Source: Thermoproteota archaeon
GTDB taxonomy: Archaea; Asgardarchaeota; Njordarchaeia; Njordarchaeales; Panguiarchaeaceae
NCBI GenBank assembly: GCA_024720975.1
Contig: JANJXX010000002.1
Span: forward strand, 64,001-128,000
Direction of reading: 5' to 3'
Length of the DNA: 64,000 nucleotides
The notes under the pieces are model-generated. The model had not been told where the DNA came from, did no database searches, and saw nothing but the letters and a program-made list of their open reading frames with translations. The number at the start of each line of letters is the position of its first letter. Position 1 is the stretch's first letter. The position numbers were made by a program, and so were the translations under genes. Below are positions 1 through 64,000 of the stretch, in pieces.

Positions 1-1103
1 CCCACTTTTAGTTGCATATCATCCTTTGGATTAAAGTACCACACAATATCACGCCTAATTCCAAGCAGGAATACTCCAAAGTTCTCTTCAACGTTTAGTT
101 CTCCTAATGTTTTGCCTGCAAGTTTGGATCCTTCTTCTACATGAAACAATGATATTTTTTCGTCTGCTGCACTAAATATTATCTTAAAGAATGAAGACAC
201 GTCGATACCTTTCTCTACTATCCGAGTTAATTTACTTGCTGAGTCCGTTATTCGCTCTGTAGCATCAATTATCGTAAATATACCTCTTAAATTCTCGATA
301 TCATCGAAGTGTCTGCTTATTCGCAAAGTATATAGGTAAAGAACCTCGCGCATGTAGTCTACCCATTCCTCGAGGCGCTTCACTTCTTTAACAATATCCT
401 CATCTTTCGTTAGTAGTGCGAAATAACTTAATATCAAACTTGTTTCGGCCATGTACTTAAGCGAAATCAAAATGTCAAGCAGACTTTTAAGGTGCTCGGA
501 GATACTCACTGAAGCTTGAGTTTTTCCTGGTTCTGACCCTACTAGGACTCTATATGCATCGCCAACACGTTCATCCGGACCTGTCAAGTACAAAACGTCA
601 TCGCACCAGATCTCGAAGTTACTTTGAGGATTTAGTATCCAGTGTTTGGCCCGCTTCACTGCAACAACTCTCATACCTGTTTGTTGCTCTATCTGATCTA
701 TTCGCATCTTAAATGCTTCCTTGTTAAGTACCTTTATTCGTATTGTTACTTCATCCGCTCGTAGCAACGCTTCTTTGAAGGCACTTCCTAGTGGAACTCC
801 CTCTATAGCAAGTTTTGATATATCAGCTGCGGCCTCAGAGATATCTTCCAGAGCACTCGCGAATAGGATTAGAGCATACATTTTTTCTGCTAGATTCATG
901 CCCCTTCCAGCCATTACTGCCCTCATGATAACATATCCGAGATACTCTGCGATTTTTGACTCGAGCTCGAGAGCTTTTTGAGCGGCTTCCTTGTCGTCAT
1001 ATATTACTGCAGAGTAGGCCAAATCTAACTGAATTTCCACGAGATCCTTTATTTGAACTAGTAGTTCCTTGAGAGATAGACTAGGTGTCTTAATTCTCGA
1101 CAT
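1..1103 (-). CDS. Tandem PhoU / TrkA-C (RCK-C) domain protein, runs off the window edge
   Basis: Not in ORF track. Manual translation from ATG 1103: MSRIKTPSLSLKELLVQIKDLVEIQLDLAYSAVIYDDKEAAQKALELE, typical of archaeal PhoU+TrkA-C repeat proteins. Confidence 0.8.
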   Translation of the reverse strand, partial: MSRIKTPSLSLKELLVQIKDLVEIQLDLAYSAVIYDDKEAAQKALELESKIAEYLGYVIMRAVMAGRGMNLAEKMYALILFASALEDISEAAADISKLAIEGVPLGSAFKEALLRADEVTIRIKVLNKEAFKMRIDQIEQQTGMRVVAVKRAKHWILNPQSNFEIWCDDVLYLTGPDERVGDAYRVLVGSEPGKTQASVSISEHLKSLLDILISLKYMAETSLILSYFALLTKDEDIVKEVKRLEEWVDYMREVLYLYTLRISRHFDDIENLRGIFTIIDATERITDSASKLTRIVEKGIDVSSFFKIIFSAADEKISLFHVEEGSKLAGKTLGELNVEENFGVFLLGIRRDIVWYFNPKDDMQLKV

Positions 1104-1202
1104 AAAGTCCAACCTAAATGCTACGTTTTCTTGAAACAGAACGCTAAAATCGCCGTTCCTTAAGGAAATAATTACAAATAATTGACATTTTATTTAAGTT
1201 CT

Positions 1203-2801
1203 TTACTCACACTTTATTCCTACTTTTTCTTCTATCGCTCTCTTTAAGTTTAGATATTGAGGACTTGGATAGTTTGCTGCCTCGAGCCCGCTTGGCAAAT
1301 CCTTAATGTACTCTTGAACAGTCTTGGTCCACGAGTCTCTTTCAAAGCCTTTTTGAGAAAGAAATGCTAACACCCACCGTTCCACACCGAAGCCACTGCA
1401 TCCCGTCCATAGGACACTTCCAGATGCATGTTGAACTCGAAATGCTCTAGTGTATTTGGCACCGTGTATAGAAATATTACCTATCTCAAGCCAACTTTTA
1501 TTATCATCTCTACTTCCCTTATATGGTAAGTAAGCCTCAAAATCTATTGTTCCCGGTTGGTTGATATCTATTTTATCACCCATTTCTTCTGTCTCACCAG
1601 CATGAACTAGAAACCATGGTGTCACCCAGGCCCATCGCCATTCTAGGTCAAGCACCTTGTCCATGAAATATTCATATCTTTCTAGTAGCTTGTTTCTTAT
1701 TTCTATCACTTGATCTGGTGTGCCTAACCATACAATTTCAATCCTATGAAATTCGACGAGTCTTTCTATGCCCCTTAAGCCGCCAGCACCTTCCCATCTG
1801 AAAGATGGGCCCGATCTATCAAACCACTTTATTGGTAGATGTTTTTCTGTAAATACCTTTTTTGACAAGAATTCATAAAAGGGCGGACATTGAGCAAAGC
1901 ACAAGTAGTATTTAGGTGATTCCAGGAAACTTTTTAAGAAGTCTGGGTTAGCCTCATTATATATTGTTACGTAGTCTTGCCATGGCTCGAATTCCTCAAT
2001 ATTGTATGACCTTGGAATGCTTGCAAATATCATTTGATTTGGCGTACCTTTAAGATGACCAGTCTTCAGACCTATGCTTATCGGTTCCATCTTTGGGAAT
2101 ATTGCCTCCATGAAGCCAAGCGGTTTTAGAATGATATCTATTAGCATTTCTTCAAACTTTCTTAGAATATGGGCGAATGGGGGAGTGAATAACCACTGCC
2201 CTGGTGCTACGTTACTTATCCATCCAATTTCTTCTAGTATAACGTTGGGATCATCTCTGAATTTTATTTCCTTCCTTTGACTCTCTTTTATTTTTTGCCA
2301 ATGCTCAATTTTTCCACCCCATTGTTTTCGCTGCTCTTTCTCAGTGATTAGATCAACCAATCTCTGGAAAATCGGTTTTTGAAGCAATGATTCATTGAGA
2401 GGCTTAAGAGTAATTATCGTCTGACCATTTGATGAAGCAATTTCTTCAATAATTGGTATATCGATATTGATCCTGAGTTCCCCATTAAGTATGACTTTTG
2501 GAGATTCCAGGGTTAGCTCTCGTATTCCTATCTTATAGTGCATTCCAAGAATTTTTAGCAGGAAATTCTTGATACGAAGTGCAGCAGTATGCACGGGTAT
2601 AAGTCTACCAGATTCTATCTCAAATGTTATTACATCATCTTTGAAGCTAAAGCTTATAATTCTAGCTCCGTCTTCCGGATTCTTAACTCCTCTTAGCAAA
2701 GTTTCTTCATTTAGCTTACTTACAATGTTTGTGAGCTCCTCCAGAAATTCTTCAGGTGGACTTTTTGAAAGCTTGATTCGTGCCTTACCATAAAACTTCA
2801 T
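1203..2801 (-). CDS. serS: Seryl-tRNA synthetase, methanogen (type 2, Zn-dependent) class
   Basis: AQCPPFY, FRWEG..GIERLVEFHRIE and TGCSGFGVERW motifs; large N-terminal domain of SerRS2 type. Confidence 0.88.
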   Translation of the reverse strand: MKFYGKARIKLSKSPPEEFLEELTNIVSKLNEETLLRGVKNPEDGARIISFSFKDDVITFEIESGRLIPVHTAALRIKNFLLKILGMHYKIGIRELTLESPKVILNGELRINIDIPIIEEIASSNGQTIITLKPLNESLLQKPIFQRLVDLITEKEQRKQWGGKIEHWQKIKESQRKEIKFRDDPNVILEEIGWISNVAPGQWLFTPPFAHILRKFEEMLIDIILKPLGFMEAIFPKMEPISIGLKTGHLKGTPNQMIFASIPRSYNIEEFEPWQDYVTIYNEANPDFLKSFLESPKYYLCFAQCPPFYEFLSKKVFTEKHLPIKWFDRSGPSFRWEGAGGLRGIERLVEFHRIEIVWLGTPDQVIEIRNKLLERYEYFMDKVLDLEWRWAWVTPWFLVHAGETEEMGDKIDINQPGTIDFEAYLPYKGSRDDNKSWLEIGNISIHGAKYTRAFRVQHASGSVLWTGCSGFGVERWVLAFLSQKGFERDSWTKTVQEYIKDLPSGLEAANYPSPQYLNLKRAIEEKVGIKCE

Positions 2802-2889
2802 TTAAATCACTTCTGAGAATGACCTTTGAGAATCTAAAGATTGTTTAGCGCATAAGGTAATCTTCAACATTAAGATTTTAAAGCGTTAT

Positions 2890-4125
2890 CTAGATCCAAT
2901 CTCCACTTTCAAGTTTTGAAGGTAGATACTTTTGAGTTAGGAATTTAAAGCCTTTGGAAGCAAGCGCTTGTATTTCTGCCTTCTCTTTATTTTTAAGCAT
3001 TATTTTTATCTCCTCAACATACTTAGGTCTTGCCTTGATAAATTCCTCTTCTAGTAATTGTAGAGCTCTATCCCTGTCCCTCGCAGAAAGCGGAATACGA
3101 ACATCCTTGAGTATTTGGTACTTGTCTAGATCGCTCGGTCTCACACCCAACCATTTTATATCAGGAGAGACTAAAAATTGAGACTCGTAAGAGAGTCTTT
3201 TTGATCCAATAGCATAGACTAATAATATGTGAAGACCATAGGGATCAGAGTCCACAAGACCAAAGACGGGGAGTTTAAGCTCCTTTACTAAAAGCTTTAG
3301 AAAAGCTCTTGTACCTATATCAGCCTGCCCCTTCCCAGTAATTATTATGCATGGATACTTATCATAGAACCTATCTTCGGCTAATCTGATAAAGGCTGCC
3401 TCCTTTTCAACAATAAGTATAAACTCTGCATCTGAATCCAGGATTTCCACGGTGTCTATTAGAGGTGTTATCGCTTTGCCGCCAGTCCCCATTTTGGTGC
3501 AATCTATTGTATCATCTCCTTCTTTAAATATGAGTCGACCTATAACTGCTCCCTTAGCGCTTGCAACAACACGTAGGGACCACCTATCGACACCAAGCAT
3601 CGCCGCAATGTCCTCAAGAGCCTCGTCGCTATCCCTTTGTTCCTCAAAGAGAACTACGTCATTATAAAAGATCTCCCTTTTTGTCGCATGTATATTCTCT
3701 TCAAGAAGTTCGTGAATTATATCTAGTATGCGTGCCATTATTGTAGCTTTTCTAATTGACTGCAGAGAGCTTAATGAACTACGACGGTATATTTGCTTAA
3801 GAAAAATTACGTCCTGAACATCATCATATATGACGTTTTTTGGATCTCTCGAGGGATAAACAAATTCTGGCACTTCTCCAGCTAAAATTCTCTTGAATAT
3901 TTCCTCTGTTAATGCATGTATCTGTTTATGAAGAACATCACGATGCTTCCTCTCTACTTTTATGGCGTTAGGCGGTACCTGTACCTCATGTTTACTTATG
4001 CGATCCAAAATGCTCTTTTTAAGTTCCTTAACTTTCTTAAGAACTACGCTGGATTTTAATGCTAAATCATCATGTGCTTTCTTTTGCATAACTTCACACT
4101 TTAGATCACTAGAATTAATACCCAA
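2890..4125 (-). CDS. top6A: DNA topoisomerase VI subunit A (Spo11 family)
   Basis: TKREIFY catalytic Tyr, VEKEA, DSDPYG TOPRIM motif, KAEIQAL. Confidence 0.95.
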   Translation of the reverse strand: MGINSSDLKCEVMQKKAHDDLALKSSVVLKKVKELKKSILDRISKHEVQVPPNAIKVERKHRDVLHKQIHALTEEIFKRILAGEVPEFVYPSRDPKNVIYDDVQDVIFLKQIYRRSSLSSLQSIRKATIMARILDIIHELLEENIHATKREIFYNDVVLFEEQRDSDEALEDIAAMLGVDRWSLRVVASAKGAVIGRLIFKEGDDTIDCTKMGTGGKAITPLIDTVEILDSDAEFILIVEKEAAFIRLAEDRFYDKYPCIIITGKGQADIGTRAFLKLLVKELKLPVFGLVDSDPYGLHILLVYAIGSKRLSYESQFLVSPDIKWLGVRPSDLDKYQILKDVRIPLSARDRDRALQLLEEEFIKARPKYVEEIKIMLKNKEKAEIQALASKGFKFLTQKYLPSKLESGDWI

Positions 4126-4276
4126 TTAATCATTTGCTTCTACCTATAAAAAGTTATCCTAACTCAACTAGACACACACAAGACTACAGCCTATTGTTCT
4201 CAGTTAGAATTTTTGGTACACACTTAAACATGTCAGGATATAGTCTTTCTGAAACTATTGGTCGGGGTGAGGGAAT

Positions 4277-4456
4277 ATGTACAAAATTTTGGGGAAATTT
4301 CGAAGACTAGCAATGCTCGTACTGGATAACAAAGGATCACAACTAGTTGAGGAAGGATTATTAATTGGACTGGCAATGATCCTATTCGTCATTATCGTAG
4401 GATTCATTAATGGTATTGTCGATTGGATAAACAGCCTTTCAAGTGTGATATTATGA
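4277..4456 (+). CDS. Flp-like / class III signal peptide prepilin (59 aa)
   Basis: Not in ORF track. MYKILGKFRRLAMLVLDNKG|SQLVEEGLLIGLAMILFVIIVGFINGIVDWINSLSSVIL; basic leader, KG cleavage site, Glu at +5, hydrophobic helix; GGTGA SD upstream; stop overlaps next ATG (ATGA). Confidence 0.75.
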   Translation: MYKILGKFRRLAMLVLDNKGSQLVEEGLLIGLAMILFVIIVGFINGIVDWINSLSSVIL

Positions 4457-4734
4457 TACGATACCAGTCATTAATTCTAAAAGCAGCAGAAAATCCAGAT
4501 AACATCATTAAGGAATTGCTAGACAATCTTCTTAAACTACCGAATGCCTTAATGTCATTCATAGCTGGAGTTATTCTCTTCATGCTTTATCTACTCCTAT
4601 TTGTTGGTATATTGGTAACAATCTGGGGAATCCTAGAATGGCTATCAGGTTGGAATGAAACTTCTGGTAAGAGAAACCTAATCAAGGGTACCTTGTTGAT
4701 ATTGATTGCTATAATTTTGGAGATCAGACTATGA
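4453..4734 (+). CDS. Small two-TM membrane protein (TrbC/VirB2 pilin-like pattern)
   Basis: Start at 4453 by ATGA coupling; two hydrophobic segments joined by WLSGWNETSGKRNL. Confidence 0.55.
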   Translation: MIRYQSLILKAAENPDNIIKELLDNLLKLPNALMSFIAGVILFMLYLLLFVGILVTIWGILEWLSGWNETSGKRNLIKGTLLILIAIILEIRL

Positions 4735-5342
4735 ATTCTCTACCTGATGTAGCAAGTATTGCCGTTATCTTAGCAACTGCTTCTATCTTTTCGATAGATT
4801 GCAAGATACTTTGGAGCAACTTAGGAAAACTAAAGTTTTACATTGACAGGCATGTGATTAGTCAGTATAGAATCGACATTGATATCATTTTAGCATTAAT
4901 TTCTACAAAGACTCGCTCAGTTAAATTCGCGATAGAATCTTTAGACGAGTTCAATGTACCAGAGAGCCTCAAAAGTGAACTCATAACACTAATAAATGAC
5001 ACAATTTTTCTAAAATACAAGGGTAAGAATCCAGAGAAAAAGTTTCCGCTGTTATATTCGATACTCACCTCAGGAGCGATTCATCCTTTAGGAAACATGC
5101 GGGAGGATGCATATTTCGCTTTAAAGAAGGAGTCTATAGAAAAGCAGCTTGCATCGTTAAGTGAGTTTGAGGACACAATGAGTTTTTACTTGTTTTTATT
5201 GTTTCTGCTTCCAATGATAATATATCAACTAGTATTCTTGACTGGAGCCCTCACACTTTTTATAGCTGTGGCGTTTTTCCACTTAATTATTTCCGTATAT
5301 CAGCGAAGAAAAATAAGCATGAGTAACAGAAATAGTAGTTAA
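4731..5342 (+). CDS. Membrane protein, possible divergent TadB/TadC (T2SS-F) platform protein
   Basis: LPD..IA.IL N-terminus, soluble middle, two C-terminal TM helices; ATGA-coupled downstream of pilin-like genes. Confidence 0.45.
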   Translation: MNSLPDVASIAVILATASIFSIDCKILWSNLGKLKFYIDRHVISQYRIDIDIILALISTKTRSVKFAIESLDEFNVPESLKSELITLINDTIFLKYKGKNPEKKFPLLYSILTSGAIHPLGNMREDAYFALKKESIEKQLASLSEFEDTMSFYLFLLFLLPMIIYQLVFLTGALTLFIAVAFFHLIISVYQRRKISMSNRNSS

Positions 5343-5360
5343 TAGTAGCAGTGGAGAACA

Positions 5361-7010
5361 CTAAATTTCTTCTTCAGGCTCTTTTTCCCCTACCTCTGTT
5401 TCCTCCTTTTTGAGTTCAAAGGCTTCTTTTGCAGCTATGATATCATCTATTCGGAGCAGCATTATTGCCGCTTCAACAGCGGATTCGATAGCATTCTTTT
5501 TGACAACGTATGGATCAACGTATCCTAGCTGTATCATATCCGCTAATCTACCCTCTATAACATCAACACCGTATGTGTATTTACCTTGTGCATGGAATGT
5601 TCTTAACTTGTTAAGATCCTCAATTGGATCTAGACCCGCTGTCTCAATAAGTATGCTTGGAATCGATTCTATTGCATCGGCGAAAGCTTTAACCACTAGG
5701 CTTTGTCGCCCAGTTAGTTCTTTCTCGGCGATTTTTCTTAACTTTGTTGCTATCGCCATTTCAGGTGCTCCCCCAGCAGGAATTATCCTTGGATCTAACA
5801 TAACGTTTCTAACTCCATTAAGAACATCTTTTAGATTTCTTTCAGCTTCCTCTATAGTTAATTTAGAACCACCACGAATTAGAATAGACACTGCTCGCGG
5901 ATTCTTGCAGCCACGAATAAACAACATTGTTTCATCCCCGACTTTTTTCTCTTCGACGACATTTGCAAAGCCTAGTGCATTTGGACTTAGAAACTCCTCA
6001 TTCTGTATTATTTTTGCTCCTGTGGCTTTTGCAAGTTTTTCTATATCACTCTTCTTGACCCTCCTTACTGCTATTATTCCTTGCTTAGCTAAGTAATGCT
6101 GTACTACATCATCAATGCCTTTTTGGCATATGACAACGTTTGCACCTGTGTTTATTATCTTCTCGGCCATTTCCCTGAGTTTTTCTTTTTCCCAACGCAG
6201 GAGTGTATCAATCGATGTTTTTCCAGCAAATATATGAACATCCGCAAATTCACTCTTTTCAAGCTCTAGTGAGTAAGCAACTAGCAATATCTTTGCATTT
6301 TCGATTCTCCTTGGCATTCTGTGATGAACTATTTCTTTGTCGAGTACGATACCATATATCAACTCCGTATCTAGTAAATTACCACCTTCCTTCTTTTCAA
6401 TCTTTATTTCATCAAGTGGTATTATACGCTTTCCGTTTTCCTCATACATTATTGTTCTTATTGCGTCATAGGCTATATTTGAAAAGTGATCCGCGTATGG
6501 TGCTATGGCTTTGGATGCGATACAGGTTTTAGCGACTTTAAGAACATCTTCTCTTTTTTCCGGGTCGATTTTTATCGCTAGATCATTTAATATCTCTAGA
6601 GACTTCTTAAGAGCAAACTGATATCCGTCGATAATCTTAGTAGGATGAATATCGTTATCAAGTAGCTCCTCGGCTCTGCCCAATAACTCGCCAGCAAGAA
6701 CAACAACTGTAGTAGTGCCGTCTCCGACTTCTATATCTTGCGTCTTCGATAGTTTTGCTAAAAATTTCGCACCAGGATGTACAATATCTATCTCATCTAG
6801 TATCGCTGCACCATCATTACTAATAACAACATCCCCAAACTGGTCGATAAGCATCTTATCTAATCCTCGCGGTCCTAAGCTTGTCTTCATCATTCTTGAA
6901 AGCGTTGTTGCCGCCAGGATGTTGTTTCTGAGTGCCTCCGTGCCGTATGTTCTCCTCGTACCTTCTTTCAATACTAGAACGGGGATTGCTCTCTTCGCCT
7001 CGCTAGCCAT
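5361..7010 (-). CDS. thsA: Thermosome (group II chaperonin) subunit
   Basis: LGPRGLDKM, NDGAAIL, GDGTTT, GGAPE motifs. Confidence 0.96.
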   Translation of the reverse strand: MASEAKRAIPVLVLKEGTRRTYGTEALRNNILAATTLSRMMKTSLGPRGLDKMLIDQFGDVVISNDGAAILDEIDIVHPGAKFLAKLSKTQDIEVGDGTTTVVVLAGELLGRAEELLDNDIHPTKIIDGYQFALKKSLEILNDLAIKIDPEKREDVLKVAKTCIASKAIAPYADHFSNIAYDAIRTIMYEENGKRIIPLDEIKIEKKEGGNLLDTELIYGIVLDKEIVHHRMPRRIENAKILLVAYSLELEKSEFADVHIFAGKTSIDTLLRWEKEKLREMAEKIINTGANVVICQKGIDDVVQHYLAKQGIIAVRRVKKSDIEKLAKATGAKIIQNEEFLSPNALGFANVVEEKKVGDETMLFIRGCKNPRAVSILIRGGSKLTIEEAERNLKDVLNGVRNVMLDPRIIPAGGAPEMAIATKLRKIAEKELTGRQSLVVKAFADAIESIPSILIETAGLDPIEDLNKLRTFHAQGKYTYGVDVIEGRLADMIQLGYVDPYVVKKNAIESAVEAAIMLLRIDDIIAAKEAFELKKEETEVGEKEPEEEI

Positions 7011-7271
7011 ATTATATCACCCATTTCAGCTTTCTTGTAATCCCATTAGAAGTATTTAAGACTGTCTATTTACGACCGTCAGGTTTTTGAATGCTCTTGC
7101 AGAAAAACTTCCAAATCAAATTGATGCATTAAAGAGTGTATTAAACAAATAGCCAACAAATATCGTAGAAACCATAAGAGCTGTCTAGAATTGAATTTCA
7201 ACATTGAATAGTAAGAATATATTTGTAGGTGCTGCTGTTTCTTGCTAGGTGGAGTCTTTATCGAGTAAGAA

Positions 7272-7334
7272 AAACTCAGTGTAACTATGATTCTTCATCG
7301 CTATGCTCTGGCTTGCCGGGTTTTCATCATCGTG
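7272..7334 (-). ncRNA. Box C/D sRNA; D guide matches 23S rRNA helix 69
   Basis: Minus strand: C ATGATGA - AAACCCGGCAAGC - D' CAGA - C' ATGAAGA - ATCATAGTTACA - D CTGA; intergenic. Confidence 0.8.
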
Positions 7335-7501
7335 AAGTTCCAATACTCAAAGTTCATTTTATATTGAGTTTTTATCAGCGGGATTTTTTAGTGAGACAAA
7401 TATAAAATAATTTAAGCGATATAGTTTAATTTAGTGATGTGCACCTCACGCGTCACCTGAAACCTGAATGATTGACACTCGCATTTAAAATGTGATCGAA
7501 T

Positions 7502-7990
7502 ATGGCGGAAGATGAGTTAAAAGAATTAACTCCCGAGGAAATAGAAGCTTTAAGAACAATTTTCGCCAAGGAAGTCTCCGTAGGTCCTACCGAGGAAATC
7601 AAACTAATGGTTCATACTGAGTTGGAACAATTGTTATATAATAATGCCGACATACAAACTACACTACTGGTGGACTCTGCCGGCTTTCCAGTTGATTTTA
7701 TATCCAAACAAGAAACTAAACTTCAAGGAGAAGATTCCCTTATTATAGCTAGTGCTAACTTTTGGGGACTCTTTGCAACGGCAGAACGCGAAAGTTTAGG
7801 TATCAATCTAGGACACGTCAAAATGATAATCACCAGAACACAAAATGGTTTTATCTTTATAACAAAATGCGGGGAAAACTTTGCCCTAGTTGCGATAGTC
7901 AAGCCCCAAGCAAAATTAGGCGTCATCATGAGAGAACTCGAAGCAACGGCAAAAAGAATAGCTGAAAAACTGTCAGGATTCACCATATAA
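7502..7990 (+). CDS. Roadblock/LC7 (MglB-like) protein with acidic N-terminal extension
   Basis: LLVDSAGFPV, AERESLGINLG, AKLGVIMREL roadblock pattern. Confidence 0.85.
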   Translation: MAEDELKELTPEEIEALRTIFAKEVSVGPTEEIKLMVHTELEQLLYNNADIQTTLLVDSAGFPVDFISKQETKLQGEDSLIIASANFWGLFATAERESLGINLGHVKMIITRTQNGFIFITKCGENFALVAIVKPQAKLGVIMRELEATAKRIAEKLSGFTI

Positions 7991-8013
7991 TCTAGCTCAT
8001 GGTGCTCTAAATA

Positions 8014-9015
8014 TTAGATCTTTTCTGCTACAAAACCCAGATACCTCCCGATACTTTTTAGTATTGGCGCTTGCGATAGCATTTCATCAAACTTACATAG
8101 CACCGAATGAATTCTTAGAAACTTTCTCAACTTAAAATTCATGGGAAGCATCGAGAAAATGCTCCTAAATTGTGTTAATCTAAAGCCATGCATACTCAGT
8201 AATTTCTTAGTTTCTAGAATGGTGTAGAAGTGAGTGGGTATCTTCACAAAACCATTTTTTGTAGGAATTCTGATGAAAGCAAATGGCCTATCCGCATATT
8301 TTATAGTCTTAGAAAGCAGGGAAATGCTCCTGACAACCTTTATGATCCAATCAAGAGAGTATCTGTTAATAACTGTTCCTATAAAAACTCCCGCAGGCTT
8401 AATGACACGAGAAATTTCCTTAAATGCATGAGGATAAAATATCGAATGATCCAAGGCTCCAAATATTGCGAGGACGATATCAAACGTCGCACTCTTAAAA
8501 GGTAAGAACTCAGCTGGAACGCAAACAAAATCTACATTATCTAAAGATAAGGCTTTAGAGATTCTCTTTGCCTCAAACAGTGCATTTAAAGAAATATCCG
8601 CTCCCACAGCTTTAAACCTTACTTCATTATATGCAGTCCTGAGGTACTTAATAACGAGCCATAGTTCCCAGCCACTTCCACAACCAATGGCCAGAATTTT
8701 AATGTCCTTTGCCTTTTTATTTCTCATGAGATGATTTATCCCATGTAAAATAAGCCTTGCCTGCTGCTTCCTTAAGTACTTAAGCCAATCACTTCTTTGA
8801 ACACTCCAAGTATTTGGTGGAATCTTTCTGTATGCAATAATAATCTTCTTAAGATGCTTATGAAGAACCCGCGGATAAAGTATTGGAACACCCCCATGTA
8901 CCCTAAAAACCTCGTTCCTAGATCTTATATAACCACTTATGATCTCGTCACCGGATCTTCTTACACATAATTCATCAACCTGAAGCGATAAGATGTCAAT
9001 TAGCCAATCACGCAT
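8014..9015 (-). CDS. Class I SAM methyltransferase fused to an N-terminal Trm112-like domain
   Basis: ILAIGCGSG, GADIS, AEFLPF...FD, EISRVIKPAG; N-terminus WLIDIL...EIISG...VHGGVPIL. Confidence 0.8.
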   Translation of the reverse strand: MRDWLIDILSLQVDELCVRRSGDEIISGYIRSRNEVFRVHGGVPILYPRVLHKHLKKIIIAYRKIPPNTWSVQRSDWLKYLRKQQARLILHGINHLMRNKKAKDIKILAIGCGSGWELWLVIKYLRTAYNEVRFKAVGADISLNALFEAKRISKALSLDNVDFVCVPAEFLPFKSATFDIVLAIFGALDHSIFYPHAFKEISRVIKPAGVFIGTVINRYSLDWIIKVVRSISLLSKTIKYADRPFAFIRIPTKNGFVKIPTHFYTILETKKLLSMHGFRLTQFRSIFSMLPMNFKLRKFLRIHSVLCKFDEMLSQAPILKSIGRYLGFVAEKI

Positions 9016-9416
9016 CTAACGCCCCATTATGACTACTCTTTTCCGTTCAGTTGGATTTAATAAATGTATGGTATCAAGTAGGCTATTTAGATGCTTAATA
9101 TATCACCCTCAAATTGTTGGTAGTAACTACTGCTAAGGTCCCTCTAGCCATATAAGATATTGTTGACGTTTTTCTGACTGGATTACATGCTACATAAAAC
9201 AATACAGATTCATTCTATTTGAGGTTAATTACGCTTTGCTCTCTATCAACTACTATTATAATCGATTATAATCGATAGGCGATGTGACGGAAGGTATCAT
9301 CATAGGCTGAAAATCGGTAACGCAACAACTAATGATAAATTTATAAACTTTGAATATGTGGAATAACAGATATGAAGATCTGCGCTGCTAATATCATTGA
9401 AAGGTATACATCCTAA

Positions 9417-9501
9417 GCCCCGGTGGTGTAGTGGCCAAGCATCCCGGCCTTTCAGCTGAGAAGAAAGCCGGGGATCGCGGGTTCAAATCCCGCCCGGGGC
9501 A
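9417..9501 (+). tRNA. tRNA-Glu(UUC) with 11-nt intron at 37/38
   Basis: Acceptor GCCCCGG/CCGGGGC; anticodon arm CCGGC-CTTTCA[GCTGAGAAGAA]A-GCCGG; T loop TTCAAAT. Confidence 0.92.
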
Positions 9502-9534
9502 ATAAATCATTCATGAAATTGTTTAATAAGAGAA

Positions 9535-10167
9535 CTACAACCCTAGCTTCCTTCTTGTCTCAGATGAAAGGAGCTCTAACTCCCTTTTAAATGTTTCCGG
9601 AAAGATTCGAGCAAGTACCGCCAAACGACAAGCCTCCTGAAAAACGCGCTTGACGCCAAGTCCTTCGATTGCAACCGTGTTAAATATTGGGTGAGGTCCA
9701 CTTAGGCGCATAACCCTCAATAATACTACCTCAGGTAAAGCGTCCGGAAGGTCCCTCTTATTTAAGGCAATTATTATCGGAATTTCATTCCATTCATTTC
9801 CAAGAAACAATCTTAGCTCTTCAATACTGTCTGCGTTCTCCCGAAGAGCTTCGGGGTCGGAGTCTGCGACGAATACTACTGCATCAGCTCCTTTGATAAT
9901 TAGCCTCCGCTGAGTTTTGTGTCTTTTTTGACCCGGAACCGTGTATAGATCGAAGAATATGTTTCCTGAGGTTTTGAGTGGTAAGTAATCAAAGAATATT
10001 GTTCTCCCGGATTGATCAGCAACCATTCGTAGTCTTCCTTTTTTTAGTCCCTTGATTTTATTATAAAGCATTTTTAGCATGGTCGTTTTTCCGCTTAGGG
10101 ATGGTCCATATAGCACTATTTTAAATCTATAGTGCCCGTATTTGTCTTTAAATACCACTTCAAACAC
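9535..10167 (-). CDS. mglA: MglA-type small GTPase
   Basis: GPSLSGKTT, GRTIFFD (in-cis Arg finger), TVPGQ, NKRD. Confidence 0.88.
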   Translation of the reverse strand: MFEVVFKDKYGHYRFKIVLYGPSLSGKTTMLKMLYNKIKGLKKGRLRMVADQSGRTIFFDYLPLKTSGNIFFDLYTVPGQKRHKTQRRLIIKGADAVVFVADSDPEALRENADSIEELRLFLGNEWNEIPIIIALNKRDLPDALPEVVLLRVMRLSGPHPIFNTVAIEGLGVKRVFQEACRLAVLARIFPETFKRELELLSSETRRKLGL

Positions 10168-10285
10168 CTATTAGGGCAGTTCTGTGCAAATACACCATAC
10201 GAAACGACGTACCTCGAACTATCAGAGAACATTTTGAAAAATAAAATAAGATGGAAATATAGTTGTAAATGCTAGATTAAGGACA

Positions 10286-11443
10286 TTATAACGTTCTTAG
10301 AATTGAATCAGGTCCCACCTCCGACCACTCCTTTCGTGTCACAACTATCTTTTTGAAGGCTGGTATGGAGGCTAGAATTGAACCTCCGATGAAGACACCA
10401 TATATGCGCTCCTCTGGAGCTTCTACAGCGACTTTATCTCTAGCTTTCTCGGGTACTATTTCCTTAAGTTCTTTTTCGAGTCTTTGAGCGAAGTTTGGTA
10501 TCATAGTATTACCACCAGAAACTACGATGTTCGAGTACATTGACGGTCTTACGTCTATATCGCATGCGAAGATGCTATCAAGAACCAATTCATCTAGGGG
10601 CTTAGCCTCAAGCCCTATAAGCATTGGACTATACATTATTTCTGGCGATTGAAATCTTTCCTCTACTAATTCTATTACACGCCCATCTGGTAACTCATAT
10701 GTTGCTGCAACAGCCTTTGGAATTTTCTTTGCTTTTTCTAGCTCAGCTTTGTAATCGACAGCCAGATAACATAGCTTCTCTTTGATATCTCTTGCAATTT
10801 CCATTTCGGCGGATGATGTGAAGTATATCCCTCGCTTGGTAAGCAGTTTAGCTAAGTAGCGAGTAACATCACGCCCAGCAAGGTTGAGTCTTCTAACGGC
10901 ATGAGCCAGTAGATATGATTCCTGAACTGGGACTATATGCGTAACACCATCACCGCTGTCTACGACAAGTCCAGTAACCCTACCAGCAGCATAAAGAGAC
11001 AATATAGCTTGTGTAGCGACATAGAGCGCCGGAACACCGAAGGTTTCGAATAGGACCTCAGCCATGCGAATTCTATTTTCTTTTGGACTTAAGGGGGCTT
11101 CTGTTACTAATAGTGCCTGATCTTGAGGATTTGTCCTTAGCTCTTTATAGTATAAGTGATACATCAATTTTTCCCAAGCATCCCAGTCAGTTACAATAGC
11201 ATGTTCCAATGGCCAAACTAGCTGAAGAACGCCTCTCATATGAATCGCGTCACGACCAACATAATATTCCAGTGTCTCTGCTTCTGGCATGACTACGGTG
11301 TACTTAGGATATCCTACCACTGTTGGAAAAACTGTTCTCGGTGTATCATCACCAGCAAATCCAGCTTTTGTAAAACCCGTTCCTAGGTCTGCAACTACTG
11401 CTGGACGTTCGAGCTCCGGAAGCTTGTGTGATGCTGAACTCAT
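10286..11443 (-). CDS. Actin (Asgard/Lokiactin-like)
   Basis: DLGTGFTKAGFAGDD.PR.VFP, LEHAIVTDWD, LLVTEAPL.P, QAILSLYA.GR.TG.VVDSGDGVTH, YELPDG, SGGNTM, IGGSILAS; start placed at MSSASH. Confidence 0.96.
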   Translation of the reverse strand: MSSASHKLPELERPAVVADLGTGFTKAGFAGDDTPRTVFPTVVGYPKYTVVMPEAETLEYYVGRDAIHMRGVLQLVWPLEHAIVTDWDAWEKLMYHLYYKELRTNPQDQALLVTEAPLSPKENRIRMAEVLFETFGVPALYVATQAILSLYAAGRVTGLVVDSGDGVTHIVPVQESYLLAHAVRRLNLAGRDVTRYLAKLLTKRGIYFTSSAEMEIARDIKEKLCYLAVDYKAELEKAKKIPKAVAATYELPDGRVIELVEERFQSPEIMYSPMLIGLEAKPLDELVLDSIFACDIDVRPSMYSNIVVSGGNTMIPNFAQRLEKELKEIVPEKARDKVAVEAPEERIYGVFIGGSILASIPAFKKIVVTRKEWSEVGPDSILRTL

Positions 11444-11755
11444 CAAGATAAACACCCTTGAGCGCGTTTAATTATTCATGCTGTTCAATTGGATATCTTA
11501 ATTATTCCCCTTATAAAACAGATAAGAGGTTAATGTATTAAAACAATACTTACGTTATAACAATTATCAGACTAGAGCACCATAAACTTTTAATCATTAC
11601 AACTTTGTTCTCAATCCAAAGAGTAATTTCTATCGCATGACCAACTTTCTTCCCGGTAAGGGACAAGAAAACTTCATGAGAAAGAAATATTAGTTTATTA
11701 TTGTTGCGGTTAGTAGTACTAATTATTTTAGAATACTTCTGGAGTTTTCAATAGT

Positions 11756-13456
11756 TCATCTCATTTCTACGGCACTCCTGATTTCCTTTGCGAGCTCTCT
11801 AGTACGTGCAACAATGACGATATTTTTACCTAATCTTCTGATCCTTATCAAGTCGTTTGAGAAATCAAAATTGACCACTACTCTCTTATCTAAGATACTA
11901 TTAGCGATTTCTGCGTTAACATTACAAGCTAAAATCAATTTCTGGAGCTTTGATAGGTCATTTATGGCTTCAAGATTGAAAATTATACGAAAATCTTCGA
12001 GCAATTTATATGCTCGCTCCTCAAGATCTCGTATGCTATTGTGAGGAGCCCTTCTTATTTTTTCAATAAATGCCTCGACTTTATCTACAGTTAGATCCTG
12101 ACGAGACTCCATCTCGTTTAACTCCAGCTGAAATGCTCTCCTAGCTTGCTCTATGTAGCTTAGTACGTGCTCCTCTAGATATTTGTATAGCTCATTAATG
12201 ACCAAATCCCCCCTTCCAAATTCACCATGCGCCATCTTTTCTAGTTCTCTTAAGCAATCTAAGTAATTTAAATTTGAATTTCCAAAATGTTTGGTAAAAA
12301 TTTCTTTGAGTTCCTCTGACTCCGAGTTAAGTATGTGTTCTGCGAGAGCAAGTGCTTTAAGCCAAGCTCCTGGCGCCTCAAAAGATCCTATTTTAGTCTC
12401 TTTTAACCAGTTGGCATAACTTTTAAAGAACTCCCAAGGATTGCGATATTGACTTTTGACTAGTGGCTTTAATTCAACTCTATGCGCAAAGACATACGGA
12501 ACGGACCATAAAATGTCTTCTACATCAACTTTACTCATTCCTCTTATCCACGCCCGCGCTCTTGCATACGCAAACAGTGCAATTAGAGCTCTTTCATCGG
12601 GAGGTTCCTGAATCTTACTGCACGGCTCGTTTGCAAACTCACATTCCATACATGGGAGACGCATATATGAGGGCATTAAGTCCAGCTTACCAAGCTTGCA
12701 GATGCGCAAGGAAGTCAAAATCATAGTTCCAAGTAACTTGATATGCTCTGGTATTGTTACTGACGCTACGTCATCCCATATTTTCTCTAATTCTTCAAAT
12801 GATAGGACTTCAGGCATAGTGTCAACAATTGTAAATCTTCTGTAGGTTCTCTCGCTCTCTATCATCCTATCCAGAATGCTTTTGGATTCCCTGAGTCCAG
12901 GAAGTTCTATGTAGCAAGACCCTAAAAATCTCGATTTCAGGGCTCTGTCAATATCCCCCCGGAAGGGATTCATATCAGCAAAACAAATGTAGTCTGGAGT
13001 TTCAAAACGCAGGCCACCATATTCTATGTAACCCTCTTCTAGTAGGCTCAGGAGAGCATCTTGAACACTCTTACTAAAGCGATTTATTTCATTGATGAAC
13101 TTTATTCTAGCTGTAACTACTGGTCTCACTATTATATCCTCCTCGCCTTTTGTCAGTAATTTCACGAGATTTGTACTGACCAGAACCTTTTGAAGAGTTT
13201 TTTCAGGGGCTCCTATAACTATTCCTAGCGATTCTTTATTTTTTGATAATGCTCTACTTATGAGTCTCACTAGCGTAGATTTTCCTGAGCCTGGGAAGCC
13301 TACTAACAACACCTTGTTATTTCGTATAAGAATAGAAGCTATGATGAAACTTTTTATTGATTCGTCACTTGTGATCCACCTTTCAAATAGTTCCTTATAG
13401 AGCGCCTTTATCTTCTGGCGGTAATTTTCAATGACTTCAGAGAGGGTCATTTGCAC
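11756..13456 (-). CDS. MoxR-family AAA+ ATPase with helical C-terminal extension
   Basis: GFPGSGKS Walker A, FINEINR Walker B variant, DMNP, DRALKSRF, FAHRV. Confidence 0.88.
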   Translation of the reverse strand: MQMTLSEVIENYRQKIKALYKELFERWITSDESIKSFIIASILIRNNKVLLVGFPGSGKSTLVRLISRALSKNKESLGIVIGAPEKTLQKVLVSTNLVKLLTKGEEDIIVRPVVTARIKFINEINRFSKSVQDALLSLLEEGYIEYGGLRFETPDYICFADMNPFRGDIDRALKSRFLGSCYIELPGLRESKSILDRMIESERTYRRFTIVDTMPEVLSFEELEKIWDDVASVTIPEHIKLLGTMILTSLRICKLGKLDLMPSYMRLPCMECEFANEPCSKIQEPPDERALIALFAYARARAWIRGMSKVDVEDILWSVPYVFAHRVELKPLVKSQYRNPWEFFKSYANWLKETKIGSFEAPGAWLKALALAEHILNSESEELKEIFTKHFGNSNLNYLDCLRELEKMAHGEFGRGDLVINELYKYLEEHVLSYIEQARRAFQLELNEMESRQDLTVDKVEAFIEKIRRAPHNSIRDLEERAYKLLEDFRIIFNLEAINDLSKLQKLILACNVNAEIANSILDKRVVVNFDFSNDLIRIRRLGKNIVIVARTRELAKEIRSAVEMR

Positions 13457-15083
13457 TCACTGTGCTCTGGGAGATTCTGGTCAGTTCTCTTATGATAATT
13501 TCTATCTCCTCGCATTCTGTAATATTCGGGGGCAAAATTATCACTGGAATGTTAAGAGTTTTTAATACATCCTCAGTTTTTTCCCAGAGCTTCTGAGTTA
13601 TAGCAAAAAATACCAAGATTGATTTCTCTCTAACATTCATTAAACTGTTTATTACCTCAGGAAACTTTATGTCATATATTGCCGTGTCTGTGATTATAGC
13701 TACCAATGCCCTATCATACAAAGAAGATAAGTGATTATCTACTACACTAAGGACATTCCTGATGTTAGTACCTCCTTCAGAGTCTAGCCTTAATATTATC
13801 TCTTCAATAGCGTCATAATTAAATGTAGGTGGCACTCCTTCCCAAGCACCCGAGGAGAATGTTGATAATCCCACAGACATGCCATACTTCTTAGCAATTT
13901 CAACTAGAGCCATACCAACATCTATTGCACGCTCGATAGGATCGTCACTCATCGATCCACTTGTATCTATAACTAACTCCATATGTCTAATTGATCTCTC
14001 CAACGAGTTTAGGTCGCCGCCAATTTCACGCAAATCCTGAAGTGTTGATACATCAGGTATTACGCGACCAAACGTATCTGCTGAGATTTCTATGTTCATC
14101 TTCTCTTCATCATCTCCCATATACCATTCACAAAATCCATACCTTGAGGTTTGTGGTTCTATCTCGATTATTTTTTCTTCTATCAAAGAGAGAATAGCTC
14201 TAATGCGCGCCCTCCTAGCAGCGGCAAGGTATCTCCTCCTATTTAACATCTTCTGGAGAATAGTTTTGTCTTGAGAAAATGCGGGCTCCTTGATTGGCAG
14301 CTTGCCTATTTCTAATTGCTTATCGAGTTTCTTTGCTACCTCTTTCGCGAAGTCATAGTCGATTTCACTTAATTGCTCCATTTCCTGTAAGCTTATAGGA
14401 ATACTATCACTGTTCATTACTTCATTCGCAGAGATTGGTATCAGATACTTTCGTAGTTCCCTCTCGTGGAGAGACCATGGATCTAGAGTATCGATTTCTG
14501 CTAGTAGCTCCCTAAAGAAGATTTTAGCCTTAGCGTAGAGTGGCATGTCTGCTAGGGCGACATTTATTATGCGCATTGTCTTACTCGAAATTTTTCTCCC
14601 TAATACGAATTCATAGAATTCTCTAAGAATGCTTCCTAGGGGCGTGCTAGATGTTGGCTTTGATTTAAGAATTCCTTCTATTGATTCCTTAACAATAGAG
14701 CTAATATGTTTTTGGTTTGATAGTTTGGCAAAAATTACAAAAAGGCACAAGACAGATAACAATGATCCATGTACCTCACTACTATAATTGCCGAGAGTCC
14801 TTCTTGCAGCAGCTAAAATTATCAGTCGATTTAGCTCTGTCGCAGGAAGGATACTGTGATACCCTAAACCCAGGAGAAGAAAGTACTTGTTAAAATCGGG
14901 GAGCTTTGTTCCCTCTGGAGGTTCTGGTAGTAATATTGTACCCCACTGTGTGTACCATGCAGATTTGATTGAGTCGACTTTTATTACAAAACCAGGAAAT
15001 AGGTTATACAATCTGGAGACTTTATCAACGATTTCCTTGAGCTCACTACAATTTATTTCATCTATTGTGTAAAATTCTTTCAT
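13437..15083 (-). CDS. VWA-domain protein (MoxR partner)
   Basis: C-terminal MIDAS DTSGSM, GGTN, ITD; overlaps MoxR start. Confidence 0.88.
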   Translation of the reverse strand: MKEFYTIDEINCSELKEIVDKVSRLYNLFPGFVIKVDSIKSAWYTQWGTILLPEPPEGTKLPDFNKYFLLLGLGYHSILPATELNRLIILAAARRTLGNYSSEVHGSLLSVLCLFVIFAKLSNQKHISSIVKESIEGILKSKPTSSTPLGSILREFYEFVLGRKISSKTMRIINVALADMPLYAKAKIFFRELLAEIDTLDPWSLHERELRKYLIPISANEVMNSDSIPISLQEMEQLSEIDYDFAKEVAKKLDKQLEIGKLPIKEPAFSQDKTILQKMLNRRRYLAAARRARIRAILSLIEEKIIEIEPQTSRYGFCEWYMGDDEEKMNIEISADTFGRVIPDVSTLQDLREIGGDLNSLERSIRHMELVIDTSGSMSDDPIERAIDVGMALVEIAKKYGMSVGLSTFSSGAWEGVPPTFNYDAIEEIILRLDSEGGTNIRNVLSVVDNHLSSLYDRALVAIITDTAIYDIKFPEVINSLMNVREKSILVFFAITQKLWEKTEDVLKTLNIPVIILPPNITECEEIEIIIRELTRISQSTVSANDPL

Positions 15084-15107
15084 AGCTCAGAGAACCATCT
15101 CTGATGA

Positions 15108-16286
15108 TTACTTACATGGAAGTGCAATATTACCAACGCCTATGGTGTTCCCAATACCTAATATGATAACCTTACCTTCACTCGGAACCTCCTCAATTAT
15201 TATCCTTTTAACTACTTCACACGCATTATAAACCGCACTTAGTAATGTCTCACTTAGAGGAGTTAGAGCCTCTACGTAGTTCTCCTTTATCACAACTGCA
15301 TAAAGAGGAATTTTATATTTGGAGGTCCAGGATTCTATTCTGTACTTCTCGGGACCTGGGTCACCTATAGCAGCACCAACCCCTACATCAACTTTTCCAG
15401 TATTCTCCGACTCAAGACGAAGCGCCGCATCGACTGTAATAATTAAATTGACATCTCCTCCGATTTTCTCAAGAATCTTTTGTAAGAAGCGCCCAGGATA
15501 TCCAACTTCACTTCCTGGACCCTTTGCCTTGACAGCTAAAACATATCTGCCCTCAAACTCAGAGGAACTATAGGCTATTTTGAGATCCTCATCGACTTCA
15601 ACTATATCTCCGAAGAAATGGAGCGCTACGAGAGCTCCCACACTATCTCCTATAGGCACACCCTCCACGAAGCCCTTAAGCGCATCAAAATAGCTGAGAC
15701 AGAGCTCTCTAATGAATGGCACTAGAAGTTTCAGTTGCAGAAGATAGTAGATGTTCTTAGTTCGGTATCCAACTTCGTAAATATGAGATGTTATCTTCCA
15801 CAGGTATCTTATTGCAGCTGCTGCTTCTAGAGCGCTTTCTAAATTTTTTTGAACGCGCTCAGGAGCGCTAGGAATTATTTTTTGTGCTATGTTTCTTAAT
15901 CTACTACGCCTGACATCTAATATATGTTCAAGCCTACTTAGAATTCCTGTAGGATCTATCGTTACTGGGTATATTAAGAAGCTATTTATGATTTCATCAA
16001 TCCACTTATTTACTTTAATGAACTCTTTGGATTTTACTATTTCATTAATTGCTGCTTCGTCAATATCTTTTGACGTTATGTTCCACCTATGCACTAGAAT
16101 TAAGCGCATGAATGCTCTCTTTGAAAGCTTTTCGTACAGCGTTATTTCACTGATAAACGACCTTAAGCTCCATATAATGAGCTGGGTTTGTATCTCGTTA
16201 AGCAGAAATATTAACATTAGGAATATCATAAGCGATATCATATAATCTACACTAATTTGTATGAATGACATTTGCAGAAACACCAC
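15108..16286 (-). CDS. DUF1512 family protein
   Basis: N-terminal TM; PIGDSVGALVA, GPGSEVGYPG, TVDAALRLE, GIGNTIGVG. Confidence 0.85.
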   Translation of the reverse strand: MVFLQMSFIQISVDYMISLMIFLMLIFLLNEIQTQLIIWSLRSFISEITLYEKLSKRAFMRLILVHRWNITSKDIDEAAINEIVKSKEFIKVNKWIDEIINSFLIYPVTIDPTGILSRLEHILDVRRSRLRNIAQKIIPSAPERVQKNLESALEAAAAIRYLWKITSHIYEVGYRTKNIYYLLQLKLLVPFIRELCLSYFDALKGFVEGVPIGDSVGALVALHFFGDIVEVDEDLKIAYSSSEFEGRYVLAVKAKGPGSEVGYPGRFLQKILEKIGGDVNLIITVDAALRLESENTGKVDVGVGAAIGDPGPEKYRIESWTSKYKIPLYAVVIKENYVEALTPLSETLLSAVYNACEVVKRIIIEEVPSEGKVIILGIGNTIGVGNIALPCK

Positions 16287-16376
16287 ATTGTACTCCCTCT
16301 CTTAAGGAATAAGCTAAATTTTACTTAACTTTATTGGCTTTATTTTCTTATATTGACAACTCAAGGCGCATTAAAG

Positions 16377-17429
16377 TTGGGCGTGAAATTAGGACCGTTA
16401 TTCAAAGAGAAAGGAATAGAGGGCCAAGTCATAGAGAACTTAAGTTCACTAGAAGGAAAGGTCATGGCTATAGATGGACTTGTGACTCTTTATGAAATGC
16501 TCTCGATAATCAGAGACCGCGAGGGAAGACCCCTCAGAGACTCCCAAGGAAGGATAACGTCTCATTTAGTTGGACTCTTCAATAGAACCTGCCGCATGCT
16601 TGCCTTGGGAATTAAACCCATTTATGTCTTTGATGGACCACCGCACCCACTCAAACTTAGAACAATAGAGGAACGCCAAATTAGACGAGAAGAAGCCGAA
16701 CAAAGATACGTTGAAGCTCTTACTCGAGGTGATTTTGAAGAAGCAAGAAAGTATGCGAAGCAAGCTGCGAGGATCGAAGATTACATGGTAACTACAGCTA
16801 AGCAGCTATTAGAGTATCTAGGTGTACCAATAGTACAAGCGCCCCACGATGGGGAGGCCCAAGCTGCGTTTATAGCCCGGAAGGGAGACGCCTACGCGGT
16901 AGGTTCACCTGACTATGATTCATTTCTCTACAGCGCACCTAGAGTAGTAAGAGGATTGAGAATCACCAAAGGCGGAGGCCGTAAAGGAGAAGAAGAAACT
17001 AGAGAGTACACTCTCGATGATGTTCTGAGAAAATTAAATCTAACCCATGAGCAATTGGTTGATCTAGCGATTCTTATAGGTACAGATTTTAATCCTGACG
17101 GCTTTCCCGGAATCGGACCAAAGCGTGCTTACGAATATATCACACGATACGGAAGTCTGGAGCGAATTGTTAAGCTGGATTTAGTCAAATGGAATTATCC
17201 GTTTGACATAAATGAAATACGGTCTGTTTTTCTAACACCACCTGTTACAACTAACTACAGAATAGTGTTCAAAGAACCAAATCGAGAAAAAATAATCGAG
17301 CTTCTAGTAGAGGAGCACGACTTTAGTTTAGAACGTGTTAATAATGAGCTAGAGCCTGTATTGAGACGGATAGAGAGAGAAAGCAAGGTGGGCCGTCAGG
17401 TTAGCCTATTTGACTTTTTTAACAGGTAA
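16377..17429 (+). CDS. fen: Flap endonuclease 1
   Basis: Start TTG (MGVKL); ITSHLVGLF, VFDG, DGEAQAA, GTDFN, GIGPK; C-terminal PIP box RQVSLFDFF. Confidence 0.97.
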   Translation: MGVKLGPLFKEKGIEGQVIENLSSLEGKVMAIDGLVTLYEMLSIIRDREGRPLRDSQGRITSHLVGLFNRTCRMLALGIKPIYVFDGPPHPLKLRTIEERQIRREEAEQRYVEALTRGDFEEARKYAKQAARIEDYMVTTAKQLLEYLGVPIVQAPHDGEAQAAFIARKGDAYAVGSPDYDSFLYSAPRVVRGLRITKGGGRKGEEETREYTLDDVLRKLNLTHEQLVDLAILIGTDFNPDGFPGIGPKRAYEYITRYGSLERIVKLDLVKWNYPFDINEIRSVFLTPPVTTNYRIVFKEPNREKIIELLVEEHDFSLERVNNELEPVLRRIERESKVGRQVSLFDFFNR

Positions 17430-17449
17430 CTCTTAATCACTGTTAGCAA

Positions 17450-17728
17450 TTATTCTGCGAGTATTTTACCATTTCCCAAAAGTAACCTATCACAAAAATT
17501 TCTCAACAGTTCCTCAATGTTAACTTTTAGCAAAGTCGCTAGGATCACCATCTCTAAGAATGCTCCCTCTAAATACTTGTTTATCACATCGGAATCGAAG
17601 TTAGATTCCATTTGAATTTCACTAGCTAAACGTTTAGCATCTGCTAAAAACTCTTCAATGCTAGAAGACCCTTCCCAAAGTAACTTTCTTATGAAGTTCT
17701 GGAATTCGCTAATTTTCAACTTACGCAC
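17450..17728 (-). CDS. Small protein, degenerate MazG-like helical fold
   Basis: ISEFQNFIR...LATLLKVNIEE pattern, but lacks the EExxE/ExxD metal ligands. Confidence 0.4.
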   Translation of the reverse strand: MRKLKISEFQNFIRKLLWEGSSSIEEFLADAKRLASEIQMESNFDSDVINKYLEGAFLEMVILATLLKVNIEELLRNFCDRLLLGNGKILAE

Positions 17729-17805
17729 CGGTAACCATATGCATGATTTAATTAAAAAGGAAGTGTTACATCTAGGTTATTCCTAGATATATCCCGAATT
17801 ACCTG

Positions 17806-18375
17806 CTACCTAGATATAACATCCATCCTCCTAAGTCGCAAACTAACCTCAAATTTAAGTGTGCTTTCTATATTGTAGTACGTTATATCACCGTCTTGAT
17901 CGACTATTGCTAAGGTAAGAATTTTTCCATCATTCTTTGCAGTCTCTAGGGCATCATAGAGGGCACGAATCGGAATACTTTTTTCAGATGGTACAATCAT
18001 CACATAGTATTTAGACTTTGACAATAGAGGATCCGATTCCCTCTCAAATACTTCGAAATCTATTGAGCCAAGGTTTATTGTTCTTGCAATAAATCGTTTC
18101 TCTCGCAAGTCCACGTAAACTGTAAGCTTCAGAGGAAATAGCGGGTCATTTTCGGAGGATTTTTTGATGATCTCTTCAAATGTTAACTCTGGATTTAAGC
18201 TTATCCTATTCTTGAAAATTAGGTATGCTACCTCTATGGGACTTAAAATAACTTTGCTTCCTTCTGCATTACCAAAACCTTCAGCTACCAAGATACGCCA
18301 ATTAATGTTCTCCTCTTTGTCCAGAAAGAATGTATCCATAGCAGCTCTCACGATAAATTTAGACAATTTGATCAC
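17806..18375 (-). CDS. endA: tRNA-splicing endonuclease subunit, probably structural (non-catalytic)
   Basis: LSPIEVAYL, VYVDLREK, DFEVFE, AIVDQDGDITYY; catalytic Tyr and His appear replaced. Confidence 0.8.
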   Translation of the reverse strand: MIKLSKFIVRAAMDTFFLDKEENINWRILVAEGFGNAEGSKVILSPIEVAYLIFKNRISLNPELTFEEIIKKSSENDPLFPLKLTVYVDLREKRFIARTINLGSIDFEVFERESDPLLSKSKYYVMIVPSEKSIPIRALYDALETAKNDGKILTLAIVDQDGDITYYNIESTLKFEVSLRLRRMDVISR

Positions 18376-18968
18376 TCTTTATCTCTGCACTTTATTAGAT
18401 TCCTCACTATATTCCACATGTCCTCGCTGATAATCTCAGGATCACGATTTGCGTTTATAATTCTAATTTCGATTTTCAACTCCCTGAGTATCTCTGGCAT
18501 CCTTAGGTAAATAGTTCTCACTTGCTCAAGAAACTCTTTATTCTCAAACGTGTCTTTTCTCTTTAATCTCTTCAGCGCTGTTTCTGGATCTACGTCAAGT
18601 ATTATCACTACGTCCGGTATAGGAAATTCCGAGTGATCCATCAATATTCGACTTATTGGTATTCCTTGAGCTCCCTGATAAGCGATTGTCGATATGTAAT
18701 AACGGTCCAAGATTACTATGTATCCTAGATCAAGAAGCTTCCTTATGTTCCTTGCATTAAGTTTTCTATCTCTTAGAAAGAGCTCATATAACTCCATTGG
18801 TGAGTAGTTTCCACTTTTTATTTTATCCCTAATGATTTTACCGTATACCCCAACAGTTGGTTCAATTAGGAGTGCTACCTTGCAACCGGCTCTAGCAATT
18901 CTTTCAAACAACAACCTCGCTTGAGTCGTCTTCCCACTACCGTCAATGCCTTCTATTACTATAATCAT
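18372..18968 (-). CDS. tmk: Thymidylate kinase
   Basis: IEGIDGSGKTTQ, DRYYISTIAYQG, PDVVIILDV. Confidence 0.96.
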   Translation of the reverse strand: MIIVIEGIDGSGKTTQARLLFERIARAGCKVALLIEPTVGVYGKIIRDKIKSGNYSPMELYELFLRDRKLNARNIRKLLDLGYIVILDRYYISTIAYQGAQGIPISRILMDHSEFPIPDVVIILDVDPETALKRLKRKDTFENKEFLEQVRTIYLRMPEILRELKIEIRIINANRDPEIISEDMWNIVRNLIKCRDKE

Positions 18969-19038
18969 AGCCTTAGCCTCTAAAATAGATAGTGACAAGA
19001 ATACTCAAACTAGCATTGTATAGCGATAATAAACATGA

Positions 19039-20253
19039 GTGAATTTTATGGTTGAATATTTAAACGAAACAACACAGTTTGACGGGATTTACCTGCGAAA
19101 AATACGAGAAGGGGGAACATTTTACTGGATACCTGATCCCCAGTACTATGCAAAACCAGGTCATTATCTGCCATCTGAACTGCCCGTGTTCTACAATCCC
19201 ATGATGGAACTCAACAGGGATTTGTCAATCCTAACGCTTGCAACTTATCTAAAGATCACCGACAAAGAGCCTGAGGACTTAACGTATGTGGAACTACTCG
19301 CTGGTACCGGAATACGAGGATTTAGAGTTTTGAATGAAGTTGGAACCCTTAATGTTATTCTTAATGACCTAGACATAAACTGTGTAAGACTCATGCATTT
19401 TAATGCAAAGTTCTTTCCCACTGATATTCAGAGCCATGCAACTATATTGAACTATGAGGCGAATCACTTACTTAGTTCGATTAAGTTATGGAAGAAATCA
19501 GTGGATGCTATAGATATAGATCCCTTCGGAACGCCAGCTCCATTTCTAGATTCTGCCGTGAGGGCTACAAAGAGAAAACTTGGCCTATTGTTATTGACAG
19601 CAACAGACACATCTGCTCTAATAGGGAAGTTTCCACAGTCCGCTAGAAGAAAGTATGGAGTTTATTTAAAGGCTGTGCCATTCTGCAATGAAATTGCTGT
19701 CCGCGCGCTTATATATCACGCGCTTAGCGTTGCTACAAAATACAGAATCGGGCTGAGGCCTCTATTCGGATTCTTCTTTACGAACTTTATAAAGGTTGCG
19801 CTTCTTACAGTGCCTGGAAGAAAAGCTTCAGATGTACTCCTCGAGAAGAAGTCTGGATGGTTAAAAATAGAAGGGACAAAGATAGAGACTTTAGAAAGGC
19901 CTCGTGGCACTCTAGATGGAGATCTAATAGGTCCGATATGGCTTGATACAATGTATGATGAGGAGTTTATAAAAGAGGTCTTAGGAGTTTTAAACAAGGT
20001 GCCTATAGGTGCTACGTCAAGAACAAAGCTAGAGACCTGGTTTAAGGCAGAGCTTAAAACTGCGTCTATACCCTTCTACTATGATATCGAACTAATAGCA
20101 TCAAATCTCAAAAAGTCTACCCCCAAAATAAGGGAAGTTATTGCAGAACTGCAAAGGTTGGGTTTTATTGCAGAGAGAACACACTTTAGTCCTAAGGCTG
20201 TTAAGACAAATGCTCCACCGGAAATTTTAATTGAAATCATCAAGAGGCTTTAG
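19039..20253 (+). CDS. trm1: tRNA (guanine26-N2)-dimethyltransferase
   Basis: VFYNP.MELNRD, AGTGIRG.R, DIDPFGTP, TATD, RTHF. Confidence 0.95.
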   Translation: MNFMVEYLNETTQFDGIYLRKIREGGTFYWIPDPQYYAKPGHYLPSELPVFYNPMMELNRDLSILTLATYLKITDKEPEDLTYVELLAGTGIRGFRVLNEVGTLNVILNDLDINCVRLMHFNAKFFPTDIQSHATILNYEANHLLSSIKLWKKSVDAIDIDPFGTPAPFLDSAVRATKRKLGLLLLTATDTSALIGKFPQSARRKYGVYLKAVPFCNEIAVRALIYHALSVATKYRIGLRPLFGFFFTNFIKVALLTVPGRKASDVLLEKKSGWLKIEGTKIETLERPRGTLDGDLIGPIWLDTMYDEEFIKEVLGVLNKVPIGATSRTKLETWFKAELKTASIPFYYDIELIASNLKKSTPKIREVIAELQRLGFIAERTHFSPKAVKTNAPPEILIEIIKRL

Positions 20254-20312
20254 AGCTCAGTCTGCCCATCGCCGCTCATGAATTTTCACACAAGGCTGAA
20301 TTCATCATCGCC
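20254..20312 (-). ncRNA. Box C/D sRNA with two 16S rRNA guides
   Basis: Minus strand: C ATGATGA - ATTCAGCCTTGT - D' GTGA - C' ATGAGCG - GCGATGGGCAGA - D CTGA; directly 3' of the Sm gene. Confidence 0.8.
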
Positions 20313-20321
20313 GGGTTACTT

Positions 20322-20555
20322 TTATTCTGCCACTTGTATCATTAGAACGTTAGAACCTCGAAGCAGTATTGTACCCCATTTCCGTAAAACGTCTCCTTTG
20401 TCATTTACCTCCTTAGCATCAACTATCATTATGTTCATGACTTCATCAACACTAAGCACCAGTCCTTCTATGATTGTACCGTCTTTTAGCCATACTTTGA
20501 TGTGCTTGTTTATAGATTTTCGAAGTATGGCGAGAGGAAGGTTTGAGGATGTCAT
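20322..20555 (-). CDS. Sm/LSm family protein
   Basis: Sm1 LKDG..IEG...SVDEVMNI; Sm2 ILLRGSNV. Confidence 0.93.
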   Translation of the reverse strand: MTSSNLPLAILRKSINKHIKVWLKDGTIIEGLVLSVDEVMNIMIVDAKEVNDKGDVLRKWGTILLRGSNVLMIQVAE

Positions 20556-20578
20556 TAAAAAGCACCGATATCCGAGTT

Positions 20579-20917
20579 TTAACCAAATAATGCAGCCAAA
20601 CCAGCGAGAGATTCTTCTTCCTTCTTCTCCTCTTTCTTCTTCTCTTCAGCAGCGGCAGGGGCAGGAGCTTGAGGTGCAGCAGTTGGAGCAGGAGTAGCAA
20701 CCATAGGCGCAGCGACAACTGGTGCTTGTTTGGCTCGTTCTATTATCTCACTGAGATTTACTCTGCCTATTGCTGTAACAATTGCTTTTATGTAACCTTC
20801 TTCAAAGTCCGTCACACCAGCAGCTTTAAGGACATTCTTAATGCCTTCTTCATCTATCCTCTTTCCAGCATAGTGAAGTAATAATGCCGCGTGTAGATAT
20901 ACCATTCCAGATGTCAT
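20579..20917 (-). CDS. rpl12p: 50S ribosomal stalk protein P1/L12
   Basis: YLHAALLLH, Ala/Pro hinge, acidic tail ending GLAALFG. Confidence 0.96.
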   Translation of the reverse strand: MTSGMVYLHAALLLHYAGKRIDEEGIKNVLKAAGVTDFEEGYIKAIVTAIGRVNLSEIIERAKQAPVVAAPMVATPAPTAAPQAPAPAAAEEKKKEEKKEEESLAGLAALFG

Positions 20918-21140
20918 TCTAATCTCCTGATGATAGCGATAGTGATCAGGACATTATATGTTGATATTTGCCCTAATAAAAACCTCAATAATAAACAAAA
21001 TTATAATGAACTCCATCCTTTAAAAATAGATGGAGAATGCACATTTGTCGTTTGGCTAGAGATTGCGTATTATCCAGGTAACACTCTCGAGTATGCTAAG
21101 GTTTTAATGCGTTCCCATTTCCAAATGAAATGTGAATGAA

Positions 21141-22145
21141 ATGCCCGAGGAGAAAATAAAACTACTTAGGTGCGAGAGCTTAGAAGAAACTATTCGATAC
21201 CTAAAATCATCTGATATACGTGATGATTCCAAGCAGTACATTCTCATGTTCATTGATGAGCTTAAAATAAAGGGTTTCAGTCAGTTTAGGATAATGGCTT
21301 ATGCTCTTACATTAATAGAGTTCGCAAAGATTGTGAACAAGAGCTTTAATGAGCTTACAGCTGCAGATTTCAGATACTATGTTAATGTTCTGCTAAACGA
21401 AAAACACAACAAACACAGTACTATTAGGGAAAAAATGATGCGCATAAGAGTTTTCATGCGGTGGCTTTTAGATCTTCCGCCAAGAACGACTCCTGACCCA
21501 ATGAAATGGTTTTTCACTATAAGCCCTAAAGCTACTAAAGGGAATAAAATTCTAGAAATTCTAGAGAAAGTAATCGACGACTACGAATATAATGCGCTAT
21601 TGAATGCGGCTAGGAGGTTGAGAGATAAAGCCCTTTTACAATTCTTATATGAGACGGGATCGAGAATTCTAGAGGCATTAGAGGTTCGTATCAAGGACGT
21701 TAACGTTGAAGAGAACTACGCAATAGTTGGCGGAGGAAAACGATTAGTTCCGATCGTAAACTCTGAATGGGTTAAAAAGTGGCTTGAAGAACATCCTCAA
21801 AGGCATTTACCAGAAGCTTACCTGTTCTGTAGTTTAAGGAACCCTAAGAAACCCCTCAGTTATCCTGCTGTAAGAAGGCTTCTAAAGCGGTTAGCTAAAA
21901 TTGCTCATCTCAAAAAGAGAGTTACCTGCCACATGTTCAGGCATACACGCGCAACACTTCTGGCGAAATTCGGCGTTTCACCTTATGCAATGAACCAAGT
22001 GATGGGTTGGAGCGCCTCAACGAAAATGTGGCAGGTTTATTTACACATAACACAAAAAGATGCCCTGCGAGAAATTCTCGAAAAATTCAGTAGACGCCAT
22101 GGCAATTCCGCAGAAAATACGACAAGAACCGACAAATCCACTTAG
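21141..22145 (+). CDS. Tyrosine recombinase/integrase
   Basis: ETGSRILE (R), HMFRH, MGW, VY (Tyr); N-terminal SAM-like helices; 59 bp upstream of tRNA-Leu. Confidence 0.9.
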   Translation: MPEEKIKLLRCESLEETIRYLKSSDIRDDSKQYILMFIDELKIKGFSQFRIMAYALTLIEFAKIVNKSFNELTAADFRYYVNVLLNEKHNKHSTIREKMMRIRVFMRWLLDLPPRTTPDPMKWFFTISPKATKGNKILEILEKVIDDYEYNALLNAARRLRDKALLQFLYETGSRILEALEVRIKDVNVEENYAIVGGGKRLVPIVNSEWVKKWLEEHPQRHLPEAYLFCSLRNPKKPLSYPAVRRLLKRLAKIAHLKKRVTCHMFRHTRATLLAKFGVSPYAMNQVMGWSASTKMWQVYLHITQKDALREILEKFSRRHGNSAENTTRTDKST

Positions 22146-22203
22146 ACACTTTTAAATTTTAAAAAATCCAGATAACATTAAATAGCATGATACACGAAAG
22201 AAA

Positions 22204-22286
22204 GCGGGGGTTCCGGAGTGGTCAAACGGGCGGGACTTAGGATCCCGTGGTGAATGCCTACGCGGGTTCGAATCCCGCCCCCCGCA
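22204..22286 (+). tRNA. tRNA-Leu(UAG)
   Basis: GCGGGGG/CCCCCGC acceptor; CGGGA-CTTAGGA-TCCCG; long variable arm. Confidence 0.95.
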
Positions 22287-22315
22287 TTATATTATATTAA
22301 CATTGAGCTAAGTTA

Positions 22316-22388
22316 GGGCCGGTTGCCTAGAGGTTATGGCGTCCCGCTCACAACGGGAAGGTCGGCGGTTCAAATCCGCCCCGGCCCA
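22316..22388 (+). tRNA. tRNA-Val(CAC)
   Basis: GGGCCGG/CCGGCCC acceptor; TCCCG-CTCACAA-CGGGA. Confidence 0.93.
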
Positions 22389-22527
22389 TCCTCGCTTTTG
22401 ACCCCCCAACTAGTACTCTACTGGGCTTCCGTATTACCTGCAATAGGTTATCGGATATACTTAGATCTTAGACAAAATTAAAAATAATCCTGGTACTTAT
22501 AATTCTCGGTTATGGCAACAACCTCAT

Positions 22528-23019
22528 ATGATCGTGAGAAGAATGGTTGACACTGCCGAGCTAGATAAAAGGCTTCAAGAAATTTATGATGAATTAGATA
22601 AAGCTGTTAGAGAAATCGCTGAGAAGATAGGAAATGTCAAGCTTGTGGTAGCCTCTGTTTGTGGAAATCCTGTGGCCAGTTATTCCGATTCACCTTTAAG
22701 TGTAGATGAACTCAACGCAATCTCAAGCTTGTTGGATGGAACTCTTGAGGGACTCCAGACTCTTTTTACGCAAGTTTTAAGACTAAATTTAAGCTTTGAA
22801 AATGATTTCTTATTTCTTGAGAGTCCAGATTCAATACTAGTCCTCCTCAACATAAGTGGTGCATCACTATTAGTCCACGCAAGCAAACCCGTCCTACTCG
22901 GAACCGTGCGTGCAGTTATCAAAAGCTATCTGCCAAAGATAAAAAGACTTCTTGATGAACTTCAGAATCTCCAAAACAGACTTCTTGCCGTTGAAGCCCT
23001 CAGAAAGAAAGAAGTTTGA
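22528..23019 (+). CDS. Roadblock/LC7-like protein with flanking amphipathic helices
   Basis: VVASVCGNPVAS, AISSLL, PVLLGTVRAVIK. Confidence 0.7.
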   Translation: MIVRRMVDTAELDKRLQEIYDELDKAVREIAEKIGNVKLVVASVCGNPVASYSDSPLSVDELNAISSLLDGTLEGLQTLFTQVLRLNLSFENDFLFLESPDSILVLLNISGASLLVHASKPVLLGTVRAVIKSYLPKIKRLLDELQNLQNRLLAVEALRKKEV

Positions 23020-23058
23020 TTAAAGCCGGCGCGCCTCAGCATATAAGGGTAGAAAATT

Positions 23059-23619
23059 TTAATTCAGAGGCTTTATTCTAGCATTTCTCTCAACAAGAAG
23101 TTCGTAGTTCTTCTGAGGAATGTTGATTATTGCCTTTTCTCTCAAGCCTCTATAATTCACTCCATCGAGACCCACTAAGTTTTTCAGGCTACTTTGGGTC
23201 AAAATTAACTTGCGTTCCATTTTCCTATCCACGCTAACGTTAACTCGGATTTTCTCGAGCGGATCTTCCGCAACCTTAACTTCTTCTTCGATATTTTGGA
23301 GAGTTCTACTGAGAGTTTCTATCAATACTTCTTCTTCGGGTAGCATATTCCCATAGATCCTACGTTGCAGAAGTGCTGATAAAAGTATTTTCAACCTTCT
23401 GATTAGCCTTATATCGTTTAATATCCATTGAATAATCTTGTTGCATATTAAGTAAGCCTCCCTATGAATTTCGTCCGCATCCTCTGATAACTTTGGGGAG
23501 CCGCTTATTAGAGACCGCAGTCTAGAGAGTAACTCGAGATTAATAGTTTGGAGTTCACTTTCCTCTAATTCCTTCATCCAGATTAATTTTAAGTTTGCTA
23601 GAAGTTCAAGAAAATTCAT
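23059..23619 (-). CDS. GINS51 (GINS15)-type replication protein
   Basis: Helical A domain (IRRLKI, NMLPEE) plus C-terminal B domain (VGLDG...IINIP..N.ELLV). Confidence 0.7.
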   Translation of the reverse strand: MNFLELLANLKLIWMKELEESELQTINLELLSRLRSLISGSPKLSEDADEIHREAYLICNKIIQWILNDIRLIRRLKILLSALLQRRIYGNMLPEEEVLIETLSRTLQNIEEEVKVAEDPLEKIRVNVSVDRKMERKLILTQSSLKNLVGLDGVNYRGLREKAIINIPQKNYELLVERNARIKPLN

Positions 23620-23655
23620 TTTAACCTACTTCTGTTTCAAATATCACTCAATGAT

Positions 23656-24462
23656 CTATGTGATCCCAAATTCTTCAGTCTCAGGCTTAAAGTGCTCTTC
23701 TTTTTTATAACGAGCTTCCTCTTGAGCTTTTAGTTCTATAAGTCTTGCAATCTCAAGCTTTATTCGTTCATCGAATATTGTAGTATCAATACCAAGACCA
23801 AAGACATCGATGATTCGTCTAGCTAGCTTTAAAGCTGCAATGTTATCTATGTAACCAGTTCGGGCATACGTGGGAGCTAGTAAACTCACGGCCGGAATTC
23901 CTTTCAACTCCGCTAACATCAGAAAGGTAGCTATTCCACCCGACACAACAACTCCGGGGGGTGACTTCTTTAAGTTCCACATGATTAATTTAGAGTCGAG
24001 TAATGACTTGAAGATTGAGTTACTCGTATAGACTGCATCTACACCTTCATGCTCGCCAGGTGGAAACACCTTTATGTCTATTCCTCCTGCAAGGACGATT
24101 ATCATCCCGTATTTTTTCACGAAATCTGTTATTTTGTCTGCTATATTCACATGTAGATCGCTTGGTAGTTGGAAACGCGTGAGCAGAACGCACGCATTAT
24201 TGCTTATCTTGTAGAGCTCTATTGGATAATTAAAAGTACCAGAATCATTGACTTCGACCATAGGTGGGAGATTCATTGACCACACAAAACCTACTCGCTG
24301 GAGACTACCAGTTTCTAGCGCAGCTTCGCAAAGATACTTAGATACCAAATATCCACAAAGTCCTAAGCCGTAGAAACCAGTTATCAGGTATTTTATCCCG
24401 TTTAATGCATTGTAGTCTTCGATTATTATTTCAATGGTACCGTTTTTGAATGCTGCTCCCAA
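23656..24462 (-). CDS. PAC2-family proteasome assembly chaperone
   Basis: ITGFYGLGLCGYLVSKYL, GGIATFL...GIPAVSLL. Confidence 0.85.
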   Translation of the reverse strand: MGAAFKNGTIEIIIEDYNALNGIKYLITGFYGLGLCGYLVSKYLCEAALETGSLQRVGFVWSMNLPPMVEVNDSGTFNYPIELYKISNNACVLLTRFQLPSDLHVNIADKITDFVKKYGMIIVLAGGIDIKVFPPGEHEGVDAVYTSNSIFKSLLDSKLIMWNLKKSPPGVVVSGGIATFLMLAELKGIPAVSLLAPTYARTGYIDNIAALKLARRIIDVFGLGIDTTIFDERIKLEIARLIELKAQEEARYKKEEHFKPETEEFGIT

Positions 24463-24478
24463 CTAATTTACACCAATT

Positions 24479-25090
24479 TCATGCAAATTCTAGTTCTGAT
24501 AACGCCTTCAAAAGATCTTTCTCTTTCTTCTTAAGTTCTTCAGATGATACAGGTTTGCTCTCTTCACCCTCAGGGGAGACTTCTGGTACTCCCGATTCCT
24601 CAACTGGTGGTACTTCGCTTACTCCGAGTTTCTCTATGTTCCCTAATTGCTCAAGACGCTCTAAGTACTTCTCTAGATCAAAATCTTCCGAAGCCTTCTT
24701 CTCCGGTGCAACTGGCTCTCTTTGCTCTGTGATGATACCCGTTTCTGCGCGTGTTGTGGTAGGTGCTGGAGCAAATTCAATAGACTTTTCTTCAATTGTA
24801 AGCTCTTCTAGTGTCGGAATTTCAGTTGGAAGTTCAACACGCTTTGTTTCAGCAATTTTGGGTTGGCTTAAAGCTGGTATACCTGGCATCGCCTGGCGCT
24901 CAATTATGGATATTTTGGCCTTTATCGTATCTACATCAGCCTTTAGTGTCTCTACTTTTTTCTCTATTTTTTCAAGACGATCTTTTTGATTTTTGATTTC
25001 TTGTACAATTATCTTAAGGTACTTCTTCACTCTTTCAACGAATTCTTCTAGGGACATCTTCTTTTTGTCTGGTTTTTTTGACATACCCAT
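24479..25090 (-). CDS. Hypothetical protein: coiled coil, Pro/Glu linker, short amphipathic helices
   Basis: Long ORF inside a minus-strand operon; heptad pattern at about aa 12-65. Confidence 0.7.
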   Translation of the reverse strand: MGMSKKPDKKKMSLEEFVERVKKYLKIIVQEIKNQKDRLEKIEKKVETLKADVDTIKAKISIIERQAMPGIPALSQPKIAETKRVELPTEIPTLEELTIEEKSIEFAPAPTTTRAETGIITEQREPVAPEKKASEDFDLEKYLERLEQLGNIEKLGVSEVPPVEESGVPEVSPEGEESKPVSSEELKKKEKDLLKALSELEFA

Positions 25091-25138
25091 GACCCATAAG
25101 CAGAATTTTAATAATCACTCAACAAATATAAAATGCAG

Positions 25139-25480
25139 TTAAGTTTGTTTAAAAGCTTCTAAATTTGTATTCTCTTGAGTTCGATTCACCTGGCATGTGG
25201 AGTCTTCTTTAACAATTTTTAAAGAGCTCAAGACTAATCCCACCGCAACGAGAAAATCATCGACTGTACGAAGTAATGTCAAAATCCTGTCGACAGGTCT
25301 ACGCTTAGTCTTCACTTGCAATGCAACCTCATTACCACGAGCTAGTTGTTTTAGGTATAAGTCCTCAAACTCAACATTACTTTCCGGCAGTGTGGCTATA
25401 TTGATCGTATTTGTGTACTCTTCTGTCGATTTTATTCTTACCTCGATCTCTATCTCCTCCAAGACGTTAGTTGTGTCCAT
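25139..25480 (-). CDS. pcc1: KEOPS complex subunit Pcc1-like
   Basis: TLLRTVDDFL helix; follows a RecJ-like DHH gene as in the conserved archaeal order. Confidence 0.6.
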   Translation of the reverse strand: MDTTNVLEEIEIEVRIKSTEEYTNTINIATLPESNVEFEDLYLKQLARGNEVALQVKTKRRPVDRILTLLRTVDDFLVAVGLVLSSLKIVKEDSTCQVNRTQENTNLEAFKQT

Positions 25481-25500
25481 ACTGTCGATACCTTTTTTAA

Positions 25501-26964
25501 CTATTCCAATAACCTCTCCATAGCCGCTAAGAAGCTTTCTAATTTTTCTTCAGGTAGATATGCGCCAGCTGCTAATTCATGGCCACCTCCAGAGGCTTCA
25601 GGCAAGTTTGAGAGAACCTTCTTAAGTATTTCAACTAAGTTTCCCTGGAATGCATTTGTGCCCCTAATTGATACCTTTAAAGCATTTTCAACGCTTCTCG
25701 ATAGAACTATGATAATTTTAGCAGTACTCTTTAATGCATGTGCTAGTATACTTGCCACAGAACTCGTAAGTTCTTCGTGAATTTTATCTCTGCCATCATA
25801 TACCGCGACACTTCCATGCATCTCTACTTGGGACTCCATGTTTAGAAATATTGTAGATAGAACTGCTCTGTATCTTTCATAGAGCTGAAACACCTGCTGC
25901 ACCACATCTTTATTGAGGGGGTTAAGAAGCGCTCCAAAAGCAACTTCTGGTGATCTCATTTTTCCACACGCATTAATCAGAATTGATAGGTCTCTAGCAT
26001 ATCTACAGAAATGGTTTTGTCCGGCTGAGAATTCGTATACATATCCCCTAAGCATTTCATCTATTTCTCTTATCGAGTATTTTCCACAATGCTTTAATAC
26101 TAGCGCTTCAAGAAGCTTATTTCTCAAAACGTCCCTTTGTTCTGGGGTAAGTTTATCCCAATAAACTTTTTCTGGATCATCACCTCGGCGCAATACTCCG
26201 GCTTGGATTAAAAAGTCAACTGCACCTTCGTAACTTCCAGATATACCGGGAATATCTAAAATGAACATTTCGGCAAGAAGTCTATATAATGGTTTAAACC
26301 CCATTCCTATTAGGATATAATCCTCGTAACTATTTATCACACCATATCTTTCGCCATAGTTAACGATGAATTTGTTAATTCCTATAAGTGAGCGTTTTGG
26401 ACCTACGTCCTGCGAATCACCTAGTGCTCCAGTTATGGCATAGAACAGATGAGCCTTATTTCTATCAAAGAATCCGTAGAAAGTATTAGCTAGCAGGAAC
26501 GCTATGCCTGCCGAGCTTATCTCTGTGCTACCATCTATCTCACACAGTCTTGGATTAATTACTAGAGATCTTGGATCGCTGAATGGATCGCTGAAATCAG
26601 AGCTGGACACTATGTGATGGTCTATTATAATGCTGCTTGATATGCTTGCAGTTTTCTTTACGTATGCTAATGGCGTGTCCGTACCTAAGTCTAGGAATAT
26701 TACATATCTTGGTTCTACTTCTTGCCAGTAACTCTCAAAGCTTTTGTTTGATATTTGCGGAAAAAAGTTTAGTATGAATGGCTTGTTCATTTCTATTAGA
26801 AGCTTAGCTATGATAACCGCCGATGTTATTCCATCGGTATCAATATGTGAGAACACAAAGATAGGGTCGTCTTTTCCCATGGATTCTAGGACACGAACAG
26901 CTCTTACCATATAGTTTATAATATTTTCCAACTTGTGCATTTTACAATGCCGAACTAAACCCAT
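25501..26964 (-). CDS. DHH phosphoesterase, RecJ/GAN/Cdc45-like
   Basis: HIDTDG, DLG, DHH, GALGD, GGGHELAAG. Confidence 0.92.
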   Translation of the reverse strand: MGLVRHCKMHKLENIINYMVRAVRVLESMGKDDPIFVFSHIDTDGITSAVIIAKLLIEMNKPFILNFFPQISNKSFESYWQEVEPRYVIFLDLGTDTPLAYVKKTASISSSIIIDHHIVSSSDFSDPFSDPRSLVINPRLCEIDGSTEISSAGIAFLLANTFYGFFDRNKAHLFYAITGALGDSQDVGPKRSLIGINKFIVNYGERYGVINSYEDYILIGMGFKPLYRLLAEMFILDIPGISGSYEGAVDFLIQAGVLRRGDDPEKVYWDKLTPEQRDVLRNKLLEALVLKHCGKYSIREIDEMLRGYVYEFSAGQNHFCRYARDLSILINACGKMRSPEVAFGALLNPLNKDVVQQVFQLYERYRAVLSTIFLNMESQVEMHGSVAVYDGRDKIHEELTSSVASILAHALKSTAKIIIVLSRSVENALKVSIRGTNAFQGNLVEILKKVLSNLPEASGGGHELAAGAYLPEEKLESFLAAMERLLE

Positions 26965-27066
26965 GTATCCAGTTACTAATTTAACGAGAATATTTATTTC
27001 TCATTTTTACTGAGATTTTAGAAAGCACAACAACAGTAGTCTGCTGTGCTAATTGGTGATAAGATC

Positions 27067-27405
27067 TTGAAAAAGAAAAAGGCAGAGGAAAAAATTACGA
27101 CACTAGAAGAAGGAGATCTTGTGGGTCTCGTACTACGCATGATGGGTGGGGATTGGATAGAGGTATTCTGCGATGACGAAGTTGTTAGAAAAGTTAGGAT
27201 ACCAAAATCAAAGAGATCTATTCGCATTAAGCCTAATGATTTGATAGTAATTCGTCCATGGTATGGAATTGACGAGACACGGGGAGATATGATTACAAAA
27301 CTAACTCCGAGAGACTTAAAGCATTTATTGAAGACAGAGAGAGGAGAAAACATAAAGAAGATACTCACCGAGGAGCAAAAGGAATTTTATGGAATTGAGG
27401 AATAA
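27067..27405 (+). CDS. eif1a: Translation initiation factor aIF-1A (divergent)
   Basis: OB fold VLRMMGGDWIEVFCDD...RIP...DLIVIRPW...RGD; TTG start after GGTGA. Confidence 0.85.
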   Translation: MKKKKAEEKITTLEEGDLVGLVLRMMGGDWIEVFCDDEVVRKVRIPKSKRSIRIKPNDLIVIRPWYGIDETRGDMITKLTPRDLKHLLKTERGENIKKILTEEQKEFYGIEE

Positions 27406-27426
27406 TCACCTACTAAGTGAAAATCC

Positions 27427-28629
27427 ATGGGAATAATTATAAGACCAGAGAGTTTAGAGCACACTTTTGTTCCTGATAGACTTCCCGCTAGAGAGGAACT
27501 TCGTTACCAACTCCTCTCCAAAATCATGGACTTCTTTTCTAAGCAATCGGGAGCTGGCTTTAAGGGCATCTATATTTATGGGGGCGTAGGTTCTGGAAAA
27601 ACAGTGCTCTCCCGCCGAGTTGCAATGGACCTCAAAGCGAAATTCGGTGATGCCCTAGATATTTGCTATGTCAACTGCCGATTTTCTAGAAGAGTGTATC
27701 GCGTGCTCGCACAAATAGCATCACAAATATCACCATCGCTTCCCCGGCGCGGTTTATCTAAGGATGAGTTCCTGGAATTAATATTTCTTGCTACTATGGA
27801 AAGAACGAAAAAACTCTTAGTAATACTTGATGAAATAGACTCGCTATTTTGGGGAGCTGAAGGAGATAAAGCTACGGATTTTCTGTATGCCCTATCTAGA
27901 TACGTCGAGCGAACCCCCTCTGGTGACTTACGCGTTGCAGCACTAAGCATAAGCAGAAGCGAAGAAGTGATTCATAAGTGGCTAGATCCTGCCACGCGTG
28001 CTTCATTCATACACGAGAAAATTTTTATGAAACCATATAACCCTAATGAGCTCCTAGAGATTCTTAAGTATCGAGTAGAACTCGCATTTAAACCCAATTC
28101 TATTAGCGATGAAAATATACGATATCTCGCCAACTTTGTTGCAAATCAGGCATCGGGAAATGCACGGATTGCAATAGATCTTCTACGACTTTCAGGAGAA
28201 ATAGCAGAACAACAAAGAGCATCTGAGATTAAACCTGAGCATATAAGGGTAGCTATAGAAGAGTACGCGCTACTACCTACGCTGGATCTAGAAAAATTGA
28301 TGGGACTTGAATTACACAAGCTTCTCGTTTTACTATCAGCAGTCCGAGCGCTTAAGAATTCTGATAAAGCTTACGTGACTAAAGCCATTGCACAACAGCA
28401 CTATAGAGAAATCTGCGCTGAATATAATGAAAAACCAAGAAAATCAACACAAATCTGGAGATACCTAAAAGAAATTCATCATGAGCTTAGTGGAATCGTT
28501 GAACTAGAGGTTAGTGGAAAAAACCAACGCGGACGCTCAACTAGAATCTTAATAAATGCTCCTTTAGAAGTTTTTGAGAAAAGTATTATGAAGGTTCTTA
28601 GGATGAAACTTCGCCAGGAGAACCTATAA
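27427..28629 (+). CDS. cdc6: Orc1/Cdc6 family replication initiator
   Basis: FVPDRLPARE, GGVGSGKT, ILDEID, GNARIAIDLL, C-terminal winged helix. Confidence 0.93.
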   Translation: MGIIIRPESLEHTFVPDRLPAREELRYQLLSKIMDFFSKQSGAGFKGIYIYGGVGSGKTVLSRRVAMDLKAKFGDALDICYVNCRFSRRVYRVLAQIASQISPSLPRRGLSKDEFLELIFLATMERTKKLLVILDEIDSLFWGAEGDKATDFLYALSRYVERTPSGDLRVAALSISRSEEVIHKWLDPATRASFIHEKIFMKPYNPNELLEILKYRVELAFKPNSISDENIRYLANFVANQASGNARIAIDLLRLSGEIAEQQRASEIKPEHIRVAIEEYALLPTLDLEKLMGLELHKLLVLLSAVRALKNSDKAYVTKAIAQQHYREICAEYNEKPRKSTQIWRYLKEIHHELSGIVELEVSGKNQRGRSTRILINAPLEVFEKSIMKVLRMKLRQENL

Positions 28630-28632
28630 TTC

Positions 28633-29022
28633 TTAGGCGTGACTTTTGACTGCCTGCTTGGCTTGCTCTTGTATTTGCTTTATTGAAATACCTTGTACGC
28701 GTTTAAAGAGTTCATCAAATTCATCTAATTGAAGGAATTTTGGACTCTTTATGTGTGGCAGGAAAAGAAATGCGGGAATATATTGCTTATCCTCGTAAAG
28801 TTTCTCTCTAACTGGTCTTGTTATCTCAGCTAGTGTTTCAGGCATGAAGATTACTGCATATTCTAATTGCTGCGATTCCAGTAAACTCTTAAGCGACATT
28901 AGAAGATTTTCGTTACTTTCTACAATTTTAACGTCTATGCCCAACAAATTGAAGATTTTTCCGAGATCCTCATAATCTTTTGTGGCCAGAAATAAAATTT
29001 TGTATCGAGATTTAAAACTCAA
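28633..29022 (-). CDS. atpF: A/V-type ATP synthase subunit F
   Basis: KI.F.......FNLLGI...YAVIF..E.LA...P...LP pattern; 129 aa. Confidence 0.7.
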   Translation of the reverse strand: MSFKSRYKILFLATKDYEDLGKIFNLLGIDVKIVESNENLLMSLKSLLESQQLEYAVIFMPETLAEITRPVREKLYEDKQYIPAFLFLPHIKSPKFLQLDEFDELFKRVQGISIKQIQEQAKQAVKSHA

Positions 29023-29025
29023 ACT

Positions 29026-30423
29026 TCATCTCCTTAGGTAGTTCTCAATAAATTCATTTACAACTTCTTCCAAAGTGTATCCAGAGGTCTCTACGATTTC
29101 ATATTTGACTTGCACAATAGGTTTGTTCACCTTAAGCCCATATGTTTCAAAAACTCTACTAATGGATATCGGCGTTCCAGAGACTATAACATCAGCATCT
29201 ACACGGTTTATAGTTTTTAGGAGCTCCTCCACCTGCTTTTTGTTATATCCTATTGTTGGAAGGACTTTACCTAGGTGCGGGTACATTTTGTAGACTTCCT
29301 CTAAGATTGAGCCGCTGGGTATGTACGGACGCGGGTCGACGATTTCCTTTGCTCCGAACATCCTTGCCGCAAGCAGACCCGCTGCCAAGTTCGCTTCCCC
29401 ATGCGTTACCGTGGGGCCATCTTCTATCACTAACACACGCTTACCCCTAATAGCAGATGGTGCGTCTAATTGTATCTTAGAGTCCGCTAGAATAATTTTT
29501 GCTTTAGGATTAACAGTCTGAACATTCTGGATAATTTCTCTCCAGTTTTCAAACGGTGCTGGACCTATTTTATTGATAACCACTACGTCGCACATTCGTA
29601 TATTGACACTACCGGGAAAATACTTCAACTCATGTCCAGGACGAAGTGCGTCGGCGACTGTTATCATCAAATTTGGCTTTATGAATGGAAAATCATTATT
29701 ACCGCCATCCCAAAGAATTACATCCGCTGACTTTTCAGCTTCCCTTAGTATCCTTTCATAATCTAGTCCGGCCCATACTTCAAAGCCGTTCACCAAGTAT
29801 TGTTCAAACTCTTCAAGCTCTTCTATGGACAGATCTCCGGATTTCAGCTTCTCATAAGCATCATCTAGTGTCCTAAAATATTCCACAATCTTCTTTTTCA
29901 AGTCCTTTGCGTAGGGCATTGGATGCCTTATGACTGCAACTCTAATACCTTTATTGCGAAAGATTCTTATTAGCTTCCTAGAGACGGAAGACTTACCCGC
30001 ACCAGTTCTAACAGCCACGACTGCAATTACAGGCTTTTCACTCTCCAGCATTGTATCTCTTGGACCTAATATCATGAAAGATGCTCCATTTGCTAGTGCT
30101 ATTGATGCACGCTCCATTACATGTTCAAAGCTTACGTCAGAATAAGAAAACACAACCTTATCAACATTCTTCTCTCGGATTATTCTAGCGAGATCCTCTT
30201 CCGGAACGAGGGGTATGCCTTGAGGATACAGTTCCCCCGCTAACTCAGGTGGATATATGCGATCTGCTATCTCCGGTATCTGTGTTTGTGTAAAGGCTAC
30301 AACCTCATAATTTGGATTCTTCTTAAAGAAGACATTAAAGTTGTGAAAATCACGTCCGGAAGCACCCATTATTATGACTTTACAACGCCTAGATGTGTTA
30401 GACTCCGCATTCACTTGCAACAC
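29026..30423 (-). CDS. COG2403 P-loop ligase (cDPG synthetase-related; likely arginine synthetase ArcE clade)
   Basis: MGASGRDFHNFN, RTGAGKS, RHPMPY, WDGGNND, EDGPTVTHG. Confidence 0.8.
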   Translation of the reverse strand: MLQVNAESNTSRRCKVIIMGASGRDFHNFNVFFKKNPNYEVVAFTQTQIPEIADRIYPPELAGELYPQGIPLVPEEDLARIIREKNVDKVVFSYSDVSFEHVMERASIALANGASFMILGPRDTMLESEKPVIAVVAVRTGAGKSSVSRKLIRIFRNKGIRVAVIRHPMPYAKDLKKKIVEYFRTLDDAYEKLKSGDLSIEELEEFEQYLVNGFEVWAGLDYERILREAEKSADVILWDGGNNDFPFIKPNLMITVADALRPGHELKYFPGSVNIRMCDVVVINKIGPAPFENWREIIQNVQTVNPKAKIILADSKIQLDAPSAIRGKRVLVIEDGPTVTHGEANLAAGLLAARMFGAKEIVDPRPYIPSGSILEEVYKMYPHLGKVLPTIGYNKKQVEELLKTINRVDADVIVSGTPISISRVFETYGLKVNKPIVQVKYEIVETSGYTLEEVVNEFIENYLRR

Positions 30424-30469
30424 CGTTAATGACTCTCAGGTTACCTTATTAGCAGCGAAGTGCTAATTT

Positions 30470-31225
30470 TTGAAATTTAATGAATCGGCAATTATTAGGT
30501 ATCAACTTAGCATTAGCCAGAAATCATTGGTGGCATTAGTGTTAGGTTCCATTATAGTACAATCGCCCTTCAGCGAAGGCTTCATATTAGAATTTGGTAA
30601 CCTCATCTTATGCATCGACCCGCCGTTGACCACCGAGACATTGAATTCGTTAATAGAAAGCGCAAAGTCCGTTGAGATAATTTTGAGTGAAGTAAAGAAC
30701 ATCAATACTCTCACTGATTTTTGCAATATGTTCAGAGTCATCACTCCACTTGAATCTGATCTTAACACATCACTAGCAATCACATACCGTGAAGAGGAAG
30801 CTATAATTTTCACGCACCGCTTATGTGGTTACTATCTTAATCCTCCTACTATTGCTGGGAGCTCGAATAGTCGTTTCATACTTCTCGTGACGCATCAGCT
30901 TAATATATTGTACGTTCCCAGGGTAACGTTTATTGAGAAACCACTTAGAGTTGATTTAACCCTGACTTATAATGAAATACTAGAGTATGCCATCGCTAAA
31001 TCATCTGGGAATCCCTTGATGATATCAAAGTATCTTGGTTGCAATCCGCAGTGGTGCTTAGTAAAAAGTACGAAGGACATCATATCTTCGAACATTGTAT
31101 ACCTAAATAAAAAGAAATACAGAGCCTCTCGACATCTTTCGGAGGTTGTTTTGAGAGAAGTTAATGATGCTCAGAGTGGTGCACGCTCATCACATAATCA
31201 GAGCAGGTCAGAAGTCATCATCTAA
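30470..31225 (+). CDS. Hypothetical protein (possible degenerate metallo-beta-lactamase-like fold)
   Basis: 251-aa ORF filling the gap; GFILE...LCIDP, IIFTH. Confidence 0.45.
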   Translation: MKFNESAIIRYQLSISQKSLVALVLGSIIVQSPFSEGFILEFGNLILCIDPPLTTETLNSLIESAKSVEIILSEVKNINTLTDFCNMFRVITPLESDLNTSLAITYREEEAIIFTHRLCGYYLNPPTIAGSSNSRFILLVTHQLNILYVPRVTFIEKPLRVDLTLTYNEILEYAIAKSSGNPLMISKYLGCNPQWCLVKSTKDIISSNIVYLNKKKYRASRHLSEVVLREVNDAQSGARSSHNQSRSEVII

Positions 31226-31311
31226 AGGAAATTTATTTACGGCTCATTGCTAAAACAAAATTCTAGATCAGCATATTAAAAGCCTGACGCAATTTATCAA
31301 ATTTGATGACT

Positions 31312-32037
31312 TCAGAACTTAAATGCACTATAATTGTTCCCTTTTTGCTCCTCCTTAAATTTAACGAAGAGGATAACCTTTGTTTTATTAGTGATACCCC
31401 AGGGGGTGGGCTCATCAGTTTGCGAGACCGCCCAATTTGAGATTGGCAGAAACAATACGTTAAATCCAAATTGATTAGCAAAATCTCTTATCTCATGAGG
31501 ATCAATTGCATGCATCCATGATGAATCGGCCCCTGGTCCCTCACCAATGTCTATAAAATACTCTACTGACGAAAAACTCAATATGCTTTCGCCATGTTTT
31601 TCATTCGCAGGAATCCACGACCCCAGCACTGTTCTTGGATTGTATTTTTCGAGAGCTTCCTCAATACTTAGCTTTTCGACATTAAACCTACTACGCCTCA
31701 ACTTCCACGAATAATCATCCGTGGCAATTATGTCCACGCCAAATTTTTTGAGCCAGTAGGACAGTTTGCCACTACCTGCACAAACTTCTAGTCGCAAATT
31801 GGGGAGATACTTTAAAACGTCAGAAAGAGCTCTTACGAATTCAGCAGTTTCAACATTAAACAACGAGAATCTAGAACAAAATCGTAGCCAACGTCTCTTG
31901 CCTAAGCTTAGGATTATATAACGGACCTCCCAGTAGGATGGGAGTGTATCTATCTGAAGAACTTTCTTGGTGACGGACATAATGCTGGGGTATTGAACGC
32001 CTGTAGCGCTTTGTTTCAGTTTTTCTAGGCCCTCCAT
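31312..32037 (-). CDS. Putative SAM-dependent methyltransferase
   Basis: LEVCAGSGKLS motif I, IATD, SWIP, IGE. Confidence 0.7.
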   Translation of the reverse strand: MEGLEKLKQSATGVQYPSIMSVTKKVLQIDTLPSYWEVRYIILSLGKRRWLRFCSRFSLFNVETAEFVRALSDVLKYLPNLRLEVCAGSGKLSYWLKKFGVDIIATDDYSWKLRRSRFNVEKLSIEEALEKYNPRTVLGSWIPANEKHGESILSFSSVEYFIDIGEGPGADSSWMHAIDPHEIRDFANQFGFNVLFLPISNWAVSQTDEPTPWGITNKTKVILFVKFKEEQKGNNYSAFKF

Positions 32038-32084
32038 AGGGTTGCATCACTAGTGTAGAAATATCCAGGTAATAGGTTTTTATT

Positions 32085-32171
32085 TGGCGCCCCCGGCGGG
32101 ACTCGAACCCGCATTTCCCCTCTAGCCTGGGGCTTGACAGGCCCCCATGCTAGCCCCTACACCACGGGGGC
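32085..32171 (-). tRNA. tRNA-Asp(GUC), CCA encoded, 12-nt intron at 45/46
   Basis: GCCCCCG/CGGGGGC-G-CCA; GGGGC-CTGTCAA-GCCCC; variable region AG[GCTAGAGGGGAA]AT. Confidence 0.92.
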
Positions 32172-32460
32172 TCGCGCTTAAATGTATTATAAGCGTCTGA
32201 TCTGAAAAGCTTGAAGCTACTTTGACCATTATTCAACATTTGGCTATTCAATATTTATAAAGTTTTTATGATTCTGGACAAGCCTTTGGATATCTTAGCA
32301 GTCCCGACGGCAGTATATGTCCTGTAATTTTGTCTGCTGGCCTACTAAACGACCGGTAGGCTCCAGTTTATTTGAAACGACGCTGGAGACGATAGACAAT
32401 ATTAGGAAAAAGGAACTTGTACCCTTAAGTTTTTAGGCTGTCTGAGCTCTCTCCTTAATC

Positions 32461-33093
32461 TCACTTGAGTTTGGACGCCTTAACGTATTCCCTGTATACC
32501 TTATAATCATTCATCATGAGGATTATTATCATTGGCACTATGACTGCTAACGTGTAAACTGATAGTACTGTTAATGCATGCCTAACGTCGGCGGATTTTT
32601 TGGGCCCCTCTAAATAAACGACGCATTCATCAGATATCACCGTAAACATTTTCCCTTTAGAATCAAAGTAGTTAACTTTAACTCTCCCAAGTGATAATTC
32701 CTCTTGTTTTGATAGTTTTATGCTTAAGTTGTATTCTACGATAACGCTTATATTTGGTTTAAGTTCGTTAATGAAGTAGTTTCTATAATACCCATATGTT
32801 TCTAAGGTCCATTCAGGGTAATTCTCATCAATTATAGTCAAGTTATACGCCGTGTCATTTCCGAGATTGCTTACAATTATGGATACTTTAAAAGGATCCC
32901 CTACATTAACCTTGCGAGGAGCTACCTTAGTTGCGAAGATTAGTGGGTACTTGATCTCAGTCTTTTGAGAAATATTGATCTGTGCACATTTAACACATGA
33001 GCCAGGTTCATGTGACGTATGACACCACGGCAGAGATAAGAATAGTATTAAAATTAAACAGCACAGCAATGTAAATCGAAGCCATCTCGACAT
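32461..33093 (-). CDS. TRAP-beta-like (translocon-associated) Ig-fold membrane protein
   Basis: Signal peptide; K...V.VGD.F.V.I.VSNLG.DTAYNL.I.D..YP beta-sandwich; C-terminal TM with basic tail; next to aglB. Confidence 0.65.
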   Translation of the reverse strand: MSRWLRFTLLCCLILILFLSLPWCHTSHEPGSCVKCAQINISQKTEIKYPLIFATKVAPRKVNVGDPFKVSIIVSNLGNDTAYNLTIIDENYPEWTLETYGYYRNYFINELKPNISVIVEYNLSIKLSKQEELSLGRVKVNYFDSKGKMFTVISDECVVYLEGPKKSADVRHALTVLSVYTLAVIVPMIIILMMNDYKVYREYVKASKLK

Positions 33094-33116
33094 ATTAGCA
33101 CCATACTCCGCTTTTT

Positions 33117-35219
33117 TTACCTCGTAGAAATCAAAACTGATGATGCATTAAATACTGCAGGAAATGATGGCAAGTAGGATAGTTCCTCCGGCCATACAAG
33201 TCTGTAGAGCTTTACAAAGCTTCTTCCCTCTGTCTTTTTCATAACAAGCACAAAGTAAGACAAACTCTCGACTCTGAACTGACTCGCCTTATCCTTTAGC
33301 TTCGTTTCGCCATAATTACGTACCCATGTGTCCGCGTTTGCGCCTTCACCATATGCAAGGCAGACCCATAGAACTGAGTAGAAGAATGGTTCTTTGTAGC
33401 GGAATTCTTCTTTATTCAGGTATGCATCCTCGCTAATTCCGTACATAGGTGCATGCGCGCTAGCTATCCTTATCATCCAAATGGCTTTTGGTAAATCTTC
33501 AGAGTACACAAGGATCCATTTGACATTATACATACGCATTAATATTATTGATTTGTTAGGCGGAAGCATTAGCATTGATCCAACGACACCCATTTGCGTG
33601 GAGTTACCCGTACCATTGTCAGAGAGCGTCGTAACATTGGCTGCAATTGTACAACGATAGCCATAGTCCCACCAACTTAGTACAACATCATTAGGACTAG
33701 CATACTTTTTAAGATAGCCAAAAATGGCTCGTTCAGCGTCTGTGTAATCGTAGCCAGCATAGAAACCCGATACCTGTACTCCGTGAATTACTGTTATCGA
33801 AAGCACAAGGAAGATGATTAAGTAGACACCCAAGGCTTCCCCTTTGGGAATTCTTCTTTCACCAAGGTATCTCCTTACTACACGCGCCTTATGAAGTATA
33901 AACCTACCACTAAAGAATCGAGCATAGGGTGAGAGCACGTAATCTATTCCCAGACCAACAACGATAGCAAGTACTGGTGCTCCAAGAACAATGTAACGCG
34001 TGATCGATGCTGCAAAATAGAAGGACGTCACTGTTAATAGTAGTAACACTATATCGGTTTTGGTCCGCTTTTCGATCATGGCAAGTATAGCTGGCGGGAC
34101 AAACAATATCGCGGGTCCGGCCGCTAGGTAGAAGTTAGTCCAAATACCTGGTTGATTTTCTGCTACGCTTATATAAGTAACCATTTGTTCGCGGATAAAG
34201 GGATTTAATACTGAAGCAAACTTACCGACAATTGGGACAAGCTTTCCTGCTGCTAGTAGTGCTAATGCTCCTGTAATACTAAGCGCGAGTCCTCCCATTA
34301 TGATGAGATTATACATACGAGCTCGCGTGCTCCTGAAAATCTTCGCTAAGATCGTAGCAAAATATTCTAACATTATAATCAGAACAATTATCAGTGCTGC
34401 TGCACTTTCGATCCCAGTTGCTATTTCATAGTTTCTTGGAATTATTATTCCTATTCCCAAGCTTATGGGGATAACTATCATTAGAGTTAAGCGATCTTTG
34501 TTATCAAGCGTCCCACTAATTATTCTGATGACGGCATAAACAACGTATATAGCTATCAAGTATCGCCATATACCCCAGCTAAGTATTACTATGCCGGAGA
34601 ATAGACTGCACGCTAATATATCGATGCTCTTGCCGTGTTTTATTGATCGAATAAAGAATAGAATCGCTAGGAGCACAAAGCAGATTGTAATTTCATTATC
34701 GAAGAATCCAGCAATCGTCCTTTGTATATGAGCTGGGGAAACAGCAGTTATTATTGCTGCTATTAGACCTACAGTGGAATCCTTTATCTCCTTACCTAAG
34801 AGGTATACAATTAATACAGCAAGTGAGCCCATTATAGCAGGAGTTACAATAGTAGCTGTTAATAAGTCAACATGGATGCCCAAAGCATTGAGTAAGAGAA
34901 AGATTATTACTCCTAATATGGGAACTATTACATATAGAGAGCTAGGACTATTCCCATATGGATACCAGAACTTGAAGTCATGGTATGCTAACATACCATC
35001 AAGTCCCTTTTCCAGGAGAAGCTTTGCAGCAAAATATTGTACAAATGTGTCATACTCACGCTGACCAATGCCATAACGTACTATGGGTTGAACTCTTAAA
35101 ATGAAGCCTACGATGATAGCTATCGCTAATGTTAGGATTTTTAGTAAAGTTTCCTTTGGAATTTTAAATACACTAAAAAAGTTTGATACCTTTTCGTATA
35201 ATCTCATTACCACCACCAA
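33117..35219 (-). CDS. aglB: Oligosaccharyltransferase STT3/AglB
   Basis: EYD, FFDNE, SVAENQP, SWWDYG, DNGTGN, DLPKAIWMIRI; multiple TM helices. Confidence 0.95.
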   Translation of the reverse strand: MVVVMRLYEKVSNFFSVFKIPKETLLKILTLAIAIIVGFILRVQPIVRYGIGQREYDTFVQYFAAKLLLEKGLDGMLAYHDFKFWYPYGNSPSSLYVIVPILGVIIFLLLNALGIHVDLLTATIVTPAIMGSLAVLIVYLLGKEIKDSTVGLIAAIITAVSPAHIQRTIAGFFDNEITICFVLLAILFFIRSIKHGKSIDILACSLFSGIVILSWGIWRYLIAIYVVYAVIRIISGTLDNKDRLTLMIVIPISLGIGIIIPRNYEIATGIESAAALIIVLIIMLEYFATILAKIFRSTRARMYNLIIMGGLALSITGALALLAAGKLVPIVGKFASVLNPFIREQMVTYISVAENQPGIWTNFYLAAGPAILFVPPAILAMIEKRTKTDIVLLLLTVTSFYFAASITRYIVLGAPVLAIVVGLGIDYVLSPYARFFSGRFILHKARVVRRYLGERRIPKGEALGVYLIIFLVLSITVIHGVQVSGFYAGYDYTDAERAIFGYLKKYASPNDVVLSWWDYGYRCTIAANVTTLSDNGTGNSTQMGVVGSMLMLPPNKSIILMRMYNVKWILVYSEDLPKAIWMIRIASAHAPMYGISEDAYLNKEEFRYKEPFFYSVLWVCLAYGEGANADTWVRNYGETKLKDKASQFRVESLSYFVLVMKKTEGRSFVKLYRLVWPEELSYLPSFPAVFNASSVLISTR

Positions 35220-35329
35220 GAAACCATAATCACTGATTGCGATTTTAAAGTCTTAAAACGGCTATAAAATCAAAAGATTACTAAAAGCTTATTCATGCCT
35301 TTTATGTCAATGCCCGAACTAAGCTAATG

Positions 35330-35554
35330 CTATGTTTCAAGTGTCAATGCAAAAAGTCCATATTCCTCCTTTTGAAGAAGTCTTGCAACTTGCGATTTTT
35401 GGGGGTTCAATATGAGTACTATGTTGGAGTAATTACTTGCAAATTTATCGTTACCGCAAAAAGGACATTTGGATTTGTTGCCCTCTTGAATAAGTTCCTT
35501 TCGAAGTAGAATTCTCTTACACTTCGTACAAGCTACGTATTTTCCTCGTGCCAA
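35330..35554 (-). CDS. spt4: Transcription elongation factor Spt4 (RpoE'')
   Basis: ACTKC...CPFCG, ILNPQKSQVA, GLFAL. Confidence 0.9.
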   Translation of the reverse strand: MARGKYVACTKCKRILLRKELIQEGNKSKCPFCGNDKFASNYSNIVLILNPQKSQVARLLQKEEYGLFALTLET

Positions 35555-35556
35555 TT

Positions 35557-36186
35557 TTACTCCTCAGCAACTATCCTGTAGTATATTTCTTCACCACTGG
35601 GAATAAGTCTTTTGAGGATTTTGTATATTTCCTGGCCAGCATCTTCACCATATTTTTGGATAAGCTCCTCTAAGGCAGGCACAGACCTTCTAATTTCTAT
35701 AATTTGCCCAGGCTTAGCTTTAAGTATACGGACTGCAGGATCGTTAACTAAAATTTTCGGGAATGTTCTATAAGCTAGTTGGTAGTCACCACCAGCGTAT
35801 TTTTCAACTACTTTTTTAGCTTCTTCCGGAGGTAGAACTCGATGCTGAGGAACAAGCCAATGGTCAAATATGTATATGAGGGGCTGTTTGATATCAATCA
35901 CTTCGATACCATAAGATTCTGCTTCCTTTTTAGCTTGGGATGTGGCCTCACGTATGGTAGCAATAAGTCCCTGATCGCAGTTATTTTCCTCCATAGCCTT
36001 TTTTACTCTTCTTACGTGTTGTACACTCAGCTTCCTGTTGATTAGGTATACATATACCCTAGAATTTCCCTTCTGGAAAATAGCCTCAACAGAATCTTTT
36101 TTAGAAACCAACAGGGAGGCTAATGTAAATCCCCGACCTTTTTCCAGAATCTTTTTAACTTCAGTCCATAGTTTTTCTACGGACAT
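35557..36186 (-). CDS. rpoH: RNA polymerase subunit Rpo5/RpoH with N-terminal endonuclease-like domain (Rpb5-length)
   Basis: HWLVPQHRVL, PKILVNDPAV, KPGQIIEIRR, YYRIV; about 100 aa extra N-terminal domain. Confidence 0.9.
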   Translation of the reverse strand: MSVEKLWTEVKKILEKGRGFTLASLLVSKKDSVEAIFQKGNSRVYVYLINRKLSVQHVRRVKKAMEENNCDQGLIATIREATSQAKKEAESYGIEVIDIKQPLIYIFDHWLVPQHRVLPPEEAKKVVEKYAGGDYQLAYRTFPKILVNDPAVRILKAKPGQIIEIRRSVPALEELIQKYGEDAGQEIYKILKRLIPSGEEIYYRIVAEE

Positions 36187-36204
36187 AAGATGCCAGCCTT
36201 TGGC

Positions 36205-36906
36205 TTATCGCAAACGCACAGCTTCGGCTATTTTGTCGAGTATTTTTGAAATGTCTCCTTCGATGCGAGCAGAAATTTCAGCGTAAGGCGTTAGACTTGA
36301 TTCGTCAAATGATTTATAAACTATAAAATCGCGAATCGGATATATTTTATGGATCAATGAAAGAATTTCTCTATGAAATGCCTTTCTGATAACCAAATTC
36401 CAAAGAAAATGCTGTGCATCAAATTCCTTTGCCTTTTCGTTAATGTACGAGTTCATTAACTTTCTGATAGCCCTACGTTGATTAAAATGCGCCCGCTTAG
36501 ATGTCATGGCAATTACGGAGACTTTAACTCTGTGATTATCTTTAGTAATGACCCTTGTTACGATCTCACATCTACTTCTTCTTCTACGAACTATCGTAGA
36601 AATTACCTCACGAGGATAGCAGTGTCCAATAAACGCAGCGTGAGCACCCGAGGACGTAACTTTGTTGATGCGAAATAGTAGATCCATCAGCTGATCTTCG
36701 TACGTTGAGACATAGCCTACAGCCTTTATTCTTACAACTCTATTAATAAGATCTTTTGGGTCTACTGTCAAAACCTTTACAAATGGTTCCTTTCCTAAAA
36801 ATTCAGGCGGGTACACCGGAACCCAATAGAACGCTCGCTTCCTAACTATGCGTGGTCGTGCGCTCAAAATATTCCACCTATTTGGTGTTAGTACATTAAG
36901 ATTCAT
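36205..36906 (-). CDS. rps3ae: 30S ribosomal protein eS1 (S3Ae)
   Basis: LINRVV, FRINKV, VRRRRSR, TKD, KIYPIR. Confidence 0.9.
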   Translation of the reverse strand: MNLNVLTPNRWNILSARPRIVRKRAFYWVPVYPPEFLGKEPFVKVLTVDPKDLINRVVRIKAVGYVSTYEDQLMDLLFRINKVTSSGAHAAFIGHCYPREVISTIVRRRRSRCEIVTRVITKDNHRVKVSVIAMTSKRAHFNQRRAIRKLMNSYINEKAKEFDAQHFLWNLVIRKAFHREILSLIHKIYPIRDFIVYKSFDESSLTPYAEISARIEGDISKILDKIAEAVRLR

Positions 36907-37040
36907 GGACTATTAGCAAATTAAAAATCAAAAATAACTTATACCTTAAGGGGGCGAAATCGAGATTGCAATAATATCTGTAAGAATCACCAATATGGCT
37001 AAAAAATACTTGGTACAATAAAATAATCTCGGATAATCTC

Positions 37041-37116
37041 GGGCCCGTGGTGTAGTCAGGATTAGCACGCGGGCTTGCGGAGCCTGTAGTCGCGGGTTCA
37101 AGTCCCGCCGGGCCCA
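37041..37116 (+). tRNA. tRNA-Arg(GCG)
   Basis: GGGCCCG/CGGGCCC acceptor; CGGGC-TTGCGGA-GCCTG. Confidence 0.93.
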
Positions 37117-37192
37117 TAGAATTTTACTTAACACCTAAAATGTTCACGCCGCCTCTAGCACGGAGAATTTAATTTCTCTAGATGATGATTCG

Positions 37193-37705
37193 TTACTGCT
37201 CAAGGGCTTCTAGCTCCGAGGTGATAGCTCTATATTTGCGCACAATCAGAAAGATCCCAAGTGAGCAGAATGCGAGTGGAATATGATATAGAAAGATGGT
37301 AATTCTGTAGAATAGAGCGCCTAAAAATTCTTGCGGATTGTGCACAATTAAGAAACCGGGCGACGATAAAGAAAACGTCGCAGTGAAATCACCGACGGTT
37401 ATTAATAATAAAACGAATGCTATTAGACCTAAGTAGTGCAGCACTGCTTCAGATTTTCTCTCAGACGTTACGGCCGTTAGAATTAAACTGAAGATTATTA
37501 GTGCTAGATTCCTTATCGTTGAAGAATTTATGGACACGCTGGTCTTGAGATACTCTGGAGCAAAAAATAATGCATACAGTGTATCCTTAAACGATGGATA
37601 AGAATGCATACTATATTCTAGAAGCGGTACTATTATACACATAATCGCGTCAATAGTGCTGATTATCAGAAGAATGAGAATTACTCTGGATAAGCCTCTC
37701 AACAC
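37193..37705 (-). CDS. Hypothetical four-TM membrane protein
   Basis: Four hydrophobic segments; coupled to the TPR gene. Confidence 0.65.
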   Translation of the reverse strand: MLRGLSRVILILLIISTIDAIMCIIVPLLEYSMHSYPSFKDTLYALFFAPEYLKTSVSINSSTIRNLALIIFSLILTAVTSERKSEAVLHYLGLIAFVLLLITVGDFTATFSLSSPGFLIVHNPQEFLGALFYRITIFLYHIPLAFCSLGIFLIVRKYRAITSELEALEQ

Positions 37706-37706
37706 T

Positions 37707-38774
37707 TTAACTACCTATGCATCGCTTAAGTACATTAGCATAAATACGCACTAGTTCATTTGGATAAAGCATATAAGCTTTCCATATAGAATCGAAGGCC
37801 GCTCGGAAGTTCCCTTTGGCTATATAGCATTCAGATAATCCGAATAACGCCAACAGCTTTATTTTTTTATCACGGACTTGAATTAGCGCTCTAAACGCCA
37901 GGGAGGCCTCATCATATGACCCTATGTTAAGTAGAATTGCTCCTCTAAGCAACCTAGCGATAGGATCTTGGCGTATTAGTAATGCTTGTTTTACATACTC
38001 TAAAGCAAGCTTGAACTCTCCATAGAGGGCGTATATCTGGGAGATATTTATTAGAGCCTCAAACTTATCTTTCATATCCCCAGCCAAAGCTACTGCTTTT
38101 GTGAATAGTCCAAGAGCTACAGTGGGTTTATTAAGAAAGAAGAGCACTTTACCTTTAGCTGTTAATAAGTTATAATCATTTTCCCCAGTGGAGTATTGCC
38201 TTAATTTTATCAGCGCTTCCTTAGCAAACGGTGTTTGGGCCATCAGAGCTATCAGATATGATACTAATTCCTGCCTAATAACTGGATCTAATCCACTAAG
38301 TCTATCATTCCTGAGAAGTTTGGTTATGAGAGCTAATGCAAACTTAGAGAAAGGCTCTTCTTTCAAGTAGTCTTGCACTATTTGTCTGCGCAAGTTTGTA
38401 ACTCTCTGCTCACTCAAAAGCTCGTACCAGCTGCCTATCTTATGAGCTAGCGTCGAAACAGGCGATATAATAAGTATTTTGGTCCTAATTCTGCGTAAGG
38501 TATCTAAGATTTTAGTAAAATCATTGACGAGAATACTGGCCACAAGTCTGTATTCGAGAATCTTGACATTGTTCTCATCGTATATGTCTAACTGATCTTC
38601 AAGAAACCTCTCAGAAACGCTTATAATTCCTTCATAATCTCTTTTGAGTAGCTTTATAGCAAGTAGATTCAAGACGCTATCTTTTTCCAATGTAGGCACA
38701 GTATCTGTCACTTTTTTCTCTGCTGAATCTAAGTCTCCTTGAAGTAAGTCAAGGAGCCAGTCAAGCTTTTGCAT
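37707..38774 (-). CDS. Tetratricopeptide repeat protein
   Basis: Repeated TPR consensus (A...G...ALEY.KQAL; RGAILLNIGSYDEA) in the C-terminal half. Confidence 0.8.
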   Translation of the reverse strand: MQKLDWLLDLLQGDLDSAEKKVTDTVPTLEKDSVLNLLAIKLLKRDYEGIISVSERFLEDQLDIYDENNVKILEYRLVASILVNDFTKILDTLRRIRTKILIISPVSTLAHKIGSWYELLSEQRVTNLRRQIVQDYLKEEPFSKFALALITKLLRNDRLSGLDPVIRQELVSYLIALMAQTPFAKEALIKLRQYSTGENDYNLLTAKGKVLFFLNKPTVALGLFTKAVALAGDMKDKFEALINISQIYALYGEFKLALEYVKQALLIRQDPIARLLRGAILLNIGSYDEASLAFRALIQVRDKKIKLLALFGLSECYIAKGNFRAAFDSIWKAYMLYPNELVRIYANVLKRCIGS

Positions 38775-38859
38775 AGTAAAACCCTTGATAATAAAAGACG
38801 ATACTGATATTAAGTGTTTTGTAGCCTAATGACAGTTCTTAGCTTTGAGGGAAATTAAT

Positions 38860-40161
38860 ATGGTATACATCAAAGATGATATAGAGTCACTGGATGAAAA
38901 GATTGACGAAGAAGTAAGAGTTTGCGGTTGGATTATTAGAAAGAGATCCGTCGGGAAAATTCTATTCTGGAGAGTCCTTGATTCCACAGGAGAAGTGCAA
39001 GTGATCTTCAAGAAGGATGAAGTTCCAGACGAGCTATTTGAAACCGCGCAGAGAGCTACATTACTTAGCGCCGTAGAAGTTAAGGGCATTGTTAGACGAG
39101 CCCAAACTAAGGGCGGGAAGGAAATTGTTCCTAAGGAAGTTATAGTAACGCCCTCGGATCCTATATTACCAATAGATCCCCTAAACAGAACTAGCACCTT
39201 GGCTCAAAGACTTAACTATCGCGCACTTGATCTGCGCGATCCCAAGGTGAGCGCAATCTTCAAAATCCGATCAATGATCGCTCAGGCATTTCGTGAGTAT
39301 TTTACATCTCAGGGATTCGTGGAGATACATACGCCCGCCATAAGCGTATACTCTGCTGAAGGAGGGGCCGATGTTTTTGAGGTTAAGTATTTTGACAAGA
39401 ATGCATATCTTCGACAGTCACCACAACTGTACAAGCAACTTGCCGTGGCAGGTTTGGAGAAAGTCTTTGAGATAGGACCTGCATTTCGTGCGGAAAAACA
39501 TTGGACAATAAGACATCTTTGCGAGTTCACTTCAATGGATATAGAGGTCGCGTGGATAAATGATATTCAACCACTTCTGGAGTTTGCTGAAAATGCGATC
39601 AGATACATATTTGGGAAGTTAAATGAAAATGGAAGGAGGTACTTTGAAATTCTTGGTGTTGAGCCACCCAAAGTCCCTGAAAAACCCTTCCCAAAAATTA
39701 CTTGGGAAGAAGCAATGAAATTCATAAAGGAGCGCGGAATCGCTGTGGAGGGAAAGGACTTACCCCCAGCTGGCGAGAGAGTACTCTACGAGTACTCGAA
39801 AGATCATTATGATTGCGAATTCATATGGATTGTTGACTGGCCATTTGAGGTAAGACCATTCTATGCAATGAAGTATCCTAATTCTGAACTCACGCAAAGT
39901 ATGGATTTGCTGTACCGCGGATTAGAGATACTTACTGGAGGAAAACGCGAACATAGATATGAGATACTAAGAGCACAAATGCTTCAAAAGAATCTCCGAC
40001 CGGAATTTTTCGGATATTATCTGGAAGCATTTAAATACGGTTTTCCTCCTCATGGAGGCTGGGCAATAGGACTAGATAGAATCACAATGCAAATTCTAAA
40101 TTTAGGTAATATCAGGGAGTGTACGCTATTTCCAAGAGATCCTGAGCGCCTAGAACCCTAA
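38860..40161 (+). CDS. aspS: Aspartyl-tRNA synthetase (archaeal type)
   Basis: AEGGA, QSPQLYKQ, FRAE, RHLCEF, GFPPHGG...GLDR, FPRDPERLEP. Confidence 0.95.
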   Translation: MVYIKDDIESLDEKIDEEVRVCGWIIRKRSVGKILFWRVLDSTGEVQVIFKKDEVPDELFETAQRATLLSAVEVKGIVRRAQTKGGKEIVPKEVIVTPSDPILPIDPLNRTSTLAQRLNYRALDLRDPKVSAIFKIRSMIAQAFREYFTSQGFVEIHTPAISVYSAEGGADVFEVKYFDKNAYLRQSPQLYKQLAVAGLEKVFEIGPAFRAEKHWTIRHLCEFTSMDIEVAWINDIQPLLEFAENAIRYIFGKLNENGRRYFEILGVEPPKVPEKPFPKITWEEAMKFIKERGIAVEGKDLPPAGERVLYEYSKDHYDCEFIWIVDWPFEVRPFYAMKYPNSELTQSMDLLYRGLEILTGGKREHRYEILRAQMLQKNLRPEFFGYYLEAFKYGFPPHGGWAIGLDRITMQILNLGNIRECTLFPRDPERLEP

Positions 40162-40297
40162 TTTTATGCTACATTATTTGAGACTCAGATCCTTGAAAAT
40201 TGAGACTAACTTTTAACTAGCTTTATCTTAAATACTTACAAATAACCTGCCAGAAACCTTTATTTGGGTGAAGTTAGCTTTCTAAAGTGATATCCAT

Positions 40298-40924
40298 ATG
40301 TTTTACCTCGTAAAAGCAGAAATAACAACTCCGATAGCCCCCGATCAGATAGATCCGGAGAAGGACATAAATGATGTTGCTCTAGGGATAGTAAGAGAAG
40401 CCTTAGAGGGGACCGTTCATCCAGATTTTGGATATATAATTGCCATCCTTAATGGTAGAACTAAGACTTTCGGGTACATTACAACTCAGACTCCATCGAT
40501 ATTCTTTAAAGTCTACGTTGAAATGCTTGTATTTAAACCTGAGAATAACGAGGTCGTCGAGGGGTCCGTTGAAAACGCCATAGAAACCGGCGTCTTCGTT
40601 AATCTGGGTTTCCAGGATGCATTTATTTCAATAAATGCGCTCGGACAAGACCACTTTGTATATGATATAAGAACCGGTGAGCTTCAAGGCACACGAACTC
40701 AAATAACTATTAGACGCGGGGATTGGATCCGAGGAAAGCTTCTACCTGCAGCTACTAGCATAATTGTAGCAGAGGGGGCACGATGGTCGAAAACAAGAAT
40801 AACTGTGAGAACCCCTATAAGATTAGATAGAGTGACTGGAGAGCTAAGAATCCGAATGAGTAGTCGCGAACCTGGTCTGGGATTGCTTAAGGTAATATTT
40901 AGGAATAAAGTAGAGTCCACTTAG
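40298..40924 (+). CDS. rpoE1: RNA polymerase subunit Rpo7 (RpoE')
   Basis: FKPENNEVVEG, GVFVNLG..DAFI S1 domain, REPGLG. Confidence 0.9.
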   Translation: MFYLVKAEITTPIAPDQIDPEKDINDVALGIVREALEGTVHPDFGYIIAILNGRTKTFGYITTQTPSIFFKVYVEMLVFKPENNEVVEGSVENAIETGVFVNLGFQDAFISINALGQDHFVYDIRTGELQGTRTQITIRRGDWIRGKLLPAATSIIVAEGARWSKTRITVRTPIRLDRVTGELRIRMSSREPGLGLLKVIFRNKVEST

Positions 40925-40974
40925 TTGGGTTCCAAGTACTATCATAGTACACATATCATAAATTTTAACATGAA

Positions 40975-42054
40975 TCAGAGAACTTGTAGGTCGATACAGT
41001 AAATATATCTCCTAGGGGAAACCTCCTCGATGACCCTGCTGGATAAGTTAATAATTTTCCTATCGTGTGATTGAACAATATCCTCAATTCTATGTACTAA
41101 ACTTTCAAGCTCATCAACTCTTGAGAACACATAGACATGTATAAATCCATATGATCTAAGAACACTTATTGCTGAATCAATGAACTCTATAGAACGCTCC
41201 GGATAATTCATTATTATTCTGCTTGCCTCGTATCCCACCTCTGCGATTTTAAGTCGAGCATCGCCTTCTAGGATTGATATGCTCACTTTATTCAGCTTAG
41301 AATTTAATTTCATGAATTCTACAGCATGTTTGTTTATATCAATAGCACAAACTTGAGCGCCGGATAATTTCTTGATGAGTATAGCAAAGGGGCCGACGCC
41401 CGCAAACATATCAACAACGAATTCGTCCCTTTCAACTCGCTCGGCAATTACCAGTCTTTCATTACTTAATCGAGGATTGAAGAAAACTTTTGAGATATCG
41501 AGAGAAAACCAACATCCATTCTCGCGGTGCACAGTAAATGTATCCCCCCATCCAGCCAACTTGTGCCAAGAGGCAACTCTTTGGATCCCGTTGAACTTCT
41601 CCGCTTTGAGAAAAACTGCTCTGACACCAAAATTTTTAAGTAAAACCTTCCCGATTTCATATTCACGTCCCTGTGCAGCCTCTGGAAGTTTATTTACCAA
41701 TAGAATGTCCCCTACAAGAGTTGCACTTTTAGGAATAGGGACTCCTACACTCTTCTCAAGTTTTTTAAGGCTTATGATTTGCTTTCTCTTCGGGAAAATA
41801 TCTGGAAGCATCCACGTAATTTCGGCGTTTAATTCTTGTTTGATAAAATCAACAACGTTTCTCCCAGGGGATTCCCTAAGCGGAATGTAGACTTTATACT
41901 CAGAGAATGCTGGTTTAAGCGTTTTATGAGAGTATTTAGCCAAAGTTGCGAGAGCTTTGTTGAGGTTTTCAATTGGTAGTATTACCACCTCAACTACATT
42001 TTCAGGCATAATAGACTCCCGTTCAAAAGTTATTAACATTATAGATTCTATCAA
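40975..42054 (-). CDS. Trm5/Taw22-family tRNA methyltransferase
   Basis: HRENG, KVFFNPRLSNER, DMFAGVGPF, IIMNYP. Confidence 0.88.
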   Translation of the reverse strand: MIESIMLITFERESIMPENVVEVVILPIENLNKALATLAKYSHKTLKPAFSEYKVYIPLRESPGRNVVDFIKQELNAEITWMLPDIFPKRKQIISLKKLEKSVGVPIPKSATLVGDILLVNKLPEAAQGREYEIGKVLLKNFGVRAVFLKAEKFNGIQRVASWHKLAGWGDTFTVHRENGCWFSLDISKVFFNPRLSNERLVIAERVERDEFVVDMFAGVGPFAILIKKLSGAQVCAIDINKHAVEFMKLNSKLNKVSISILEGDARLKIAEVGYEASRIIMNYPERSIEFIDSAISVLRSYGFIHVYVFSRVDELESLVHRIEDIVQSHDRKIINLSSRVIEEVSPRRYIYCIDLQVL

Positions 42055-42104
42055 GTAGTATCATTTTTACATCGCATTACTGAAAACTGGCAGGTGCAAC
42101 TTCG

Positions 42105-43484
42105 TTGGACAAGCTCTTCGGAACGTCTGGCATCCGCGGATCAATGAGCGAGATTACTCCGGAATTCAGTGCCAAGCTGGGTTTATGTGCTGCCGCTTTC
42201 TATGATCGGGGTTCAACTGTAATTGTTGCTCGCGACCATAGACCTCATGCTCAAATTGTTGAAATGGCTTTAATTAGTGGCTTAATAGCAGGAGGCGTCA
42301 ATGTTCTAGAGTCAGGAGTATCTCCAACACCAGCGGTTTTGTGGGCAATTAAAGAGTTCAAAGCAGACGGCGCTATTGTTGTTACAGGTTCTCATACACC
42401 CCCTGAAATCGTTGGAATACTGTTCTTCAAAAATGATACATCGGAGCTTGACAGAGACGAAGAAAAGACATTTGAGGAAATGTTCCTCAGCGAGAGATAC
42501 ACACAGGTGCCATGGAATGAAGTTGGAGACTTTGAATACGTTGATGTTAGAGAAATATACATTGAAAGAGTCCTTGGTAGTATTAAATCCGAGCACATAT
42601 GCGATTCAAGAGTTGTGATAGACCCAGGTAACGGCGCTGCTTCAGGAATTCTAAAGGAAATAGTCGAACTTGCAGGTGCAGACGTTATAGCTATAAACGA
42701 TACCCTCGATCCACGATTTCCAAAGCGTGATCCATTTCCTCGCCCTGAAAATTTAGCAAAATTGGGTGCATTAGTCAAGTCTACAAACGCTGATTTGGGC
42801 GTCGCAACTGATGGTGATGGCGACCGCGCAATATTTGCCGGTGATGACGGAAGAGTTTACTGGGGAGATATTTCCAGTGCTATGTTTGCCATTGACGGGA
42901 TAAAGAACAGAAACATTAATAGCATTGTTGTCACAATAAATACTAGTAGCATCGTCGAAATCGTCGCAAGAAAGTTTGGAGGTAAAGTACACTATTGTGA
43001 TGTGGGTCCTCCATCCATAGCCTCTAAAATGAAGGAGACTGCATCTGGATTGGGTCTTGAAGAATCGGGCAAGTACATATGGTCAGACTGCATCTTCTAC
43101 GGCGATGCTGCACTATCTACTCTTCGTATGCTAGAGTTTTTAAAGAGAACTAACAAATCGTTCTCTGACATTGTTCAGGAACTTCCTAAGCGCTATTTGA
43201 TGAAAATTGCTATTGATTGCCCCAATGAAATAAAAAGTATCATTACTAGAGAGCTAGAAGAGCGCATTGGCCGCCTCGAAATTAAGCCGATTCGTCAATT
43301 AATAAAAATTCATAATGGGTTTAAGGTTATATTCTGTGATGATTCATGGCTTCTCTTTAGACCATCAGGAACAGAACCAAAATATAGAATACATAGCGAA
43401 AGTTCAGATGAAGAAGATTCTAAATCGCTTATCTCACTTGGGTTTGAATTGGTTAGCAATATTATCAAACGTCATATAGGTTAG
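42105..43484 (+). CDS. Phosphohexomutase (PGM/PMM/GlmM family)
   Basis: LFGTSGIRG, TGSHTP, DGDGDR, RPSGTEP. Confidence 0.93.
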   Translation: MDKLFGTSGIRGSMSEITPEFSAKLGLCAAAFYDRGSTVIVARDHRPHAQIVEMALISGLIAGGVNVLESGVSPTPAVLWAIKEFKADGAIVVTGSHTPPEIVGILFFKNDTSELDRDEEKTFEEMFLSERYTQVPWNEVGDFEYVDVREIYIERVLGSIKSEHICDSRVVIDPGNGAASGILKEIVELAGADVIAINDTLDPRFPKRDPFPRPENLAKLGALVKSTNADLGVATDGDGDRAIFAGDDGRVYWGDISSAMFAIDGIKNRNINSIVVTINTSSIVEIVARKFGGKVHYCDVGPPSIASKMKETASGLGLEESGKYIWSDCIFYGDAALSTLRMLEFLKRTNKSFSDIVQELPKRYLMKIAIDCPNEIKSIITRELEERIGRLEIKPIRQLIKIHNGFKVIFCDDSWLLFRPSGTEPKYRIHSESSDEEDSKSLISLGFELVSNIIKRHIG

Positions 43485-43522
43485 TTAAAAATAAGCAGAA
43501 GTGTGTCTGGCGTAAGAAGTTT

Positions 43523-45448
43523 TCAAGAACTTTTTAATTTGCTGAGAAACTTATCTAGCTCCTCTTTCAAGATTTTAGCTGCAATGTTTCCACTAATCTT
43601 ACCCCGGAATTCTTCCATGACGAGCCCCATTAGTGGCTTGAACGCATACTCTCTACGCTCAATTATTAGGTCTTTTTTCTCGTGTAACAACTTAGTTATA
43701 AAGTCCCTTAGCATCTCTTCGCTAACTTTCTGAAGCTCTAGCTCCTTGATTATTTCCTCAGCACTTAAACTTGGATTTTGAAATAATTTCTCAAGAATAA
43801 TCTCTAAGGCTTCCTTCGCAACTTTTCCAGACATTATAGCTAGCAGAACTTTAATTAACTCGTCTTCGGGTACATTTACAGCTTCAAATCCTTTCCTTTG
43901 CAAACTCGTGATCACATTTATAGATCTAATTACTAACCGTGGATCGATGCTCTTGTTAATGCTCACTTCGAAGAAGTCTGCCCATTGTGATAGGATAATT
44001 CTATGCACGTCATCATAAGGTATTTTATATTTGTTTGAAATCTCCCTCGCTATATCCCATGGGAATTTAAATTCTATCCTTGAGATTTTGCTCAATAATT
44101 CACCTTTTATCTCTATCGGAGGCGAATCTGTATCGGGATACAACCTGGCCGCGCCGCCCAGCGGCCTCTCAAAACTCGTTGTTCCATCGGGATTTGCCTT
44201 ACGTGTCTCCGAAGGCGGACCACTTAGAGCAAGTATTGCGCGCTCTTTTATCTCCTCAATTGCATCCAATACTTTAGGTTCAGGACCCACCACAACAACG
44301 ACACAATCTCTTTCTCTATCTGCTCTTGTAACATCAAAAAGCTTATTTTTCTCTTCTTCAGAAATACCGTAAGCTGGTAATTCATCTGTATGAATAATTC
44401 CGGCTAAGCCTGTTATAACCTTCACACGTTCTGCGAATTCTTTCCCGAAACGCCTATTTTTTTGGATTTCTTTTCCAAGTATACCCCCAAACCCTGGTAG
44501 TTTAAGAGCATATACCTTTTCTCCCTGAGAAATAGCCTTTTGTATAAACTTGGCTTTAGTACCCTTAAAAATATGAGTAACGTCGATGGATTTTTCATTT
44601 ATTATATCATTTGCTGATATACCCCTGCTCTTCATTTCCTTTGCAATTTCTATGAGGTTAATCTGCCTCATTATTTCGCCATCTATTAGCGGTTTGAACC
44701 ATTCGGGATATTGTACACCCTTTATTTCGACCCTCGTTCCCTCTTTTATTGATATATTTATATCTTGCCGAATTGTTCCAAGACCCCTTTTCACTCGCTT
44801 AGTCGCTCGTAATATAGCTCCTATTTTCAGTGCACACTCGAGAACTTCATCTGGAGACTCCAATTCTGCTGCTGTTGTTATTTCTACTAGAGGAATTCCT
44901 AGTCTATCCACCCTGAATACAACTTCCTCTTCGGATTCTTTTACTTTTCTGGCAGCATCCTCTTCAAGACAAAGTTGATCTATCCTAACTTTTTTTCCAT
45001 TTGAAAGCTCGAGCTCACCTTTTAATCCTATAAGAATTGTTCTCTGAAATCCACTTGGAACGCTGCCATCCAGGTACTGCTTCCTTGATACAAACAACAC
45101 ATCCGGAATTTCCATTTTAAAAATTCTTGCTAGAAGCAGAGCAGTCTCTAAGGCATAATCATCAACAAATTCTGGAGGTTTTTCATCAATCTCGTACAAA
45201 CACAAGTCCTTGTACATCTCATAGATTATTCTCCTTCTCTTCTTAAATTCTTTTATAGCTGTTGGATCTAGCTCCCCAGTCTCAGATAGCGTTGGCCTTT
45301 GAAAGCGGACTATTCTTACATCAGGTTCTCTGTCTATAAGTTCCGGCTTACAGAAGCAGAAAAGTTTTCTGGGAGAATCTAACTGCTGATGAATTTCAAG
45401 TCCAACTCTTAAACCTACTTGTTTGTAGTTTATCTCCATGGCAATCAC
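43523..45448 (-). CDS. gatE: Glu-tRNA(Gln) amidotransferase subunit E
   Basis: GLEIHQQL, DGSVPSGFQRT, LEEDAAR, RGLGTIRQD, RLYPDTD. Confidence 0.96.
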   Translation of the reverse strand: MIAMEINYKQVGLRVGLEIHQQLDSPRKLFCFCKPELIDREPDVRIVRFQRPTLSETGELDPTAIKEFKKRRRIIYEMYKDLCLYEIDEKPPEFVDDYALETALLLARIFKMEIPDVLFVSRKQYLDGSVPSGFQRTILIGLKGELELSNGKKVRIDQLCLEEDAARKVKESEEEVVFRVDRLGIPLVEITTAAELESPDEVLECALKIGAILRATKRVKRGLGTIRQDINISIKEGTRVEIKGVQYPEWFKPLIDGEIMRQINLIEIAKEMKSRGISANDIINEKSIDVTHIFKGTKAKFIQKAISQGEKVYALKLPGFGGILGKEIQKNRRFGKEFAERVKVITGLAGIIHTDELPAYGISEEEKNKLFDVTRADRERDCVVVVVGPEPKVLDAIEEIKERAILALSGPPSETRKANPDGTTSFERPLGGAARLYPDTDSPPIEIKGELLSKISRIEFKFPWDIAREISNKYKIPYDDVHRIILSQWADFFEVSINKSIDPRLVIRSINVITSLQRKGFEAVNVPEDELIKVLLAIMSGKVAKEALEIILEKLFQNPSLSAEEIIKELELQKVSEEMLRDFITKLLHEKKDLIIERREYAFKPLMGLVMEEFRGKISGNIAAKILKEELDKFLSKLKSS

Positions 45449-45551
45449 TAATTTACTCCTTTACTCTTACTATCGGAATAAATTTGGATATATTGACTAT
45501 GTACTTTGTTCTTTAGCTTTACTACTCAGCTGCATTGTACGGGTGAGGAGT

Positions 45552-46124
45552 TTGAAATTCGACATACTGCGTTGGGATGACGTGATCCGTTTATCACTTA
45601 AATTAGCAAGAAAAGTTAGCGCATCGGAATTCAAACCAGATGTTATCGTTGCATTGCTTCGAGGTGGTCTCGTCCCGGCTAGGATTCTCTCCGATGTTCT
45701 TGGAGTGTATAAGCTGTTTATCGTTGGAGTTGCTTTTTACGTTGACGTTGGGATACATGCCAGCAAGCCTGTTATAACTCAACCACTGAACGCAAATTTA
45801 GGCGGATCTAATGTGCTTATAGTTGATGATGTAGCTGACACCGGAAAGTCTCTTATCGTTGCTAAGGAGCATGTTAAATCCATGGGAGCGGGCTCCATAA
45901 AGATCGCGACCCTTCATAAAAAGCCCTGGTCAGAAATAGAACCCGACTATTTTGTATCTGAAACCAACGCATGGATTGTCTATCCCTGGGAATACGTTGA
46001 AGTCATTAAAAGTTTGGAAAGTAAGCTATCATCGGAAGCTCTTTCAGAAGAAGCGAGGGCACATATTACCGATGCATTGCGGAAAATTAGAGAGGCTCTA
46101 AGATTCTACGAGGAGCACTTATAG
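45552..46124 (+). CDS. Purine phosphoribosyltransferase (type I PRTase)
   Basis: RGGLVPAR, VLIVDDVADTGKS, WIVYPWE; TTG start after GGTGAGGAG. Confidence 0.9.
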   Translation: MKFDILRWDDVIRLSLKLARKVSASEFKPDVIVALLRGGLVPARILSDVLGVYKLFIVGVAFYVDVGIHASKPVITQPLNANLGGSNVLIVDDVADTGKSLIVAKEHVKSMGAGSIKIATLHKKPWSEIEPDYFVSETNAWIVYPWEYVEVIKSLESKLSSEALSEEARAHITDALRKIREALRFYEEHL

Positions 46125-46273
46125 AACAAGTACTCTGGGCTATTCCAAAGACCGGAAAATTACAGAAATAAGCGAACTTTGATGAGCGTAGAGGGTCCTG
46201 TAACTTGTACTTTGGTGTAACGTTAAACCCTGCTTCACCTACGAGAGAACCACATCGATTTGACCAACGAGGA

Positions 46274-46290
46274 TACCTGCCACGCGGGTA
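46274..46290. terminator. Short hairpin abutting the polB stop
   Basis: TACCTGC-CAC-GCGGGTA between convergent genes. Confidence 0.3.
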
Positions 46291-56016: not shown

Positions 56017-57837
56017 TTACAACTCGAGCGGTATTTGAATGCCATACTTCTCGGCAAGCAGCTTAGATTCGTTATGTAACACTTCATAGAATCTTTTGAA
56101 TGCCTCCTCATTGACACCAATGACTCTTTCTGCCTTCTCATCTAGCAAGGCCCAGTTAAACTTTAGAGAAACAAGCATTTTTGTAGACTCCAGTCTTTCT
56201 ATTTCTTCCACTGGAACCACTTCGGTAAATCTTATCATAATCTCATAGTATTTCATAAATGCCTCTAAGATCCTGGCTTGTATTTCCGGTGGTGTATAAC
56301 GATCAGCAACGTCATAGGCATTTTGAACGAGATAACCATCCTTAAACATCTTAGTAAACCGAAGAATAAATCTCTCTTTGTTTTGCAGAGCTTTTTCACC
56401 GACGATTTTTGAAATATCTTCGATGCGCGTGCCCTCCTCAAGAATGCCAAGGGCTTTCGCACGATGATCAAAGAACTTTGGAGCTTTAAATTCCTTAGCA
56501 AAGTACTCTCTGAGTAAATCAACACAACTAGAGAATGAGAGCGCCCAGTTTATCGATGGAAAATGCCTTGCAAAGGCAAGCTTTTTATCAAGTGTCCAAA
56601 GGACCCCAATGAAGCGCATAGTTGTTGCTGTCACGGGCTCTATAAAGTCACCTCCTGGAGGTGAAACCGCACCCATTATTGTTAACGAGCCCTCACGTGG
56701 ATTTTTACCTAGAGTTACTACACGACCTGCGCGCTCATAAAACGCCGCTATATATTGTACAATATAGGCTGGAAAACCTTCCTCAACAGGGACATCTCCT
56801 AATCTTCCTCCGAGTTCCCTAACTGCCTCCATCCAACGTGATGTTGAATCAGCCATCATTGCTACATTGTATCCTTGGTCCCTGAAATATTCACCAATTG
56901 TCGCTCCAAGATACACAGAGGCCTCCCTTGCAGCAACTGGCAGATTGGAGACATTGGCAATGAATACAGATCTTTCAATTAACTTGTGTCCTGTACGCGG
57001 ATCATCAAGTTCGGGAAAGTGCGTTACAACATCAGCCATTTCATTTCCTCTTTCACCACAACCGACATATATTATTATATCGGCCCAGCTCCATTTGGCA
57101 AGATTTTGCAAAGTAACAGTTTTTCCAGTACCAAATCCACCAGGTATTGCTGCTGAACCACCCATAGCAATGGGGAAGAATGTATCTATGACCCTCATTC
57201 CTGTGATTAGAGGTTTAGTAGGGGGCAATTTCTCCCTTACAGGTCTTGGAATCTTAACGGGCCACTCTTGAACCATTGTAACTTCTATTCTCTTCCCGTC
57301 ACTAGTTTCTAAGGTTGCAAACGGCTCCTTGATTGTGTATTTTCCTTCTCGAATATCGATGATTTTAGCCCTTCTAAATCCATGAGGAGCCAGTATTCTA
57401 TGTTCTATCACTTTTGTCTCTGGAACTTTGCCGAGGATGTCTACAGGTTCTACCTCATCTCCCTCCTTTAGAGCAGGTATAAATGTCCACCTCTTCTTTG
57501 TATCAAGGGGCTCTAATTTTACTCCTCTTGGAACAAAAGGCCCGTATCTATGCCAGACTTCAGTAAGAGGATTTTGAAGTCCATCATAGATCTGCTTAAG
57601 AATTCCCGGTCCTAGCTTTGCTGTTAATGGTTTTCCAGTATTTTCTACTGGATCTTTTGGCTTAACACCACTTGTATCCTCATAAACTTGCACAAACACT
57701 CTATTGAGACTTATTCTAATTATCTCTCCTATAAGTTTGTTCTCTCCAATATAAACTACATCTCCAACTTTTGGATTTGGCACATTCTCCGCAACTACAA
57801 GTGGTCCTGAAACCCTAACTACATAACCAGCAGTAAT
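56017..57837 (-). CDS. atpA: A/V-type ATP synthase subunit A (probable ATT start)
   Basis: GGFGTGKT, GCGERGNEM, ADSTSRW, PPGGD; conserved N-terminus TAGYVVRVSGPLVVAEN lies upstream of the ORF-track GTG at 57783. Confidence 0.95.
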   Translation of the reverse strand: MTAGYVVRVSGPLVVAENVPNPKVGDVVYIGENKLIGEIIRISLNRVFVQVYEDTSGVKPKDPVENTGKPLTAKLGPGILKQIYDGLQNPLTEVWHRYGPFVPRGVKLEPLDTKKRWTFIPALKEGDEVEPVDILGKVPETKVIEHRILAPHGFRRAKIIDIREGKYTIKEPFATLETSDGKRIEVTMVQEWPVKIPRPVREKLPPTKPLITGMRVIDTFFPIAMGGSAAIPGGFGTGKTVTLQNLAKWSWADIIIYVGCGERGNEMADVVTHFPELDDPRTGHKLIERSVFIANVSNLPVAAREASVYLGATIGEYFRDQGYNVAMMADSTSRWMEAVRELGGRLGDVPVEEGFPAYIVQYIAAFYERAGRVVTLGKNPREGSLTIMGAVSPPGGDFIEPVTATTMRFIGVLWTLDKKLAFARHFPSINWALSFSSCVDLLREYFAKEFKAPKFFDHRAKALGILEEGTRIEDISKIVGEKALQNKERFILRFTKMFKDGYLVQNAYDVADRYTPPEIQARILEAFMKYYEIMIRFTEVVPVEEIERLESTKMLVSLKFNWALLDEKAERVIGVNEEAFKRFYEVLHNESKLLAEKYGIQIPLEL

Positions 57838-58013
57838 TTCTTTTCACCAGATTGATCGGTCTCAATTTATATTGAGTTTGAGCATTTATATTTAGCTCAT
57901 CTACATATTTAAATATTTTCCCCAAATAAATGAAATTCTCTGTAGGAGCTTTTCTCTTCCTTAAATATTGAGAAATTATTCATTTTCAGGAATAGGTATG
58001 TTCGGTGGTATTC

Positions 58014-58337
58014 TTGCCGCATAAGAGGAAAAATAGAGGAAGGAAAAAGGGAAAAGACGCTGGACACGTAAAATACGTCCATTGCACACTATGCCACGCG
58101 CGGGTTCCGGCCGACAAGGCTGTAAAGAGAGTATACTGGGGATCTCCAATAGCTGGCGCTATTGCAAAAGAGCTTACCTCACAGGGAACTTTAATCACAA
58201 ACGAGCGAAGAACTGTATACTACTGCATTAGATGCGCAATGTTCCATGGTATTGTTAAAATCCGTCCGAGAGACGAGAGAAAGAAAATACCTGAAGAAAT
58301 TCTAGAGAAGAGATTTCGAAGTATCTTAGGTGCTTAA
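58014..58337 (+). CDS. rps26e: 30S ribosomal protein eS26
   Basis: PHKRKNRGR, CTLC..RVPADKA, YCIRCA.FHG.VK.R. Confidence 0.93.
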   Translation: MPHKRKNRGRKKGKDAGHVKYVHCTLCHARVPADKAVKRVYWGSPIAGAIAKELTSQGTLITNERRTVYYCIRCAMFHGIVKIRPRDERKKIPEEILEKRFRSILGA

Positions 58338-58458
58338 TAAATAGTTCTAATACGCATACTTTATTATTTTCTAGTTATTACAAAGACGTGTTTTGCAAAC
58401 GCTAAGCTATAATGCTACCTTCAAACATTATAGAAATCCAAGAACCAATAATATTGAA

Positions 58459-59328
58459 TCAATCCAACCACCAATCTTTATTAAGGACTTCATTCAGTGA
58501 TCTCTTCAGGAGTACATAGAAGCATCTTCTTCTATCCGCCGAGTATATGAGGTCGGCCACAATATATCCCTTTGAGAGGTAATTCTTAAACAACTCGCGC
58601 GTGCCCATGCGCCAATCGGTTGCAAGCTTGAGACTCCGCTCTTTTATTTCATTGAAATTTAGTGGTATTTCCACTGCTAATATTTTCTCATGCACGGACG
58701 TTTCATAGTCTTTTAGAACCACTAAGTTTGTACCTTCAATCCTCGTTTGGGTAACAACAGTCACCTCAAGATCCTCAATATGTGGGGGTCTATTTTCTCC
58801 TCTGATTCTGCTTACCACCCTTGGTGAAAGAATATACCACTCGACGAAAAATCTGTCTGTTGAAACCCCTTGATTTAATCCATCTCGTAATTCGCCGTAT
58901 AGATTTTCAATGTATTCTCTACTAACTACACCCAGTTTCACAAAGTTAAAGTATGCATTCTTGGCTTGGAGTGGATCAAAAGTCCATCTAATTAGATCTA
59001 TTCCCATATTAATGGCATATTCTCGTTGTTTGAGCTTGAGCATAGCGCCTATGCCAGAGTTTTGGTACTTCCTTTTGACCCCCACCTGATGCGAATGTAG
59101 ATATAATTTTTTATTATGAATTCCCAGAAAACCAAAGACATAGCCAGCAGGTTCCTCTCCACAGTAGGCAAGAAAAACACAGTTGCCTGACATTTGAGCC
59201 GCTCTGAGTACGTGGGCAGGCGTTATTGTTATGTCCTCAGCGTTCCAGGCGTCTCTTTGTATTTCTTCCATGGCCTTAAATTCATCGGGATTCTCCGGGA
59301 TAACTATCTTTACCTTTGTTACTTCCAT
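58459..59328 (-). CDS. GNAT N-acyl (probably succinyl) transferase of the NSAR/OSBS-linked family
   Basis: HSHQVGV, GIG..LK..QR, WTFDPL..NA.FN..KLG, TDRF.VEW. Confidence 0.85.
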   Translation of the reverse strand: MEVTKVKIVIPENPDEFKAMEEIQRDAWNAEDITITPAHVLRAAQMSGNCVFLAYCGEEPAGYVFGFLGIHNKKLYLHSHQVGVKRKYQNSGIGAMLKLKQREYAINMGIDLIRWTFDPLQAKNAYFNFVKLGVVSREYIENLYGELRDGLNQGVSTDRFFVEWYILSPRVVSRIRGENRPPHIEDLEVTVVTQTRIEGTNLVVLKDYETSVHEKILAVEIPLNFNEIKERSLKLATDWRMGTRELFKNYLSKGYIVADLIYSADRRRCFYVLLKRSLNEVLNKDWWLD

Positions 59329-60508
59329 TCTCCCTCTCCGTCTGCTCAGTCTCTACTTCTTGTCCTACAAGTGGACGCAATTCTTCAAACGGAGATATAG
59401 GCAACAATTGCAGGAACTCTCTTAGTACTTTAGAATCCACCAAGTAAAGTATGAGTATATCATTTTGCTCAAATTTCTCTGGCATGAATATTCTTGCAGC
59501 TCTCTTAACAGCAAGGACCTTGATACGATGATCGAAATCGCTCTCAATGTCAGAGGGTCTTCGTCCCACGTAATCTTTTGGTACAGGAGCTTCAATGGCA
59601 GTTGCGTAAGCAAAGCCTAGCCCTAAGCGTCTTACGAGTTCACGACTAGTCAAATCTATGTCATCCAATACTACTACATTTTTGATTGATTTGCCTACAA
59701 GGTCGAGAAGAGGTGGTTTGTTGCGTGATAGAAGAATTATCGGTACGTCTGGGTTTACTTTTCGAACATTTACAAGTATATGCTGCGCTAATTGAGGTTC
59801 ATCAACGAGTATCAATACCTTTAGTGCATTTTTGAACTCAATTTTATTGTATAGGATTTCATCTGCTAAAGCTTCCGGTGTATCCAAAGTAAGTAAATCT
59901 ATATAAGTTTTTACTTCCATCATCCAAGGTTTTTCTTTTTCAGCTATCAGAGCCACAAGGGGTCCAAAGCCCATATTACATAGCGATTTAACAAAGTTAT
60001 GCACTAGCTGATTACTGCCAAAGACATATATTACCGTCTTCTTTGATTTAACCCTAACTGAGAAATGCTCTAACTTAGGTCGCATGAATGCTGACAATAT
60101 AGCACCTGCAAGTACTCCAATGAAGTATAAAGGATTTATCCTGGAGGAAAATAAAGTCTGAGTCAGACCACTAAGGGAGAAAGAAATCGGACTTAGTTCT
60201 ATTAAACTCGATAGCAGCGGAACAATGTAATTATTATAGAAGAAGACCACAACAATTACGAGTGATGCAACAAAAAGTATAAATATGGCAAGATATAGTA
60301 CAAGCTTAAGCAAAGCTGCAACTTTAATCAGGTACTTCGCATAATTGTACGTGTGTTTAATAAGCTTCATAATCATGCTCTTGTAAATTTTATACCTTAT
60401 CCGATACTTCCGAAATATATCCGTTCGGAAGAAAATCACTAAAAATATGACCAGCAGCAGTAAAATTATCGGAGGAAGCCAGTAAAGTATATTGATCATA
60501 CTAGTCAT
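59282..60508 (-). CDS. Membrane protein with RCK (TrkA-N/C-like) domain
   Basis: Three TM segments, then Rossmann-like IYVFGSNQL and TrkA-C-like YVGRR...VLAVKR. Confidence 0.65.
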   Translation of the reverse strand: MTSMINILYWLPPIILLLLVIFLVIFFRTDIFRKYRIRYKIYKSMIMKLIKHTYNYAKYLIKVAALLKLVLYLAIFILFVASLVIVVVFFYNNYIVPLLSSLIELSPISFSLSGLTQTLFSSRINPLYFIGVLAGAILSAFMRPKLEHFSVRVKSKKTVIYVFGSNQLVHNFVKSLCNMGFGPLVALIAEKEKPWMMEVKTYIDLLTLDTPEALADEILYNKIEFKNALKVLILVDEPQLAQHILVNVRKVNPDVPIILLSRNKPPLLDLVGKSIKNVVVLDDIDLTSRELVRRLGLGFAYATAIEAPVPKDYVGRRPSDIESDFDHRIKVLAVKRAARIFMPEKFEQNDILILYLVDSKVLREFLQLLPISPFEELRPLVGQEVETEQTERENGSNKGKDSYPGESR

Positions 60509-60590
60509 CTTGCAAACGTGCTCTATAACAACTTGCTTAATTCTAGAATCTAAGAATTATTACCAATGAGTTTTTTAAGTCAGATACCAC

Positions 60591-61733
60591 CTAAAACTTC
60601 CAATATCTTATTTGATACTTTAACAACCTATCCATGTCAACATCCACGCCAATACCAGGCTTATTAGGAACACTTATTGTACCATCACTAGAATTCAATT
60701 TGTGTGGAGGATCAATTATATCCTCCAGCCAGTACCTATTAGATGCTGATATATCAGAGGGATAAGTTATGTTGGGTAACGACGCTATGTGAAGCAAGTG
60801 AGCTTTTCCGATGCCCGTTTCTAGCATTCCCCCGATCCATGTGCCGATACTATTCTTAACGCATAAGTTATGTATTTTAAATGATTCTATTATTCCTCCA
60901 ACGCGCGGAGGCTTTATATTTATTATATCACAGCTGCCGAGTGCTATCGCTGCCTCTGCAGAATGAACCGACCCAATACTTTCATCTAAGCATATTGGTG
61001 TCTTAAGTTGGGGCCTTAGTCTCGCATGATCAACCAAATCATAATAGTGGAGGGGCTGTTCTATCATCAAAAGGTTGAATTTATCCAGGTCCAGTAGAGT
61101 CTTGAGATTTTTGGATATATCATAGGATGCATTTGCGTCTACCTGAAGCGCCACCTCGGGAAATACTTCCCTTACAGCTTTTAAGACCTCTATATCATAT
61201 CCAGGAGCTATTTTCAGCTTTATCCTACAATACCCTTCCTCTACGTATTTCTGGATCAATTCGATGAGATATTGTATTTTGTCTATGATGCCTATGGAAA
61301 CACCCACTGGCACTCTAGTTTTCGCGCCGCCATAAAGTCTATACAGAGGCTCGCCTAGAACTTTTGCATATAGATCCCAAAATGCATATTCTAATGAGCA
61401 CTTAGCTATTGGATGTCCTCTAATGATCTCTAATGAGTCTCTAAAGTCTCTTGGCGAGCTGAATTGTTTATTCAAAATTCTGGGGATTAGAAATTTCTTG
61501 AGAACCAGCAGAGCTGTTTCAGAAGTCTCGTAGGAGAATCCAGGAAAGAGATCAGCAGCTACCTCTCCGTAGCCAACAAAATCGTCTGAATGAAGTTCGA
61601 CTATTAATACGTCCCTCCAGAAGGTTTTTCCGAAGCTGGTCTTAAACTCATCTTTTAATCGCACGCGAATATGCCTCAAAATAACTTGATCGATCGTGAT
61701 AGAGACTTCATTATTCAATTCATGCTCCCGCAT
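60591..61733 (-). CDS. menC: N-succinylamino acid racemase / o-succinylbenzoate synthase (enolase superfamily)
   Basis: FKTSFG, RIKLKI, VDAN, IEQP, LDES, INIKP.RVGG, GGMLETG. Confidence 0.9.
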   Translation of the reverse strand: MREHELNNEVSITIDQVILRHIRVRLKDEFKTSFGKTFWRDVLIVELHSDDFVGYGEVAADLFPGFSYETSETALLVLKKFLIPRILNKQFSSPRDFRDSLEIIRGHPIAKCSLEYAFWDLYAKVLGEPLYRLYGGAKTRVPVGVSIGIIDKIQYLIELIQKYVEEGYCRIKLKIAPGYDIEVLKAVREVFPEVALQVDANASYDISKNLKTLLDLDKFNLLMIEQPLHYYDLVDHARLRPQLKTPICLDESIGSVHSAEAAIALGSCDIINIKPPRVGGIIESFKIHNLCVKNSIGTWIGGMLETGIGKAHLLHIASLPNITYPSDISASNRYWLEDIIDPPHKLNSSDGTISVPNKPGIGVDVDMDRLLKYQIRYWKF

Positions 61734-61874
61734 ATATGATTGATTAAAGAGGAAAGCACTAATATTACCATCTCTAAAGGACAAAATTCACAACTTGCAG
61801 ATCTAAGATTGAATAGATAATTAAACTCGAGTTAAATTTTAGAATTTCACTCAAGAGTTCTCAGGTGGTTTAGA

Positions 61875-62534
61875 ATGAGACGTGCTCTGACAGAACTCGA
61901 AGCTAAGGCCTTTCTTGAAAAATACGGTATCCCTTTTCCGAAAAGAGATCTTGCTCAAAACGAGAACGAAGCGATTAAAATATCACAAAAAATAGGGTAC
62001 CCTGTAGTTTTGAAAGTTGTCTCTCCAGATATCATCCACAAGACTGATGTTGGAGGTGTAAAGATAGGGATCAATTCCGACGACGAGTTACGAGAAGCCT
62101 TCAGAGATATTATGGAAACTGTAAAACGAAAAAAACCTGATGCAAGGATAGATGGAATCTTAGTAGAGGAGATGATTAAAGGCGGTTACGAAGTTATAAT
62201 CGGCGGCATTCAGGATCCAACGTTTGGACCCGTTGTCATGTTTGGTGGTTTAGGAGGAATTTATGTTGAGTTATTCAAGGATGTAACCTTCAGGCTTGCT
62301 CCGATAGATGATGTAGAAGCCGAAGAAATGATTAAAGAGACGAAAGGTTACCAGCTTCTAAAGGGATTTCGAGGCGGAGAACACGCTAACATTGAACTCC
62401 TTAAGAGACTATTAGTAAAGACAAGTCAAATTTTAGTGGAACATCCAGAGATTGTTGAATTAGATTTAAATCCGATACGAATATTCAAGGACAGAGCCGT
62501 CGTTCTAGATGCAAAAATTTTAGTCAAGGGTTAG
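61875..62534 (+). CDS. acdB: ADP-forming acetate/acyl-CoA ligase beta subunit
   Basis: GYPVVLKVVSPDIIHKTDVGGV, DPTFGPVVMFG, ELDLNP. Confidence 0.92.
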   Translation: MRRALTELEAKAFLEKYGIPFPKRDLAQNENEAIKISQKIGYPVVLKVVSPDIIHKTDVGGVKIGINSDDELREAFRDIMETVKRKKPDARIDGILVEEMIKGGYEVIIGGIQDPTFGPVVMFGGLGGIYVELFKDVTFRLAPIDDVEAEEMIKETKGYQLLKGFRGGEHANIELLKRLLVKTSQILVEHPEIVELDLNPIRIFKDRAVVLDAKILVKG

Positions 62535-62538
62535 CATC

Positions 62539-62751
62539 TTGATTAAGGAACGACTGTTTGTAGCACTTCTAACTGTTATTTTTCCGTGGGTTGCGCTTAC
62601 CTTTGCAGTTCCGATAGCAGCTCTTTGCGTGTTTAAGGCTAGTGGAAACCAATATTTGGGTTATTTTGTTGCACTATTGGTATTCGTTGTTTTTCTGATT
62701 AGCTGGTATCACTTAAGCATACTATTCCTGAGAAAAAATTTGGAACGATAG
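62539..62751 (+). CDS. Small two-TM membrane protein
   Basis: 70 aa, two hydrophobic helices, 4 bp after acdB. Confidence 0.55.
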   Translation: MIKERLFVALLTVIFPWVALTFAVPIAALCVFKASGNQYLGYFVALLVFVVFLISWYHLSILFLRKNLER

Positions 62752-62780
62752 TTCGCATCAAGCATCTAGAAAATAGCTAG

Positions 62781-62969
62781 CTACGGTGGAAATAGATACC
62801 ACATCGCGATGACGCCAAAAATCAAGAGAAATGCTGCGATAAAGACAAATCTTGGTCCAACTTTAGCGCCCTCAGGTGTTTCTTCATAGAATATAAGCAA
62901 TCCTGCACCTGTTGGTGGTGTAGATAACCTATCACGAGACTTCTTCTTTTTCTCATCTTGCTTGGGCAT
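62781..62969 (-). CDS. secG: Protein translocase subunit Sec61-beta
   Basis: P.TGAGLLIFYEE...KVGP plus one TM; GGAGGT SD before ATG 62969. Confidence 0.92.
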   Translation of the reverse strand: MPKQDEKKKKSRDRLSTPPTGAGLLIFYEETPEGAKVGPRFVFIAAFLLIFGVIAMWYLFPP

Positions 62970-63034
62970 TTTTGACCTCCTGCTTGAGTAGGTATTATAC
63001 TTAAGCATTGATTTAATTAAAGGCATCACGAAAA

Positions 63035-63958
63035 TTATGGACTAGAGTCTGTTTTTCCTAACTCATTGTAGAAAATTTTTCTGACAATTTTTCTAATTTC
63101 TTCATCGCCTCCAAGGGCCTCTCGTATTTCTCGGATCTTATTTCTTAGTGTTATCTCTGTACAATAAACAACTTTTGCGAAGTCTTTCTGCGATCGCGTT
63201 TCTCCCGTATATTCAGTTGATATGTAAGTGCATGCAGCTGCGACCGACAATGGATCTCTTCCAGTGAGTAACTGCTTTTCTTCGACAGTTTTTGCGAGCT
63301 CTTCCGCTATCCTTACACAATGGAAACTCAACTTGAGTTTTTCAGCTATGTAACGTATATAATCACGCGGTCTAACTGGTTGAAGCTTTATTTTTAACGT
63401 ACTTGTGAATTCCTTAAGCGCTCTTGAGAAGTTTTTCTTTAATACATCTGCTGACTTTAGCATATAATCTAATGGAACAGGATGAAGCATTAAACGCGAA
63501 GCAACAAAGATTGCTGCTAAAACATAAGCATTTAATTCTTTTGCTTTAAGGTTTCTCTTCTGATTGAAATCGAGTAATAGATGAATAGTCTTTCTCTCGA
63601 CCTCGGGGTGAAGCTTAAATATGGCTGAGAATTTTTTAACAAGGAATTTAGTCTCAAGAACACGCCGAGATCTGTAATCCTCTGTTATATTCGAGCCGGA
63701 GTATGGTTGATAATCCGCTAGAAGAGGGTGCTGATCCCCAAGAGATTTAATTAACCTGCTTTCTCTGTATAGGTCATCCACGTTAAAGAATCGCTGCTCT
63801 GAATCTGTCGAGATATTATCCTCATCAAACACACGACCACAAAGAGGACATACTAGAACTTCAGATTCAACCTCGTTTAAGCAAACGGTGATTAAAGGTA
63901 ACCCACAAACGGGGCAGGAAGTAGTTTTATTAGTTTTATTAGTGGTATCATCATCCAT
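63035..63958 (-). CDS. tfb: Transcription initiation factor IIB (divergent paralog)
   Basis: CPVC/CPLC Zn ribbon, two cyclin repeats, GRDPLSVAAA, TEITLRN. Confidence 0.88.
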   Translation of the reverse strand: MDDDTTNKTNKTTSCPVCGLPLITVCLNEVESEVLVCPLCGRVFDEDNISTDSEQRFFNVDDLYRESRLIKSLGDQHPLLADYQPYSGSNITEDYRSRRVLETKFLVKKFSAIFKLHPEVERKTIHLLLDFNQKRNLKAKELNAYVLAAIFVASRLMLHPVPLDYMLKSADVLKKNFSRALKEFTSTLKIKLQPVRPRDYIRYIAEKLKLSFHCVRIAEELAKTVEEKQLLTGRDPLSVAAACTYISTEYTGETRSQKDFAKVVYCTEITLRNKIREIREALGGDEEIRKIVRKIFYNELGKTDSSP

Positions 63959-64000
63959 ATGAATTACCCTTCGTTAAGAACTCAGTCATTTTCAAAAATA

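Follow-up and report, generated by a model that had tools for sequence, protein, structure and literature searches.

The window, a stretch of 64,000 nucleotides, comes from an 81%-complete Njordarchaeales genome (G000) whose genus is made up of hot-spring and vent archaea. On its minus strand, a gene for an Asgard actin of 385 amino acids (aa; positions 10286 to 11443) precedes that for a Group 1 MglA-type small GTPase of 207 aa (9535 to 10158, in a reading frame open to 10167), with a spacer at 10159 to 10285. A plus-strand tRNA-Glu(TTC) gene interrupted by an intron of roughly 11 nt (9417 to 9501; ARAGORN; Rfam tRNA, 54.1 bits) is convergent with mglA and ends 33 bp from its stop codon; the tRNA-Glu gene at the corresponding place in two congeneric species (G003 and G002) has no intron. 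Next come an unrelated neighbor on the minus strand, encoding a class I SAM methyltransferase (8014 to 9015; Pfam Methyltransf_25), and a plus-strand gene for a roadblock protein of 162 aa whose N-terminal helix is acidic (7502 to 7990). A second, diverged roadblock of 163 aa is encoded on the plus strand at 22528 to 23019. Upstream of actin, the minus-strand DUF1512, vWA, and MoxR AAA genes (11756 to 16286) belong to a genus-level syntenic block and lie outside the module.

The minus-strand frame from 11443 to 10286, described as an actin in an earlier note on this DNA, indeed matched Pfam Actin (E = 6.5e-113), passing the family cutoff with its nucleotide-binding motifs intact. It was the only actin found in the G000 genome. 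Within the Njordarchaeales its identity to other actins was 70 to 91%, except for family f4 (52%). Like Lokiactin-type Asgard actin, it is single-copy and conserved, and about 51 to 57% identical to its conserved counterpart in other Asgard lineages, but in an unrooted quick tree the Njord actins formed a long branch of their own beside, not inside, the other Asgard actins. A published analysis nests the Panguiarchaeaceae actin in the lokiactin clade (PMC12411855).

Its motifs and closest relatives mark the GTPase as a genuine member of MglA Group 1. Both MglA signatures that had been pointed out earlier, GRTIFFD (10008 to 9988) and TVPGQ (9942 to 9928), are present, and the best solved relatives are Thermus MglA (E = 5e-43) and Myxococcus MglA (E = 2e-34). 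Foldseek also gave MglA as its best match (E = 4.6e-21), with the top 14 matches all being MglA (E = 5e-21 to 1e-15) and Arf-like proteins next at 5e-11. The P-loop (G18-K24-T25; GxxxxGK[T/S]) is invariant across the alignment, the intrinsic arginine finger R52, part of the Group 1 definition (PMC4316618), adjoins the G2 threonine T53, and D57 is present. G3 reads T73-V-P-G-Q77 in place of DxxGQ, most other Asgard MglA orthologs having TVAGQ there, and G4 reads N133-K-R-D136 ([NT]KxD). The beta-2 strand motif and the catalytic residues are intact, and an extra C-terminal helix (residues 187 to 205) is common to most Njordarchaeales orthologs, though not to those of f4. The distance of 118 bp from actin that had been given for this gene holds to the first GTG at 10167; the probable start is the GTG at 10158, which is preceded by AGGTG and leaves a gap of 127 bp. 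The resulting 207-aa form is the one recorded in the protein collection, and close homologs also have 207 aa, which is why a look-up of the 210-aa form returned no match. A related-locus search with MglA as the query found nothing.

MglA1, a recognized group of the Ras superfamily in Asgard archaea according to the accessible parts of three reports (10.1101/2024.02.28.582541; PMC10933270; PMC13408092), was found in 113 of the 121 Asgard genomes in our sample, which included five Njordarchaeales; actin was found in 108. In a tree, the archaeal MglA sequences clustered as a single clade apart from four bacterial ones, and the Njord subclade had a support of 99. Recent acquisition from thermophilic bacteria is not favored for mglA, given this single archaeal clade, seen against only four bacterial rows.

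To place the pair within the genus, we compared five species, G000 to G004. Actin and mglA were immediate neighbors in all five, in tandem on the same strand with a 127-bp gap in G000, G003, and G004 as well as related assemblies, and tail-to-tail in G001, G002, and other assemblies. The cotranscription proposed in the earlier note is thus impossible in those two species. An assembly error behind the convergent orientation was rejected, since it recurs in several independent assemblies. Relative to their flanks, the two genes seem to have been inverted together as a two-gene block at least once; a search for repeats at the ends of the inversion and around cdc6 was negative. Neighboring gene pairs are in any case 80 to 100% conserved within the genus, the pairs still adjacent in G000 being 135/169 for G004, 50/51 for G003, 11/12 for G001, and 6/6 for G002. 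The conservation of the actin-mglA adjacency does not exceed what this background synteny would give, and orientation was retained in 130 of 135 background pairs, unlike that of actin-mglA in G001 and G002. The two proteins are the most conserved real gene products among about 215 G000-G004 orthologs (actin, 89%; MglA, 82%; median, 54.5%).

Within the spacer, a U-rich tract at 10249 to 10237 looks terminator-like by eye and may be a terminator; U tracts lie downstream of the actin stop codon in all tandem loci compared. A scan for sigma-70 promoters and terminators stayed at chance level, being the wrong model for archaea. In a metatranscriptome of one relative (90 to 95% alike), actin (10292 to 11456), part of mglA (9662 to 10088), the 7502 roadblock, and the thermosome were on separate contigs, and none bridged the actin-mglA spacer; as contigs from a single study, these are no evidence on cotranscription.

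Beyond the genus, we saw the adjacency neither in the remaining Njordarchaeales families nor elsewhere in the 121-genome sample; no MglA was found near actin in 78 actin loci from outside the genus, and no actin near mglA in 45 Asgard mglA loci. In seven genomes with both genes on one contig, they were 150 to 810 kb apart. Family f3 and a deeper-branching relative have mglA beside PCNA/L7Ae; in f2 and f4 it lies elsewhere. The synteny check across Asgard genomes that the earlier note had suggested thus turned out against its dedicated actin-GTPase module. Because of the tail-to-tail cases, the background-level synteny, and the lack of adjacency outside the genus, a conserved actin-GTPase operon is not supported.

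The context in which mglA is conserved in Asgard archaea is a different one, consisting of a short upstream roadblock gene (UP2), mglB directly upstream (UP1), mglA, and a downstream roadblock gene (DN1). Roadblock genes were present in 40 of the 45 mglA loci read, and mglB lay within 4 kb of mglA in 59 of 100 other Asgard genomes, spanning 12 families; mglA typically shares its locus with as many as three regulator genes. This makes MglB-type roadblock regulation, which the earlier note had taken as its model, the right one. The best PDB match of a UP1 protein is Thermus MglB. The MglB-class roadblock was found in 113 of the 121 genomes and is 55 to 70% identical across most Asgard lineages; at E ≤ 1e-20 it was found in none of the five Njordarchaeales genomes of the sample, and mglB adjoined mglA in no Njordarchaeales locus read. 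In family f12, which probably includes the cultured Lokiarchaeia since it groups with Promethearchaeota, the cluster members are present but dispersed, in agreement with a statement in the accessible part of PMC10933270 that GTPase genes of MK-D1 do not as a rule share operons with roadblocks. The conserved four-gene cluster and its near-universal spread are not described in the accessible parts of 10.1101/2024.02.28.582541, PMC10933270, and PMC13408092.

The roadblock expected near mglA is present at 7502 to 7990 (Pfam Robl_LC7, 27.4 bits against a cutoff of 23; PDB match 9jue, E = 2e-9, for which we found no citing publication), but it lies on the opposite strand behind the tRNA-Glu and methyltransferase genes and so cannot share a transcript with actin and mglA. 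It was absent from the actin regions examined in G001 and G002. It tracks with the methyltransferase, not with mglA; the methyltransferase also adjoins its ortholog in family f3 and is thus a long-term neighbor. From class scores, a tree, and hhalign (135 against DN1 and 60 to 78 against the other classes), the 7502 protein is a roadblock but not of the MglB-position class, and it is likely a displaced, DN1-like member of the cluster.

The second roadblock had been placed at 22528, and an AF2 model (pLDDT 92.5) supports it with M. xanthus MglB as the top Foldseek match (6hjm, E = 3e-7), other roadblocks scoring nearly as high; Pfam gave no roadblock match. Its orthologs in f3 and f4 score highest against UP1 (44 to 50 bits), and in a tree they cluster with both UP1 and Thermus MglB, with a weak support of 82. 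The window protein itself is too diverged, with 8.5 bits against UP1 and a genus-only profile that prefers DN1. A C-terminal helical extension is present; in the window protein it is basic and short, and in the relatives and UP1 it is acidic. These sequence and model comparisons make the 22528 protein a probable displaced mglB descendant of class UP1. A predicted complex of MglA, both roadblocks, and GTP scored 0.02, which gives no answer either way.

Taken as a whole, we consider it about 70% probable that the actin-mglA adjacency arose by lineage-specific gene shuffling in one Njordarchaeales genus and then persisted through the high synteny within that genus, not as a conserved operon, while the GTPase would be a vertically inherited Asgard MglA1 with roadblock proteins (UP2, UP1, and DN1) as its ancestral partners. 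That ancestral cluster would be dispersed here into the 22528 gene, the 7502 gene, and a UP2-like gene (G000:C19:59068-59430) some 5 kb to the left of the window. The protein most likely works as an MglA/MglB-type spatial switch. By analogy with M. xanthus and T. thermophilus, we infer that MglA alone would hydrolyze GTP slowly, and that a roadblock dimer on its beta-2 strand would bring R52 together with Q77 into the active site. MglA would then be switched off where roadblocks are concentrated, and MglA-GTP would therefore mark a cell site and recruit effectors, actin being one candidate. Several findings count against this reading: the adjacency in all five species, the apparent joint inversion, the exceptional conservation of both proteins, the DN1 preference of the 22528 profile, the presence of 7502-type paralogs beside Rab-like GTPases in six loci of families f2 and f3, and the many candidates in G000, some ten small GTPases and five or six roadblocks, because of which the pairing of GTPase and roadblock is not set by context.

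The earlier note's own version, a dedicated local module in which actin and mglA are cotranscribed and the 7502 roadblock acts as the GAP, is very improbable. The tandem loci with their 127-bp gap would suit it, as would the good conservation across the genus of helix alpha-2 in the 7502 roadblock, but the convergent pairs, the U-rich tracts after the actin stop codon, and the strand, setting, and methyltransferase linkage of the roadblock all speak against it. Alternatively, the dispersed roadblocks may serve Rab- or Rag-like GTPases, as their paralogs' neighbors hint, leaving the Njord MglA an orphan like Bdellovibrio MglA or SofG, perhaps with a new partner bound via its C-terminal helix. 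Functional orphan MglAs are known (PMC4316618), the otherwise well-conserved MglB class was missed in Njordarchaeales at the threshold above, and identity within the genus is only 35% for the 22528 protein versus 82% for MglA; however, the 22528 orthologs and MglA are both retained in f1, f3, and f4, and the beta-2 motif and catalytic residues are intact. We regard this alternative as quite improbable.

A further possibility is that MglA1-GTP directly binds, positions, or remodels actin filaments throughout the Asgard archaea, the genus pair having been joined and kept by selection. Both genes are near-universal in the sample, top-conserved, and adjacent throughout the genus, and no gelsolin, profilin, or response regulator match was found in the 81%-complete genome (the profilin search lacking a positive control). 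However, the co-occurrence of two near-universal genes is uninformative, and the adjacency was found only within the genus and is tail-to-tail in two species. Furthermore, actin and MreB are only distantly homologous, and the MglA-binding surface of MreB need not exist on actin. In M. xanthus, MglA-GTP cosediments with MreB polymers and MglB disrupts this interaction (PMC4508894), which favors direct control. Overall we hold direct control unlikely, and little is gained for it from the present locus. Rather unlikely as well is a broader proposal that MglA1, MglB, and two further roadblocks have formed a core polarity switch since the Asgard ancestor, with a Ragulator-like hetero-roadblock platform directing actin filaments, e.g., at protrusions. 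If true, small-GTPase control of a true actin would predate Rho/Rac, with the gene pair of this genus as the only genomic trace of the switch.

The window's GTPase shares with the MglA/MglB module of M. xanthus and T. thermophilus (PMC4316618, PMC6785124) the fold, the intrinsic arginine finger, the TVPGQ G3, and the NKRD G4, and an MglB-type roadblock precedes mglA in most Asgard lineages. It differs in that mglA is an orphan by gene order in G000, the Njord MglA has its extra helix, and Asgard clusters include two or three further roadblock genes; a RomR-like receiver domain had no match in the 81%-complete genome. As in the MglA-MreB focal adhesions of Myxococcus (PMC4508894), one cell contains both a Group 1 MglA and a filament protein of the actin family, but here the filament is a true actin, not MreB. 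A Thorarchaeota MglA-MglB pair has been modeled with AlphaFold3, according to the accessible parts of 10.1101/2024.02.28.582541, PMC10933270, and PMC13408092, and the accessible part of PMC10933270 states that no Asgard GTPase has been matched to its regulator from gene order. This bears on how Asgard archaea place actin and protrusions, and if the cluster acts on actin, small-GTPase actin control would predate eukaryotes. The flagged locus alone does not establish such a link, and reading its adjacency as an operon is misleading; the roadblock-mglB-mglA-roadblock cluster provides a defined four-protein set for biochemistry.

Three operon-type roadblocks lie within 15 kb of mglA, at a naive binomial probability of about 2e-4 that is post hoc and ignores core-gene clustering. 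That they are an operon relic is an idea, countered by the position of mglA beside PCNA/L7Ae in f3 and the deeper relative. A 255-aa gene beside Rab-roadblock pairs in f3, considered as a DENN gene, had no Pfam support, and no DENN gene was seen in the mglA clusters read. Ragulator-Rag and the Asgard roadblock-Rab-DENN operon (10.1101/2020.10.19.343400) likewise combine several roadblocks with one small GTPase, but in the Asgard clusters that GTPase is MglA1 instead of Rag or Rab. In Baldrarchaeum, the UP2 and UP1 proteins exceed the Pfam cutoffs for LAMTOR5 and MAPKK1_Int.

The actin ORF (11443-10286, minus strand; Pfam Actin, E = 6.5e-113), the single copy found in this genome (G000), is followed on the same strand by mglA, whose reading frame (open from 10167, stop at 9535) encodes a small GTPase. 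GTG 10158 is the likely start of the GTPase: AGGTG lies 5′ of this codon, and both the form on record and close homologs are 207 aa long. The actin-mglA gap is then 127 bp, the 118 bp of the earlier note being correct only when counted from 10167. The MglA identity proposed there was confirmed by sequence, fold, and motifs. The closest solved relatives by sequence are Thermus and Myxococcus MglA, the AF2 model has a pLDDT of 91.5 with the top 14 Foldseek matches all MglA, and an alignment shows intact R52-T53, D57, TVPGQ, and NKRD, the type of motif set that defines Group 1 MglA (PMC4316618). Past mglA lie a convergent tRNA-Glu gene with a short intron (9417-9501), a SAM methyltransferase gene (9015-8014), and a roadblock gene (7502-7990). 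The gene content and the same-strand actin-mglA order described earlier were mostly right, but this roadblock gene is on the plus strand.

The tRNA-Glu(TTC) intron, about 11 nt long, is absent from the counterparts in two congeners, G003 and G002, and a third, G004, has a 91-nt tRNA at the corresponding position that is probably likewise intron-bearing (matching places in relatives: L053:9138-9213, L147:2870-2945, and L054:5266-5356). The intron was gained or lost inside one genus.

Each of the five species in the genus carries mglA next to the actin 3′ end. Given the high background synteny, this is the same as for most gene pairs: pairs adjacent in a relative were still adjacent in G000 in 135/169 (G004), 50/51 (G003), 11/12 (G001), and 6/6 (G002) cases. 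The two genes are in tandem in G000, G003, and G004 and tail-to-tail in G001, G002, and further assemblies; because orientation was retained in 130 of 135 adjacent pairs, this flip is among the rare changes. A single transcript holding a pair should preclude flipping, so the tail-to-tail arrangement argues against co-transcription of actin and mglA. With the adjacency itself at the background rate, the co-transcribed actin-GTPase switch suggested in the earlier note is not supported. Single-gene inversions are frequent in the genus, with the thermosome, roadblock, methyltransferase, and mglA genes each flipped in place (window 5361-11443 compared with L051-L054); no repeats were found at the ends of these inversions.

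The adjacency, conserved within the genus, was not found beyond it. No MglA gene was present in 78 further actin loci (flanks up to 6 kb; 71 with at least 1 kb downstream), a handful of which carried Rab-like GTPase genes at varying positions. Apart from G000, a sample of 121 Asgard genomes had no MglA/actin pair within 20 kb among the matches listed, 50 weaker MglA matches lying outside these, and actin was beside mglA in none of 45 Asgard mglA loci read. The distance was 150 to 810 kb in seven genomes with both genes on one large contig. In family f3 and a deeper relative, mglA adjoins the PCNA and L7Ae genes; in f2 and f4, it lies at other places.

Of more value is a near-universal Asgard MglA/MglB/roadblock module that the analysis revealed. 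The Asgard Group 1 MglA (MglA1) was found in 113/121 genomes and 48/48 genera of the sample. In a tree with four bacterial MglAs, the archaeal sequences group as one clade that contains a Njordarchaeal subclade. Roadblock genes adjoin mglA in 40 of the 45 loci read. In Baldrarchaeum, mglA is preceded by two roadblock genes (94 aa, then 155 aa) and followed by a third (135 aa) and a cis-prenyltransferase gene, and there is a further divergent roadblock gene. This arrangement is a conserved Asgard cluster (L188:2683-5808; L195-L237) in which a short roadblock, mglB, mglA, another roadblock, and cis-prenyltransferase are frequently accompanied by a divergent fifth roadblock gene. Thermus MglB is the best PDB match of the 155-aa class (UP1), which has an acidic C-terminal helix, as does Myxococcus MglB (PMC6785124). 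Of the 121 genomes, 113 have a UP1 match. Both genes were among the matches listed for 100 genomes, and in 59 of these, spread over 12 families by our reading, UP1 and mglA are no more than 4 kb apart; the sample is heavy in family f9, and related genomes are not independent. Several families, f5, f7, f12, and f16 among them, have a split cluster, often with the short roadblock still in place. Two Baldrarchaeum cluster roadblocks exceed the Pfam cut-offs for LAMTOR5 and MAPKK1_Int, a lead, no more, to a Ragulator-like assembly.

MglA1 is already recognized as an Asgard group (10.1101/2024.02.28.582541), MglA-like proteins are noted in MK-D1 (PMC10933270), and a model of an MglA-MglB pair from Thorarchaeota exists (PMC13408092). 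The roadblock-Rab-DENN operon (10.1101/2020.10.19.343400) is a distinct unit. We found no description of the roadblock-mglB-mglA-roadblock cluster in the literature searched, mostly without subscription papers, and its novelty is unproven.

All four cluster components appear to be present yet dispersed in G000. The 7502 family is nearest to DN1, the class 3′ of mglA (hhalign 135, versus 60 to 78 for other classes). The second roadblock ORF (22528-23019), noted earlier, has a roadblock fold with M. xanthus MglB as the top structural match, without a roadblock Pfam match. Its protein alone is too diverged for placement by class profiles; UP1 is the best-scoring class for its f3 and f4 orthologs (44 to 50 bits), and a tree places the family with UP1 and Thermus MglB with weak support (82). 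A diverged 120-aa roadblock resembling the short class UP2 is encoded roughly 5 kb to the left of the window (G000:C19:59068-59430; E = 6.7e-5), with counterparts in G004 and G002. Across relatives, the 7502 gene travels with the methyltransferase gene; the 22528 gene keeps to the cdc6 region. The GTPase-roadblock pairing is tentative, since G000 has five to six roadblocks for about 10 small GTPases and, in the Njordarchaeales families f2 and f3, several 7502-type paralogs adjoin Rab-like GTPases. In these families, loci L242, L244, L245, L246, L248, and L251 have Rab-like genes as immediate neighbors of DN1-like or 7502-type roadblocks.

A second MglA1 paralog occurs in G004 (L044, G004:C17:7770-8390; 75% identical), and others are found in f3 (L045-L047; about 50%); none has a roadblock or actin neighbor. 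An MglA-derived domain fused to a C-terminal domain (G000:C25:91036-92124; L050) lacks the P-loop lysine and threonine in G000 and is a possible pseudo-GTPase.

By analogy with bacterial structures (PMC6785124), MglA would hydrolyze GTP slowly on its own, a roadblock dimer would bind its beta-2 strand and position the arginine and glutamine, and the acidic helix might accelerate nucleotide exchange. MglA could then serve as a spatial on/off mark recruiting effectors, with actin as a candidate. This candidacy is fair, as M. xanthus MglA-GTP binds MreB polymers (PMC4508894) and no other real genes among about 215 G000-G004 orthologs are as conserved as actin (89%) and mglA (82%). For two near-universal genes, co-occurrence and conservation do not prove contact, and we consider a direct MglA-actin link rather unlikely.

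G000 is a Njordarchaeales genome (1.36 Mb, 81% complete) found in hot-spring metagenomes. The placement of Njordarchaeales is debated: within Asgard (PMC12411855), or chimeric or TACK-like (PMC12222021).

The orc1/cdc6 and xerA genes (27427-28629 and 21132-22145) lie 10 to 17 kb from actin in a region rich in core genes that may be close to an origin of replication; a search for origin repeats gave none. A MoxR-vWA-DUF1512 run lies 5′ of actin (11756-16286), and G001 is without moxR and vWA at this place. Two small membrane-protein ORFs at 4423-5342 have no Pfam match; the first is kept in G003 and G004, and the second was found in G003. G001 also carries two tandem divergent actin paralogs (L028:284-2601, contig C23), 44 to 46% identical to the window actin, which branch with the genus actin in a quick tree.

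Follow-up and report, generated by a model that had tools for sequence, protein, structure and literature searches.

A lokiactin gene and an MglA-family GTPase gene that became neighbours once, within a single genus of Njordarchaeales

A lokiactin gene and a gene for an MglA-family small GTPase (mglA) lie side by side in the genome of a hot-spring Asgard archaeon of the Njordarchaeales, which belongs to a genus with a streamlined (reduced) genome. We analysed the stretch of 64,000 nucleotides that carries both genes (the window; Table 1). Most probably (about 75%), they represent two separate functional units that were made neighbours by rearrangement in the ancestor of this one genus. The original prediction was made from the sequence of the window and read the pair, together with a nearby roadblock gene, as an actin-MglA-roadblock module. 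The identities of the genes hold; a co-transcribed actin switch is unsupported, as the adjacency is not conserved and the two genes are convergent in two of the five genomes of the genus. Since the adjacency is found in one genus and in variable orientation, a chance local product of gene rearrangement seems the better description than a conserved module for actin control. A conserved small-GTPase switch on Asgard actin would, if true, bear on the origin of eukaryotic cytoskeletal regulation. The locus gives no such evidence: the pair is a derived arrangement of single origin in one genus.

Table 1. Features of the actin-mglA region and of the second roadblock gene in the window
Feature	Position	Strand	Details and basis
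lokiactin-type actin gene	10286..11443	-	385 aa from ATG 11443; Pfam Actin, PDB matches
actin-mglA spacer, 127 nt	10159..10285	-	oligo-T tract and AGGTG Shine-Dalgarno; read from sequence
mglA, MglA-family (group-1 type) small GTPase	9535..10158	-	207 aa, GTG 10158; PDB MglA matches, motifs
tRNA gene, just downstream of mglA	9417..9501	+	ARAGORN; Rfam tRNA 54.1 bits
SAM-dependent methyltransferase between mglA and robl1	8014..9015	-	Pfam Methyltransf_25, _11, _31, E ~1e-12
robl1, Roadblock/LC7 protein	7502..7990	+	162 aa; Pfam Robl_LC7, PDB 9jue
robl2, divergent roadblock-fold protein, long C-terminal helix	22528..23019	+	163 aa; AlphaFold2 and Foldseek only
MoxR-type AAA+ ATPase (11756-13456) and VWA protein (13437-15083), upstream of actin	11756..15083	-	Pfam AAA_5, AAA_lid_2, bpMoxR, VWA_2

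Concerning the actin gene, the prediction was right. The open reading frame 10286-11455 on the minus strand matches Pfam Actin over its full length (E 6.8e-113, 377.8 bits, residues 16-386), and its ATG is preceded by a GGGTG Shine-Dalgarno motif 8 nt upstream. The best match among solved structures is the Asgard 'HC1 actin' (9wc4, E 2e-128), and eukaryotic actins follow at about 1e-127. Identity amounts to 88-90% within the genus and to 51-56% in comparison with 27 actins of other Asgard classes. The protein is a full-length actin with nucleotide-binding motifs, as expected of a member of the lokiactin clade, in which the actins of Njordarchaeia have been placed (bioRxiv 10.1101/2025.02.13.637844).

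Likewise, the identification of the second gene as an MglA-type GTPase is borne out by motifs and by matches to proteins of solved structure. The open reading frame 9535-10167 contains the announced GRTIFFD and TVPGQ. Compared with solved structures, the protein is nearer to MglA (Thermus E 5.1e-43, Myxococcus E 2.4e-34) than to Arf, Ras or Rag proteins, the best Arf-like match being Arl8 at 6.2e-9. Its P-loop GPSLSGKT conforms to GxxxxGK[ST]. GRTIFFD, with an intrinsic arginine followed by threonine, corresponds to DRTLFFD of Myxococcus (arginine finger R53 and T54 in switch I) and to ERTLFFD of Thermus. MglA proteins carry a G3 motif TxxGQ, with threonine in place of the usual aspartate (PMC3000849), and TVPGQ has this form; NKRD completes the set. 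An alignment of 44 sequences shows no variation at G23, K24, T25, R52, T53, G76 and N133-D136, and almost none at T73 and Q77. Judged from its sequence, the GTPase is an MglA-family member with a complete MglA catalytic set, including the catalytic glutamine of TVPGQ. Among the NCBIfam models, no MglA-specific or roadblock model fires, and the GTPase gives only a sub-threshold small_GTP match. The predicted position on the same strand behind actin is correct, the distance of 118 bp is not: the start is GTG 10158, preceded by AGGTG and aligned with the start (ATG) of the homologues, and therefore the protein has 207 residues and the spacer 127 nt.

In the window genome the two genes may be transcribed separately. 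About 40-55 nt past the actin stop codon there is an oligo-T tract which may serve as terminator and/or promoter element, and which is conserved where relatives have the tandem order; this was read by eye, bacterial sigma-70 models being inapplicable to archaea. As annotated, the opposite-strand tRNA gene bounds the mglA transcription unit, and robl1 lies outside the actin/mglA transcription unit. In a sediment metatranscriptome containing a relative with 90-95% identity, actin was covered by an actin-only contig of 1169 nt at a depth of 56.6, and mglA by an mglA-only contig of 427 nt at a depth of 6.2, about 9-fold below actin; assembled RNA contigs cannot reveal transcript ends. No contig bridging the actin-mglA spacer was found among the assembled contigs of this relative, whose genes are possibly arranged convergently. 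From X1 came no more than two short contigs of actin, with a depth of about 3, and in the hot-spring metatranscriptomes X3 and X4, of which about 3/100 of each run was sampled, no reads fell on 9350-11650.

The distribution of the gene pair carries the main argument. Our survey establishes that almost every Asgard archaeon has an MglA-type GTPase (396 of 400 genomes); because actin is nearly universal there as well, the phyletic co-occurrence of the two is uninformative. Adjacency of actin and mglA was found only in the genus of the window, in all five genomes and in nine metagenome contigs. The genes are in tandem in three of these genomes (G000, which is that of the window, G293 and G296), whereas in G294 and G295 they converge. 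Ten metagenome contigs encode an MglA at least 80% identical; seven show the tandem and two the convergent order, and one is too short. Where the genes converge, i.e. in two genomes and two contigs, co-transcription is impossible. In six other Njordarchaeales genomes the adjacency is absent, actin and mglA lying on different contigs. There, mglA is preceded by PCNA (four loci) or by ribosomal protein L2, with ribosomal-protein genes as neighbours; the PCNA-mglA order belongs to one family and the L2-mglA order to another. Of 80 Asgard actin loci searched by tblastn and profile HMM, up to 10 kb on either side, 78 lack a neighbouring MglA. The expectation of actin-MglA synteny across Asgard archaea thus failed, and same-strand adjacency, by which an actin-GTPase operon would be recognised, is not conserved across lineages.

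The phylogeny of MglA agrees with this distribution. The actin-adjacent MglAs form one clade (support 100/98) inside a Njordarchaeales clade (100/98), therefore the adjacency arose once; being a single event in one genus, it counts statistically as n = 1 and no more. The Njordarchaeales clade in turn is nested in an Asgard clade in which roadblock-flanked loci are widely spread. Among the closest orthologues outside Njordarchaeales (about 15 families), 16 of 17 loci have at least one roadblock gene as immediate neighbour of mglA; usually mglA is flanked by two, both on its own strand. Independent gene calls with Pfam gave the order Robl-Robl-MglA-Robl for one of them (L114); an exact-sequence look-up of the orthologue proteins from L093 and L095 found none on record. 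The GTPases of these roadblock-flanked loci correspond to the MglA1 group (bioRxiv 10.1101/2024.02.28.582541), elsewhere called 'bacterial-like MglA' (PMC10933270). The survey establishes as the typical Asgard mglA context an operon with two roadblock genes, i.e. a 1:2 MglA:MglB-type system, and the dissolution of this operon in streamlined Njordarchaeales.

Could the GTPase nevertheless have been recruited in this genus as a nucleotide switch on lokiactin filaments, in the manner of MglA-GTP and MreB, and be turned off by robl1 and robl2? The precedents invoked for this are real: MglB is the GAP for MglA, and in Myxococcus MglA-GTP connects to MreB (PMC4508894). MglA-GTP binds MreB there, so a link between MglA and actin is biologically plausible. 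Adjacency in five of five genomes and nine of ten contigs speaks for such a switch, as do a roadblock gene within 1.5-3.6 kb in three of the five genomes and the persistence of the pair in every locus of the genus through at least three local inversions, one of which inverted actin and mglA together. Inverted repeats that might explain these inversions were limited to short imperfect pairs at chance level. However, gene order is generally conserved in the genus (VWA, DUF1512, FEN1, EndA, Tmk and Trm1 follow one another in the window just as they do in the related locus L101), and retention of the pair is therefore expected by descent and says little. In the sister family mglA stays just as stably behind PCNA. 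The single origin of the adjacency, the convergent orientation in two of five species, the separate RNA contigs with their difference in depth, and the absence of the pairing from the rest of the Njordarchaeales and from the 78 other Asgard actin loci likewise argue against a switch. A complex prediction for actin and MglA scored 0.00 against a mark of 0.32; made without controls, it gave no answer and counts neither for nor against binding. Taken together, we consider recruitment as an actin switch quite improbable. Were actin control nonetheless real, archaea would have their own counterpart of MglA-MreB, functionally analogous to the control of eukaryotic actin by the Rho family. Its most specific form can be given hardly any credence, namely that the genus dismantled a roadblock-MglA-roadblock switch and that the GTPase beside lokiactin now governs, depending on GTP, how actin filaments assemble or are anchored, robl1 and robl2 providing the GAP.

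The other neighbours do not lend the cluster a cytoskeletal character. The tRNA gene encodes tRNA-Glu(UUC) and is interrupted at position 37/38 by an intron of 11 nt (read by hand), and the methyltransferase gene is also present in the cluster of relatives from the same genus. MoxR and VWA genes adjoin actin or mglA across the loci of the genus in either orientation; outside the genus, none was seen near actin in the Asgard actin loci surveyed. We dropped a reading of the cluster as a "cytoskeleton island" because the remaining neighbours have housekeeping functions: thermosome, MoxR, VWA, DUF1512, FEN1, tRNA-splicing endonuclease, thymidylate kinase, Trm1, integrase and PAC2. No genes for RomR/RomX, Frz or motility were seen within the annotated part of the window.

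The roadblock gene predicted about 1.5 kb past the GTPase gene is robl1, found on the opposite strand. It exceeds the cut-off of Pfam Robl_LC7 (27.4 bits, cut-off 23) and matches the MK-D1 Roadblock3 structure 9jue with E 2.1e-9. In other Asgard archaea mglA is flanked by two roadblock families, to which hhalign relates robl1 with probabilities of 94.8% and 89.1%, and in the whole genome robl1 is the top match for the HMMs of both families (2.5e-9 and 5.6e-8). Orthology is weak at an identity of only 25-28% to the flanking roadblocks, and in three of five test genomes robl1 is matched best by a roadblock encoded away from mglA. As the second protein-coding gene from mglA, robl1 falls within the four genes by which coupling of MglA to an MglB/roadblock gene has been defined (PMC4316618), and the window mglA still counts as roadblock-coupled. 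We expect robl1 to be the MglB-like partner of MglA, for which it is the candidate suggested by sequence.

For the second roadblock, announced at 22528, structure prediction supports the fold and sequence comparison gives no match. robl2 has no Pfam, NCBIfam or PDB sequence match and reaches only 22% by hhalign, so that by sequence it does not belong to Robl_LC7; homologues form only two clusters among 5.8 billion proteins. Its AlphaFold2 model (pLDDT 79, pTM 0.72, from an alignment of only three sequences) has the roadblock fold, an alpha-beta-alpha sandwich. Foldseek found Myxococcus MglB as the best match (6hjm, E 1.4e-6, TM 0.77), and the PDB matches with E <=0.001, which number at least 105, are headed by Myxococcus and Thermus MglB, LAMTOR and Asgard roadblocks. 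By analogy to MglB, robl1 and robl2 may act as GAPs on the window MglA.

A different view of these genes holds that the njordarchaeal MglA is an orphan GTPase which works with its intrinsic arginine finger and without a roadblock GAP, robl1 and robl2 serving other GTPases or scaffolding. Indeed, eight Njordarchaeales loci outside the genus have no roadblock gene near mglA within the locus examined. In G294 and G295 a different contig carries robl1, and in the sister family robl1 and mglA are unlinked; moreover, loss of roadblocks has been reported on the Njordarchaeaceae branch (bioRxiv 10.1101/2025.02.13.637844). Other GTPases are at hand, as the genome has further small GTPase-like genes, among them C27 (Arf/Ras-like) and C25 (encoding a protein of 362 aa), and functional orphan MglAs are known in SofG and Bdellovibrio MglA (PMC4316618). 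This view is nevertheless unlikely, given the genome-wide rank of robl1 for both mglA-flanking families, the distance of no more than four genes that separates it from mglA in three of the genus's genomes (the window, and G293 and G296 at 3.6 kb), and the structural closeness of robl2 to MglB.

Under the preferred reading of two units joined by rearrangement, the first would be a housekeeping lokiactin that has a promoter region to itself, is expressed alone and probably terminates at the oligo-T tract. The second would be the MglA-family GTPase, whose expected regulator is a roadblock (MglB-like) dimer stimulating GTP hydrolysis; in this streamlined genome that role may fall to robl1, possibly together with the divergent robl2. 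The ancestral same-strand roadblock-mglA-roadblock operon was dissolved in Njordarchaeales, and mglA landed among housekeeping genes, i.e. behind PCNA, behind ribosomal protein L2 or, in this genus, behind actin.

Four known systems invite comparison. Lokiactin, with its regulation by profilin and gelsolin, is matched by the full-length window actin, which scores similarly to eukaryotic actins; the gene itself shows no difference, and unusual is only its mglA neighbour, in this genus only. With the MglA-MreB focal adhesions of Myxococcus (PMC4508894) the locus shares an MglA-type GTPase and a protein of the actin superfamily in one organism; there, however, a protein interaction has been demonstrated, whereas here gene adjacency alone is seen. 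As to the MglA/MglB switch of Myxococcus xanthus and Thermus thermophilus (PDB 3t12, 3t1q, 6h5b, 6izw), the window GTPase has the same Arg-Thr switch I, TVPGQ and NKRD, aligns with Thermus MglA without gaps between G1 and G2 (PMC3000849) and has roadblock-fold genes nearby, the robl2 model being closest to MglB. The window differs in lacking an mglB-mglA operon, its nearest roadblock lying on the opposite strand behind the tRNA and methyltransferase genes. The Asgard MglA1-group GTPases belong to the same supported clade as the window MglA at 43-51% identity; their operons, with flanking same-strand roadblocks of about 155-164 aa and 121-134 aa and sometimes a third, are the arrangement that was dissolved in Njordarchaeales.

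The genes named in the original prediction are present in the window: actin, the MglA-type GTPase and the roadblock genes were recognised by Pfam, PDB relatives and motifs, the second roadblock gene (robl2) by an AlphaFold2 model only. The source genome comprises 1.36 Mb (81% complete), and near homologues of the window's proteins carry the labels Njordarchaeota or Njordarchaeales. The actin is a conserved lokiactin with about 55% identity to Asgard as well as eukaryotic actins. The GTPase belongs to the MglA family: among proteins of solved structure it is closest to MglA of Thermus (E 5.1e-43) and Myxococcus (2.4e-34), while the top Arf-like protein reaches merely 6.2e-9. It contains the motifs GPSLSGKT, GRTIFFD (with the MglA-specific switch I Arg-Thr), TVPGQ and NKRD, and its key residues are invariant or nearly invariant in an alignment of 44 homologues. 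In TVPGQ, Thr replaces the usual Asp (PMC3000849). Homologue starts align with GTG 10158, and AGGTG stands ahead of this codon, so that the GTPase has 207 aa and is separated from actin by 127 nt. Its predicted position directly past actin on the same strand is correct, but start and spacer needed revision, the start lying nine bases further downstream. Apart from MglA, the two strongest GTPase-like ORFs in an HMM scan of this streamlined genome encode a 278-aa protein that is Arf/Ras-like and extended N-terminally by about 120 aa (G000:C27:21477-22313) and one of 362 aa that matches GTPases weakly and Pfam not at all (G000:C25:91036-92124).

Features of the actin region and of the second roadblock locus
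Feature	Position	Strand	Remark
Thermosome gene	5361-7010	-	next after robl1
robl1, roadblock protein	7502-7990	+
SAM methyltransferase	8014-9015	-
tRNA	9417-9501	+	between GTPase and methyltransferase
Small GTPase, MglA type	9535-10158	-
Actin	10286-11443	-	Pfam Actin, E 6.8e-113
MoxR-type AAA+ ATPase	11756-13456	-
VWA protein	13437-15083	-
MoxR-VWA-DUF1512 trio	11756-16286	-	compact
Tyrosine recombinase gene	21132-22145
tRNA-Leu, tRNA-Val	22204-22388
robl2	22528-23019	+

Several neighbours deserve mention in their own right. The tRNA beside the GTPase gene (85 nt, Rfam 54.1 bits) has an undefined anticodon in ARAGORN and is called 'tRNA-Stop(tta)' when introns are allowed. This suppressor reading is probably a misparse, because hand reading with an intron at the canonical position 37/38 gives tRNA-Glu(UUC) with an 11-nt intron. 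The thermosome is a group II chaperonin, homologous to CCT, which folds actin in eukaryotes. Some 3.3 kb separate its gene from actin, and the related genomes G293 and G296, at least, also keep it in the cluster; this proximity is again confined to the window's genus. The MoxR-VWA-DUF1512 trio, with a 20-nt overlap between the MoxR and VWA ORFs, is kept in the genus despite fast protein divergence (same-genus identity of only 40% for VWA versus 89% for actin).

A roadblock gene does lie nearby as predicted, but on the opposite strand and behind two other genes, the tRNA and the methyltransferase. Its product robl1 scores above the Pfam Robl_LC7 cut-off, matches the MK-D1 Roadblock3 structure and is the best genome-wide match to the HMMs of both roadblock families flanking mglA in other Asgard archaea. 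For robl2, roadblock support at the sequence level was not found. In structure comparison, its AlphaFold2 model (pLDDT 79) resembles MglB, LAMTOR and Asgard roadblocks, Myxococcus MglB being the best match (E 1.4e-6, TM 0.77). Robl2 is a near-orphan, with two homologue clusters only among 5.8 billion proteins and a 30%-identical copy in G295 of the same genus; the model nevertheless predicts a roadblock fold, with a C-terminal helix of 39 residues. Just ahead of the robl2 gene are two tRNA genes and a tyrosine recombinase gene; the latter could be the sign of an integration site or a housekeeping gene of Xer type.

The synteny survey of actin and MglA across Asgard genomes spoke against a general module: adjacency is confined to the window's genus and has a single origin on the tree. 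MglA-type genes occur in 396 of 400 Asgard genomes. When match coordinates of MglA and actin were compared across 14 genomes of the order, the two genes adjoined in all five genomes of the genus, in tandem in three (G000, G293, G296) and convergently, with the 3' ends towards each other, in G294 and G295. They lie on separate contigs in G284, G285, G286, G287, G291 and G292, the mglA contig of G291 measuring 402 kb. From the actin side, we surveyed 80 loci, one genome per species and up to 10 kb on each side, covering Njord, Hod, Heimdall, Thor, Odin, Baldr, Jord, Frey, Sigyn, Hermod, Atabey and Loki-type genomes. MglA was found within this distance at only two of the 80, both in the window's genus (tblastn; profile HMM agrees). 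Among ten metagenome contigs with a GTPase match of at least 80% identity, the pair is arranged in tandem on seven and convergently on two, and the tenth is too short to tell; no actin was found near more distant homologues (39-52% identity) on metagenome contigs. G296 has a second MglA copy of 75% identity (L104, contig CAZWPQ010000017.1), which adjoins an IS110 transposase and very large Big_7-repeat proteins, without actin, and could reflect a recent duplication, transfer or a mixed bin.

Elsewhere mglA keeps other company. Roadblock genes directly flank it in 16 of 17 loci of the closest non-Njord orthologues (E about 1e-45 or better, some 15 families), typically on the same strand in the order roadblock of 155-164 aa, mglA, roadblock of 121-134 aa. 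Sometimes, and often among the loci L091-L100 and L114-L120 of other Asgard genomes, a further one of about 99 aa joins them, which Pfam marks as LAMTOR5-like. The closest Asgard orthologues thus form a 1:2 or 1:3 MglA:roadblock system in many Asgard families. Independent gene calls and precomputed Pfam give Robl-Robl-MglA-Robl at L114, where the cluster adjoins SMC-ScpA-ScpB. A more distant MglA clade in Loki- and Odin-type genomes has no flanking roadblocks within 1.5 kb. The second Njord MglA paralogue group neighbours topoisomerase VI, RNA polymerase and translation genes. In the maximum-likelihood tree, the MglAs next to actin group in a single supported clade (100/98), nested in a Njordarchaeales clade (100/98) within an Asgard clade across which roadblock-flanked loci are scattered. 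The adjacency to actin thus has a single origin and is younger than the roadblock operon. Two published results agree with this: MglA and MglB genes are mostly coupled, at times in a 1:2 ratio (PMC4316618), and for Njordarchaeaceae a roadblock loss and a smaller eukaryote-like gene set were inferred (bioRxiv 10.1101/2025.02.13.637844).

Retention of the pair within the genus is of little weight. Thermosome, robl1, methyltransferase, actin, mglA, MoxR and VWA genes stay together, in three or more different orders or orientations (window 5361-15083; L001, L002, L081, L082, L101-L106, L145-L154). The neighbourhood was reshuffled by local inversions: the G293-type order is thermosome+, robl1+, methyltransferase-, actin+, mglA+, MoxR-, VWA-, the window order, flipped, is VWA+, MoxR+, actin+, mglA+, methyltransferase+, robl1-, thermosome+, and in G294 and G295 mglA alone is inverted. 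A search of the window revealed no convincing inverted repeats at the breakpoints. Because local inversions keep neighbours together, and because wider order is conserved too (VWA, DUF1512, FEN1, EndA, Tmk and Trm1 run alike in the window and L101), retention is expected by descent. In sister family f4, PCNA lies directly upstream of mglA on the same strand at four loci (L083, L086, L087, L088), alongside ribosomal proteins L11, L7Ae and S28e; this equally stable pair illustrates that such pairs persist without obvious functional link. Ribosomal protein L2 precedes mglA in G284; in family f2 (L089) the gap between the two is 24 nt. PCNA-mglA and L2-mglA are stable housekeeping pairings whose functional logic is not obvious.

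As to the proposed co-transcription, the actin stop is followed at about 40-55 nt by an oligo-T tract, which is kept in the tandem loci of relatives. Such tracts are termination signals in archaea, and we infer a terminator here; the same A/T-rich stretch could provide a promoter element for mglA. Where the two genes converge, a separate promoter is required for mglA. For a relative of 90-95% identity, a sediment metatranscriptome contains an actin-only contig of 1169 nt spanning nearly the whole ORF (depth 56.6) and a 427-nt contig with part of mglA only (depth 6.2); no contig there bridges the spacer, although contigs cannot define transcript ends. Two short contigs of at least 99% identity from a hot-spring metatranscriptome fall inside actin alone. 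Together these contigs point only weakly to separate units and unequal expression levels.

Taken together, the original prediction is confirmed as an observation and only partly supported as an interpretation. The most likely role of the GTPase is that of an MglA-type switch, in which GTP would be hydrolysed by its own arginine finger and Gln and a roadblock dimer would speed up hydrolysis. Robl1 is the candidate partner because it lies within four genes of mglA, the published coupling criterion, and robl2 might be a second subunit, echoing the paired roadblocks of other Asgard operons. An MglA-actin interaction akin to that of MglA with MreB (PMC4508894) is improbable, at about one chance in ten, its sole support being the single-origin adjacency. 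Our literature search found no paper linking lokiactin with MglA. Asgard MglA-like GTPases and roadblocks have been described (PMC10933270; bioRxiv 10.1101/2024.02.28.582541); the window genes are new members of known families, and their arrangement is lineage-specific.
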